Assembly: GCA_016840065.1 (NCBI GenBank)
Contig: JAEOTB010000091.1
Span: 54,233 to 118,232, forward strand
Source of the DNA: Candidatus Hermodarchaeota archaeon
Lineage (GTDB): Archaea; Asgardarchaeota; Hermodarchaeia; Hermodarchaeales; Hermodarchaeaceae
Direction: 5' to 3'
Length of the DNA: 64,000 nucleotides
Shown: in pieces, positions 1 to 64,000 of the stretch
How the letters are laid out: every line of letters begins with the position of its first letter
Position numbering within the stretch: the first letter of the stretch is position 1
Position numbers and translations under genes: made by a program
The notes under the pieces: model-generated
Databases searched by the model: none
What the model saw: only the letters and a program-made list of their open reading frames with translations
Told to the model about the DNA's origin: nothing

Positions 1-691
1 CAAAATAACTACCTAGAGGTGCAGCGATAACTGCACCCCCAAAAAGGAAAATTGTATAGAAAATAAAATAAACATCGAAAATCAATCGACCTAGTAAAAT
101 GTATAATGTCACGGCAGTTATACTCACTACTGCTTTAGAGACTGTTGTACAGCCAATCGATTGTGAAGCTTCTCTTCCTGAGAGAATCTGGCCCCCCGCC
201 ACTAGTGGAGTGTAACCCCCACCAGTCAAACCCTTATTAATGGCAGCAACCCCGCCAAGAACAACGATTTTTCTCCACGAGAAGGCTATTTTGAATTCAA
301 CAATAACTAGTATACCCAGCAATAGAACTGTAAGCCCAACATAGGCTTGGATAAGAATAGGAGTAATACTAACAAGCGTGTAGAATAATAGAATAGCAGT
401 TACTGCCCCTATCATCCCTGAGATAGAAAGCGCAATCACCATTTTTGAATCGTCGGAGAAGGAGAAATTTACATTGCCATGAACTTGAAAGGCAATGGCA
501 GTAGCAATTGATGCACCAATTGAGGAAAATAGAATTGCTGGCACCACTTCTATTACTGGTAAGTTAAGTAGAATTAATACAGGGGTCAAGAATGTGCCAT
601 ATCCAAATCCAAATACGGCATCAAGAAATTCAGCTACAAACCCGAGAATGAATAGTAACAGTAGTAGATTAAGACCTCCGTCCATTACCAT
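1..691 (-). CDS. TSUP (TauE/SafE) family membrane transporter, 3' end runs off the window
   Basis: Not in ORF track; manual translation from ATG 691: MVMDGGLNLLLLLFILGFVAEFLDAVFGFGYGTFLTPVLILL...ISGGGYTPLVAGGQIL, glycine-rich TSUP motifs. Confidence 0.75.
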   Translation of the reverse strand, partial: MVMDGGLNLLLLLFILGFVAEFLDAVFGFGYGTFLTPVLILLNLPVIEVVPAILFSSIGASIATAIAFQVHGNVNFSFSDDSKMVIALSISGMIGAVTAILLFYTLVSITPILIQAYVGLTVLLLGILVIVEFKIAFSWRKIVVLGGVAAINKGLTGGGYTPLVAGGQILSGREASQSIGCTTVSKAVVSITAVTLYILLGRLIFDVYFIFYTIFLFGGAVIAAPLGSYF

Positions 692-741
692 CCACCTATA
701 GCTATCTGCTAAGTTTTGATTGATGGATTTTTGAATGCAGA

Positions 742-2673
742 CTAAACTAATCGTATAGTTTCGAAGTTTTGAAGGGCGCGAGTTTCAACCCGACGCCTTT
801 GAGCTAAATCTCTATGAAGATGACTGGACAAGTTAATACATTTGGTAGCCTCACCGTGGCATGTGAGGACTCGTTCAGGCTTTGGTTGAATACGGCGAGC
901 GTACTCAACGAGTTGACGTCGATCACTATGGCCACTAAACCCTTCAACCGTATGGATTTGCAAATCCACATTTATGACTCCACTATGACGTCCACTATTG
1001 ACCAAGGGGAGTTGGCGTCTTCCTTTTTGTATTCGACGACCTAAAGTTCCTTCAACTTGGTAGCTTACAAAGATAATTGAGTTACGAGCATCGCCTGCAA
1101 GCTCTTTGAAGTATTCAACGGAAGGGCCGCCAGTCAGCATACCACTTGTTGCAAGGATAATACAGGGACCTCCCTCTATTATCTCCGTGCGCGCATCATG
1201 ACCATCAACTTGAGTAAAGTACTCGGCTGTAAATGGATTCTGGCCTTGGTGGAAGATTTTATCTCGGAGTTCACGAGCGAGATACTCCGGATGAGCTGTG
1301 TGAATAGCTGTAGCTTCAGAAATCATGCCATCAACGAATACTGGTGCTTCCATGAGCGTTTTACGGCGCATGTGTTCGTCTATGACTACTAGAAGTTCTT
1401 GGGCACGACCCACTGCGAGAACTGGAACAAGAACCTTGCCACCCACTTTCAATGTCCGATTGATGTAATCGACCAGTACTCTTTCAGAATTCTTACGAGA
1501 AGGCATGATGTCACTTGGAGCACCATAAGTCGACTCCATTATCAGAGTTTCAAGGCGTGGAAACTTATCGATAGCAGGTTCAAGAAGGCGACTCTTTGCA
1601 TACTTGAAATCGCCTGTAAACGCAAGGTTGTATTGACCATCACCGAAATGGAGATGAACTATACTCGACCCAAGAATATGACCCGCGTTATGGAGTGTAA
1701 GGCGAACATCAGGTGCGATATCGGTAACTTCGCCATAATTTAAGGGAATTGTGTGCATGATGAGTTTGCGAATATCCTTGAGTCCATATGGAGCAACTTT
1801 ACCTTCCCTATGAGCGACTTCAAGGTAATCAATCTGCAACATCGTCATTAGGTTCTGAGTAGGTGCCGTGCAATAGACAGGGCCTTCAAATCCATATTTA
1901 TACAGGAATGGAGCGAACCCACAATGATCCAGGTGGGCGTGGGTAATAACAAGTGCATCGAGGCTAGAAAGGTCAAGTTCAGGGAGGTCTAGGCGCGGGA
2001 ACGCATGTTCTGTGGTACCTACGTTGACGCCGCAGTCAACCATTATTGTAGATTCAGGAGTTTGAAAGAGTTGACACATACGTCCAACTTCGCGGAAGCC
2101 ACCAAGAGTTGTTAGACGAATCCATCCATTGCGGATGTGGATAGGGCGATGAATCCTGCGACCAATTTGGCGGAGTATAGTTTTTCGCTCCTCACTTGAG
2201 GATTGGATGGCGTGACGAATTTTCAGTATTGTGCTGGAACTTAGCGGTGGTGTACGAATGACAGTGGGTCTCCACAATGTCTGTAAACGAATTTGTTCTA
2301 GTGTACTACCAGTTCTACCAATTACTAATCCTGGTTTCCTTGCTTCGATTATGACTTCCCCAATTGTGTCATTGAATGCAATGCCAGTAATTTCGGCTTC
2401 TTTGGGCACGATTTCACGTATGATGGTTTCAGTTTGCTCGTGGGTCTTTCGGATGATTGGGTCGGATCGTATTACTAGTCTTTTCCGGAGTTGCTTAGCT
2501 AGTGTCTTGATTACTGTTTGCTCACCTAGCGCCTTGGGGTTTCTAGCATAAATTGCGATTTCTGGACCTTCAAACTCGATACTTGTAACACCTGCGGTTG
2601 CAGGGAGTCGCGATAGGAGGTCCTGACGGATTTTTTCTAACGAATCTTCAATTGCCATGTGATTACCTCGCAC
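742..2673 (-). CDS. fttA: beta-CASP ribonuclease aCPSF1/FttA with N-terminal KH domains
   Basis: KH motif PGLVIGRTG, THAHLDH metallo-beta-lactamase motif, AGHILGS, FSGHSD; true start may be Met at 2658. Confidence 0.95.
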   Translation of the reverse strand: MRGNHMAIEDSLEKIRQDLLSRLPATAGVTSIEFEGPEIAIYARNPKALGEQTVIKTLAKQLRKRLVIRSDPIIRKTHEQTETIIREIVPKEAEITGIAFNDTIGEVIIEARKPGLVIGRTGSTLEQIRLQTLWRPTVIRTPPLSSSTILKIRHAIQSSSEERKTILRQIGRRIHRPIHIRNGWIRLTTLGGFREVGRMCQLFQTPESTIMVDCGVNVGTTEHAFPRLDLPELDLSSLDALVITHAHLDHCGFAPFLYKYGFEGPVYCTAPTQNLMTMLQIDYLEVAHREGKVAPYGLKDIRKLIMHTIPLNYGEVTDIAPDVRLTLHNAGHILGSSIVHLHFGDGQYNLAFTGDFKYAKSRLLEPAIDKFPRLETLIMESTYGAPSDIMPSRKNSERVLVDYINRTLKVGGKVLVPVLAVGRAQELLVVIDEHMRRKTLMEAPVFVDGMISEATAIHTAHPEYLARELRDKIFHQGQNPFTAEYFTQVDGHDARTEIIEGGPCIILATSGMLTGGPSVEYFKELAGDARNSIIFVSYQVEGTLGRRIQKGRRQLPLVNSGRHSGVINVDLQIHTVEGFSGHSDRRQLVEYARRIQPKPERVLTCHGEATKCINLSSHLHRDLAQRRRVETRALQNFETIRLV

Positions 2674-2985
2674 CGAGAAGAAATGAGTTACCTAAACTGA
2701 TAGCAGTATGAGCATCGTAGAGAAACATGGGTAACCCTTCTACTTGTTAAGGTGTTTCCTCAAAGACTATTAGGGAACTCAAATGTCATGGATAGAACAT
2801 ATCGGAGTTAAGAGGAAAATTTTGAGGATTCAGAGAAACAACACTGAACCCCTGTACCTAGTTGAAGAGGAAAAGGTCAATTATATTTAAGTCTTTTCAG
2901 CTGTTATTCAACTCAAGAAAGCAGATACCAAGAGAAATAGGATTATTCAACCAATCTTCCTGAAATCGTCTTTTTAGAAAGAAGA

Positions 2986-3450
2986 GTGATAACGAAGGTG
3001 AAAGTGTTGGCAATAATTACACTAACAGGAAAGCATGTAGCCCGGGTTGGAAATAGTTTTGTATTTTCAGGACAAACAGGAGAGTGCGAGGGATGTGTAC
3101 TTAGAAAGGTTTGTTGCGGTAAATTAGAAACTGATCGTGTGTATATCATCATAAATGTACGAGATAAGATTCATGATTGCCCACTTCACGAGGAGGGAGT
3201 GCAGTTGGTGGAGGTAGAAGAAGCTTCAGTGAAAGTAGCATTATTATCTCAGCAACTCTTTGAAGGGGCGATTTTCACTTTTCAACCTATTGCGTGTGAC
3301 CAATGGAGCTGTGCAAATATCGATTCATGTAATCCAGTTGGGCTAATTGAGGGTGATCGGGTTCAAATTGTGGATGTTATCCAGAAGTCAGGATTGGAAT
3401 GTTCTCTCAATAAGAAACTGGGACACGCGCTTGTCCGTAGAGTGCTATAG
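2986..3450 (+). CDS. UPF0179 family Cys-rich archaeal protein
   Basis: ITLTG..A..G..F, CEGCVLRKVCC, HDCPLHEEGVQLVEVEE. Confidence 0.85.
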   Translation: MITKVKVLAIITLTGKHVARVGNSFVFSGQTGECEGCVLRKVCCGKLETDRVYIIINVRDKIHDCPLHEEGVQLVEVEEASVKVALLSQQLFEGAIFTFQPIACDQWSCANIDSCNPVGLIEGDRVQIVDVIQKSGLECSLNKKLGHALVRRVL

Positions 3451-3459
3451 GATAGCAAT

Positions 3460-4260
3460 TCAAGTCTCAGACTTTGGTAGACCTACAGGCCATTCTTCTA
3501 TGAAAAGGACTTTCGAATACTTGTCTTTCATATAGGTATCAATATCGTGTGTGACTCCTAGTTTCTGAATCTGTAATGACTTGTTTAGCAATAAATGAAG
3601 ATCTGCTGAAATTGTTATTGTCACATTAGAAGCACGTGTTGCCACAGTGATACTCTTTGGGTCAACTCCGAAGAAGCGGCGATGGACTAGGGCTTGAACT
3701 TTTTCTACTGTTTTTGTATACCTCTGGACGAGTGTGACTTCGTATCTTACAGTACGTCCAGCCAATACGTGATTGAAATCTACAGTCACTCGCCCCCCTC
3801 CAACACGCCGGATAATCCCAGACTGAGAGCCAAGTCGGACTCGCATACCGGGTGCAATTTTGTGCTCGCTTTTTATTTTGGCTTTGGGAAGGATTTGGAC
3901 TCGCTTTGGGTCTCGCAGACCAAAGGCTTTCTCAGGTGGCAGGACTACCGGTTTAGTTTCACCGACTTTCATTCCTATCAGAGCTTCATCGAGACCAGAA
4001 GGAACCCAAGCTTGTCCTACTATTATTAAGCGCGGCTGATACATTTCTTCGTCGCTGAATACATCCTCTTGGCGCGCTATTTCCTCCTTTGTAGTATCGA
4101 AAAGCTGGTTGTCTTCCTGAGTATAACCAACTATATCAATAAGGACGAAGTCGCCTGCCACAACAGCAGCCGAAGCTGCAGCACTTTTACTCTTATGTTT
4201 ACTTCGAGGTTTTGAGGATTTACTTCTAGACGAAGGCTTTTGTTCTGGCATTGTAGTCAT
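3460..4260 (-). CDS. Long archaeal FKBP-type peptidyl-prolyl isomerase (SlyD-like)
   Basis: GDFVLID..G...LFDTT, GLDEALIGMKVGE, PPEKAFG.RD, VDFNHVLAG. Confidence 0.9.
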   Translation of the reverse strand: MTTMPEQKPSSRSKSSKPRSKHKSKSAAASAAVVAGDFVLIDIVGYTQEDNQLFDTTKEEIARQEDVFSDEEMYQPRLIIVGQAWVPSGLDEALIGMKVGETKPVVLPPEKAFGLRDPKRVQILPKAKIKSEHKIAPGMRVRLGSQSGIIRRVGGGRVTVDFNHVLAGRTVRYEVTLVQRYTKTVEKVQALVHRRFFGVDPKSITVATRASNVTITISADLHLLLNKSLQIQKLGVTHDIDTYMKDKYSKVLFIEEWPVGLPKSET

Positions 4261-4346
4261 CTCAAGGATTCTATCTCGTAAACGCCTTCCGAAGCCTTAT
4301 AAAATTGTCCACGTTTAATACCGAACCGAACTTCGGTGATAGCTAA

Positions 4347-5522
4347 TTGAGAATATTATTTGTGGTAGAGTCACATTCACAAAGGGCTGGAGGAGGACCT
4401 ATTTACTGGGCGGAGCTTAGTAAAAGGTTGATTCAACGAGGACACAAAGTTCTAATCCTTAGCGGTATTGAGCCAGGGGCTTCGTTTGCTTCACCGAATA
4501 CAGTCGGATGCCTTTCGGTGCGACCTGACCTTAGACGACGAACACCTCGTACTTTGTTAAGTCGCTTCCTTTTTTCTCTGCGCTATATTCCTGCAGTTCG
4601 AGCTTTTGCTCACAATTGGAAGCCTGATATTATCCATACGGTTCCTCCAATCGCCTCAGAAGCCGCCTTTCGAGCAGGAGAATCAGTAGGGGCTCCGGTT
4701 GTGGCTTCAGTCCTGTCCCATGTTGAAGCTCAATGGAAAACCTTGGAGGCGCACCCCATTCGTTCTTCGCTATTTCATTGGCTTGAGCGGCGCTCCCTCC
4801 GACACTCGTTCGCCAAAATAATTTGCATCACTCAGCATTCCCGTAGAGTATTATTGTCAGATGGTATAGCGCCAGAACGTGTAGTGTATGTTCCTCACGC
4901 TGTAGATACGGACAAGTTCAATCCTAATGTTCAGCCCGAATTCCGTGAACAGCTAAGACTTGGCTCCAAAGAGTTTGTACTTGGATACGCAGGCACGCTA
5001 ACGAAAGACAAAGGGATCGAACAATTAATCCATAGTCTTTCTCTACTCAAACATCACAGGAATCTCCATCTTGTCCTAGCGGGAGTGGGTGAAGACCGGC
5101 TATTCTTTGAGAAGTTGACGATTAGTCTTGGATTGACGAATGTTAAGTTTCTTGGACGAATCAGTCACAATGTTATGCCAGCTTTTATGAAATCGCTTGA
5201 TTTGTTTGTTGTTCCTTCCTTTACTGAAACGTTACCAACAACCGTTTTAGAGGCCTTATCAACAGGAACACCCGTTATGGCCTCGGCTGTTGGCGGTGTT
5301 GCAGACTTTCTTCAGAATAAACTAGGAATCCTCATACACAACCCCAACGAAAAAGTGATAGCGGTAACTATTGAGAAATGGATAGAGCGACGTTCTGAAC
5401 TTAGAGAGATGGGAAATCTGGGGCGGAGTTACGTGTTAGAAAACCACTCTTGGCAGAAAACTAGTATTCAAACTGAAGAAGTATATAGACAGTGCCTTGA
5501 AGAAACTAGGAGCGCTTTGTAG
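4347..5522 (+). CDS. GT4 family glycosyltransferase
   Basis: GT-B fold motifs KGIEQLI, DLFVVPSFTETLPTTVLEALSTGTPV. Confidence 0.9.
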   Translation: MRILFVVESHSQRAGGGPIYWAELSKRLIQRGHKVLILSGIEPGASFASPNTVGCLSVRPDLRRRTPRTLLSRFLFSLRYIPAVRAFAHNWKPDIIHTVPPIASEAAFRAGESVGAPVVASVLSHVEAQWKTLEAHPIRSSLFHWLERRSLRHSFAKIICITQHSRRVLLSDGIAPERVVYVPHAVDTDKFNPNVQPEFREQLRLGSKEFVLGYAGTLTKDKGIEQLIHSLSLLKHHRNLHLVLAGVGEDRLFFEKLTISLGLTNVKFLGRISHNVMPAFMKSLDLFVVPSFTETLPTTVLEALSTGTPVMASAVGGVADFLQNKLGILIHNPNEKVIAVTIEKWIERRSELREMGNLGRSYVLENHSWQKTSIQTEEVYRQCLEETRSAL

Positions 5523-5537
5523 CCAGTAGAAACAAAT

Positions 5538-6719
5538 TTACTCAAGCATTCCGAAATAGAGTTTTTCTAGCTGTCGGGTTGTTGGTTCTCGAGTGAATTT
5601 TCTTACTACACGTTCTCTTCCTGCCTTGCCTATTTTTGAACATAACGCGTGATTATCAAGTAGCTTTGAGATCTTCTCAGCTAATGCGACTGGATTGTTG
5701 GGCGGTACTAGATATCCAGTTTTACCATGATCAACAACGTAAGGAACGCCTCCAACATTAGTAGAGATAACAGGTTTTCCGCGAGCCATCGCCTCTAACA
5801 GAACTATGCCAAAAGCTTCAGATCTTGAGCGAGAAGGAAGTACGAACAGATCGCAGGCTGAATACATATCACGTAAAACTTCACGAGAAACCCTACCAAG
5901 AAAACGAGTTGAATCCGCAACACCTAATTGTTTACTCATTCTTAGAAGATGGGGATGTTCCGGCCCAGACCCTATCAAAACCAGCAGTGCTGACTGGTGT
6001 CGCTTCCTCACTCGACGAAACGCGTGTAGAAGCGTATGAAGACCTTTGTAAGGAACGAGTCTTCCAACAAACAGAATTAGCTGAGAATCAGATGAAAAAC
6101 CAAATTTCTTTCTCAAAGCAGAGGTATCACCTAGAGGTTCTAAGAAGAAAGGATCAACAACGGCAGGAATTACTGAGGTTTTTTCCTTGTATCTCTGGAG
6201 AAAGTTTGAGGTTTCAAGATATAGAGGAGAGGTCACAATAAGGCGGCTGGCAACACCTGCTGCTAAGTGACGAGATAGCCAATAGATTTGTCCTAGCCAC
6301 TTATGGAAGGAGGCGGGATTCGGCATAAGGTCGCTAAGAAGAGCGTCCGCATGATAGGTTATAGCTAAAGGAACATTGAGAAGGCGGCTGACCATAGCAG
6401 TAAGATCCACAGTCATTGGAGAATTGATGTGTGCATGAATGATGTCGCTATCATCACGTAGTAGAGCGGTGAATAGTCCAGGCATAAAAGGATAGGAGAA
6501 CGGACGGGCTACAGCGCGGTACCTGTGAACTTGGATTCCCTGCCAGATTTCTTGGTGAGGAGCTCCTAGAGTACGTGAGGTGTAGACTTTGACATGATGA
6601 CCAGCGTCCACCAGGCCTTTAGCTAGGTTGTATGCATATGTTTCAATACCACCGACTACTGGCGGAAAATTATGAACAACCTGTGTGATGTAGAGCTTTC
6701 TCTTCATCGGGTGGTACAC
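5538..6719 (-). CDS. GT4 family glycosyltransferase
   Basis: FPPVVGGIE, LFVGRLVPYKG, SEAFGIVLLEAMARGKPV. Confidence 0.92.
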   Translation of the reverse strand: MYHPMKRKLYITQVVHNFPPVVGGIETYAYNLAKGLVDAGHHVKVYTSRTLGAPHQEIWQGIQVHRYRAVARPFSYPFMPGLFTALLRDDSDIIHAHINSPMTVDLTAMVSRLLNVPLAITYHADALLSDLMPNPASFHKWLGQIYWLSRHLAAGVASRLIVTSPLYLETSNFLQRYKEKTSVIPAVVDPFFLEPLGDTSALRKKFGFSSDSQLILFVGRLVPYKGLHTLLHAFRRVRKRHQSALLVLIGSGPEHPHLLRMSKQLGVADSTRFLGRVSREVLRDMYSACDLFVLPSRSRSEAFGIVLLEAMARGKPVISTNVGGVPYVVDHGKTGYLVPPNNPVALAEKISKLLDNHALCSKIGKAGRERVVRKFTREPTTRQLEKLYFGMLE

Positions 6720-6749
6720 ATCATATCTTTTATTGGAAAATTATTGAGC

Positions 6750-7244
6750 CTAACTCGCTGTCACATTTAAGGGTAGGTGAACCCAGATACCCGTGTAACC
6801 TACAATAGCCGTTGTATAATCGTAGCGCCATAACTCGAATGTTAAGCGAAAGTTGATACCTAGCGTAGTCATGTTCAGTTCTGTAGAAAATAACCAACTG
6901 TCTCCGTGAAGGAGTATTCGTTCATATTCTTGAATCGTGGGCGCTGAGGATGGATTGGTGCTATTTGCCATCGTTGTGGGAGAAGCTAGTTTCACATATA
7001 CATAGAAGTATTGGACAACTCCCATCTGGTTCTCAACTTCTATATAGAGAGAGACATTGCTGTTCTGTGTGATACTAGTTGGATAGCTTGTTTGTTGGTT
7101 TTCATCTAAGACGCTCAGTGTGGGCGTTAATTCTTGTGGAGGAAGTAGCCATAATGAAACGAGTAGAGTGCTTGTCGATATGACTATGGCAATCATCAGT
7201 ATTGTTAGAACAGTTTGTCCATGTTTGTTCATTTGCCGCTTCAC
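6750..7244 (-). CDS. DUF1616-like membrane-anchored protein (soluble C-terminal part)
   Basis: N-terminal TM, YP..I....NVSLYIEVENQMG, RLTFELWRY...WVHLPLNVT. Confidence 0.6.
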   Translation of the reverse strand: MKRQMNKHGQTVLTILMIAIVISTSTLLVSLWLLPPQELTPTLSVLDENQQTSYPTSITQNSNVSLYIEVENQMGVVQYFYVYVKLASPTTMANSTNPSSAPTIQEYERILLHGDSWLFSTELNMTTLGINFRLTFELWRYDYTTAIVGYTGIWVHLPLNVTAS

Positions 7245-7750
7245 TCCTCTTTTGGAAGGCGAATTTTCATTCTTAGGATTTCTCTTGTTTGCTGCCGTCT
7301 ATGTTTTTTCCACCGCGTTATAAGCATATATGTAATGATTACTGCTGTTACGACTACAACACAAACAAGGAGTATCTGTGTGGCAGAGTTTGTAAGCGCA
7401 ATTGCTAAACGTCTTTGCGCTTCATCAATAACACCTTCAGCAGTGTTCTGTGCACTTTCTGCAAGTTGGATAGCTGTAGTGAATTCTGATGCGTTAAAGG
7501 CAGCACGGGCCAAGTTAAGATTATTAATTGCCGTGTTTAGAGCCGATGCTAGATCTGTGATGTCGGCGCCCGCTAAATCTGTTTGTGTGATTTGGTTAAA
7601 AGCTTCATAGATTGTTGTTTGCGCTGTGTCAATAGCTTGTTGTGCCTCGTTCTGAAAATCGGATTGTTTTAACGCTAAGGCTAGCCCATTTGAAAGGCCA
7701 ATAATGCTCAAGCACAAGATAAGCACTAGGTAGGTTTTGCAGCGAGGCAT
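7241..7750 (-). CDS. Hypothetical protein with signal peptide, Ala-rich helical bundle and C-terminal membrane anchor
   Basis: Hydrophobic N- and C-terminal segments; 4-bp overlap with downstream gene. Confidence 0.65.
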   Translation of the reverse strand: MPRCKTYLVLILCLSIIGLSNGLALALKQSDFQNEAQQAIDTAQTTIYEAFNQITQTDLAGADITDLASALNTAINNLNLARAAFNASEFTTAIQLAESAQNTAEGVIDEAQRRLAIALTNSATQILLVCVVVVTAVIITYMLITRWKKHRRQQTREILRMKIRLPKEE

Positions 7751-7836
7751 CGGCTTTCACTTCAATTAAGATTACCCTATTAGGAGAGTAAACGTAAAAA
7801 GAGTATTGCACCAAGGGAGCAGGCAGGCTGCTTGCG

Positions 7837-8472
7837 ATGTCTCCTATAAAAGAAGATAGTCATGTACCTGAGACAGTAAGACAATTGATTCTAGACGCAT
7901 TACGTTCTCGTCGTTTCAACTCTGTCCGAGAAATTGTTCGCACACTTGAAGTATCTGGAGTAAAACAGACTGTAACTCTTAGAGTTATTAAAGACCTTGC
8001 CAGAGAGGGAGAAGTCGTTCTCAATCCCCCTAGTGCTCCTGATGATGCGGTTATGGCACCAGTTACAAGCTTGAAGCACTATTTAGGGAGCACACTATCT
8101 ATAGATTTATGGCTAACATTGCTACTACTAGCCCTAGGTATAACGACTCCATTCCTGATTCCCAACCTATTTCCTTTAGTAACTGTACGCTGGGTTTTCG
8201 CAGGCATATTCCTTGTGTTTATACCAGGGTTTGCTTTTGTACGTAGCCTCTACCCATTCGACCGTTTCATAGACTACTGGGAACGGCTGGCCCTCTCTAT
8301 TGGTCTTAGCATCGCCCTTGACGTTCTTGTTGCTTTTGCACTAAACTTCAGTCCTTGGGGAATAACGCCTTTACCAACATCTGTTGGCCTGTCCTTTGTC
8401 ACAATAACAGCAATTATGATCGCCACTTACCGCCGTGTAAGAGTTCTAGTGAAACCTAAAGGAAGTGAATAG
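7837..8472 (+). CDS. wHTH plus DUF1616-like membrane protein
   Basis: FLVFIPGFAFVRSLYP, ERLALSIGLSIAL, ALNFSPWGI are typical of the DUF1616 membrane region. Confidence 0.7.
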   Translation: MSPIKEDSHVPETVRQLILDALRSRRFNSVREIVRTLEVSGVKQTVTLRVIKDLAREGEVVLNPPSAPDDAVMAPVTSLKHYLGSTLSIDLWLTLLLLALGITTPFLIPNLFPLVTVRWVFAGIFLVFIPGFAFVRSLYPFDRFIDYWERLALSIGLSIALDVLVAFALNFSPWGITPLPTSVGLSFVTITAIMIATYRRVRVLVKPKGSE

Positions 8473-8494
8473 AAGAACTCAGGAGCGAGTTATT

Positions 8495-9610
8495 CTATCT
8501 GAAATCAGTACCAGGATCAATCCGGGCGCCAGGAGGTACAATTGCGCCTGGATAGATAGTTGCACCATCACCTACAAGTTGAAATTCTTCAAGACGGATT
8601 TTGTCTCCGATTTTTGCGCCTTGCCCAATTACTGTATTTCTCAATACAACGCTTTCACCGATTTCCACGCAGTTAAAGATTACAGCATCACGAATTCTTG
8701 TACCCGCGCCAATAGTTACATTTCGACCTAGAGTGACATTTGGGCCAATCTCACAATCATTCCCTATTATCGTGTCTTTCCCTTTCCAATAAGGCCTGAG
8801 ATATCGAACATTTCTACTACTTGTGGGACCGATGTACATCCTACGCACTGGCCCATGATGAGTGGGCGGCGACTCCCGATGAGATTGATTCGTGCTAGCA
8901 GCAAGGACTTCTTTATTGGCTTCTAGATAGGAGGAGGGTGTTCCGGTATCAATCCAGAGCCCTTTGTGTTCCCAACCGTAGACGCGCCCTTTCTCGCATA
9001 GTAGTGGGAAGGTTTCTCGTTCGATAGACACCTTTCTTCCCAACGGTATATGATCAAGCACTGACTCGTCTAGCACGTAGCAGCCTGCATTGATTAAATT
9101 ACTTGGTGCCGTATCAGCAGGAGGTTTCTCGATAAAAGCAAGAATCTGCCCCTCCGATGTTATATCAACAACACCATATCTGGAAGGGTCATCAACGCGG
9201 TAGAGCGCAATAGAAGCTTGAGCTTGATGGTAGCGATGGTGAACTAGAATTTGTTGATAGTTCATATCGGATACAATATCACCGTTAAGTACGAAGAACT
9301 CGCCACTTCCACGAAGGTAATCCTCCGCTTGCCTAATTGGACCAGCTGTTCCTAGTGGTTCTTCTTCTAGTGAATAATGAATGTTAACCCCAAGCCTTTC
9401 GCCATCGCCTAAAACTTCTTTAAGTGTATCAGGACGATAGCCAACCGCTAACACAATCTCTCTGAACTCCTGTTCTGCCAATCGCCCAATCATGTATTCG
9501 ATAAGGGTTGTATTCCCCAATGGGAGAAGCTGCTTTGGACGTGTATAGGTGAGTGGTCTGAGGCGAGTCCCGAATCCGCCTACGAGAATAACAGCAATCA
9601 TATCTATCAA
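8495..9610 (-). CDS. NDP-sugar pyrophosphorylase (mannose-1-phosphate guanylyltransferase-like)
   Basis: GGFGTRLRPLT..RPK, EPLGTAG, NGD, FIEKP, C-terminal hexapeptide repeats. Confidence 0.9.
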   Translation of the reverse strand: MIDMIAVILVGGFGTRLRPLTYTRPKQLLPLGNTTLIEYMIGRLAEQEFREIVLAVGYRPDTLKEVLGDGERLGVNIHYSLEEEPLGTAGPIRQAEDYLRGSGEFFVLNGDIVSDMNYQQILVHHRYHQAQASIALYRVDDPSRYGVVDITSEGQILAFIEKPPADTAPSNLINAGCYVLDESVLDHIPLGRKVSIERETFPLLCEKGRVYGWEHKGLWIDTGTPSSYLEANKEVLAASTNQSHRESPPTHHGPVRRMYIGPTSSRNVRYLRPYWKGKDTIIGNDCEIGPNVTLGRNVTIGAGTRIRDAVIFNCVEIGESVVLRNTVIGQGAKIGDKIRLEEFQLVGDGATIYPGAIVPPGARIDPGTDFR

Positions 9611-9632
9611 CTATTTTGTGTATTGCGAGCTG

Positions 9633-11051
9633 TTAGAGATAAGTGGTTTCGCCAGATTCCCAATAGTCTCTATCACTGAAACCGAGGCGTTCCTGTTCCC
9701 ATCTTAATAGACTCTGTGTGTTAGCAATTTGTGTAACAAAATCTATAATCTTCGCACTCACGTTCTCACCGTAGAGGTTGGGTATGGCACGCATTTGCCG
9801 ATTCAAGTCTTTATTTTCCACAACTTCTTGAATCACCCTGAATACAACATCCGAGGTTATTGGTGGCGCGAGAACATTCGCACCAGCAATAAGAGTTTCA
9901 GGTCTATCTGAATTGAAACGTAATGTCGCACAGGGAACATGAAGGATATTCGCTTCTTCTTGAATGCTGCCGCTATCTGTGGCTATTGCTGCACAATCTT
10001 TCATAACACGGATTACATCAGTGTAGTAGGGCCATACTTCAGAGAACACGAGAGAAGAATGTTTTTCTGCGAATCTACGTATCTTCCTCTCCAGCCCGTA
10101 GGCGCGAAGCGCGGTAAATGTCCCACCTAACGCAATCCAAAGGACCGTATACCCATTTTCAACAAGCCTTGTGACAGTATCATACAGGACTTTGAAACGG
10201 TGTTTAGAGACTATGTTTCCACGCCGATGAACGCAAAAACGAATCACTGAGCCCTCTTCTAAGATAGGATACCTTTCATATATTCGACTCGAAGCAGCTT
10301 TCCCTAGAGCGATGCGTAATGAGTCGCTTACAGTATTACCTACAACACGAACCCTATCCGCTGGAAAACCTTCTTCGAGAAGATTCTGCTGATTCAGCTT
10401 AACAGGTGCAAGGTGTAACCCAGAAACCGTCGCAGCTGTCCGGGTGTCGAATTGCTCTGGAAAAGGTTCAAGTGAACCTTTATGCCATAGATCACGCTGT
10501 TGGAGCCGTTCATAGAACTCCTCAACAGAAATCTTGTCTTTTACTAACTGCTCCAATTGATTGGCACTCGGTGTTAGAGTTCTCAACCCCGCCTCAACAT
10601 GAACTACAGGTGTATAGTTATTATAGCAAGCTACACCACCCGCGGCTGCTGTCGATGTATCGCCATGCACATATGGTAACAGAATTTTTTCTGGAGCTTC
10701 ATGTCGTAACCTGTTCACTATGAAACCTAACCGCTCGATAATCTGGGCAATCTTCTGATAAAGCGACCCCCGAATATTTAGAATGAAATCCGGTCGAACA
10801 TTGAATTCTTCATGTAAAGCGCCTGATAGGTTCCAATCATAATGCTGCCCAGTGTGACCAAGTAATGCGAATTTACCTTGACGCTGAAGCTCCAAGTACA
10901 CAGGAAACTGTTTTATGAGATCAGGTTTTGTTGCGACCATCACTAGATGAACTAAACGATCTTGTGAAGCCCGAATCTCCTCAAACAGACCTGAGCGAAC
11001 TTGAAGCGGCGGTGTTTCAGGCGCTTCAACACTTAACTCTTCATACGACAA
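9633..11051 (-). CDS. wecB: UDP-N-acetylglucosamine 2-epimerase
   Basis: TKPDLIK, HTGQHYD, VHGDT, HVEAGLR, TDSGSIQEEA. Confidence 0.88.
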   Translation of the reverse strand: MSYEELSVEAPETPPLQVRSGLFEEIRASQDRLVHLVMVATKPDLIKQFPVYLELQRQGKFALLGHTGQHYDWNLSGALHEEFNVRPDFILNIRGSLYQKIAQIIERLGFIVNRLRHEAPEKILLPYVHGDTSTAAAGGVACYNNYTPVVHVEAGLRTLTPSANQLEQLVKDKISVEEFYERLQQRDLWHKGSLEPFPEQFDTRTAATVSGLHLAPVKLNQQNLLEEGFPADRVRVVGNTVSDSLRIALGKAASSRIYERYPILEEGSVIRFCVHRRGNIVSKHRFKVLYDTVTRLVENGYTVLWIALGGTFTALRAYGLERKIRRFAEKHSSLVFSEVWPYYTDVIRVMKDCAAIATDSGSIQEEANILHVPCATLRFNSDRPETLIAGANVLAPPITSDVVFRVIQEVVENKDLNRQMRAIPNLYGENVSAKIIDFVTQIANTQSLLRWEQERLGFSDRDYWESGETTYL

Positions 11052-11218
11052 CTACAACACCTACAATCTTATTTATCGAGAGAGAATGAATTCCTATACA
11101 AAGCTGTATCTCAAATTCACATCGAATCCACCAAGAAATTGTAATCCGATTAACGGCAAAACTTAAGAACAAGACTCACTAAGGCAACGCTAAATCCCCA
11201 TTTGAGGGAAACGTAACA

Positions 11219-11536
11219 ATGGGCCGAGACAAAATCTATGGTTTCCTTATCCTCTTATTCGCCATCCTCTTCGCACTGTATTATACTTTCTGGGCGATGC
11301 TCTATCCATTCATGTACTATTCCATGGCTCCCGCTTCGTGGACAACACATCCATGGTATCAATGGTTCAGCTGGATTCCACTAATTTCCTATGAACCATA
11401 CTTCGCAGTCGCTATTCCCCTATGGATTGCCATCGTTCTGATTCTCTTCATTATTGCTTGGATCGGTTGGACAATGTTGACCACTCCGCCTCCTATTCCT
11501 CTTGAAGAGATTGAAGAAGACGAGGAGTCTGGCTAG
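11219..11536 (+). CDS. Two-TM membrane protein resembling eukaryotic DPM2
   Basis: D...G...YYTFW.ML.PF ... YFAVAIPL pattern; acidic C-tail after TTPPP. Confidence 0.6.
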   Translation: MGRDKIYGFLILLFAILFALYYTFWAMLYPFMYYSMAPASWTTHPWYQWFSWIPLISYEPYFAVAIPLWIAIVLILFIIAWIGWTMLTTPPPIPLEEIEEDEESG

Positions 11537-11590
11537 TAAGAGTAGCAAGCGAAAGATAGCAGCCATCAACTCACAAGCTGAGTTGAATCT

Positions 11591-11626
11591 ATTGGCACAC
11601 CCATTTTGGAAAAGGGGAGTGCCAAT
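11591..11626 (+). terminator. Stem-loop followed by T-tract downstream of the DPM2-like gene
   Basis: ATTGGCAC...GTGCCAAT inverted repeat then CATTTTTTCTT. Confidence 0.5.
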
Positions 11627-11757
11627 TACCCATTTTTTCTTATCACATTGGTTCTAGAGTTATATTCTGTCTCTTACTAACGCTCGTGCAATTACAACCT
11701 CTTCATCAGAGAAAGGAAGTATATAGGCGGATCTTAATGTATTTGGAGAATAGATGG

Positions 11758-11991
11758 CTAGGGAGTAGTGCTGTCTTCAGTAGAGAGGATTTGGCGCCAA
11801 AGGTCAAGGGTTTTCTCCGCTTCGCTGCGGTCCACTTTCTGAATTGCATACCCGGTGTGAACGAGAACATAGTCACCAACAACCGCGTCTGGGAGAAGGG
11901 CAAGGGATATGACACGGGTGACGCCACCAAAGTCGACTGTAGCCTTATCTTCTTCGATTGAGAGTATCCGGGCGGGAATTGCAAGGCACAT
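11758..11991 (-). CDS. hypC: Hydrogenase maturation chaperone HypC
   Basis: MCLAIPARI...VGDYVLVHTGYAI. Confidence 0.95.
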   Translation of the reverse strand: MCLAIPARILSIEEDKATVDFGGVTRVISLALLPDAVVGDYVLVHTGYAIQKVDRSEAEKTLDLWRQILSTEDSTTP

Positions 11992-12088
11992 TTATTGTCA
12001 CCTAGAATTCTAAGCGAGTAGTGTTATTGACGTGACGACGGATGCTTCTTAAGCCTTGTTACATTGCTAGAGTGGATGTGAAAGTACT

Positions 12089-13045
12089 TTGAATCCAAAA
12101 AGAGTGCAGTTGTTGGCAAAGCGTTTTGGTTATCAAGAATATATGGTTGAACGGTATTTCGCACTTTTTGGTGAAGAAACAGAGGTATTTCTAGAAGGTA
12201 ATGATCAGCCTCTTCTGAAGACGATTCGATGTAATACACTAGCTATCAAACCTGAGATATTGGTGGCACGGCTAAAGAAGAAGGGATTCACCTTAGAGGC
12301 TATCCAAGATATTGATTATGCGTTTCGTGTAATAGCAGGGAAATTCCCACTGGGAGCAACAACGGAATACCTTCTTGGGTATTATTTTTTGCAAAGTGTA
12401 GCATCTATGTGGGCAGTAGAGGTTCTGAACCCGCGGGATTCTAGTTTTGTAGTGGATATGTGTGCCGCTCCAGGTGGTAAAACTACCCACATCGCTCAAT
12501 TGATGGGAAATTCCGGAGCGCTGCTAATAACAGATATCAGTCGAACTCGGATGCGAGGGCTCCGTTCAAATTTATCGAGGATGAGAATTGAGAACGTATT
12601 GGCAATAAGGGTAGACGCAGCACGACTACCTGAAACAGAGGTCAAAGCAGATAAGATACTGCTTGATGCCCCGTGTACTGGTGAGGGTTTAATCCCACTA
12701 GACCCAAAGAGAAAGCAGAGCAGAAGTCTAGAGGATATCAATACCATGGCATCAGTCCAGCGGAAATTAATTATTGCCGCATCCAAGTTACTCAAGGAGG
12801 GGGGAACTTTGGTCTATTCGACCTGTTCCTTTGCCCCAGAAGAAAACGAAGAAATCATTGACTATGCCTTACAACATTGTCACCTTCGCGTTGTAGATAC
12901 AGGTCTGACTTTTGGTAATCCTGGTCTGACAAGACCTTTTGGTCGCGTTATGGACGATTCGCTTGTCAAAGCTCGTCGCTTTTATCCTTACAAACACAAA
13001 ATGGAGGGATTCTTCATATGCAAACTGGAAAAGGTCACCGTTTAG
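12089..13045 (+). CDS. NOL1/NOP2/RsmB family RNA m5C methyltransferase
   Basis: DMCAAPGGKT, DAPCTGEG, YSTCS, ENE. Confidence 0.93.
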   Translation: MNPKRVQLLAKRFGYQEYMVERYFALFGEETEVFLEGNDQPLLKTIRCNTLAIKPEILVARLKKKGFTLEAIQDIDYAFRVIAGKFPLGATTEYLLGYYFLQSVASMWAVEVLNPRDSSFVVDMCAAPGGKTTHIAQLMGNSGALLITDISRTRMRGLRSNLSRMRIENVLAIRVDAARLPETEVKADKILLDAPCTGEGLIPLDPKRKQSRSLEDINTMASVQRKLIIAASKLLKEGGTLVYSTCSFAPEENEEIIDYALQHCHLRVVDTGLTFGNPGLTRPFGRVMDDSLVKARRFYPYKHKMEGFFICKLEKVTV

Positions 13046-13566
13046 TCTTTGAACCACCAACATCGACCGAGCTGAGGATAATCCTCGAAAGTTTTCAACG
13101 GTTTATGAACCCTAGTGATATCAGGTTATTACTGAAGGATAAACGCATCCTTATTGTTCGTGGACGTCGGCTGGAAGTGTATTTGGTATCGAACACTTTG
13201 TGGAACCTTTACACATCGGTAAAAGAATGGCGCCACCCTTATTTTATCGGACTGTTCTTAGGGGAGATTCGAGGTAAGATCCTCCAACCAAGCCTTCACG
13301 TTTGTCATAGACTTTCATCAAAACCAGTAAGTGAAGCGGTCGTCGTCGTTACCCCACAAGGAGAACAGAGATTTCTCTACGGTAAAAACTTGGAAAATAA
13401 TCATCTAGAGAAGCAGCCAAAAGAAGAAATTGCTAATTTGGAAGTAATTGTATTGAATCGACAAGGAGAAGGTCTTGGTTTTGGGAAATTGAAACAAGAG
13501 TCTGGAGAAAAAATAACGCTACAGAATCGCAAGGACCTAGGATGGTATCTTCGAATGGGTGGATAA
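13018..13566 (+). CDS. NIP7-like PUA-domain ribosome biogenesis protein
   Basis: GEQRFLYG, GLGFG, C-terminal DLGWYLR; adjacent to NOP2 homolog. Confidence 0.8.
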   Translation: MQTGKGHRLVFEPPTSTELRIILESFQRFMNPSDIRLLLKDKRILIVRGRRLEVYLVSNTLWNLYTSVKEWRHPYFIGLFLGEIRGKILQPSLHVCHRLSSKPVSEAVVVVTPQGEQRFLYGKNLENNHLEKQPKEEIANLEVIVLNRQGEGLGFGKLKQESGEKITLQNRKDLGWYLRMGG

Positions 13567-13576
13567 AAACGGGAAT

Positions 13577-13598
13577 GAGGCGGCATCTTAGCCGCCTC
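13577..13598. terminator. Perfect 8-bp hairpin between convergent nip7-like and rpl12 genes
   Basis: GAGGCGGC-ATCTTA-GCCGCCTC. Confidence 0.55.
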
Positions 13599-13608
13599 GA
13601 CTAGTAAC

Positions 13609-13899
13609 CTAACCGAAGAGCGCTCCAAGCCCAGTGACTTCTTCTTCCTTCGGCTTTTCTTCTTCCTTGGGTTTGGCTTCTTCTTTTGGCTTCGCTGCTG
13701 CGCTTGCAGGAGCTGCAGCCGCGACGGGGGCTGCTTTGAGAGCTTCCTCAATATCAATTCCCTTTAAGGCTGCGACTAACGCTTTCACACGACCTTCGTC
13801 GGGTTTAACGCCAGCAGCACTTAGAACCTTAGTTAGACTTGCATCGGTAATTGATTTACCAGCCTTATGAAGTACCATTGCTGAATAGACATATTCCAT
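13609..13899 (-). CDS. rpl12: Ribosomal stalk protein P1/L12
   Basis: [11 protein letters not shown]...GLGALFG; start moved to MEY relative to ORF track. Confidence 0.95.
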
Positions 13900-14000
13900 G
13901 ATTCGTTGTCCTCCATAGTTTTCCATAAAGGGACAGTTGTTTCGTTTGAGGGGCAATGCTTCCTAAATTGCGTATTTTAACCTTTCGTCTTGTCAGACTT

Positions 14001-14945
14001 TTAATCAGGCATCGCTTCCGGGTTTTTCTCCTTGAGAGTTCTGGCAAGAACAGAAGCCTGTTGCTCTGCTCGTGCAAGCATGTCAGGCATTGCCTCATCA
14101 GTCAAGAAACCAGTAGCAAATACTAAACTTCGTGCTTCTCGATTTGCCTGTTGGAGCAATAGTGGCAGAGTTTCAGGCGTTATATAGTTAATTGCTAGTG
14201 CTACAAATCTGCCTGCCTGAGCAGCTTCCTGAAACTGAGCAATGATATCGCTTGTGCTTATTTCAAATACAGCCGCTGAAAGAACTGAACCGCTGTCATA
14301 GGCAGCAGACAGTTTTAGATAAATTTCATAAGGCTCAAGGCCAAGCCGTGAGAGAACAAGTGCTTGAGCTCTTGACACTGTTTCGCCTGCTTCTACAACC
14401 ACATGATCCTCTGTGATCCAGATGGATCCACCTTGGACACGGGTTTTTAATCCAACCTGACCCAATTCCGAGATTAGAGGGCCAGGTGGGAAGCCAGTGT
14501 TTCCTGCGGTAATAATGATGTCTTTAGGTGAAACCGTACCAGCTTTAGCTGGAGCTTTTGCTTTGTTCTTATGCAGCATTTCATTGAGCTCGAATGGATT
14601 CGCTTTGGCAAAGGCAAATGCACAGGAGCCTTGAACAAACGGGATTAACTCAGTAAGGCCCTTTTTTGTGGTGGCTTGTTTAATTGCCCTTATCATCATC
14701 GAATTCTTTGCCATGAGAATGACGGCTTCTCCTCTGAGCGCTTTCTTAATCCTCTGAAGCTGTTTCGAGCCAATACTCTCTGTTCTGATTAGGCAAATGT
14801 ACTCGTATTGCTCAATGAGTGAGACTAGGCGATTAACCTCCTCTAGTTTCATTTGAGGAACTGGTCGCCCCTGTTGGGTTCTAGGAGTATCGCCAGTGGC
14901 TACTGGACTCGCACCTGCACTCATTTTCATCACCATAATTGTCAT
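14001..14945 (-). CDS. rpl10: Ribosomal protein uL10 (P0)
   Basis: QLQRIKKALRG, KAPAKAG, GNTGFPPGP; operon context. Confidence 0.95.
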   Translation of the reverse strand: MTIMVMKMSAGASPVATGDTPRTQQGRPVPQMKLEEVNRLVSLIEQYEYICLIRTESIGSKQLQRIKKALRGEAVILMAKNSMMIRAIKQATTKKGLTELIPFVQGSCAFAFAKANPFELNEMLHKNKAKAPAKAGTVSPKDIIITAGNTGFPPGPLISELGQVGLKTRVQGGSIWITEDHVVVEAGETVSRAQALVLSRLGLEPYEIYLKLSAAYDSGSVLSAAVFEISTSDIIAQFQEAAQAGRFVALAINYITPETLPLLLQQANREARSLVFATGFLTDEAMPDMLARAEQQASVLARTLKEKNPEAMPD

Positions 14946-15601
14946 ATTTTAATTTCTACAGTTGGACCCATCGTGGTTTTAACAAACACGTTGCGAATGT
15001 TGTTCATTCCTTTTTCGAGATTATGTTCTAGTGCTACTATAACTGCTTGTATGTTTTCTGCAACGAGTTTGGGGTCCATTGATAGTCTTCCAACTTTTAC
15101 TTGAATTACAAGATTCTTCCGCATCCGAAGCTTTACAGACGATGAGAACTCAGAAAGGAGTTTTCCGATATCAGTATCAGGAGTTACTGGACGCGGCATT
15201 TTCCCTCTTGGACCAAGAACAGGACCTAATATTCGACCCACTAGTGGCATCAAATCTGTTTGTGCAATGAAGAAGGCAATCTCCTCAGCTAGCGCTTTTG
15301 CTTCTTCTTTTTCTGAGCCAAGCCGCTCAATATCCTGGGCTTCAAGCACTTTATAGGCCCCTGCTTGACGCGCATTATAAGCTAAGTTACCTGAACCGAT
15401 AACACAAACTCTAGTACCCTCCTCAATGGCGTGAGGTAGAGGAGTATCGATGTTGATTTGTTTTCCTCTTTTCAAATCTATACCTTTGAGGTTGACAATG
15501 ACTTCTATAGACTCCTCAAATTTCCGTTTTTTAGCCTTAGCTTTAGCCTCTGTTACTGCATCGATTATCTTGTCAAGTTCCACCAAATCAGACGCCCCCA
15601 T
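14942..15601 (-). CDS. rpl1: Ribosomal protein uL1
   Basis: RKFEESIE, LGPVLGPRGKMP, KTTMGP. Confidence 0.96.
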   Translation of the reverse strand: MGASDLVELDKIIDAVTEAKAKAKKRKFEESIEVIVNLKGIDLKRGKQINIDTPLPHAIEEGTRVCVIGSGNLAYNARQAGAYKVLEAQDIERLGSEKEEAKALAEEIAFFIAQTDLMPLVGRILGPVLGPRGKMPRPVTPDTDIGKLLSEFSSSVKLRMRKNLVIQVKVGRLSMDPKLVAENIQAVIVALEHNLEKGMNNIRNVFVKTTMGPTVEIKI

Positions 15602-16089
15602 TAATCATTTGACTGCAGCTGACTGGCGTATGTGCCCTTTTCGATTTCTTGCTGAATGATCCGAGGATCTTCTCCTTCAACTGTAATCCCCATCGAAACG
15701 CAGGTTCCCAGTACTGACTTCACTTTATCCGCTAAAGAAGAGCCTAGCAAGTCTTTCTCCTTCGCTTTTACTACAGTAATTACCTGTTCAAACGTTATGT
15801 TGCCTGTGACCTCAGAACCTGCATTTCCTGTACCTTTTTCTGCGCCAGCCTCCTTAAGAATCAGAGCAGAGGTTGGCGGCAAGCCAATCTCTATCTCGAA
15901 CTCCTTTGTATCTGTATCCACAATAATCTTAACGGGAACCCTGAGGCCTTTCAGGTCAGCTGTTAGACGATTAATTTCTTGGACGATTTGGTACAGGTTT
16001 GCACCTGTTGGACCAAGTACTGGAGCAATTGGTGGTCCCGCGGAGGCCTTTCCGCCTTCAATAAGTGCTTCGCAGATAGTTTTTGGCAT
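15601..16089 (-). CDS. rpl11: Ribosomal protein uL11
   Basis: GGKASAGPPIAPVLGP, PPTSALILKEAG, GTCVSMG. Confidence 0.96.
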   Translation of the reverse strand: MPKTICEALIEGGKASAGPPIAPVLGPTGANLYQIVQEINRLTADLKGLRVPVKIIVDTDTKEFEIEIGLPPTSALILKEAGAEKGTGNAGSEVTGNITFEQVITVVKAKEKDLLGSSLADKVKSVLGTCVSMGITVEGEDPRIIQQEIEKGTYASQLQSND

Positions 16090-16202
16090 TGCTGGTTCCC
16101 CTGAGTGGAGTTCAGCTTCTCAAGCTTTACGCAATTTAAAAATCTTGCCTAAGGAAAGCGACTTTTATGATATCCACGTAGCGGCGAAATTCCTGTTAGT
16201 AC

Positions 16203-16697
16203 TTATAATTCTTCAAGATTCTCCTTCTCTCCCAGAACATCGCGTTCACTCCGTTCCACCAAGCGAAGGAAATCAGCGTGAACTTTGACTGGAATGCCTG
16301 CCGATTCAAAGAGTTCGAGAGTCACTTCGTCCTTGGATGCATCTATTCGCATAACACGAGCCCTTTCGCCCTTGAAGGGTCCACCAGTAATTTCTACAAC
16401 ATCACCAAGATCTAAGTCTTCTGTTGGTGGACGCGGTAATAGAATATGCTCAATTTCCTTGAGTAACAGGTTTCCCTTGATAATGCCTTTGATATGAGGA
16501 ATTCCAGCAATTGCTAGTTCTACATCTCGAGAGCTAGGTGCTTCTATGAAGATGTACCCTTTCAGTGGTTCAGGCACAAGAATCGCTTTCAAATCTACTT
16601 GACGCTTTGTAACACGACCAGATATGACATGCGCTATCCCTTTCTCTTGACCAATTGTAGTTCGTACAATGTATATGTTTGTCTCTTCAGCTGCCAT
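16203..16697 (-). CDS. spt5: Transcription elongation factor Spt5 (NusG family)
   Basis: VRTTIGQE, LKGYIFIEA, KOW motif GDVVEITGGPFKG. Confidence 0.95.
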   Translation of the reverse strand: MAAEETNIYIVRTTIGQEKGIAHVISGRVTKRQVDLKAILVPEPLKGYIFIEAPSSRDVELAIAGIPHIKGIIKGNLLLKEIEHILLPRPPTEDLDLGDVVEITGGPFKGERARVMRIDASKDEVTLELFESAGIPVKVHADFLRLVERSERDVLGEKENLEEL

Positions 16698-16747
16698 GAA
16701 AGGTCACATCCTGTTTAATTAGAGAAGACACTTTCTTTGAATCGTAA

Positions 16748-16951
16748 CTAAGATGTAGGTCCGAATGCGGGCATGGACGTTACCATCAGGAAGACCATCT
16801 TGATGATGTAGCCAACGAATCCGATAGCGAAGAGTCCAAGGAGACTGATTCGCAGTTGTAACCAAATCTCGGTCCGAGTGGGTCTTTTAGCAAGTCGAGC
16901 GATACGTTTGGTATTTTCCCAAAATGTTGAAGCGTCAACCATGTCGTTCAC
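16748..16951 (-). CDS. secE: Protein translocase subunit SecE/Sec61 gamma
   Basis: RIARLAKRPT..E, G...IGFVGYIIK; upstream of spt5. Confidence 0.88.
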   Translation of the reverse strand: MNDMVDASTFWENTKRIARLAKRPTRTEIWLQLRISLLGLFAIGFVGYIIKMVFLMVTSMPAFGPTS

Positions 16952-17033
16952 CTATAGCTAACTAGGGCTTTGGGATTTGTCACTACACGTGTTCTTAATA
17001 AGTCTTTTCGGCGTGACGAAGTTGAAGGGATGA

Positions 17034-17888
17034 TTATTCCATGAAGTCTTCAATAGGAGCGCGAAGTAAATCTCGTACTCGATGGGCTTTGATATTCAGT
17101 CCTTCTAGAATTTTCACTAATCGGCTTCGTTGTGACCCCTGAATCCCCTTCCAATCAAGTGCAGCCAAAGATACGCGACCATGTGTTCTCTCGATTGCTT
17201 GGCTGATTAGAGATTCAGAAATCAGGTCCAAATGATATTTCGGCATCAGATGGGATGGTGCAAATCCGGTTTCAATGCTTAGGCGGGTGAATGCGGGACA
17301 GTAATGCGGCCCTCCGAAGCCAAGAAATGCAGGAGCTGATTTCTGCAGATTTTCTGCCACCGCCATAATAGCACGGGCGACAGCTTTGGCTGCTGCTTCA
17401 TTTCGCCAATCATGTTCAGCACTACCTATTTCTACAAAAAGCGTTGGGATCTTCTCAATCCAAGGTCCGTGATGCGTCGCCTCAAGTCCGCAAGCCCACA
17501 TATCAAGCTTCAATCGGTTTCGTTCAGCGAGTAAGGTCTGGTGAGCTACCTTAACGGCAGAGGGATGGGCTACACATAATTTTGAAGGTTTGCCACCAAG
17601 CTCAGCAGCTGACCAATTGCCAGGAGTATGGACCAGTAAGGCTGGTTTGAAAGACGCGGATTTGTGACGTGACGCGAAGATGAAGATGTCAGCTGACAGA
17701 CGTTGGTCTAGTCGGTCTGCATAGATACTATCGGACTTGATAGTTACTATGGACAGATTGTTCAACTGATATATTGGTACACCATCATGAGTCTCCTCTT
17801 TCTCACTGAAAGGATACAGCGCAAGTAGTTGTTGTTTGATATTCTGAGCTGCGATATCTTGAACTGAGCAAAGACAGACGGCGGACAA
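17034..17888 (-). CDS. dtdA: D-aminoacyl-tRNA deacylase (archaeal DTD2 type)
   Basis: SRHKS, HTPGN, EATHHGP, FVEIGS, GFGGPHY. Confidence 0.92.
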   Translation of the reverse strand: MSAVCLCSVQDIAAQNIKQQLLALYPFSEKEETHDGVPIYQLNNLSIVTIKSDSIYADRLDQRLSADIFIFASRHKSASFKPALLVHTPGNWSAAELGGKPSKLCVAHPSAVKVAHQTLLAERNRLKLDMWACGLEATHHGPWIEKIPTLFVEIGSAEHDWRNEAAAKAVARAIMAVAENLQKSAPAFLGFGGPHYCPAFTRLSIETGFAPSHLMPKYHLDLISESLISQAIERTHGRVSLAALDWKGIQGSQRSRLVKILEGLNIKAHRVRDLLRAPIEDFME

Positions 17889-17912
17889 GGTTATCGTCCT
17901 CGCCTATGAGTG

Positions 17913-18851
17913 TTACATTAGAAGAGCCAAGGCTGCCTTCTCGGTGTGTAGACGGTTCTCCGCTTGGTCCCAAACCACACTGTGAGGACCCTCGATGACC
18001 TCATCTGTGATTTCCTCGTCTCGGTGTGCGGGGAGGCAGTGCAGTACAATAGCGTGCGGAGCTGCAAGTTTGAGTAATTCCGCGTTAACCTGATAGTCGG
18101 GAATAAACGCCTCAAGTCTTTTCGCTTTTTCTTCTTCTTGTCCCATTGATATAAAGACATCAGTATAAAGGATGTCCGCATCCTTTACAGCCTCTTTCGC
18201 ATCTTGTGTCACATCGACTTTTGCCAAAGCTTCTTTTGCTCGTTCTTGTGCAACCCTGGTTATCCCTGGGTCTGGCTGATAGCTATCTGGACATGCCACA
18301 ACAACCTCCAAACCCATCGTAGCGGCGCCAACCATCAGTGAATGGCAAACATTGTTCCCATCACCAATATAGGCAAGTTTCAGCCCTTCAAGCTCGTTTA
18401 ACTTCTCTCTAATTGTCAGCAAATCAGCTAGGATTTGACATGGATGGAACTTGGGAGTGAGAGCGTTTATCACAGGAATAGTACTGTTCTTTGCTAGTTC
18501 CACGACATTACCGTGGCTTCTTGCACGAATAACAATCCCGTGAAGATAACGGCTTAATACACGGGCAGTATCAGCTATGGGTTCACCACGGCTGAGTTGT
18601 AGTTCTTGAGAACTTAGAAAGAGTGGATAACCTCCTAGTTCATGAATTGCGACCTCGAAACTAACTCTGGTTCGCGTGGAGGGTTTTTCAAAGATCATCC
18701 CTATGGACTTGCCCGAGAGACTTGTACCGACTTCATTTCTATATCGTTGACGTTTAAGTTCAGCAGCAGTATCTAACATCAACTTGATTTGCTCACGTGA
18801 GAAATCTGCCAGACTTAGAAGATGGTTTCCCTTTAGACTCATCAGCACCAC
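17913..18851 (-). CDS. argF: Ornithine carbamoyltransferase
   Basis: FEKPSTRTR, HPCQ, SMG, HCLP, DQAENRLH. Confidence 0.96.
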   Translation of the reverse strand: MVLMSLKGNHLLSLADFSREQIKLMLDTAAELKRQRYRNEVGTSLSGKSIGMIFEKPSTRTRVSFEVAIHELGGYPLFLSSQELQLSRGEPIADTARVLSRYLHGIVIRARSHGNVVELAKNSTIPVINALTPKFHPCQILADLLTIREKLNELEGLKLAYIGDGNNVCHSLMVGAATMGLEVVVACPDSYQPDPGITRVAQERAKEALAKVDVTQDAKEAVKDADILYTDVFISMGQEEEKAKRLEAFIPDYQVNAELLKLAAPHAIVLHCLPAHRDEEITDEVIEGPHSVVWDQAENRLHTEKAALALLM

Positions 18852-18923
18852 ATTCTATACTTCTGTGAAACCTGCAATCATTGGATGTATTTAGCCTTTC
18901 TCTATTTTGCTGAAAGATACTAT

Positions 18924-19835
18924 CTAGTCTAATGGCACTATTTTTTCAGTGAACCATTCGGGTCGAAACTCCTCAAGATCAGAGTATTCCTGACCCACAC
19001 CCACGAAGATTATTGGTTTTCCCGTCGCTAGTGCAATGGAAAGAGCCGCACCACCCTTGGTATCAGCATCGACTTTTGTAAGAATTGCGGCGTCGATTCC
19101 GATTTTCTCGTTGAATGTCCTGGCTTGAGATATAACATCGTTTCCAGCAAGGGCATCTCCTACAAAGATAACTAAATCTGGTTCCGCGACGCGGTGAATC
19201 TTCTCTAGCTCCGCCATGAGGTTCTTGTCAGTTTGCATACGTCCTGCAGTGTCAATGAAAACCACGTTAATCCCGCGTGCTCTTGCGTGATTTATTGCAT
19301 CAAATGCAACCGATGCAGGGTCTGAACCGTAGGGACGGCTGAGTACCCGAACTTTTAGGCGCTCGCCATGGGTGTGCAGTTGCTCAGAACTACCTGCCCG
19401 GAATGTGTCTGCACAGGCAAGGACAACAGAGAATTTTCGCTTGAGAAGCATATGAGTTAATTTTGCGATAGTTGTAGTTTTCCCGGTGCCGTTTACCCCT
19501 AAGAACATCAGAACTGCTGGGTTTCGCTCTTTTCTCCTCTTCTCGATTAGTTGAATGAGATTGATTGGTGTTTTGGGTGTTAATGCCTCAAGAACTGCTT
19601 CCTGGAGTGTTTCTAAAATGAATTTTCTCTTGCTTTGGAGTAATCCGATTTGTTCCCCAGCTATCTTTTCTCTTACTCTTTCACAAATGAGGTCCGCAGC
19701 TTCTAACGCTACATCATTAGATATTAGAGCAATTTGTAAATCAGAAAAGGCATCATCGATGTTACTCTCGGTAACTGATTTATGAGTGACACGTTGGACG
19801 AAGCCATCTACGGCCTTTCGAAGTTTATCAAACAA
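18924..19835 (-). CDS. ftsY: SRP receptor GTPase FtsY
   Basis: GVNGTGKTTT, DTFRA, DTAGR, TKVD..KGG. Confidence 0.96.
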   Translation of the reverse strand: MFDKLRKAVDGFVQRVTHKSVTESNIDDAFSDLQIALISNDVALEAADLICERVREKIAGEQIGLLQSKRKFILETLQEAVLEALTPKTPINLIQLIEKRRKERNPAVLMFLGVNGTGKTTTIAKLTHMLLKRKFSVVLACADTFRAGSSEQLHTHGERLKVRVLSRPYGSDPASVAFDAINHARARGINVVFIDTAGRMQTDKNLMAELEKIHRVAEPDLVIFVGDALAGNDVISQARTFNEKIGIDAAILTKVDADTKGGAALSIALATGKPIIFVGVGQEYSDLEEFRPEWFTEKIVPLD

Positions 19836-19858
19836 TGTTTTGCCCTCAAGGAAGTGTC

Positions 19859-20284
19859 TTATCGTTGTACAAGCTGTGAGATTTGTTTCCGCATTGCTTC
19901 AAGTTGTGCATATGCTTTACGTAGGTGTTCTTGTTGGCGCCTTGATATATCTAACAACTGTTCTTGTTGTTTTTCGAAGCCAGCAAGAGCCTCCTCGAGG
20001 GACTTCTCTGCAGCAAAACCTGCTCCAAGAGCGACAATCACATGAGATGCATTTGCGAGGTTTACACGGAGATGAACCCCAGAGCCAATGCTGACTAGAA
20101 TTTCATCACCGGGTTCGTGGTTTTTAAGTTCGGAAACAGCTTTTGCCGTTTCAGCGAGACGCGATTCTTGAGCTTGGAACATCTGGAGATTTGATTGACC
20201 ACGAGCAATCTCCTCTTCCATTATTTGGATATTCTGAACGAGTTGGCGTGCATATTGTTCTCTCTGTTGCTGTTCTTCAGACAT
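19859..20284 (-). CDS. pfdA: Prefoldin alpha subunit
   Basis: Coiled coils flanking EILVSIGSGV..VIVALGAG; conserved context. Confidence 0.9.
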   Translation of the reverse strand: MSEEQQQREQYARQLVQNIQIMEEEIARGQSNLQMFQAQESRLAETAKAVSELKNHEPGDEILVSIGSGVHLRVNLANASHVIVALGAGFAAEKSLEEALAGFEKQQEQLLDISRRQQEHLRKAYAQLEAMRKQISQLVQR

Positions 20285-20329
20285 TGGTTAATATCCCCTA
20301 ATCCGTATTAGCTGCGGGTTTGTTCTAAA

Positions 20330-20563
20330 CTAATCGATTCCAGCAAGTCGTCTGACAATCAGTGTTTTCGCTTCAGTGGGAGGTATTTCTGTCACTTGAT
20401 CAATTGTTATTTTTTGTCGCTTCACTCGATGAAAACTCCCGACTTCTGTGTAGACCTGTTCGCAAGCGTGTTCCTCGGTAATTGCACGGATTTCTCGACT
20501 AAATCTAAATTGCTTGTTACGCCGGATGTATGTGCCCTGGATGCGAAATACTTTCACTGACAT
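20330..20563 (-). CDS. rpl18a: Ribosomal protein eL20 (L18Ae/LX)
   Basis: KVFRIQG, VYTEVGSFHRVKR. Confidence 0.92.
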   Translation of the reverse strand: MSVKVFRIQGTYIRRNKQFRFSREIRAITEEHACEQVYTEVGSFHRVKRQKITIDQVTEIPPTEAKTLIVRRLAGID

Positions 20564-20683
20564 AATGCTGACCTCATTTCAATATGCAGCTACTCAACCG
20601 AATGGGTGACCATATTTTAAAGATTGCCCAAACACTCCTATCCTTCAAGAAGCATCCTACTTCTAGGGAAACGGGTTTAGATA

Positions 20684-21367
20684 TTATGCAAAAAATGTTT
20701 GACTAATTGCCATTAGTTCAGGGCCTGTAGTCTCGAATCCCGCAGCTGCAGCGTGGCTAGTAGCTAGGAGGCCGATGGAAACATAGGGAACTCCACAATT
20801 AATCGTACTTACATCAGCTGGAACACCAAAAAAATCTGAGAGGTGTTCCAATTCTGGACTGGAAATACCTGTATGAGCTAGCAGCCCCCTATTTGTTACA
20901 GTACAATAGGAGCCTACGAGGTTGGACCCTGCAACTGTGCCCGCCTCGACCTCAACATCTAGAGCATCTTGGATGGCTTGGACTTCTTCTCTAGTGAATT
21001 CGCTACTCACGAGGGCAGCTTTATCATTGACAAGAACCAAGTTCCCAAGCGCTGTTAGACGCGATTTCAGAGAGACTATTGAACCCTCTATCGACGAACT
21101 TAGTGCTTTAATCTCTTCATCTAGCGTAAAGTGCGGCACTAGTAGACCATTCACGTTCCCAGCGGATAATATACCTACTAGAGAACTGTCACCAAGAGTC
21201 GTAATGATTGGCGGCATCTCGAAGAGGTCTTCTAATGCGCGTTGGGTTGGTTCGCGGTTCGATGCTAGGAGTAGCCAGTAATCAGTAACACGACAGAAAG
21301 CACCAATATTTGAACTGCCACTGAAATTGAGCCGCCGAACCTTCCCTTGCATAGAAACAAGCCACAC
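20684..21367 (-). CDS. eif6: Translation initiation factor aIF6
   Basis: GSSNIGAF, ALGNLVLVND, TTGPEL. Confidence 0.93.
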   Translation of the reverse strand: MWLVSMQGKVRRLNFSGSSNIGAFCRVTDYWLLLASNREPTQRALEDLFEMPPIITTLGDSSLVGILSAGNVNGLLVPHFTLDEEIKALSSSIEGSIVSLKSRLTALGNLVLVNDKAALVSSEFTREEVQAIQDALDVEVEAGTVAGSNLVGSYCTVTNRGLLAHTGISSPELEHLSDFFGVPADVSTINCGVPYVSIGLLATSHAAAAGFETTGPELMAISQTFFA

Positions 21368-21400
21368 ATTGAAAATAGAGTAGAAAGATATCCGCTTCTA

Positions 21401-21724
21401 CTATTGTCCTTCTACCAGATAGACTCGGACTATTCCTTCTTTATCTTTGGTTGTTCTAACCCGAACCCGCCGCGGAGGTTTTTGAATCCCCCGCGCCCAC
21501 AAATATTCATTAAGCGCTGGATCAATAATCAAATCCTCTTCCCCTTCTTCGGGCTTCATATGCCGAATAATAAAAGCACGCACCATATTAACCGCTCGTT
21601 TCGCACGCCTAGTACGCACCGTATCATAGACTTTACCAAGAGGAATAGTGTAAAGCCTCTCAACAACTACATCATCAACTACTTCAGGAACAGCCGAACC
21701 TGTTAACCCTTCTTCACTTGACAT
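21401..21724 (-). CDS. rpl31e: Ribosomal protein eL31
   Basis: ERLYTIPL, RAKRAV, LNEYLWARGIQKPP. Confidence 0.95.
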   Translation of the reverse strand: MSSEEGLTGSAVPEVVDDVVVERLYTIPLGKVYDTVRTRRAKRAVNMVRAFIIRHMKPEEGEEDLIIDPALNEYLWARGIQKPPRRVRVRTTKDKEGIVRVYLVEGQ

Positions 21725-21738
21725 ACTCGAATTAACTC

Positions 21739-21894
21739 CTATGGCTTAAGTTTTGAACGCCGCCACTGCCGACGCTTAGGATGATTGCGAACCTTACCCG
21801 CTGTTTTTACCATAATCCACGTTGGCACACTGACATTCGATTTTAGTGCTCGTGCTAGACGGAGTTTCTTGCCGAGAGGTTTGTTTCGTGCCAT
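21739..21894 (-). CDS. rpl39e: Ribosomal protein eL39 (51 aa, missing from ORF track)
   Basis: Manual translation [51 protein letters not shown]. Confidence 0.95.
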
Positions 21895-21947
21895 TTCTCT
21901 TCACATCTATTTGGGACGTCTTTTGGTTATCTTTCTTGTGATTTTTT

Positions 21948-22283
21948 CTAGTGCTTGAATTGGATTTTCGGCTCTCGTTGGCGTGCGCGTACTTGGGCGA
22001 GCATTTGTTTTAGTTGTCTGTCTGATAGGGGAATGGAGGGTAGCCGTTTCATTTGTGCTAGACGAATCAGTTCGTTTTCTATCTGTTCGGCAAAAGCTGG
22101 CTTGACCATCCTGAGGTTTACCAGTCTTGCTCGGGCTTCTGGTGTTAGAATCTGGCGTAGAACTGCGTCTTTTTGCCTTCGAAACTCTTCATGCTGGGCG
22201 GCAGCTTGCTGCTCTTCGGCAGCAGCACGTTGGAGTTCAGCCATCTTTCGCCGCCGAATTTGTTCCATTTCTTCGTCGCTCAG
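21948..22283 (-). CDS. PDCD5/TFAR19-like DNA-binding protein
   Basis: IRRRKMAELQ, LRQILTPEARARL; probable CTG start at 22283 (ORF track start 22268). Confidence 0.9.
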   Translation of the reverse strand: MSDEEMEQIRRRKMAELQRAAAEEQQAAAQHEEFRRQKDAVLRQILTPEARARLVNLRMVKPAFAEQIENELIRLAQMKRLPSIPLSDRQLKQMLAQVRARQREPKIQFKH

Positions 22284-22305
22284 ATTTTTACCCTCCCATT
22301 AACTT

Positions 22306-22734
22306 TCAACTTGCATCCTGCGTTAGGGTCATATGTGCTAATCGGTCAAGGAAGGACCGCCCCTTGCTGGACAACACTCGCCCTACACCTTTCTCTAGGG
22401 TTACCAAGCCAGCCTTTTCTAACTGTTGAAGGGCCTTTCTGATAATTGAGCCGCTACCCCGAGCAAAATGGTTGGGGCGTGTTCCCCGCCTATTTTTACC
22501 GCCGTATGCTGTGCGCAGACGTGAAACACCGGTTTTCCCCTTTACGTAAAGGCGGCGGAGAATCGCTGCGCACCGGATATACCACCAATCAGGATCGGTT
22601 GGAGGTCGCTCTTTGTGGGCACCTGTCTTAACGTAACCCGCCCATTTAGGCGGCTTTACCTCTTTCGCTTTTTTCAGTTCCTCTGCAATACGAGGGATTA
22701 GCACTTCTGCAGCAATATCATAGACCGTTGACAT
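22306..22734 (-). CDS. rps19e: Ribosomal protein eS19
   Basis: PKWAGYVKTG, DWWYIRCAAILR, GSGSIIRKALQQLE. Confidence 0.96.
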   Translation of the reverse strand: MSTVYDIAAEVLIPRIAEELKKAKEVKPPKWAGYVKTGAHKERPPTDPDWWYIRCAAILRRLYVKGKTGVSRLRTAYGGKNRRGTRPNHFARGSGSIIRKALQQLEKAGLVTLEKGVGRVLSSKGRSFLDRLAHMTLTQDAS

Positions 22735-22832
22735 CGTAAAGACCCCACTGTTGCATGGAATGCAAACTCACTGACAGGTCGGCTCACGGTAGTCGGAGAG
22801 CCCTATAAAATTCTTTCGAGGTCTGCAGTAAA

Positions 22833-23114
22833 TCAAACGGCTTTTCGTGATAAAACAACAACCAAGCCTCGTCGTCCGCAGGCAACACAGGAGGTTCGTT
22901 CTATTAACTCGGCTATTATCTTGTTCAATGTACCTCCCGATAAGGCTGATGGTAGTACTCGCACCTTAATCAGTTCTTTACCCTTAAGCTGGCGCTTTAC
23001 CTCTGCCACAACCCGTTCACTCACTCCAGCCTTCCCGATCCGAACACTTGGTTTCTCTTCAGCCCAAAACCTTGCTAATTCGCGTCTATCTTTTACCATC
23101 TCATAACCACCCAC
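22833..23114 (-). CDS. YhbY/CRM-domain RNA-binding protein
   Basis: PSVRIGKAGV, ELIKVRVL; conserved rnp4-yhbY-rps19e context. Confidence 0.85.
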   Translation of the reverse strand: MGGYEMVKDRRELARFWAEEKPSVRIGKAGVSERVVAEVKRQLKGKELIKVRVLPSALSGGTLNKIIAELIERTSCVACGRRGLVVVLSRKAV

Positions 23115-23120
23115 TCTACA

Positions 23121-23459
23121 TCATGATTGTACTCTTCGACTCTTGCGTTTCCATACACGCTTACTCCGGTGCCCACAGGAACACGTTACAATGAGTGAAC
23201 TGTTTCTACCAGCTCTGCGCAAACGTACACGGCTGTTTACACCGAACTGAAATGGTGTTGCACACCTGCGGCAGAACAGGTAACGATACTCGTGTGGTAA
23301 GCAGACCCTAGTCCGCATCACAATACGCTGCACTATTTGCACATAATGCTTCGCCAGCGTAGGTTGTGTACTCTTTACCTCCTCCGCAAGCTCAATTAAC
23401 ATACGAAGCCGCCTCTGAACAAGCCTGCGCCATCTTCTTGCTCCGTGGAACCGTCTCAC
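23121..23459 (-). CDS. rnp4: Ribonuclease P protein component 4 (Rpp21)
   Basis: FCRRC...SRVRL...VTCSCG zinc ribbon; start moved to GTG 23459 because the longer ORF overlaps tRNA-Gly. Confidence 0.85.
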   Translation of the reverse strand: MRRFHGARRWRRLVQRRLRMLIELAEEVKSTQPTLAKHYVQIVQRIVMRTRVCLPHEYRYLFCRRCATPFQFGVNSRVRLRRAGRNSSLIVTCSCGHRSKRVWKRKSRRVQS

Positions 23460-23498
23460 ATCAATCAGCCACACGATTAGAAACCAAAGAAAGGGAAA

Positions 23499-23594
23499 TG
23501 GTGCGCTGACCGGGATTCGAACCCGGGCGCCCAGCGCTCTGCTGATGACAAGCATCGATGGCAGGCTGGAATCATACCACTAGATTATCAGCGC
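23499..23594 (-). tRNA. tRNA-Gly(GCC) with canonical 37/38 intron (23537-23558, 22 nt)
   Basis: GCGCTGA acceptor, CCAGC-CTGCCA[intron]C-GCTGG, GGTTCGAATCC, encoded CCA. Confidence 0.92.
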
Positions 23595-23715
23595 ACGAGT
23601 GAGGGTTTACAAGTGTTGCCCATTTAAATCATTTCCCGATTACGAAATCAAGGCTGCCCCTCGCGAATCTTTCGTGGAAAAGTTTTAAGGCGCAAGAGGA
23701 CAGGTTGCGTCCTAA

Positions 23716-23819
23716 GCGGCCGTGGTCTAGTGGTATGATTTCGGCCTTCCACGCCGATGCCCCGGGTTCGAATGCAGGACAAGTTCTGTGTCAAGCCGAA
23801 GATCCCGGCGGCCGCACCA
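23716..23819 (+). tRNA. tRNA-Gly(UCC) with T-loop intron at 59/60 (23773-23802, 30 nt)
   Basis: GCGGCCG/CGGCCGC acceptor, TCGGC-CTTCCAC-GCCGA, TTCG/CGAA central helix with AAT and GAT bulges; TTTTAAG TATA upstream. Confidence 0.9.
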
Positions 23820-24013
23820 CTCTTTTTTCAAAATCTATTTTTTAGCTATTTCAGTCACCGCAAATGGCTGCTGGCTTCGAAGTTGTGCTGTTGGCACTTT
23901 CTTTGCCCTAACTTATTTTACTTTCAAACGGTTAATAAAATAATAATATGTATAATATTATAATATAACAGTTAAATATTTATAATAGTAGTGAATTATA
24001 TAACAATGTAAGT

Positions 24014-24499
24014 ATGGTAAACTCGCCCTCCAGCCACAGGATTGCCCTTCGAATACTCCAATGGAAAAAGAGGGGTGAGGGGGCAAACCCCAAGGTGCAA
24101 GAAATGAGTGAAAATAACCTAATATACATTGAACCTCTCGTCATCAACGACTACCAAAAATTCCGTTTCTACGCAAAAAGAGCCGAGTTGGTTACCTTCG
24201 AGACACAGTACTACAACACGCCATTCAAAGAAACAAACATCATCGAACCAGCTCAATACCTCAAAGCCCTCAAAATATGGGCCTTTGGAGTATACATAGA
24301 CCAGCAGCCCTACACACTGACCCACACAATACACTTCCCCTGGATCCCCCACCTCGCCGAGGATTGGGAGACATGGATAAAGATAACCAGCAAAAGACTA
24401 ACCATTCTCACAGAAGAGCTGGAAACCGATCTCCAAGCTATCCAAGGCAACCCATCTCCCCCCTCAGTTCGAGAACTCTGGGTCAAAACACTCCGCTAG
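24014..24499 (+). CDS. Hypothetical protein inserted between tRNA genes
   Basis: 161-aa ORF with C/A-biased codons after a very AT-rich stretch; no recognisable motif. Confidence 0.55.
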   Translation: MVNSPSSHRIALRILQWKKRGEGANPKVQEMSENNLIYIEPLVINDYQKFRFYAKRAELVTFETQYYNTPFKETNIIEPAQYLKALKIWAFGVYIDQQPYTLTHTIHFPWIPHLAEDWETWIKITSKRLTILTEELETDLQAIQGNPSPPSVRELWVKTLR

Positions 24500-24559
24500 A
24501 CACAAATATTCTAATGGGAAAAATTTAAGGCACACCAACCCAGCATCAGCCTACAAATA

Positions 24560-24636
24560 GGGCCGGTAGTCTAGCTGGCTATGACGTCGCCCTGACACGG
24601 CGGAGGTCGTGCGTTCAAATCGCACCCGGCCCACCA
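24560..24636 (+). tRNA. tRNA-Val(GAC)
   Basis: GGGCCGG/CCGGCCC acceptor, TCGCC-CTGACAC-GGCGG, GTTCAAATC, CCA. Confidence 0.95.
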
Positions 24637-24743
24637 CTTTTCCGCTCCTGCAAACTCTTGACTACCAATTCTCATCGATTCAAGTTTAGGAACTGTTGAA
24701 GGGAAAACTCTTAAATCAATGCTGAACTGAATCTTGCAAAGCT

Positions 24744-24853
24744 GCCGACGTAGCTTAGCCCGGGAGTAACCTTGACATTGATCAACGGTTTAGCCCGATA
24801 GCGCGGGACTGAAGATCCCGTTGTCGCTGGTTCAAGTCCGGCCGTCGGCACCA
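24744..24853 (+). tRNA. tRNA-Phe(GAA) with D-arm intron at about 22/23 (24767-24799, 33 nt)
   Basis: GCCGACG/CGTCGGC acceptor, CGGGA-CTGAAGA-TCCCG; removing the insert restores GCTTAGCCCGGGAGAGC D-arm; CGGG/CCCG helix. Confidence 0.87.
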
Positions 24854-24887
24854 CTCTTTCTATTACTGTTTTAGTAATACTGTGCTG

Positions 24888-25352
24888 CTATCGTTTGAAT
24901 AGCCATTCAACTAATATTACTAGGAAAATGGCTAGGAGTGCACCACTGGTATTGGCTAATATGTATTTCACCAAATAGGATGGTTGAGTGATGGGAGTAG
25001 CGAAGAACCATAATAGGTAAACAAGACCCCAGACTGCAAGGACAAGGACAGCGGCGACAAAAAGAGTTGCAAAGCCTCTGAGAAACTGAAAACTAGGGCT
25101 TTCTGTAGGAGCTTGTGTTTGCCTGCGCTTAGGTGTACGTAAAGATGAGATGGTTTCAGCAAGAACAACGGAGCCGGCGACTTGAGCAAGGATGACACCT
25201 AGTGGTACTAGAGTAAGAACAATCGGTGAAGCGATATGAAGAGCATTTACAGCCAGGTATGACATAACAACTTGGACAAGCCCGAACAATCCTAGAATGA
25301 CGAAAAGATAAGCAAATCCTTCAGATGTTTTCCAATAGTAAACTACTGACAT
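24888..25352 (-). CDS. Hypothetical four-TM membrane protein
   Basis: Four hydrophobic segments; fills gap between tRNAs. Confidence 0.65.
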   Translation of the reverse strand: MSVVYYWKTSEGFAYLFVILGLFGLVQVVMSYLAVNALHIASPIVLTLVPLGVILAQVAGSVVLAETISSLRTPKRRQTQAPTESPSFQFLRGFATLFVAAVLVLAVWGLVYLLWFFATPITQPSYLVKYILANTSGALLAIFLVILVEWLFKR

Positions 25353-25439
25353 GATGAGTCCTCAGCAGATGTAATACGCATCGCATAGGAGGAAAGGGTA
25401 TTAATGTTTTTTCTGTTTCAAAGTAGAGTAAAAGGAAAA

Positions 25440-25514
<75 letters not shown>

Positions 25515-25655
25515 TTTAGAGCTTGGTTTCGTTTGTAATTTAGAGTTATAAGAATTTTGGCGGGAATACTATAACTGTTAAATTCCTGAAAATTTATGTG
25601 CTTTGGGTGAACTGCGCTCTGTTAGTGACCCACTGGTTATGTGAGTTTTAGGGAG

Positions 25656-25841
25656 TTATACGAGTCGAGTGCGAGTGACTGTTTTTGTCTGCCACTTGTA
25701 CCTTGTTATCTTTGCCGATTTTCCGAAGCCGCAGGCTGAGCATTTCTTCTTTCGGACGTGATATGAGCGTCGTCCGCAGCGGCGGCAGCGGATGTGCGTT
25801 TTCTTGTTGTGTTTGCCTCTTGATGGTGTCCCTTTGCCCAT
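25656..25841 (-). CDS. rpl37e: Ribosomal protein eL37
   Basis: [18 protein letters not shown]...CSACGFG. Confidence 0.96.
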
Positions 25842-25846
25842 GTCGA

Positions 25847-26107
25847 CTACTTCCCTTTAGGTTTTCTTGGTGGGGCTTTTGATGAGGGTGAGAGGAGTAT
25901 GACGTTGTCACCGCGGAGAATGACTGTCCCTAGCTCTAGGGGCTCGCCGTCAGTGAGGTCTTGGGCTTGCTCTAGTATTAGGTTGAGGTGTTGATCATAA
26001 CCGCGCAGTCGTCCGCGAAGTTTACGGTCACCCTTCAGCTTGACTAGAACTTGAGCGTTGAGTGACTTGCTAAGCAAATCCATTGGTCTTTGTCCGGTTT
26101 CTGCCAA
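25847..26107 (-). CDS. Sm-like archaeal protein (SmAP1/Lsm)
   Basis: [22 protein letters not shown]; upstream of rpl37e. Confidence 0.94.
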
Positions 26108-26250
26108 GTGAAAGGCTCCTATCTGGTAATCGTCAAGGGCATCCTTTAGAGACTTTAAAAACGTTGTGTAGAAATATAGTTGAAGAGTGTGTGGGAAACA
26201 TCCAAAAGTAGCCTGATTCAGAAATCAGGTAAGCCTGACGGAGCGATTAT

Positions 26251-26766
26251 ATGCGGGTAAAACATCGACATCAGCTACGAACAAAGGAACGGCGCGCGTT
26301 ACAAGAACAACTCGCAGCTACTCCAACACTGTTACATAAGGAATTAGTAGGTTCCAGTGCTGGGAAAACATCTGTTGAACGCATTGTTCTTGAGACTAAG
26401 ACAGAACTGTTCCTCATCAACGAAAGACTCTGGCTTGTTCGTACAAAGGATATGGTGTATCCCTCATTACACGCGCTTCTTGATGGCGTTGTAACATTAC
26501 CCACGGTTGTTGTGGATATAGGTGCTGTACCATATATCGTGAATGGTGCGGATGTTATGGGGCCTGGCATTGTAGGGGCTGATGATTCGATTGCTGTAGG
26601 CGATATTGTAGTTGTTATTGATCAGAAGAATCGGACGCCTATAGCAATTGGTCAAGCAAATTTTGAAGCAGACAAGATGAAGGCAAAGTCGAAAGGGCGC
26701 GCGGTTAAAGTAATTATGTATGTTGGGGATTGGCTCTGGGACCTCATGAAAAGCCTGTCAACTTGA
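26251..26766 (+). CDS. PUA-domain RNA-binding protein (MCT-1/Tma20-like)
   Basis: VVVDIGAVPYIVNGADVMGPGI, YVGD.LW. Confidence 0.9.
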   Translation: MRVKHRHQLRTKERRALQEQLAATPTLLHKELVGSSAGKTSVERIVLETKTELFLINERLWLVRTKDMVYPSLHALLDGVVTLPTVVVDIGAVPYIVNGADVMGPGIVGADDSIAVGDIVVVIDQKNRTPIAIGQANFEADKMKAKSKGRAVKVIMYVGDWLWDLMKSLST

Positions 26767-26833
26767 AAGGGCGAAGGTTTTTCAGGGAAGGCTTCGTTGT
26801 TGCCGCATTAGATTCCACTTAGAGGACAACGTC

Positions 26834-27214
26834 ATGGGATTTTTTCGAAGGAAAAGCAAGAACAAAACCGCGTTAGAAGAGAGTGCAGAGCCTACGGTTG
26901 ATGGAGGAGCACACTCACAGATGTTCGTGATGTACAAGGAACTTACGAGTCTTGCTGATGTATCATCAATCTCTGAGGAGGTTCGGAGAGGAAATGTGGT
27001 TATCCTAGATATTGAGCCATTGACTAAGGGCGCTTCAGATTCTATGACACAACTGAAACGTGCCGTAGACCAGTTACGTGCAATTTGTTACAGTATTGGT
27101 GGAGATATCGGGCAGCTTGGTAAACGATACATACTCCTCACGCCAACTGCTGTTAGAATTTTCCGAAAACCTCAAGGGGTAGCCACCAGTCATCAGTCAC
27201 CTAGTGATAGTTGA
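26834..27214 (+). CDS. sepF: Archaeal SepF-like cell division protein
   Basis: EVRRGNVVILDI, GGDIGQLG..YILLTP. Confidence 0.85.
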   Translation: MGFFRRKSKNKTALEESAEPTVDGGAHSQMFVMYKELTSLADVSSISEEVRRGNVVILDIEPLTKGASDSMTQLKRAVDQLRAICYSIGGDIGQLGKRYILLTPTAVRIFRKPQGVATSHQSPSDS

Positions 27215-27229
27215 ACGGGACAGAAGCAA

Positions 27230-28312
27230 ATGAAGAAGGTTTGCATCCGAGTTGAACGTAGTTTCGGTGAACAGCTACGATTACTTCTATTAGATTTAGA
27301 ATTACTGGATTCCGATTACCCAATCACTCTAGAAGGTCAACACCTTATTCTACCCTTACGATTCCGAATAGAAGATTCGGTGCTTTCTAAGCTACAACAC
27401 CAAACGACGTCTCTAACCCTCGTAGAGAAGGAACTCGCACTCCAGAAGCATAGGCCAACAAACCTGACTGAGATATTACAAGATATAGTTCCAGCAGATG
27501 TCCTACCGAAGATACCGCACTCCCTTGACATCATCGGAGATATCGCGATTGTTGAGTTAGATGAGGAGCTAACACCATTCGCGCAGGAGATTGGTAAGGG
27601 ACTCCTGTTAGTACACAGAAATGTGGCTGCTGTTTATTCAAAAGCGGGAATCATATCCGGACCCCACCGAGTTCGCGCGCTAAGTCACATAGCAGGCGAA
27701 GTACGCACAAAAACTGTGCACGTTGAGTATGGAATTCGGATTGTAGTCGATGTCGCAGACACCTATTTTAGTCCACGATTATCCACAGAACACAACCGTG
27801 TTTCAGAACTTGTTCAGTCAAGTGAAAAGATTCTAGATATGTTCACAGGTGTTGGACCCTTCGCTCTACTTGCGGCAAAAAGACAGCCAGTCACTGTTTT
27901 TGCAATCGATATAAACGAGCATGCCATAAGGTGTTTGAACAAGAGCCTTGAACTCAATAAATTAGCTGGCGAAGTAATACCAATACTAGGTGATTGTAGA
28001 CCGGTAGTGCAAGAGAAACTCTGTGGAAAAGCTGACCGTATTATTATGAACCTTCCCCACGATTCTATCATGTTTCTAGATACCGCTGCCATAGCAGCAA
28101 AACCTACTGGGGCAGTCATTCATTTCTACACAATTACTTCAGAAGAGAATCCCTTGGAGAAACAAAGGAACGAGGTATTGGCTTTGCTATCTAGTTATGG
28201 AGCAGTAAGCAACATTGTTAATACTCGTCAAGTTAGACAAACTGCACCTTATGAATCCCAAGTGGTATTTGATATTCAAGTAGAGGGAACAGAAACAACT
28301 AGCGTTATCTGA
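27230..28312 (+). CDS. trm5: tRNA (guanine-37-N1) methyltransferase Trm5 family
   Basis: DIIGDIAI, YFSPRLSTEH, DMFTGVGPF, IMNLP. Confidence 0.92.
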   Translation: MKKVCIRVERSFGEQLRLLLLDLELLDSDYPITLEGQHLILPLRFRIEDSVLSKLQHQTTSLTLVEKELALQKHRPTNLTEILQDIVPADVLPKIPHSLDIIGDIAIVELDEELTPFAQEIGKGLLLVHRNVAAVYSKAGIISGPHRVRALSHIAGEVRTKTVHVEYGIRIVVDVADTYFSPRLSTEHNRVSELVQSSEKILDMFTGVGPFALLAAKRQPVTVFAIDINEHAIRCLNKSLELNKLAGEVIPILGDCRPVVQEKLCGKADRIIMNLPHDSIMFLDTAAIAAKPTGAVIHFYTITSEENPLEKQRNEVLALLSSYGAVSNIVNTRQVRQTAPYESQVVFDIQVEGTETTSVI

Positions 28313-28728
28313 AGCAGTGCAGAAGGATTAATGAGTTCTTGTACTAGTTTTCTGTTTATAGAACCCGCGGCTTTATCGCATCGAATGGCTATTGTTCTGT
28401 CATCTATGTGTGTACTTGTTCGCCAAACTAGTGCAATGGGTGCTTGAAGTGTTAAATCAGGTGACCCAAAACCCTGAACTACATCCGTTACCTCACCTAC
28501 CGAGAGATGTGTCACAACTCTACTTCCTGGTTGTCGTAATATCCAACCTAAGGCTGAGTCGACGTTACGCACTGAGTGGGAGGCGCCTACACCCAATATA
28601 CAATCGCCACGTGGTGACAAAAAATGCTCAGTTGTAACCTCTAAAGTAGATCGGTGAGTTGAACGTACATTGGGGTGACCATGAGCAGTGAAAATGAACG
28701 TATAACTATCAGGAGAGCACACAGACAA
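28276..28728 (-). CDS. DUF371 family protein
   Basis: AHGHPNVRSTH.STLEVT, RGDCILGV, DKAA. Confidence 0.88.
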   Translation of the reverse strand: MSVCSPDSYTFIFTAHGHPNVRSTHRSTLEVTTEHFLSPRGDCILGVGASHSVRNVDSALGWILRQPGSRVVTHLSVGEVTDVVQGFGSPDLTLQAPIALVWRTSTHIDDRTIAIRCDKAAGSINRKLVQELINPSALLQITLVVSVPST

Positions 28729-28775
28729 ATAATATACAAGACATCTATTATATCTTGATGAGTGCTTAGCGCGAC

Positions 28776-29492
28776 TTGATTAACGGTCAAAAAGGTGTTA
28801 TCGTGTCAGAGCAATCAGGGGACCTCGCAACAGAAAAGGAGGCTACTTTGAAGAGGCTCCTTGCAAATGGGTACGTTTCAAGTCCTGAAGTAATGAGAGC
28901 CTATCGCGTTGTACCCCGTGAACTTTTCATCCCAGAGCGTCTCCGAAATAAGGCATATGTTGATCACCCATTACCTATAGGCGAGAGGCAGACAATATCG
29001 GCTATTCACATGTGCTTGATTTATCTTGAGCATCTTCAGTTAGAAAAAGGACTGAAAGTACTAGAGGTTGGTGCAGGATCTGGGTACCATGCAGCCCTCT
29101 GTGCGGAGATAGTGTCACCCACCGGAGAGCCGCTTTCTGGCCATGTTTACACAATCGAAAGAAAAGCTAAACTGGTTGACTTTGCAAGAAACAACCTAGA
29201 TGCATCAGGTTACAGTGATAGGGTTACGGTGATTCTTGCAGACGGAACTTTAGGTTACCCGCCTGAAGCACCTTACGACAGAATTATGGTAGCAGCCGCT
29301 GGTCCTAAGACACCCCCAGCTCTAATCAATCAACTGGCAGATGGTGGACGACTGCTAATTCCCGTGGGTCGAAGAACCTACTATCAGCAGCTTAGACTTG
29401 TCGAAAAGGACCAAGAAGGAAAAACCCATAGTAAGGGGTTGATGGGAGTAGCTTTTGTTCCACTGATTGGAAAAGAAGGATGGTCGGAATAG
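28776..29492 (+). CDS. pcm: Protein-L-isoaspartate O-methyltransferase
   Basis: QTISA, VLEVGAGSGY, APYDRI, FVPLIG. Confidence 0.94.
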   Translation: MINGQKGVIVSEQSGDLATEKEATLKRLLANGYVSSPEVMRAYRVVPRELFIPERLRNKAYVDHPLPIGERQTISAIHMCLIYLEHLQLEKGLKVLEVGAGSGYHAALCAEIVSPTGEPLSGHVYTIERKAKLVDFARNNLDASGYSDRVTVILADGTLGYPPEAPYDRIMVAAAGPKTPPALINQLADGGRLLIPVGRRTYYQQLRLVEKDQEGKTHSKGLMGVAFVPLIGKEGWSE

Positions 29493-29494
29493 AT

Positions 29495-30685
29495 CTACTT
29501 ATTCTTACGAAGCTTAGCAATGAAATAGCCAGGAAGATTGTGGACATCAGGATAGAATCGCTGTACCAAACGTCTAACCTGCGTATCACCACCTATCCCC
29601 TCTGCTCCTCGAATTATATTCTGTGGTACTAGTGTGAAACCTTTCTCAGTAAGAAGATATACGATATTCCGTTCGTTTTCCTCCCAAGATAGCGTACATG
29701 TCGAGTAGACCAAGACTCCCCCAGGGCGAAGCGTTTCAACTGCTGAATCAAGAATCATCTGCTGGTAATTGGCGGTGCTACGAATGCGTGCTAGCGTAGT
29801 AGTGTCGAAAAGTTTGGGTCGAACACCAAGTGCCGTGCAGGGTGGGTCCACAATAACTCTGTCAGCACTGATGTCTCGATGTTCTGAAAGAAATTTCTTC
29901 GCGCGCCCAACAAAGGGCTGAACACATTTGACTCCAAGCCGGTTCGCTTCTTCTCCAAGGCGTTCGAGACGGCGAGTTGATCTGTCCACTGCTATGATTC
30001 GGCATTGATTTTCTACAAGTTGGGCGATGTGGGTGGTCTTGCCACCAGGAGCAGCACAGAAATCGATGATTATCTCATTTGGTTGGGGATTGAGAATCGG
30101 TCCCACAAGAATAGCTGGATAGGATTGAGAATAAAAGAGCCCCGTTTTATATGCCTCTAAATCAACAAGACTAGGAAGGTTGTAGAAGGAATCAGTAATC
30201 TTAACTACGAGACCGCGTTTTAATTCATGCAATTCTGCACTATCAATGGAAGCAACGCCACTACCCACAAGGTGTCCACGGGGATTAACCACAGTAACAG
30301 CGTCACCAGCACGAAATCTGTTGAACCTGCGAACCCCTGGTCGAAACAGATTACTACCCAAAAGGATGTTCTCTGAACTCGGTTTATCCGCGACAATTAT
30401 TTTTTCATGACGTGGTACAGGACCCCTCTTTTGAATAGGTATTGCAACCACATCCAAGGAAGAGTCGTAGACCTGACATTCAACACCATCCTCTGCCAGT
30501 GAGGCGATAAGCTCCTTGCTAGTTGCACGCAAAGTGTTTGTCCTAAGAAAGAAAAACGCGCCGGGGTTACATAAAGCGGCTCCCAGCGCCGAAGTACGAG
30601 GCGCTCCGAATAGATCAATGAAGTATCGCTCTAACACTGTACTAAATTGGGTAGAGGACGGAGGGTCTACAATGTTATCATTCAA
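29495..30685 (-). CDS. PUA-containing RNA m5C methyltransferase (NSUN6-like)
   Basis: PUA region, DFCAAPGGKT, DPPCTALGVRP, YSTCT. Confidence 0.88.
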   Translation of the reverse strand: MNDNIVDPPSSTQFSTVLERYFIDLFGAPRTSALGAALCNPGAFFFLRTNTLRATSKELIASLAEDGVECQVYDSSLDVVAIPIQKRGPVPRHEKIIVADKPSSENILLGSNLFRPGVRRFNRFRAGDAVTVVNPRGHLVGSGVASIDSAELHELKRGLVVKITDSFYNLPSLVDLEAYKTGLFYSQSYPAILVGPILNPQPNEIIIDFCAAPGGKTTHIAQLVENQCRIIAVDRSTRRLERLGEEANRLGVKCVQPFVGRAKKFLSEHRDISADRVIVDPPCTALGVRPKLFDTTTLARIRSTANYQQMILDSAVETLRPGGVLVYSTCTLSWEENERNIVYLLTEKGFTLVPQNIIRGAEGIGGDTQVRRLVQRFYPDVHNLPGYFIAKLRKNK

Positions 30686-30741
30686 GTTCTGTAATACTCC
30701 TATGCGGAGAATATTCCACTAATGAACAGCATAACTTTTTT

Positions 30742-31647
30742 CTATAGATAGAATGTGCCGTCTGCTACTAGCTTCACCTTTCCTGAAACCAAAACCCCTT
30801 CCATTTCTTCACCCCAAACAACTTCGGACACTAACTGACTGGGCCTTCGAATCTCATAGCCTTGTTCTATGATGATAGGTTTTCCTTTCTCTTTCCTTGA
30901 TAGGACTTTATGATGTTCTATATACGCTGCAAGGGGACCTGCCGCACTTCCAGTTGCGGGATCTTCGACAACACCAACCTCAGGGGCGAAAAACCTTGCA
31001 TGAACATCCGAATCCCTATTCACAGTTTCAGTGCAGAAGATGAGCACATTTCGTGATGGGAACCCCTCTAATCCTTCGAGAATCCCCTGAGAATCCGGTT
31101 GCGCTCTTTGAACTGCAGCCAGGGAAGTAACAGGGACTATCAGTTTGTGTGACCCAGTCGAAACATACTGTATTGGATAATCAGTCTCAATATCTGATTT
31201 TGCTAGCCCTAGGAGTTCGGCGATAGTTTTCCTATCATCCAACTTCTGTAAAAATTCTGGACGCGGTTGTGACATTCGAACTACATCATCAGACAAGAAC
31301 TCAACAGATATTGCACCTATGCCTAATTCCAATAATGCCTCTTTCATATTTGGTTCTAATAGATGCTTGTATCTTAGGACATAGGCTGTACCTAAAGTAG
31401 GATGACCGGCAAAGGGCAGCTCTCTAGCAGGTGTGAAAATCCTAACCTTAACATTACACCCCGATAGCTCAGGTAGAGAGATGAAAGTTGTTTCTGAGAA
31501 ATTCATCTCCAAGGCAATGCCCTGCATGTTCTCCGTATCTAGGCTACAGTTACTCGCAGCATCCCAGAATGTCGCAAGTTGATTTCCACCAAAAGAATAC
31601 CTAGGATCTACAAAGACACTTGTTTGAATGTAAGGAAGCGCAACCAT
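30742..31647 (-). CDS. PhzF family isomerase
   Basis: GGNQLA, FSETTF, ELPFAGHPTLG, EDPATGSA. Confidence 0.92.
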   Translation of the reverse strand: MVALPYIQTSVFVDPRYSFGGNQLATFWDAASNCSLDTENMQGIALEMNFSETTFISLPELSGCNVKVRIFTPARELPFAGHPTLGTAYVLRYKHLLEPNMKEALLELGIGAISVEFLSDDVVRMSQPRPEFLQKLDDRKTIAELLGLAKSDIETDYPIQYVSTGSHKLIVPVTSLAAVQRAQPDSQGILEGLEGFPSRNVLIFCTETVNRDSDVHARFFAPEVGVVEDPATGSAAGPLAAYIEHHKVLSRKEKGKPIIIEQGYEIRRPSQLVSEVVWGEEMEGVLVSGKVKLVADGTFYL

Positions 31648-31748
31648 GATGAAAGGAACAGTAGAAGAGATATTTCAAACTACTTATCCATGCTTCATGA
31701 CTGTCCTCAGCATTATCCGTACTAATTGGTAGAAGTTGTGTATGCATC

Positions 31749-32864
31749 TCAGAAGAAATCAGAGAGCGCCAATTGACCTTGCTTTGAAAGTAGATTGGAC
31801 ACCTTGACTCCAATAAGACGCAGCCACCTATCTGGAAGCCGATTCTCTTTATAGAGCTGCAAGGCGACACAACACAAAACCGATTCTTCATCAGTACCCA
31901 CTTTCAAAGTTCTACTTCGTTGAACTGTAGAGAAATCACTATATCGAATTTTTACTGTGACCGTTCGAAAGCGGAGGGATTTTGCCTGGAGTTTCTTCCA
32001 TATCCGTTTGCAGATATCATCTAATGTTCCATAGAGGGGGGCAATCGATGAGGTATCAATATCTTCCATAAAGGTACGGTCCTTACTGATTGACTTGCGT
32101 CTTCTCGGTCCACTCCGTTTCAGTGGACGCCCATCAATACCAAAAGCTCGATTACGCAACCATTTGGCGCCCTTTACACCCATAATTGGGTACAGGTCCG
32201 TAAGAGGCATACGTTGAATCTGACCAAGAGTAGTTATTCCATATTTTCCCAACCGCTGGGCGGTCACTCGCCCGATGCCATTTACGACCCTCACATCTAG
32301 CGGAGCAAGAAACTCAGCAATCGCGACCGAATCTTGGGGAACAAGTGTAATACCCATTGGCTTGTTGATTCCTGTTGCAATCTTGGCTACTGCCATATTT
32401 GGTGCGACACCTATCGAGCAAGGTAGCTTAGTTGTTTCTCGGATTGCTTGCTGAATCTCCTTTGCTAAAGGCTCAGGCCCTCCACATACAAGCGCCCTCC
32501 TAGTTACATCTATGTAAGCTTCGTCAATACTTGCCCGCCGCACCCGTTCATCATCGGCAAACTCTTCAAGAACTCCCATAATCTCATCCGAGGCTTCGAT
32601 ATAATTAGAGAAATCACCCCGCACAAATACAGCATCAGGACATAATCGATACGCCTCGGTCACAGGCATACCAGACCGAATCCCATAATCACGTGCCTCA
32701 TAGGAGGCAGCCCGCACAACCCCTCGACCCCGCCCCTCCCTAGGGTCATGCCCAACACACACTGGGAGCCCAACCAACTCTGGATTGACCCGAAACTGCT
32801 CAACCGACGCATAGAACGCGTCCATGTCCACATGCATTACCCATCGAGACATCGAAACGACCAA
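31749..32864 (-). CDS. dbh: Y-family DNA polymerase IV (DinB/Dpo4)
   Basis: HVDMDAFYASVE, SYEAR.YG, SIDEAY, RLIGV. Confidence 0.95.
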   Translation of the reverse strand: MVVSMSRWVMHVDMDAFYASVEQFRVNPELVGLPVCVGHDPREGRGRGVVRAASYEARDYGIRSGMPVTEAYRLCPDAVFVRGDFSNYIEASDEIMGVLEEFADDERVRRASIDEAYIDVTRRALVCGGPEPLAKEIQQAIRETTKLPCSIGVAPNMAVAKIATGINKPMGITLVPQDSVAIAEFLAPLDVRVVNGIGRVTAQRLGKYGITTLGQIQRMPLTDLYPIMGVKGAKWLRNRAFGIDGRPLKRSGPRRRKSISKDRTFMEDIDTSSIAPLYGTLDDICKRIWKKLQAKSLRFRTVTVKIRYSDFSTVQRSRTLKVGTDEESVLCCVALQLYKENRLPDRWLRLIGVKVSNLLSKQGQLALSDFF

Positions 32865-33049
32865 CGAATCGTTCCTATTCTAACATCGGCTACCACAAAA
32901 GGTGGATAAATAGGGACAGAGACTACCAGCGAAGTGAGATACATAGGATTATTGAATGGTATGGCTTCAAGACACCAAGACCCGTTGCTCAAAACAAATA
33001 TGCAGGGATCTACGCCTCAACTGCTACAGGAATACTGGAGAGTGATGTT

Positions 33050-33679
33050 ATGAAAGAGTTGATTTTAGTTCGCCATGGTCAATCAGAACACAATATCAAA
33101 GGCCTGACAGGGGGCTGGATTGACACACCCCTTACACCTCAAGGGCGCCGACAAGCCGCTGCTACAGCTCACAGGCTAGCGACGCTAATCCAGAATAAGT
33201 CACCTAGCTTCTATTGCAGTGACTTCATTCGCGCCAAGAAGACAGCAGACATCATTGGCGAAATACTTAGGATAACCCCGACAGCGACGGAAGAATTGCG
33301 AGAGCTCAACTGGGGTGTTGCCAAAGACATGACCCTTGATGCGGCGCGTCACCTTGAGTTACCGATGACAGAGCCACTTATTGACTGGATCGCTTTCCCT
33401 GAAGCAGAAACACGTCGCCAACTCTACCAGCGAATCACCCAGTTCCTAGAAAAACTCGACACCAGTAACCGTGATTGTATACTCATCGTCAGCCACGGCA
33501 ATGCTATCAAAGTCATTATTCAATGGTGGCTCGAACTCACAGAGCCCCAGCAATCACTCATTGACTTCGATATCGCACCCTGCAGTATCACTCATCTCTA
33601 CATCAACGATTGGGACCAAAAAACCATCGCTGAACTCAATACCACAGGACATCTCGATGCTTCATCCAACAATGAGTAG
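33050..33679 (+). CDS. Histidine phosphatase family protein
   Basis: LVRHGQS, LRELNWG, IVSHG. Confidence 0.92.
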   Translation: MKELILVRHGQSEHNIKGLTGGWIDTPLTPQGRRQAAATAHRLATLIQNKSPSFYCSDFIRAKKTADIIGEILRITPTATEELRELNWGVAKDMTLDAARHLELPMTEPLIDWIAFPEAETRRQLYQRITQFLEKLDTSNRDCILIVSHGNAIKVIIQWWLELTEPQQSLIDFDIAPCSITHLYINDWDQKTIAELNTTGHLDASSNNE

Positions 33680-33744
33680 CCGTTTGACATCATGAAACAA
33701 TGAATTACCCATAGCAAGCCAACGGCTTACCACAAAATCGGTGA

Positions 33745-34623
33745 TCAGATATCCTCGACCTTCTCAATAGGAACCCAGCCGAATTGTCCCCCAGTAGTTG
33801 CACACCAAATCCAACCAAGTACTTCCCTAATGAAGAACAGTCTGTCCCCAGTTGTTACATCTAGTTCTGTCGAGTTATAATTAACAAGTAACACACCTAA
33901 ACCTCTTTGATTTTCAAAGAAGGGTTGAGGAACCCAGTCACTAACACCCTCTCTGCTTGTGCACCAGAACCATCCACCTCTTTCTGAATCTTCTGCCCCC
34001 ACCTCCACAACATCACCAGCTCTCACAATCAGAGCGGGAGAATGTTCGGATTTGTGTCCCTTTACAACGCGCAGACTACGTCTACACATACCTAGTAACT
34101 GCTGACGTATAGGAAGACTACTTGGAGACGTGAAGGGCTGCACAGAAAGTTGTATGATTCGGTAATCATGGAATTCATGAGCAGCAACCCTAAGGAGCTC
34201 GCTAGTGTTCTCGACAAGGTGCATAAGAACTACGTACTTGCCTTCTTGCCGAAGTTGACGCACTGCTGGTTCGAAATCCGAATCCCCAGTCACGACTATG
34301 TAAACATCTGCATCATAGCGCATCATATCAACTATCATCTGTGTGTCTACGATCGAACGTTTGTAACCATTTGTTGAGACATATCGGGGTTCAAATCCTG
34401 CTCTCCGCATACGTATTTCTACTGGAGGATTAGCTTGAGCCAAATATACACGCGCTAAAGTTACTTGTCCGTATAGTCTCGCGAAGAATTGAATATAGGA
34501 ATACTCTACAATTGAATAGCCAGCCTGCCTCAATGAAAGATATAGATTATCATTATCAACAAATATAGCCACTCGACGTGATTTACTACGAGTAACTGTC
34601 GATAGTGCCTTTGCTTTTTTCAT
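33745..34623 (-). CDS. NYN (PIN-like) nuclease domain fused to tandem SH3-like domains
   Basis: IFVDNDN, VDTQM, VTGDSDF; C-terminal GWFWC...DWVP and GWIWC...GWVP; ATG 34623 overlaps upstream stop (TAATG). Confidence 0.8.
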   Translation of the reverse strand: MKKAKALSTVTRSKSRRVAIFVDNDNLYLSLRQAGYSIVEYSYIQFFARLYGQVTLARVYLAQANPPVEIRMRRAGFEPRYVSTNGYKRSIVDTQMIVDMMRYDADVYIVVTGDSDFEPAVRQLRQEGKYVVLMHLVENTSELLRVAAHEFHDYRIIQLSVQPFTSPSSLPIRQQLLGMCRRSLRVVKGHKSEHSPALIVRAGDVVEVGAEDSERGGWFWCTSREGVSDWVPQPFFENQRGLGVLLVNYNSTELDVTTGDRLFFIREVLGWIWCATTGGQFGWVPIEKVEDI

Positions 34624-35864
34624 TAGTTTCCTCCCCTCTCGATAAGCGCCTCTAATGAACCAGTGCCAAATGCCTCCCAAGCCGCCAAAACGATTTCAGG
34701 TAGATTGAAGGAAACTACTTGACTTTTGCCACCCATCAATAACCTAAGTGAATCAATACCATAACGAATTATTTTCCCTCGCCGTGTTAATATCGCCAAA
34801 CTATTCGTTAATTCTTGAACTTCTTTGTACTCTTCCTGAGATAGAGCTACATCCAGCTGCTCTTTCACTTTCTCAGTTTCATCCTTAAACATCCTAAGAA
34901 TTTTGATTATGAAGTTCTCCCACCCCTTTTGATTTCTTTTTGCTGGAATTTCTACTCCATTGAAGAACACTTCTTTTGATTCTAGGAGCGCTATCTTTCC
35001 CGAAAGTAGGTTCATCTTGAACCAACTGGGCTTTTCCTCCCTAAAGGGTAGGTTGAGAATTATCAATAGTTGTTCTAACTTGTCTTGGCCAAAGACCTCA
35101 TTTAATTCGTCTTGTGCAGCAATTGCTCTGTGATCCTTGTTCAAGGGCCCCCAAGCCATGAACCGGAAATTAAATTCCAATGACAAATCCGAGTTACTTC
35201 TCACCAACTCAGCTTGTAGATGTTCGGGGTAAGTTTCGTGAAGGCATCTAATTGTGACTTCATCAGGTATTCGTGTTTGGGCGAGGAGCTTTCGTGTTTC
35301 TTCCTCAAACCCTGCTATGCTACCCTTCCTGAGAGTAGATTCAATTATCTCTTCGATACATGCCTCCCAGAGAGTCAGTGACATCTCTGGAAAATAAGGC
35401 ATCTGTAGTCTAAGCGTTTGAGCGCGGTCCTTTACGTCCTGTTTTCTCCATTCCTTTAGAGCATCTTCAACTTCTCTGAGCTTCTCGGTAGGATATTGAC
35501 TGGATTCAGATGTTGAGTTTAGGTTTCTCAGAATTTGCTCTAATTCTGATGCCATGAAACTCCGTATTAGTTCAGTAAAGGTTGTTCTTTCCTCGGATGC
35601 CCGTTTTACTAACCAAAGATAGGAGGGGAATGATACTCGAAACGATTTTGTGACATACTTTGCTGAAGGCAGATAGGTCTGTGATAAGGCTCTCGCGAAT
35701 TCCTTTGCTTCAACGTATCGCTCTTCAGAAATCAGTTCCTTAAGTCGCTCTTTTGCTTCGCCCCTAGAAAATACCCAAAACTTCCTTGACCCTGCTTCTA
35801 CTGGTACTCCGTCCTTGAGCCAGGCGAGGAATTGGGCAGCTCTCTCAGATAATGGCTCTTGCAT
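34623..35864 (-). CDS. Hypothetical protein, possible ribbon-helix-helix segment and coiled coils
   Basis: 413-aa ORF; SFRVSFPSYLWLVKRASEERTTFTELIRSFM resembles RHH. Confidence 0.6.
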   Translation of the reverse strand: MQEPLSERAAQFLAWLKDGVPVEAGSRKFWVFSRGEAKERLKELISEERYVEAKEFARALSQTYLPSAKYVTKSFRVSFPSYLWLVKRASEERTTFTELIRSFMASELEQILRNLNSTSESSQYPTEKLREVEDALKEWRKQDVKDRAQTLRLQMPYFPEMSLTLWEACIEEIIESTLRKGSIAGFEEETRKLLAQTRIPDEVTIRCLHETYPEHLQAELVRSNSDLSLEFNFRFMAWGPLNKDHRAIAAQDELNEVFGQDKLEQLLIILNLPFREEKPSWFKMNLLSGKIALLESKEVFFNGVEIPAKRNQKGWENFIIKILRMFKDETEKVKEQLDVALSQEEYKEVQELTNSLAILTRRGKIIRYGIDSLRLLMGGKSQVVSFNLPEIVLAAWEAFGTGSLEALIERGGN

Positions 35865-36017
35865 ATAACGCGCCTACAAATTGTTGTAAATATTCATTTA
35901 TAAATATATGTAAATCATATATTTTATGATTGTAAATTATCTCTTAACTGTGCCCCCCTCAAAAGAAGTATATGAAAAAGCGAAAGCTTCTAACAGAACA
36001 ACAAAGTAAGCTCCAGT

Positions 36018-36314
36018 ATGCCCGACCCCCCAGAGGATGTACACGATGCCATCATCCGATTCAACCGCCAATACAACCCCACAATAACGGCAAAGTTCCT
36101 CACCTTCAACGACAACGAACTCCACATCCAATTCACAGGACCCCTAAGCAGCGTTGTCGGAATCTCAGATTATTTTGAAGACTTCATTATCGAACTCGAC
36201 TCCTGCGCCCCCATTAGCCTCACTCTAAAAGACTACAAACAGGAAGGCAATATAGCCTATCACGTACGATACAATGTGACCTACCGAAGCGGCACCTGCA
36301 CTTGTGGGAAATAA
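36018..36314 (+). CDS. Small archaeal hypothetical protein
   Basis: 98-aa ORF, FTG...GISDYFEDF; fills gap convergent with mvhA. Confidence 0.55.
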   Translation: MPDPPEDVHDAIIRFNRQYNPTITAKFLTFNDNELHIQFTGPLSSVVGISDYFEDFIIELDSCAPISLTLKDYKQEGNIAYHVRYNVTYRSGTCTCGK

Positions 36315-36360
36315 GTGGAATCACTGTTGAGGAGAGCGACCGAGTTAGATAGGGCGTAGT

Positions 36361-37782
36361 TTATTCATCGAAGTTTTGATGAACCTGCACAGTTTCGCCA
36401 AGATGATTCAGGACCTCAATCCGCATCGCTATTTGTCCATTAACCGAGTGCACAGCACAACTGAGGCACGGATCGTAGGCCCTTACGACCATCTCTATGT
36501 TAGAGTAGATGATTGGGTTCACTACGCCGTTTTTAATGAGGCGGCGAGCCATGTTCAAGACGCCTTGGTCCATACCACCGTTGTTGCCGACGGTGGAGAC
36601 GATGAGGTTTACGTTGGTGAGAATGCCTTCGTCATTAGCCGTGTAGTGGTGGATGAGTGTGCCCCGCGGGGCCTCGATGACACCGACGCCTTGACCTCCA
36701 CGAACTTCGAATTCCTGCATGATATTATCGGAGGTAATTTCGCTGTCGTTGAGAAGTTGGGTGCCGCGTTCGATGCTATAGAGGATTTCGACCATTCTGG
36801 CCCAATGGTAGAGGAAGGTGTGGTTCATAGTTTTACCAAATTGAGCGCGCATCTTCTCCAGTTCCTCACGGGCTAGAGGTGTGGTAATCGAGTCAGCGAC
36901 GTTGAGACGAGCAAGCGGACCAACTCGATACATTCCACCAGGCCAGCCTCGAGGTCTATAGAAGGGGAATTTAAGATAGGAATAATCAGTAACGTGTTCT
37001 CCGATGTGTTTCAGGTAGTCTTTCACAGGAAACTCGGCAAGGCGTGTACCGTCATGGTCAACTAATCGGAGGGGACCGTTGTAGAGCTCGAGGTTCCCTT
37101 TGGTCACGAGACCCAGATAGCCTGACTGGAGTTCGTCTAGGAGTTCAACCTTTCCTAGAAGAGGCGCCACAACTGGGAGAAGTTCCGTGGCGAGTCCATG
37201 CGCTTCTTGCATTTGTTGGAGGAGATCGCCGCGAACGTCTTCGCTGAGAGGTTTTGATATGCCTCCTGGCTGGGCAGTAACAGGATGAATAGCCCTACCG
37301 CCAACAGCTTGAATTGTATTCTGACCTATTTGGCGGAGGCGGATAACCTTCTTCACTAGTTCTGGATTCTGCTTGAGTAGTGTTACCACATGACGGGTTT
37401 CAGGACCCGTATCAGGGAGTAGAAGGTCTGGTGCTGCAAGATAGAAAAAGTGAAGCACATGACTATGCAGAATCTGACCCATATGCATGAGTTCACGCAA
37501 GAGCTTGGCAGGCCTTGGCGGGTCAAGACCGTACAAAGCATCGGCAGCGTGAGCTGAAGCAAGATGATGGGAAACAGGACATATACCACACATACGCGTG
37601 GCTATACGCTGAGCTTCCTCGACAGGTCTTCCGGTCATGAACTTTTCAAAGCCCCGGACATCCATCACATGGAAGTGAGCGTCAGCGACTTCGCCTTTGG
37701 CGTCAAGTTGGATAGTGATAGCGCCGTGGCCTTCTACGCGGGAAACTGGGTGGATTTTGATTGTTTTGCCTTTTTCGGTCAT
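36361..37782 (-). CDS. mvhA: Group 3c [NiFe] hydrogenase large subunit
   Basis: RVEGH, RMCGIC (L1), EAPRG, YDPCLSCAVH (L2) plus cleavable C-terminal extension. Confidence 0.93.
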   Translation of the reverse strand: MTEKGKTIKIHPVSRVEGHGAITIQLDAKGEVADAHFHVMDVRGFEKFMTGRPVEEAQRIATRMCGICPVSHHLASAHAADALYGLDPPRPAKLLRELMHMGQILHSHVLHFFYLAAPDLLLPDTGPETRHVVTLLKQNPELVKKVIRLRQIGQNTIQAVGGRAIHPVTAQPGGISKPLSEDVRGDLLQQMQEAHGLATELLPVVAPLLGKVELLDELQSGYLGLVTKGNLELYNGPLRLVDHDGTRLAEFPVKDYLKHIGEHVTDYSYLKFPFYRPRGWPGGMYRVGPLARLNVADSITTPLAREELEKMRAQFGKTMNHTFLYHWARMVEILYSIERGTQLLNDSEITSDNIMQEFEVRGGQGVGVIEAPRGTLIHHYTANDEGILTNVNLIVSTVGNNGGMDQGVLNMARRLIKNGVVNPIIYSNIEMVVRAYDPCLSCAVHSVNGQIAMRIEVLNHLGETVQVHQNFDE

Positions 37783-38714
37783 GTTTTTGCAGCCTCCTTG
37801 GGTTTGGCTGTTGCAAGGTGAAGGGCTTTTTTGAAGGTGGAAGTAGCGAAGGTGAACCTGAGGTAAGTGCCGACGATATCGGGGATTTCCTTGGCGGTTT
37901 GGTCAGGTGGAGCTTCTTTGAAGTCTTTAGTGGTGATGGAGCCGATTGCACCAATCATCTTAGCGGCCTGGTCGTCAACAGCTTCGGTGGGACCAAAGCA
38001 GCCGCGGCAGGGTGCGAGGGCGGTTGGGCAGCGGGCCTCACAGCCACTCTGTGTTGCGGGTCCCATGCATTGGAAGCCTTGTTCGAGGACACAGCGTTCA
38101 GGATCGATGCGTTTTGTGCCCCATCGGTAAAAGTGGGTGACGTTCTTCTCTTCTTTGTGAAGGGGGCATTCGTCACAAACGGTTTTAGGTTCGAGTTTGA
38201 ATTCTCTGCCCTCAAGTAGACACGTGACGAGTTCGGCGATGAGTTTGGGCGGTGGCGGACATCCAGGGAGTACATAGTCCACCTTGACATAATCGCTGAG
38301 AGGATGAAGTTCAGGGAGCATTGGTGGGACGACCTTGTGTGGGATGACACCATCTGGATTGACCGTGCTCTTGGTGTCGATGTAGACTTCCTGCAGGATT
38401 TCCTCTTTGGTGTGGAGGTTTGCTAGACCAGGGATCCCGCCGAATGCAGCGCAAGCTCCAAAAGCGACAAGGACTGTGGAGCGTTCACGCATCTTTTGGA
38501 GGAGTTCCACTTGTTCTTCATTGCGTACTGCGCCTGAGACAAAACCTACGGTGACGCCTTCTTTGGGTGGTTCACGGAAATCCATTAAGACCTGAATGTA
38601 CTTGAGATCGATTGCGTCAAGTACACCAACTAGTGCTTCATGGAGATCCAGAATTGCGATTTCGCATCCTGAGCAGATGCTCAATGTTTCTACTGCAAGG
38701 CTTGGTTTTGTCAT
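37779..38714 (-). CDS. mvhG: [NiFe] hydrogenase small subunit
   Basis: CSGCE, GACA, PGCPP, VCDEC, PCRGCFG. Confidence 0.92.
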   Translation of the reverse strand: MTKPSLAVETLSICSGCEIAILDLHEALVGVLDAIDLKYIQVLMDFREPPKEGVTVGFVSGAVRNEEQVELLQKMRERSTVLVAFGACAAFGGIPGLANLHTKEEILQEVYIDTKSTVNPDGVIPHKVVPPMLPELHPLSDYVKVDYVLPGCPPPPKLIAELVTCLLEGREFKLEPKTVCDECPLHKEEKNVTHFYRWGTKRIDPERCVLEQGFQCMGPATQSGCEARCPTALAPCRGCFGPTEAVDDQAAKMIGAIGSITTKDFKEAPPDQTAKEIPDIVGTYLRFTFATSTFKKALHLATAKPKEAAKT

Positions 38715-38715
38715 T

Positions 38716-39141
38716 TTACTCAGGTCCTCCGTTGAAGAGCGGGTTGGGCCCTAATGTCTTTATCTCTTTTACGAATGACTTCATGGTCTCTGCGAATTTG
38801 GCGCCTTCAGCCGCTGAGACATATGCAAGACGAAGTCTTTCTGGTTCTATGTTCATCGCCTTAAGATACTCCTTAAGGAGTGCAACACGCCTAGCCGTTT
38901 GGTAGTTGCCTGTTAAGTAATGACAATCTCCAGGATGGCAGCCCGCGATGAGGACACCGTCTGCTTTGAGTTTCAGTGCCCGTAGAACGAAGATTGGATC
39001 CACGCGGCCGCTACAGTTCACTCGAATAATCCGAGCATTGGGTGGATACTGCATGCGTGAGGTCCCTGCCATGTCTGCACCTGCGTAGGAGCACCAGCGA
39101 CAAGCAAAGGCTACGATTTTCGGTTCGAAGGATTTACCCAT
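38716..39141 (-). CDS. mvhD: Hydrogenase [2Fe-2S] subunit MvhD
   Basis: FACRWCSY, CSGRVD, GCHPGDCHY. Confidence 0.95.
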   Translation of the reverse strand: MGKSFEPKIVAFACRWCSYAGADMAGTSRMQYPPNARIIRVNCSGRVDPIFVLRALKLKADGVLIAGCHPGDCHYLTGNYQTARRVALLKEYLKAMNIEPERLRLAYVSAAEGAKFAETMKSFVKEIKTLGPNPLFNGGPE

Positions 39142-39143
39142 GT

Positions 39144-41120
39144 TTATTTCGCCTCCTGAAAGAGGGCTTCAAGTTGAGCCAGTATCTGTTCAATCGTGAA
39201 GTGTTGAGGAGATATAGCGTTATTAGGACAGGCTGCAGCACATGTACCGCATCCTTTGCAGGCCTCTTCGGTTACTTGAGCGCTGTTATCGACGACATTG
39301 ACAGCACTGTATGGACAGGAAGCTTCACAGCAACCACAACCCGCACAGAGATCCTCGTCCACAATGGCCGCATATGGTTGGAGCATTACTTTACCAGCAG
39401 CCAGCATTGCCAGAGCGCTTGCGGCTGCACCTTTGGCCTGCGCAACAGAATCAGGAATGTCTTTGGGCCCTTGAGCTGCACCGGCGATGAAAATCCCGTC
39501 TGTGTTTGTGTCAACTGGGCGTAGCTTAGGATGGGCTTCTAGGAGGAAACCGTCAGCACTCCGCTGAATTCCTATCGCCCGAGTTACTTTCTCAGCATCA
39601 CTAAACACTTCTAGACCACAGGATAATACGACCATATCTGCTTCCATTTCGATGGGCTGGGCGAGAAGTGTATCTTCTGCACGAACTACTAGTCTATCTG
39701 ATTCGAAGGAGTGGCGGATTTCAGAGACACGACCCCTAACGAAACCGACCCCGTAATCCCTCGCGCTTGACTCGTAGAACTCTTCATACCCCTTACCAAA
39801 GGCACGCAAATCAATGTAAAAGATGGTAACTTCAATATCCGGGTATTTCTCCCTGATCTGGCGTGCTTGCTTAAGCGCCGCCATACAGCAAACCCTTGAG
39901 CAGTAGGGATTGTGGCGTTCACTGCGAGAACCCACACACTGTACATACGCGATGCGCTTCGGCTTCTCCATAGTGGAGGGACGGACTATTTTTCCTTCAG
40001 TGGCACCCGCAGCGCTAAGCATCCGCTCCATCTCCAAGTTAGTCATAACATCTGGGTAAAGTCCGTAACCATACTCGAGCACACGTCGACCATCGAACAA
40101 CTGGAAACCGGTGGCGACTATGATTGCACCCACTTCCAGCTCTAGAATCTCTGTTTCCATCTCGTAATCAATCGCTTCTGCCTCACACTTCTCCTTGCAC
40201 TTACCGCACGCAATCGGGGTCATACCAAGGCAGTGTTCAGTGTCGATGACGTAGGCGTTTGGTACAGCTTGAGCGAATGGGATGTAGATTGCCTTCCTCC
40301 AGCTAAGCCCAGCATTGAATTCATCCGGTACATTGACTGGGCATACTTCCACACAATCATCACAGCTAGTGCACTTGTCCTCAATCACGTAACGTGGTCT
40401 CCGCTCTACCTTCACAGTAAAATTGCCCACGTAGCCCTGCACCTCCTGAACCTCGCTACAGGTCAGAAGCTCAATGTTAGGGTGCTGACCGACTAGGCTC
40501 ATTTTTGGCGTCAAAATACAACTGCTGCAGTCTAGTGTTGGGAAGGTCTTGTCGAGCTTTGCCATATGACCGCCGATGCTGGGTTCCTTCTCGACGAGAT
40601 ACACTTTGTATCCTGCGTCGGCTACATCAAGGGCGGCTTGGATACCAGATATGCCAGCTCCAACCACAAGTACACTCGGATTCACTGGGGATTCTCTCTG
40701 CTCGAGAGGCTGCAACTCTGATGCACGGGCTACCGCCATCCGAACAAGATCTTTAGCTTTGTCAAGGGCGGCGGCTTCTTCGCCGCTGTGAACCCATGAG
40801 CAGTGTTCGCGGATGTTAGCCATATCGAAATAATATACGTTTACGCCCATACTTTCTAGTACCCTGCGAAAGGTTGTCTCATGTAGAGTTGGACTGCAAG
40901 CAGCGACAACGACACGATTCAACCCTGCTTCCCGGATTTTCTCACGAATGAGATCCTGACCAGGGTCTGAGCACATAAAACGATATTCCGTTGCGACAAC
41001 GACATGGGGTAGTGTCTTTGTATATTCGAGCAGTTTAGGGATATCAATGACACCTGCAATGTTAGACCCACAATGACAGATGAAGACACCAATTTTAGGC
41101 TGTTTTTCTGATTCCGCCAT
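39144..41120 (-). CDS. hdrA: Heterodisulfide reductase subunit A
   Basis: GVFICHCG.NI, NIREHCSWVH, GAGISG, KTFPTLDC, CSRVCC, ferredoxin motifs. Confidence 0.96.
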   Translation of the reverse strand: MAESEKQPKIGVFICHCGSNIAGVIDIPKLLEYTKTLPHVVVATEYRFMCSDPGQDLIREKIREAGLNRVVVAACSPTLHETTFRRVLESMGVNVYYFDMANIREHCSWVHSGEEAAALDKAKDLVRMAVARASELQPLEQRESPVNPSVLVVGAGISGIQAALDVADAGYKVYLVEKEPSIGGHMAKLDKTFPTLDCSSCILTPKMSLVGQHPNIELLTCSEVQEVQGYVGNFTVKVERRPRYVIEDKCTSCDDCVEVCPVNVPDEFNAGLSWRKAIYIPFAQAVPNAYVIDTEHCLGMTPIACGKCKEKCEAEAIDYEMETEILELEVGAIIVATGFQLFDGRRVLEYGYGLYPDVMTNLEMERMLSAAGATEGKIVRPSTMEKPKRIAYVQCVGSRSERHNPYCSRVCCMAALKQARQIREKYPDIEVTIFYIDLRAFGKGYEEFYESSARDYGVGFVRGRVSEIRHSFESDRLVVRAEDTLLAQPIEMEADMVVLSCGLEVFSDAEKVTRAIGIQRSADGFLLEAHPKLRPVDTNTDGIFIAGAAQGPKDIPDSVAQAKGAAASALAMLAAGKVMLQPYAAIVDEDLCAGCGCCEASCPYSAVNVVDNSAQVTEEACKGCGTCAAACPNNAISPQHFTIEQILAQLEALFQEAK

Positions 41121-41135
41121 AATGATTGCACACTC

Positions 41136-41693
41136 CTACCTTTTTTCCTGTTTTAGCGCCTCTTGCCCGAGCCTCACACCTTCGTCGAAGGCTCGACGGT
41201 TAAGTTCAACAAAACGCGGAAACGCCTTCGCAATAGCCTTCCGCATAGCATCCGCGCTAACCACCTTGGAGATGGCAGTGAACGCACCCAGCATCACTAC
41301 ATTGGTTACCAGCGCGTTCTTCAGTACCTCACGGGCTGTTGCTGCGGCCGGTATACGGAATATCCGCACCTTCTGTTTAATTTCTCCCGCTTTAACTAGG
41401 TCTGAATCAATAATCGCAATACCCCCCTCCTTCAAATCCGGACTATACTTCACAAAGGCTTCAGTCGATAAAGCCACGAGAATATCAGGAGCAAGCACCA
41501 AAGGATAGTCGATCTGCGTATCCGAAATGACAATCTCTGATTTACAGGCACTCCCCCGAGATTCCGGTCCGTACGATTGAGTCGAAACGGCTTCTTTGCC
41601 GCCATAAATCGAGGCTGCCTCACCAAGAATAACGCCACTCTTTACTATTCCTTGTCCTCCGAGGCCACCGAGACGGATTTCAATTCGAGTCAT
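41136..41693 (-). CDS. korC: 2-oxoacid:ferredoxin oxidoreductase gamma subunit
   Basis: GLGGQG, SYGPESRG, NVVMLGA. Confidence 0.9.
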   Translation of the reverse strand: MTRIEIRLGGLGGQGIVKSGVILGEAASIYGGKEAVSTQSYGPESRGSACKSEIVISDTQIDYPLVLAPDILVALSTEAFVKYSPDLKEGGIAIIDSDLVKAGEIKQKVRIFRIPAAATAREVLKNALVTNVVMLGAFTAISKVVSADAMRKAIAKAFPRFVELNRRAFDEGVRLGQEALKQEKR

Positions 41694-41702
41694 TTTATCA
41701 TA

Positions 41703-42554
41703 TCACCTCTTCTGCAAGCGGGCCTCCAGTTCGGCGAGCCGCTGAGTGAACTCGGGCTTCTCCTCATCTACAAACTCGCCACACACAATCCGAGAACTGT
41801 AATCTATTTCAGCCTTCATAGGGTCAGAAAAGTTCCGGATTACGCTGATTTCCTTGTACAGCTTCAAGGTATCAAGACCCGTCCCAAGCCGGTTGTACCT
41901 CTCATAAAGCGTGGGACACGGCGCAATAGCTTCGATAAAAGAGAAGCCATCCTTCTGAAGAGCCTTCTCAATAGACTTTGTCAAACGCCGCGCATGTAAA
42001 ACCGTCCAACGAGCAATGTAGACTGCACCAGCAGAAGCCGCAAGACTCACCAGATTAAACGGATTCTCTATGTTGCCGTAGCGAGTCGTGCTAGTAATAG
42101 CACCAGTTGGAGAAGTAGGACCCTGTTGGCCGCCAGTCATTCCATAAAGAAAGTTGTTGACGCAGAGGACTAACATGTCGACATTGCGGCGTGCCGCGTG
42201 TAAGAAATGATTTCCCCCAATCGCGAATAAGTCGCCGTCACCACTTATGACCACAGGCTTGAGTTCTGGGTTGGCTACTTTTACACCAGTCGCAAACGCG
42301 ATAGGTCGGCCGTGAGTGGTGTGAAAGCCATCAGCCTCGAAGTAGCCGCTTGCTCTTCCTGTGCATCCGATGCCGCTGACTATTGTTACTTTGTCCATGT
42401 CGTACTGTAGGTTGTCGAGCGCGGTCGCGAAGGCTGTGAGAACAATACCTATTCCGCAGGCAGGGCAGTAGATATGGGGTATGCGGTCTTTCCTGACATA
42501 CTTTGTGATTGGGTGCTCTTCCTGGGTGGCTTTGGGCCGGGTTGTGGTGGTCAT
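41703..42554 (-). CDS. korB: 2-oxoacid:ferredoxin oxidoreductase beta subunit
   Basis: CPACG, SGIGC, HGR, GDGD TPP motif, YGMTGGQ; start placed at ATGA overlap with alpha subunit. Confidence 0.92.
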   Translation of the reverse strand: MTTTTRPKATQEEHPITKYVRKDRIPHIYCPACGIGIVLTAFATALDNLQYDMDKVTIVSGIGCTGRASGYFEADGFHTTHGRPIAFATGVKVANPELKPVVISGDGDLFAIGGNHFLHAARRNVDMLVLCVNNFLYGMTGGQQGPTSPTGAITSTTRYGNIENPFNLVSLAASAGAVYIARWTVLHARRLTKSIEKALQKDGFSFIEAIAPCPTLYERYNRLGTGLDTLKLYKEISVIRNFSDPMKAEIDYSSRIVCGEFVDEEKPEFTQRLAELEARLQKR

Positions 42555-43711
42555 TGGATTCGCCTCCTGATTTCTTTGAGGAGTTGGGACGGTGTGTGGG
42601 GGACGCCGCATGGTCGAGGGATGAAGTGAACGGGGATTTCTCCTCGGATGTGTCGTTCAACCTCGTAGACCAGTTGACCGTAGTTGAGTTCGGCTACGAT
42701 GACTTGTTTGGCGTTGGATGCGGCTTTCTTCAGTTGCTTGCTTGGGAATGGCCAGATTGTTATGGGACGGAATAGGCCTACCTTCAGTCCTTCAGCTCTG
42801 GCATCCTTTACGGCGCGCATGGCGCTTCGTGCTTCGCCGCCGTATGCTAGGAGGAGGACTTCTGCGTCTTCGGTTTCGTAAGTGTCGGCTTGTGTGATTT
42901 TGTCTGCATTCTTCCGGATTTTATCACATAGCCGAGGAATGAGCTCGAGTTGACACTCTGGCGTCATAACTGGATAGCCTCGTTCATCATGAGTCAATCC
43001 TGTCGCGTAGAAGTGATACCCTTCACCAAAACAAGCCATAGGAGGCACCAAGTCCTCGTCAGCCTTGAAGGGAAGATACTCCTCTTTGGGGACAGTGGGT
43101 TTCTTCCGATGCGCAATAACGATCTCGTCTTCAGGAGGGATGACGAGCCGCTCATACATATGACCCACTATTTCGTCCGCGAGGAGGAAGACTGGTGTCC
43201 TGTAAGTTTCTGCAAGGTTGAAGCTCTGAATCGTAAAGTCGAACATCTCTTGGACGGACGAGGGGCACAGGGCGATGATTTCGTAGTCTCCGTGGCTGCC
43301 CCACTTGGCCTGCATTATATCGCCTTGACTGGCTTCTGTGGGCTGCCCAGTGGAGGGTCCCCCGCGCATAACGTTTACAATAACCATTGGCGCCTCAGTC
43401 ATCGCAGCAAGACCAATGGTTTCGTTCATCAGACTAACGCCAGGACCAGAGGTGGCAGTCATCGACTTCAAACCAGTATAAGAAGCGCCGACAACGGCTG
43501 TGCAGGAGGCAATCTCGTCCTCCATCTGAATATATTTCCCGCCGATTCTAGGCATCCGGTATGCCATTCGTTCAGCGACTTCGGTTGCGGGTGTGATTGG
43601 ATAGCCTGCGAAGAATCGGCAGCCTGCGGCAATGGCGCCTTCTGCTGCTGCTATATCGCCTTGGGTAAACATTTCTCCTGTGAGTACCGCCTTGCTAGCC
43701 ATTTTGATCAC
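42551..43711 (-). CDS. korA: 2-oxoacid:ferredoxin oxidoreductase alpha subunit
   Basis: GYPITPATE, QMEDEIAS, ATSGPG, RGGPSTG. Confidence 0.93.
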   Translation of the reverse strand: MIKMASKAVLTGEMFTQGDIAAAEGAIAAGCRFFAGYPITPATEVAERMAYRMPRIGGKYIQMEDEIASCTAVVGASYTGLKSMTATSGPGVSLMNETIGLAAMTEAPMVIVNVMRGGPSTGQPTEASQGDIMQAKWGSHGDYEIIALCPSSVQEMFDFTIQSFNLAETYRTPVFLLADEIVGHMYERLVIPPEDEIVIAHRKKPTVPKEEYLPFKADEDLVPPMACFGEGYHFYATGLTHDERGYPVMTPECQLELIPRLCDKIRKNADKITQADTYETEDAEVLLLAYGGEARSAMRAVKDARAEGLKVGLFRPITIWPFPSKQLKKAASNAKQVIVAELNYGQLVYEVERHIRGEIPVHFIPRPCGVPHTPSQLLKEIRRRIQ

Positions 43712-43986
43712 CTTCTATCGGGATCTCGTTCTTTGACGAAGATAGCGAAGTCCGGGCATACTGCCTCGCAGAGTTTGCATCCGACACAGCGCTCAATCGC
43801 CTTTATCTTTGGTGGGTAGTGACCTTTGGCGTTGAAGGTATCGGATTGTTCCAGTACATCTCGTGGACAGAAGGTATGACAGAAGGCACACCCTTTGCAT
43901 ACTTCTTCTAGGATGATGATATCCCAGGTTTGGACGGTTTCCTTCTCTTGGGTTATTGGTGTCCGTTCGGTTCTGCTTGTCATCAT
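43708..43986 (-). CDS. korD: 2-oxoacid:ferredoxin oxidoreductase delta subunit (2[4Fe-4S] ferredoxin)
   Basis: CKGCAFCHTFCP and CVGCKLCEAVCPDFAI. Confidence 0.9.
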   Translation of the reverse strand: MMTSRTERTPITQEKETVQTWDIIILEEVCKGCAFCHTFCPRDVLEQSDTFNAKGHYPPKIKAIERCVGCKLCEAVCPDFAIFVKERDPDRR

Positions 43987-44876
43987 AGGCTCAACCCAAT
44001 TTTTTCTAGAAAGGGTTCAACTGAAATGTAGTGCTTGTCCAGCCCCATCTCCTGCGGAGTGAATCCTTGGGCTAGTCCGAGCAGTTGAGTATAGTAAAGA
44101 ACTGGAATCTGATAGTCAGTTCCGAATTCTTTGTTCACCTGAACTTGACCGATGTCAAATTGTAGGTGACAGAAATTACATACATTGACAAGGCAATCAA
44201 CCTTGGCTTGCTTTAGTACTTCTAGTTTCTCTCGAGTCATATCCAACGAGACTTTGAGCTCTGCGGACCGCAGTCCGCCACCTGCTCCGCAGCACATGTC
44301 TGCAAGCTTGTAATCGACCACTTCAGCTCCAGTAAGTTTCACTAGCTCGTCGACAATAGTGAATTCTTCAACTGTTCCCCATGGCCTGATGTCGCTGGGT
44401 TTCAACAGATGACAACCTAGGTGGATTGCGCATCGTGCGTTAATTGGTCGGGTGATGGTTTCCTCGATTCTTTCCATTCCAATATCATTATAGAGAGCGT
44501 CAACGAGGTGTACCGCTCTAGAGGTCCCCTTTACCTTTCGCTTAATACCAGCTAGCATTTTATTGACCCGTTCTAGTGTAGCAGGGTCCTGGAGCTCATG
44601 AACACCTGCGATGAGTGTACCATAGCAGCCATTGCAAAGGATCAGCATATCATGCCCGTTCTCCTCAGCTATCGAAATATTACGCGAGACAATCGCTAGC
44701 CATGTATCAATGTCGAAAGACCGCACGACTCCCGGTGCTGGACAGCAGGAGGCGCCTTTCATTTCTTCGATTTTGATTCCTAGTTTTGGCGCGACTAGTC
44801 GGGTGGCTGCTTCGATTTGGGGTAGCCTGTTGGGAATCACGCATCCCAAGAATAGACTGTAGGTATGTTCCTCCAT
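43983..44876 (-). CDS. hdrB: Heterodisulfide reductase subunit B
   Basis: LFLGC, SCCPAPG, CNGC, CCGAGGG, CHLQFD. Confidence 0.95.
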   Translation of the reverse strand: MEEHTYSLFLGCVIPNRLPQIEAATRLVAPKLGIKIEEMKGASCCPAPGVVRSFDIDTWLAIVSRNISIAEENGHDMLILCNGCYGTLIAGVHELQDPATLERVNKMLAGIKRKVKGTSRAVHLVDALYNDIGMERIEETITRPINARCAIHLGCHLLKPSDIRPWGTVEEFTIVDELVKLTGAEVVDYKLADMCCGAGGGLRSAELKVSLDMTREKLEVLKQAKVDCLVNVCNFCHLQFDIGQVQVNKEFGTDYQIPVLYYTQLLGLAQGFTPQEMGLDKHYISVEPFLEKIGLSL

Positions 44877-44877
44877 C

Positions 44878-45414
44878 TTATTCGTCTCCCTCGTACTCGA
44901 CTAACTTGTTGAAGCCTGTTTTCTTAAGGAGTTTCTGTACTTCGCGTAATGCCTTCGGGTAGGAGTGAACGGTTGGTGGGATTGGAGAAAGTCCGAGGCT
45001 CTCCCGGAGCTTACTCCATTTCTCGTCGTCTATGGGAACCGCGTGACCGGTCTTTATGAACTTGTGCGATACCCCTCTATGCCCAGGTTGCATATACCCT
45101 GCCTGAACAGATAGATTCCGAAGGAAAATAATAGCGTCAGTGACTTCGATTTTTCTTGGACATCGTTCTTGGCAGGTACCACAAGTAGTACAAAGCCAAA
45201 GTGTGGGATCAGACAAGACTTCTTCGCGTAACCCCAGTAGCGCCCTTCGTATGAGCTGGCGAGTCCGATAGGCGGTGCGGCGACCCGCAGGGCATGTTGC
45301 GGTACATGTTCCGCATTGGATGCAGGCACGTATTCGGTCGTAGCCTGCTTCTGCCATTTCGTCCGCGAGTTTTTGGTTGAATTTATTCCCGTCGATGAGG
45401 CGGCGGTCAAGCAT
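44878..45414 (-). CDS. hdrC: Heterodisulfide reductase subunit C
   Basis: CIQCGTCTATCP, WLCTTCGTCQERCPR, TGHAVP. Confidence 0.95.
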   Translation of the reverse strand: MLDRRLIDGNKFNQKLADEMAEAGYDRIRACIQCGTCTATCPAGRRTAYRTRQLIRRALLGLREEVLSDPTLWLCTTCGTCQERCPRKIEVTDAIIFLRNLSVQAGYMQPGHRGVSHKFIKTGHAVPIDDEKWSKLRESLGLSPIPPTVHSYPKALREVQKLLKKTGFNKLVEYEGDE

Positions 45415-45577
45415 TCTTATTTCACCTATGTCGAGCAGAATGGCGGCTCTTTACATTTGTAAAGGTTTAAAGGTTTTCCATCTCCTAAGTGGCAGGAGAC
45501 AAGATTAGGTTCTTGTTGGCGGTTCAGAACCTAGCAGCATTGGGTTTTATATTGATGAAGAGAGGTATCAGATACTA

Positions 45578-46309
45578 TTGTTCCATTACCTCACGGAGAT
45601 GACTAGATTGCCATATCCCGTATACGATCCTGTAGAAACAATAATCATTGGCGGATGGTTCGTAATAGTTGGGTATTTTCTCATCCTCTTCTTGTACTTT
45701 GTAGTGTTCAGATATCAAGAGAACCGGAACCTGTTTCACCTGGGGCTTGGAGTGTTTTTCCTGCTGCTTGGTGTTGCACGTGCATTCTTCATGGTCTATG
45801 ATTTCTATAGCGCTCCAACCTCCCTGTGGAAACCCATATGGTGGAAAATTGGCACCTGTATTTCTTGGGCTGCCATTTTTGCAATAATCCTGAGCCTAGC
45901 ATACGTCATTATCGAGGATAAACTATGGCTACAGGTGGTAGTCGCACTCCCACCATTAATCGTGTCAATATTGGTTGCTGTCCTGCCTCCAGTACTAATC
46001 TATCCCTTTGACGGTCAGCCATTACCTCTTGCATACATGATTTTCAACTTTGTACTTCTCCCCATCTACGTTATTGTGCTGCCTCTCTTGTTCTTCGACA
46101 TTGGTCGGAGGCTATCAGGACCATTACGTAGAAGCAATTTTCTGATTGGCGCGGGATTCCTGATGTATTATCTAGGACGTGTCCTCCAGTCAGGAACGGT
46201 GGTAGCAATCCTTAACACATACGTGCTTGGTCTTGGCATTACTATAGCTCCACTATTCGTATTCTTCGCACTGATACTCATCGCACTTGGCGTCTTATCG
46301 GAGAAATAA
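45578..46309 (+). CDS. Multi-pass (about 7 TM) membrane protein of unknown function
   Basis: Seven hydrophobic segments over 243 aa. Confidence 0.7.
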   Translation: MFHYLTEMTRLPYPVYDPVETIIIGGWFVIVGYFLILFLYFVVFRYQENRNLFHLGLGVFFLLLGVARAFFMVYDFYSAPTSLWKPIWWKIGTCISWAAIFAIILSLAYVIIEDKLWLQVVVALPPLIVSILVAVLPPVLIYPFDGQPLPLAYMIFNFVLLPIYVIVLPLLFFDIGRRLSGPLRRSNFLIGAGFLMYYLGRVLQSGTVVAILNTYVLGLGITIAPLFVFFALILIALGVLSEK

Positions 46310-46350
46310 CAATAGCTAGCTTGTATGGAAAGATTGGTTCCAGAAGAACG

Positions 46351-46956
46351 TTAATTGTACTCGATAAGACCGAGTTTGTTTAGTTTGTGGAGGATTGCTT
46401 CTACGTCGTGCTGGAGCATCTCTACAATCAGGGCAATCTGTTCTGGGGTTTGATTTCCATTGCACTGGTATGCTATACGATACTCCACTTCGGTAATCTG
46501 ACCAATCTTAACCATAAGCCGGGGCAGCTTACGTTTCAATCGAGGAGTTGGAATCGCTGTTTCGCCAATACACCCGTTCTTCAGTAGTTGATTGAGTTCA
46601 GCAACAAAAGAGAAGAACACAAGCTTGCCATCCCAGTCTCTAAGAACCGCTTTGAATTGCTTCGTGAAGTTTTCAATAATCTTCTCGAGTGCGTTTAGAA
46701 CTTGTAGACGATTATCTGTTTTATCGACGACAGCGGCTACTGACGCATACTCACCAGCAGCGAATGTGATGAAAAAGTCGCCCATTTCTATCACTCGCAC
46801 TTCGCCTTTCCCGCCTGAAAGCATTTTTGCGAATTCACGGATGGCGCTGAAGAAACCTGAGACCAGTAGGGGATCTAGTTCGAGTTCGCCAAACCTATGT
46901 TCGAGGAGACATAAACCGCCAGGATGCATCACATAAACTACGTGTATCAAAACCAA
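46351..46956 (-). CDS. Longin-like domain protein with C-terminal wHTH
   Basis: GLCL...F...DPLLVSGFFSAIREF pattern recalled from Asgard longin-like proteins; C-terminal CNG..TPEQIA...ILHKL.KLGLI. Confidence 0.6.
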   Translation of the reverse strand: MVLIHVVYVMHPGGLCLLEHRFGELELDPLLVSGFFSAIREFAKMLSGGKGEVRVIEMGDFFITFAAGEYASVAAVVDKTDNRLQVLNALEKIIENFTKQFKAVLRDWDGKLVFFSFVAELNQLLKNGCIGETAIPTPRLKRKLPRLMVKIGQITEVEYRIAYQCNGNQTPEQIALIVEMLQHDVEAILHKLNKLGLIEYN

Positions 46957-47034
46957 CGCCTCGAAGCCTGATTTTACTACAGAGGAATAGTGAAATCGCT
47001 GTCAAAAAGGTAACTATTCTTTGGAATTATGGAG

Positions 47035-47230
47035 TGGTGCGGGGGGAGGGATGTTCGGAACCCACCAAGCGGGCTCTTTCGAACCCTCGAACCGCTTCCG
47101 GACAGGATTTCTCCTTGGGCAAGAGATCTTGAGTGTCACCATCGACCAGAAAACTGGGCGATTCCTGCGCCTTTAACCAGGCTTGGCTAAAGGGTCTAGC
47201 GAGCCAAAGTGACGCACTAGAAACCCCCGC
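47035..47230 (-). tRNA. tRNA-Leu(CAA) with four predicted introns (8/9: 47189-47222; 30/31: 47135-47163; 37/38: 47109-47127; 59/60: 47052-47077)
   Basis: Removing the four hairpin inserts gives GCGGGGGTAGCCAAGCCTGGTTAAAGGCGCAGGACTCAAGATCCTGTCCGGAAGCGGTTCGAGGGTTCGAATCCCTCCCCCCGCACCA, an 88-nt archaeal tRNA-Leu. Confidence 0.88.
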
Positions 47231-47425
47231 CGCCTTGTTCTTTGGCAGCAGACCCGTAAACGGGCCCCCGCACGGGGACGAATGAGAAAGAGAAATGTGT
47301 TGCTTAAAACTGCTTCGGGTAAGAAAAAAGGCTCATTGATTTGAGGAAGCGGCTGCGCCAACTAAACATCTTTATAGATGAAAGCTAAAATCACGAAACA
47401 TATCTTTTAAGCGGAGATGTACTAA

Positions 47426-47809
47426 TTGACCAAAATCCCATCTGACCTTCGCTATACCAAGGAGCACGAATGGATACGTCCAGAGGACGGAACCGTCCGT
47501 GTAGGTATCACTGATTTTGCGCAAGAACAACTGCATGAAATCGTAATGGTTGAACTTCCATCTGTTGGCACAAAAGTCAAAGTAGACGAGAAATTCGGTA
47601 CTGTGGACTCGGTTAAAGCCACATCTGATCTCTTTGCCCCAATTGCCGGTGAAATCGTCGCCGCCAACGAGGCACTTGAAGAAGCACCCGAGCTGGTCAA
47701 CAACGATCCCTACGGTGAAGGCTGGATGATAGTCATCAAGCCAGCAGATCCTAAAGCCGTTGACAATCTACTCACACCTGAGGCTTACGAGAAAATCGCC
47801 AAAGAATAA
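47426..47809 (+). CDS. gcvH: Glycine cleavage system H protein
   Basis: YTKEHEW, GITDFAQ, DSVKA lipoyl-Lys, DPYGEGW. Confidence 0.96.
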   Translation: MTKIPSDLRYTKEHEWIRPEDGTVRVGITDFAQEQLHEIVMVELPSVGTKVKVDEKFGTVDSVKATSDLFAPIAGEIVAANEALEEAPELVNNDPYGEGWMIVIKPADPKAVDNLLTPEAYEKIAKE

Positions 47810-47912
47810 ACACCCAGCTGAAGGTTCTTGATTCAAGGAACCAGCTAACCACCACTATCCACTATCGACAGAGCGCTAGCGACGTTAACGAGTTTATATC
47901 CTCAATTCTGAA

Positions 47913-48185
47913 GTGTACTTGTGGGTATCTTTGGTGATTTACATACAAGATTTTCCCTTTGACGCATTGTTCACTCAAATCGAGGTCTACCTAAGAAGCG
48001 GCTGGAACATCATTATTACCGTAGGTAGCTTCGCCTCTGCAATACTGATCGCCCTAGGGCTCATCTACTGGTTCAGCGGATTCGAAGAGCACAAGGGCCG
48101 CAAGATGGTAATAGGAGGCGTCATACTCTTCATAGCAATGCAATGGCTCGCTTTTAATCCACCCTGGCAACTCTTCCAACTCTAA
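47913..48185 (+). CDS. Small two-TM protein, TrbC/VirB2 pilin- or CedA1-like
   Basis: ILIALGLIYWFSG....KGRKMVIGGVIL hairpin pattern. Confidence 0.5.
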   Translation: MYLWVSLVIYIQDFPFDALFTQIEVYLRSGWNIIITVGSFASAILIALGLIYWFSGFEEHKGRKMVIGGVILFIAMQWLAFNPPWQLFQL

Positions 48186-48278
48186 TTTCCTGCTCGAAGA
48201 GATTCCTTGAGGGAAAACACGGCTTCCAAGAATTTTACGCCAAATGCCAGAGCTAGTCGACGAGGAATGAGAAGATTA

Positions 48279-48587
48279 TCACGAGCCCACTATAGTCTCG
48301 ATTCGCGCCTCCGTCTCCAAGCAGAGGTTGACCAAATCCTCAAAGGCTAACTTCTCATAGCCTGCACACTCTTTCATTCTCAACCGAGCAGCGATAGCTG
48401 TATTTCGCAGAGATTCTCGAAGCGCATCATCAACCCCCATCCCCAAAGTCATCAATTGAAGAGCCTGCTCGACCACTGATAAAGCAAGACGTCGTGCTTT
48501 TCCACGCGAATGCTCCACCAACCGACAAAGAAAAGCCCGGATAACCATGCCAGGATCATCCATTTCTGAATAACGCTTCATAAACAC
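48279..48587 (-). CDS. Hypothetical helical protein
   Basis: 102-aa ORF filling intergenic space; no motif. Confidence 0.45.
   Translation of the reverse strand: MFMKRYSEMDDPGMVIRAFLCRLVEHSRGKARRLALSVVEQALQLMTLGMGVDDALRESLRNTAIAARLRMKECAGYEKLAFEDLVNLCLETEARIETIVGS

Positions 48588-64000: not shown

Follow-up and report, generated by a model that had tools for sequence, protein, structure and literature searches.

Positions 47230 to 47035, read on the minus strand of the 64,000-nucleotide stretch of DNA analyzed here (the window), were proposed in an earlier note to encode a tRNA-Leu(CAA) interrupted by four introns, one of which lies between tRNA positions 8 and 9. The locus raises the question of whether this is a working tRNA gene with four real introns and, if so, how an intron at 8/9 could be removed. 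The source assembly is a metagenome-assembled genome (MAG) of 2.59 Mb in 131 contigs, with 46.9% G+C and a completeness of 84%. The note took three introns per gene as the upper limit known in archaea, which was the maximum stated in 2014 and 2021 (PMC4033280, PMC8450103); this premise is outdated, since Supp. Data 4 of Valentin-Alvarado et al., 2024 (PMC11291895) lists Asgard tRNA genes with as many as four introns and the text of an October 2026 preprint by Goswami et al. (10.64898/2026.10.13.758758) gives a maximum of five intervening sequences per gene. Novelty can be kept for only part of what the note described: four-intron genes are already catalogued (PMC11291895), while 8/9 is not in the intron-position list of PMC4090602, in which 30/31 and 59/60 are classical noncanonical sites, nor among the tRNAscan calls of one genome table in PMC11291895. 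[quoted passage not shown] The gene is therefore not a record for intron number but a member of an already reported class of crowded Asgard tRNA genes.

Predicted removal of four inserts yields a class II tRNA-Leu(CAA)

The gene spans 196 nt and consists of five exons (8, 25, 7, 31, and 17 nt) and four inserts of 34, 29, 19, and 26 nt at sites 8/9, 30/31, 37/38, and 59/60; all coordinates of the gene and its flanks are on the minus strand. Exon 1 (47223..47230) comprises the 8 nt of tRNA positions 1–8, reads GCGGGGGT and is invariant in orthologs. It is followed by intron 1 (47189..47222), 34 nt at 8/9 with a strict hBHBh' motif, and by exon 2 (47164..47188), whose 25 nt cover positions 9–30, i.e., the D arm and the 5' strand of the anticodon stem as far as G30. 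Intron 2 (47135..47163; 29 nt at 30/31) has a relaxed BHB and a long h' hairpin, and separates exon 2 from the 7-nt exon 3 (47128..47134), ACTCAAG, which holds positions 31–37 with the anticodon CAA. Intron 3 (47109..47127; 19 nt) sits at the canonical 37/38 site. Exon 4 (47078..47108; 31 nt, positions 38–59) supplies the 3' strand of the anticodon stem, the long variable arm, the T stem, and TTCGAA; intron 4 (47052..47077; 26 nt at 59/60) again has a strict hBHBh' motif, and exon 5 (47035..47051; 17 nt, positions 60–76) ends the gene with the 3' strand of the T stem, the acceptor 3' strand CCCCCGC, A73, and an encoded CCA. The predicted exon junctions are GGGGGT/AGCCAA for exons 1 and 2, GCGCAGG/ACTCAAG for exons 2 and 3, ACTCAAG/ATCCTG for exons 3 and 4, and GGTTCGAA/TCCCTC for exons 4 and 5.

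When the exons are joined, ARAGORN assigns the 88-nt product to tRNA-Leu(CAA) and folds it into a normal class II cloverleaf, in agreement with the insert sizes and the normal 88-nt tRNA-Leu that had been read from the sequence. The joined exons provide the acceptor stem GCGGGGG/CCCCCGC, U8, G18G19, U33, G37, the anticodon loop CUCAAGA, the T loop TTCGAAT, A73, and CCA, and the variable region has the class II form expected of tRNA-Leu, with 14 nt and a 3-bp stem. The folding of the precursor was compared with that of shuffled sequences and gave z = –4.9. In its unspliced form, the gene has no match to ARAGORN or to the Rfam tRNA model, either in the window or in the whole assembly; the expectation that standard annotation would overlook it is borne out for these two tools, which define the scope of that statement.

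Strict and relaxed splicing motifs

The BHB rule applied here takes four H nucleotides followed by a 3-nt bulge that is cut after its second nucleotide, on both strands. For intron 1, H is formed by G3–G6 (GGGG) with CCCT, the bulges are GTT and TTA, h' is a helix of 7 bp (TCTAG.../...CTAGA), and h is made by G–1, G1, and C2 with G10–C12. From the window alone this intron could equally be written at 7/8; it is fixed at 8/9 by the BHB register, by orthologs in which the intron ends in C or A, and by an intron-free allele. Intron 4 has a strict BHB in which TTCG/CGAA is H and the T stem is h. The motif details given in the note for the 8/9 intron (GC/GC, GGGG/CCCT, GTT/TTA, TCTAG/CTAGA) and for the 59/60 intron (TTCG/CGAA) all hold, and both introns have a strict BHB in 16/16 orthologs.

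The motifs of introns 2 and 3 are of the relaxed type. In intron 2, H is C25–A28 with GGTG, giving three of four pairs and an A28-G mismatch, and h is G23 and G24 with C32 and U33; the A28 mismatch was seen in 16/16 orthologs, and three pairs of its h' were changed on both sides. [quoted passage not shown] The geometry of archaeal BHB introns, with predicted cuts that restore a canonical tRNA, is found in its strict form at introns 1 and 4 and in its relaxed form at introns 2 and 3. The relaxed class with three of four H pairs easily arises by chance, as stated in the text of the preprint (10.64898/2026.10.13.758758), and the support for introns 2 and 3 therefore comes from conservation, not from the motif.

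The two relaxed motifs share nucleotides, which confirms the overlap of pairings that had been noticed together with the two A-G mismatches. C32 and U33 belong to h of intron 2 and to part of H of intron 3, while C27 and A28 belong to part of H of intron 2 and to the anticodon stem, i.e., h of intron 3, which is itself interrupted by intron 2. Since the two BHBs use the same nucleotides, they are mutually exclusive and, judged from these overlapping pairings, introns 2 and 3 must be spliced sequentially; removal of intron 2 before intron 3 would be the simplest order. The BHBs of introns 1, 2, and 4 are mutually compatible.

Conservation of the four introns in two genera

Orthologous loci were recovered by pattern search in MAGs titled Hermodarchaeota or Promethearchaeota, i.e., Asgard archaea. 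The locus is present in 17/18 other genomes of the family (BLAST), which comprises two genera, and all four introns occupy identical sites in 17/18 distinct orthologous sequences from both genera, with the window counted among them. Across genera, the exons are 97–100% identical to the window, a value somewhat inflated by the exon-anchored regular expression used for recovery, which partly enforces an exon match, and the introns are 51–61% identical. In an alignment of 16 sequences, the specified BHB structure pairs in 94.8% of cells, compared with 33–51% when the partners are slid, and 8 pairs are changed on both sides, a number equalled in 0/500 shuffles. Compensatory changes among orthologs are seen in h' of intron 1, and the same helices were recovered de novo by RNAalifold. 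Because the orthologous exons are invariant while the introns diverge, the pattern of motifs is more than chance.

One ortholog provides the intron-free allele. In locus L010 (genome G011, of the second genus, g2), intron 1 is precisely missing at T8/A9, so that the sequence reads GCGGGGGT|AGCC. An outgroup Leu(CAA) gene, L082, has a single intron, at a different site. A pattern search of 400 Asgard genomes, with a pattern built on this gene's own exons, gave no match for an 8/9 intron outside this family; because the pattern fixes the exon sequence of this gene it also missed the Leu(TAA) copies of genus g2, and the search is uninformative on 8/9 introns of other tRNAs or lineages. Taken with the anatomy of the gene, the comparative evidence makes it very probable that the locus is a conserved, functional tRNA-Leu(CAA) gene with four real introns.

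The orthologs also differ in a feature of intron 3. In 14/14 orthologs of genus g2 (L005–L018), this intron contains a complement of 9–12 nt to the gene's own D loop, UAACCAGGY with GCCUGGUUA. L006 (GGUCA/UGACC), L008, and L010 (the latter two GCAUGG/CCAUGC) show compensatory changes in this pairing, and the helix length is reached by at most 3/300 shuffles. The genus of the window is without this complement; instead, the 3' end of intron 1 and A9–C12 can pair over 9 bp with the D loop.

Leucine tRNA genes of the same genome

The note had asked for a check that no other Leu(CAA) gene exists, and none was found within this 84%-complete assembly. ARAGORN reports a 'Leu(caa)' with a 30-nt intron on contig C36 (5755–5861, minus strand), but this is really a 77-nt class I tRNA whose isotype was miscalled because the intron was placed wrongly; it has CAT-containing loops and is probably a tRNA-Met with a noncanonical intron. 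A tRNA candidate of 211 nt from an acceptor/T-arm scan (C10:+:101668) was discarded as spurious, being the reverse strand of other tRNA genes.

The Leu(UAA) gene (C10:102045–102147, plus strand) carries one 16-nt mini-intron at the same 8/9 site and is without introns 2–4, and the Leu(UAG) gene on C102 has a T-loop intron only. The 5' half of Leu(UAA), in this gene and in loci L058–L069, is nearly identical to that of Leu(CAA), i.e., in the leader architecture, the type of intron 1, the D arm, and the anticodon arm except for C34/U34, and the variable and T arms differ. This distribution of sequence identity suggests that a 5' module was duplicated or converted between the two genes.

Conservation of a duplicated acceptor 5' strand in the leader

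Upstream of the tRNA, a TATA-like box, TTTTAAGC (47302..47309), is preceded by the conserved sequence CGAAGCAG and would serve as the promoter. A second copy of the acceptor 5' strand follows 30 nt downstream of the box, and the mature 5' end 71 nt downstream; in ordinary tRNA genes of this window, the distance from such a box to the mature 5' end is 25–27 nt. A comparable box is conserved in orthologs and Leu(TAA) paralogs. The leader copy, GCGGGGG (47265..47271), is an exact duplicate of the acceptor strand and is here proposed as a stand-in for it. Two hairpins follow the leader copy. Hairpin A (GGCCCG-TTTA-CGGGTC, 47251..47266) has a covarying stem, with the variants CCCG/CGGG, CCCTT/AGGGG, CCT/AGG, and CCCTG/CAGGG in orthologs; hairpin B (GCTGCC...GGCGGC, 47229..47249) has a 3' strand that ends in G1 and C2 of the tRNA, and is paired in 97.9% of cells. 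On the downstream side, a T-run (47004..47008) within the conserved motif GTTACCTTTTTGAC is the probable transcription terminator. The motif in the form (C)GTTACCTTTTTGAC (about 47000–47015, minus strand), 20–30 nt past the CCA, is kept in all orthologs of both genera, and its conservation exceeds the needs of a simple T-run terminator.

The leader copy is invariant in 16/16 aligned Leu(CAA) orthologs, in which its flanks vary, and L008 has the copy too; it also occurs in 11/12 Leu(UAA) paralogs, drawn from both genera and all with the 8/9 intron. This genome yielded 35 tRNA candidates, of which one is spurious and two are the Leu genes with an 8/9 intron; an exact upstream copy is confined to these two Leu genes, and the 32 other candidates have neither an upstream acceptor copy nor an 8/9 intron. 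An apparent second 5' strand ahead of the Asp gene on C102 lies within a neighbouring tRNA and hence is no leader copy. In both Leu genes, an exact leader copy thus occurs together with an intron whose BHB uses the copied strand. As these two genes are paralogs, the leader copy counts as one evolutionary origin.

The ortholog that is without intron 1, L010, is also without the leader duplication and retains introns 2–4, which looks like a joint loss of intron 1 and leader copy. At this locus (G011:C12, minus strand, around position 1556) the tRNA 5' end lies 31 nt after the TATA box, which is the position of the leader copy in the others. Both intron 1 and the leader copy are retained in that genome's Leu(UAA) gene (L066).

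Pairing of the leader copy with the 3' acceptor strand was predicted by RNAalifold, and the invariance of the 7-mer places this pairing beyond covariation testing. The intron-1 BHB is incompatible with the acceptor stem because its H uses the acceptor 5' strand. In the folding model, forcing this BHB without the leader costs +8.2 kcal/mol on average; once the copy is allowed to pair with the 3' strand, the conformer with the intron-1 BHB gains an advantage of 3.8 kcal/mol, in 16/16 orthologs. With all introns removed, the copy pairing still exceeds the real acceptor stem in predicted stability by 5.6 kcal/mol, and strand exchange therefore needs something beyond the folding model. Based on these calculations, we tentatively suggest that the leader copy might be a dedicated cis-acting helper, which would pair with the orphaned 3' acceptor strand, hold a splicing-competent fold, and delay RNase P until intron 1 is out, before being displaced and cut off. 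As part of this helper reading, L010 would reflect a leader copy and an intron 1 that are gained or lost as one module. Such a leader copy of an acceptor strand is not mentioned in the sections of PMC11291895 and 10.64898/2026.10.13.758758 on which we draw.

Alternative readings of the locus and its leader

That the locus is a decaying tRNA pseudogene or remnant, in which the inserts are junk that is never removed, would account for the silence of the standard finders and for the two imperfect BHBs among the four, and the product of the Leu(UAA) gene at C10:102045 might, in principle, decode UUG by wobble in its place. Against this stand exons that have stayed invariant over two genera while the introns diverged, BHB helices preserved by compensatory changes, a conserved promoter, CCA and terminator, and the failure to find any other Leu(CAA) gene in this 84%-complete assembly; a pseudogene is extremely unlikely. 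Slightly less so, and still very improbable, is a gene with five intervening sequences, in which the sequence separating the two GCGGGGG copies would be a further intron and the true 5' exon would be the upstream copy. The upstream copy is placed relative to the TATA box as ordinary tRNA 5' ends are, the tRNA of L010 begins exactly at its position, and removal in any of eight registers yields the same mature sequence. However, 0/8 registers form a BHB, since a sequence would have to pair with its own copy to make H. In an unbiased scan, the conserved strict BHBs were those of introns 1 and 4, with no conserved BHB in the leader, and a fifth BHB intron there is excluded. To our knowledge, there is no other route of tRNA splicing in archaea by which such a stretch could be removed.

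The leader copy may also be a mere relic of the origin of the 5' module, by partial tandem duplication or by insertion with a duplicated target, with no role in splicing, so that RNase P just removes a long leader. We consider this a serious possibility, if somewhat short of probable. The leader resembles a degenerate unit of exon 1, hairpin, and GCC and has no BHB, the copy remains the more stable partner after in silico splicing, and all copies trace to one paralogous gene pair. A relic would not be expected to keep its 7-mer unchanged across two genera, in 16/16 genes for Leu(CAA) and 11/12 for Leu(TAA), when equally old introns have an identity of about 50%; hairpin A, moreover, covaries, the copy and intron 1 were lost together in L010, and the copy offsets the cost that arises from the mutual exclusion of the intron-1 BHB and the acceptor stem.

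Processing enzymes and a proposed order of events

A splicing endonuclease and an RtcB ligase are both present by gene content. Two EndA paralogs are encoded (contig C85, about 16767–17324; contig C10, about 100109–100714), each with the N- and C-terminal domains PF02778 and PF01974; one has the Tyr/His/Lys motif and the other, which is without the catalytic His, is presumably a structural beta subunit. The His-less paralog (C10:100109–100714, plus strand; L057 1192–1797) sits among densely clustered tRNA genes that contain introns, about 1.3 kb from Leu(UAA). [quoted passage not shown] RtcB was detected at 566 bits. A search of this MAG for RNase P RNA (RF00373) gave no match; the RNA occurs in 18/18 other family genomes, and we therefore read the gap as incompleteness of the MAG.

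With these components, the TATA-type promoter would give a precursor of about 250 nt from a predicted start. An EndA of the heterotetramer type would cut both bulges of each BHB, and RtcB would join the exons, with introns 2 and 3 removed in turn, most simply intron 2 first. For intron 1, the acceptor nucleotides G3–G6 would serve as the central helix, and one or two leader nucleotides would enter the outer helix. Since this BHB needs leader nucleotides as well as the acceptor 5' strand, intron 1 would be spliced before RNase P trims the leader. During this step, the GCGGGGG of the leader may be paired with the 3' acceptor strand left without its partner, and RNase P would then take off the leader.

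Other interrupted tRNA genes of the genome

Other tRNA genes of this genome are likewise interrupted. The tRNA-Gly(UCC) gene (window 23716–23819, plus strand) has a 30-nt intron at 59/60 (23773–23802) with the same TTCG/CGAA BHB as Leu intron 4; it was missed by ARAGORN and gave only a 25-bit partial match with Infernal. The tRNA-Phe(GAA) gene (window 24744–24853, plus strand) has a D-loop insertion of about 33 nt and was miscalled by ARAGORN as tRNA-Stop(tta) with a 12-nt intron. On contig C11 of the same genome (G000; 14752–14949, plus strand), a 198-nt gene with the acceptor GGGGTCA/TGACCCC and the anticodon loop CUCCAGA is probably a tRNA-Trp(CCA), with inserts that total about 120 nt and fall in its D loop, anticodon region, and T loop, i.e., at least three introns.

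Implications and comparison with known systems

The locus extends extreme fragmentation of tRNA genes in Asgard archaea to a Hermodarchaeota-type lineage. Standard finders can miss an isoacceptor, and tRNA inventories and estimates of codon capacity of such MAGs are therefore understated. The anatomy of the gene predicts an obligatory order for the two overlapping BHBs, splicing at 8/9 before 5' maturation, and a leader element that may temporarily partner the 3' acceptor strand. The newer element is the conserved leader copy tied to the 8/9 intron, which, from the folding model, may aid splicing. If the helper reading is true, an intron can persist where its splicing motif conflicts with the mature fold, which bears on why introns survive at some positions only.

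The closest relatives in kind are the multi-intron tRNA genes of Asgard archaea (PMC11291895; 10.64898/2026.10.13.758758). The host here is likewise an Asgard archaeon and the gene has at least two introns including noncanonical sites, in fact four introns of which three are noncanonical; shared features are the phylum, several short BHB introns, the mixture of canonical and noncanonical sites, and frequent omission by annotators, and the difference lies in the Hermodarchaeota-type lineage, which is named in neither paper's text as far as the sections drawn on here extend. In the complete genomes of Atabeyarchaeia and Freyarchaeia, 92–95% of tRNA genes are reported as interrupted; the accompanying table provides four intron columns, and one Lys gene with four tRNAscan calls was curated to three (PMC11291895).

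The multi-intron tRNAs of Thermoproteales (Sugahara 2008; Fujishima 2010; PMC4033280, PMC4090602) also have BHB introns at 30/31, 37/38, and 59/60 and an (alpha-beta)2 EndA with broad specificity, and their closely spaced introns are removed in order (PMC8450103); they belong to a different phylum, reach a maximum of three introns per gene, and have an acceptor-stem site at 3/4, not 8/9. Several BHB-dependent introns at noncanonical sites in one gene are known as well from Cyanidioschyzon merolae and from nucleomorphs (PMC3728597, PMC4090602), although these are eukaryotic nuclear genes, unrelated in sequence and lineage. The split tRNAs of Nanoarchaeum equitans and Caldivirga (PMC4033280) resemble the Leu gene in that flanking non-tRNA sequence pairs to hold the precursor for the BHB. 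In the split tRNAs, however, two transcripts are brought together by flanks that pair mutually, whereas in the Leu gene there is one transcript, and its leader duplicates its own 5' strand.
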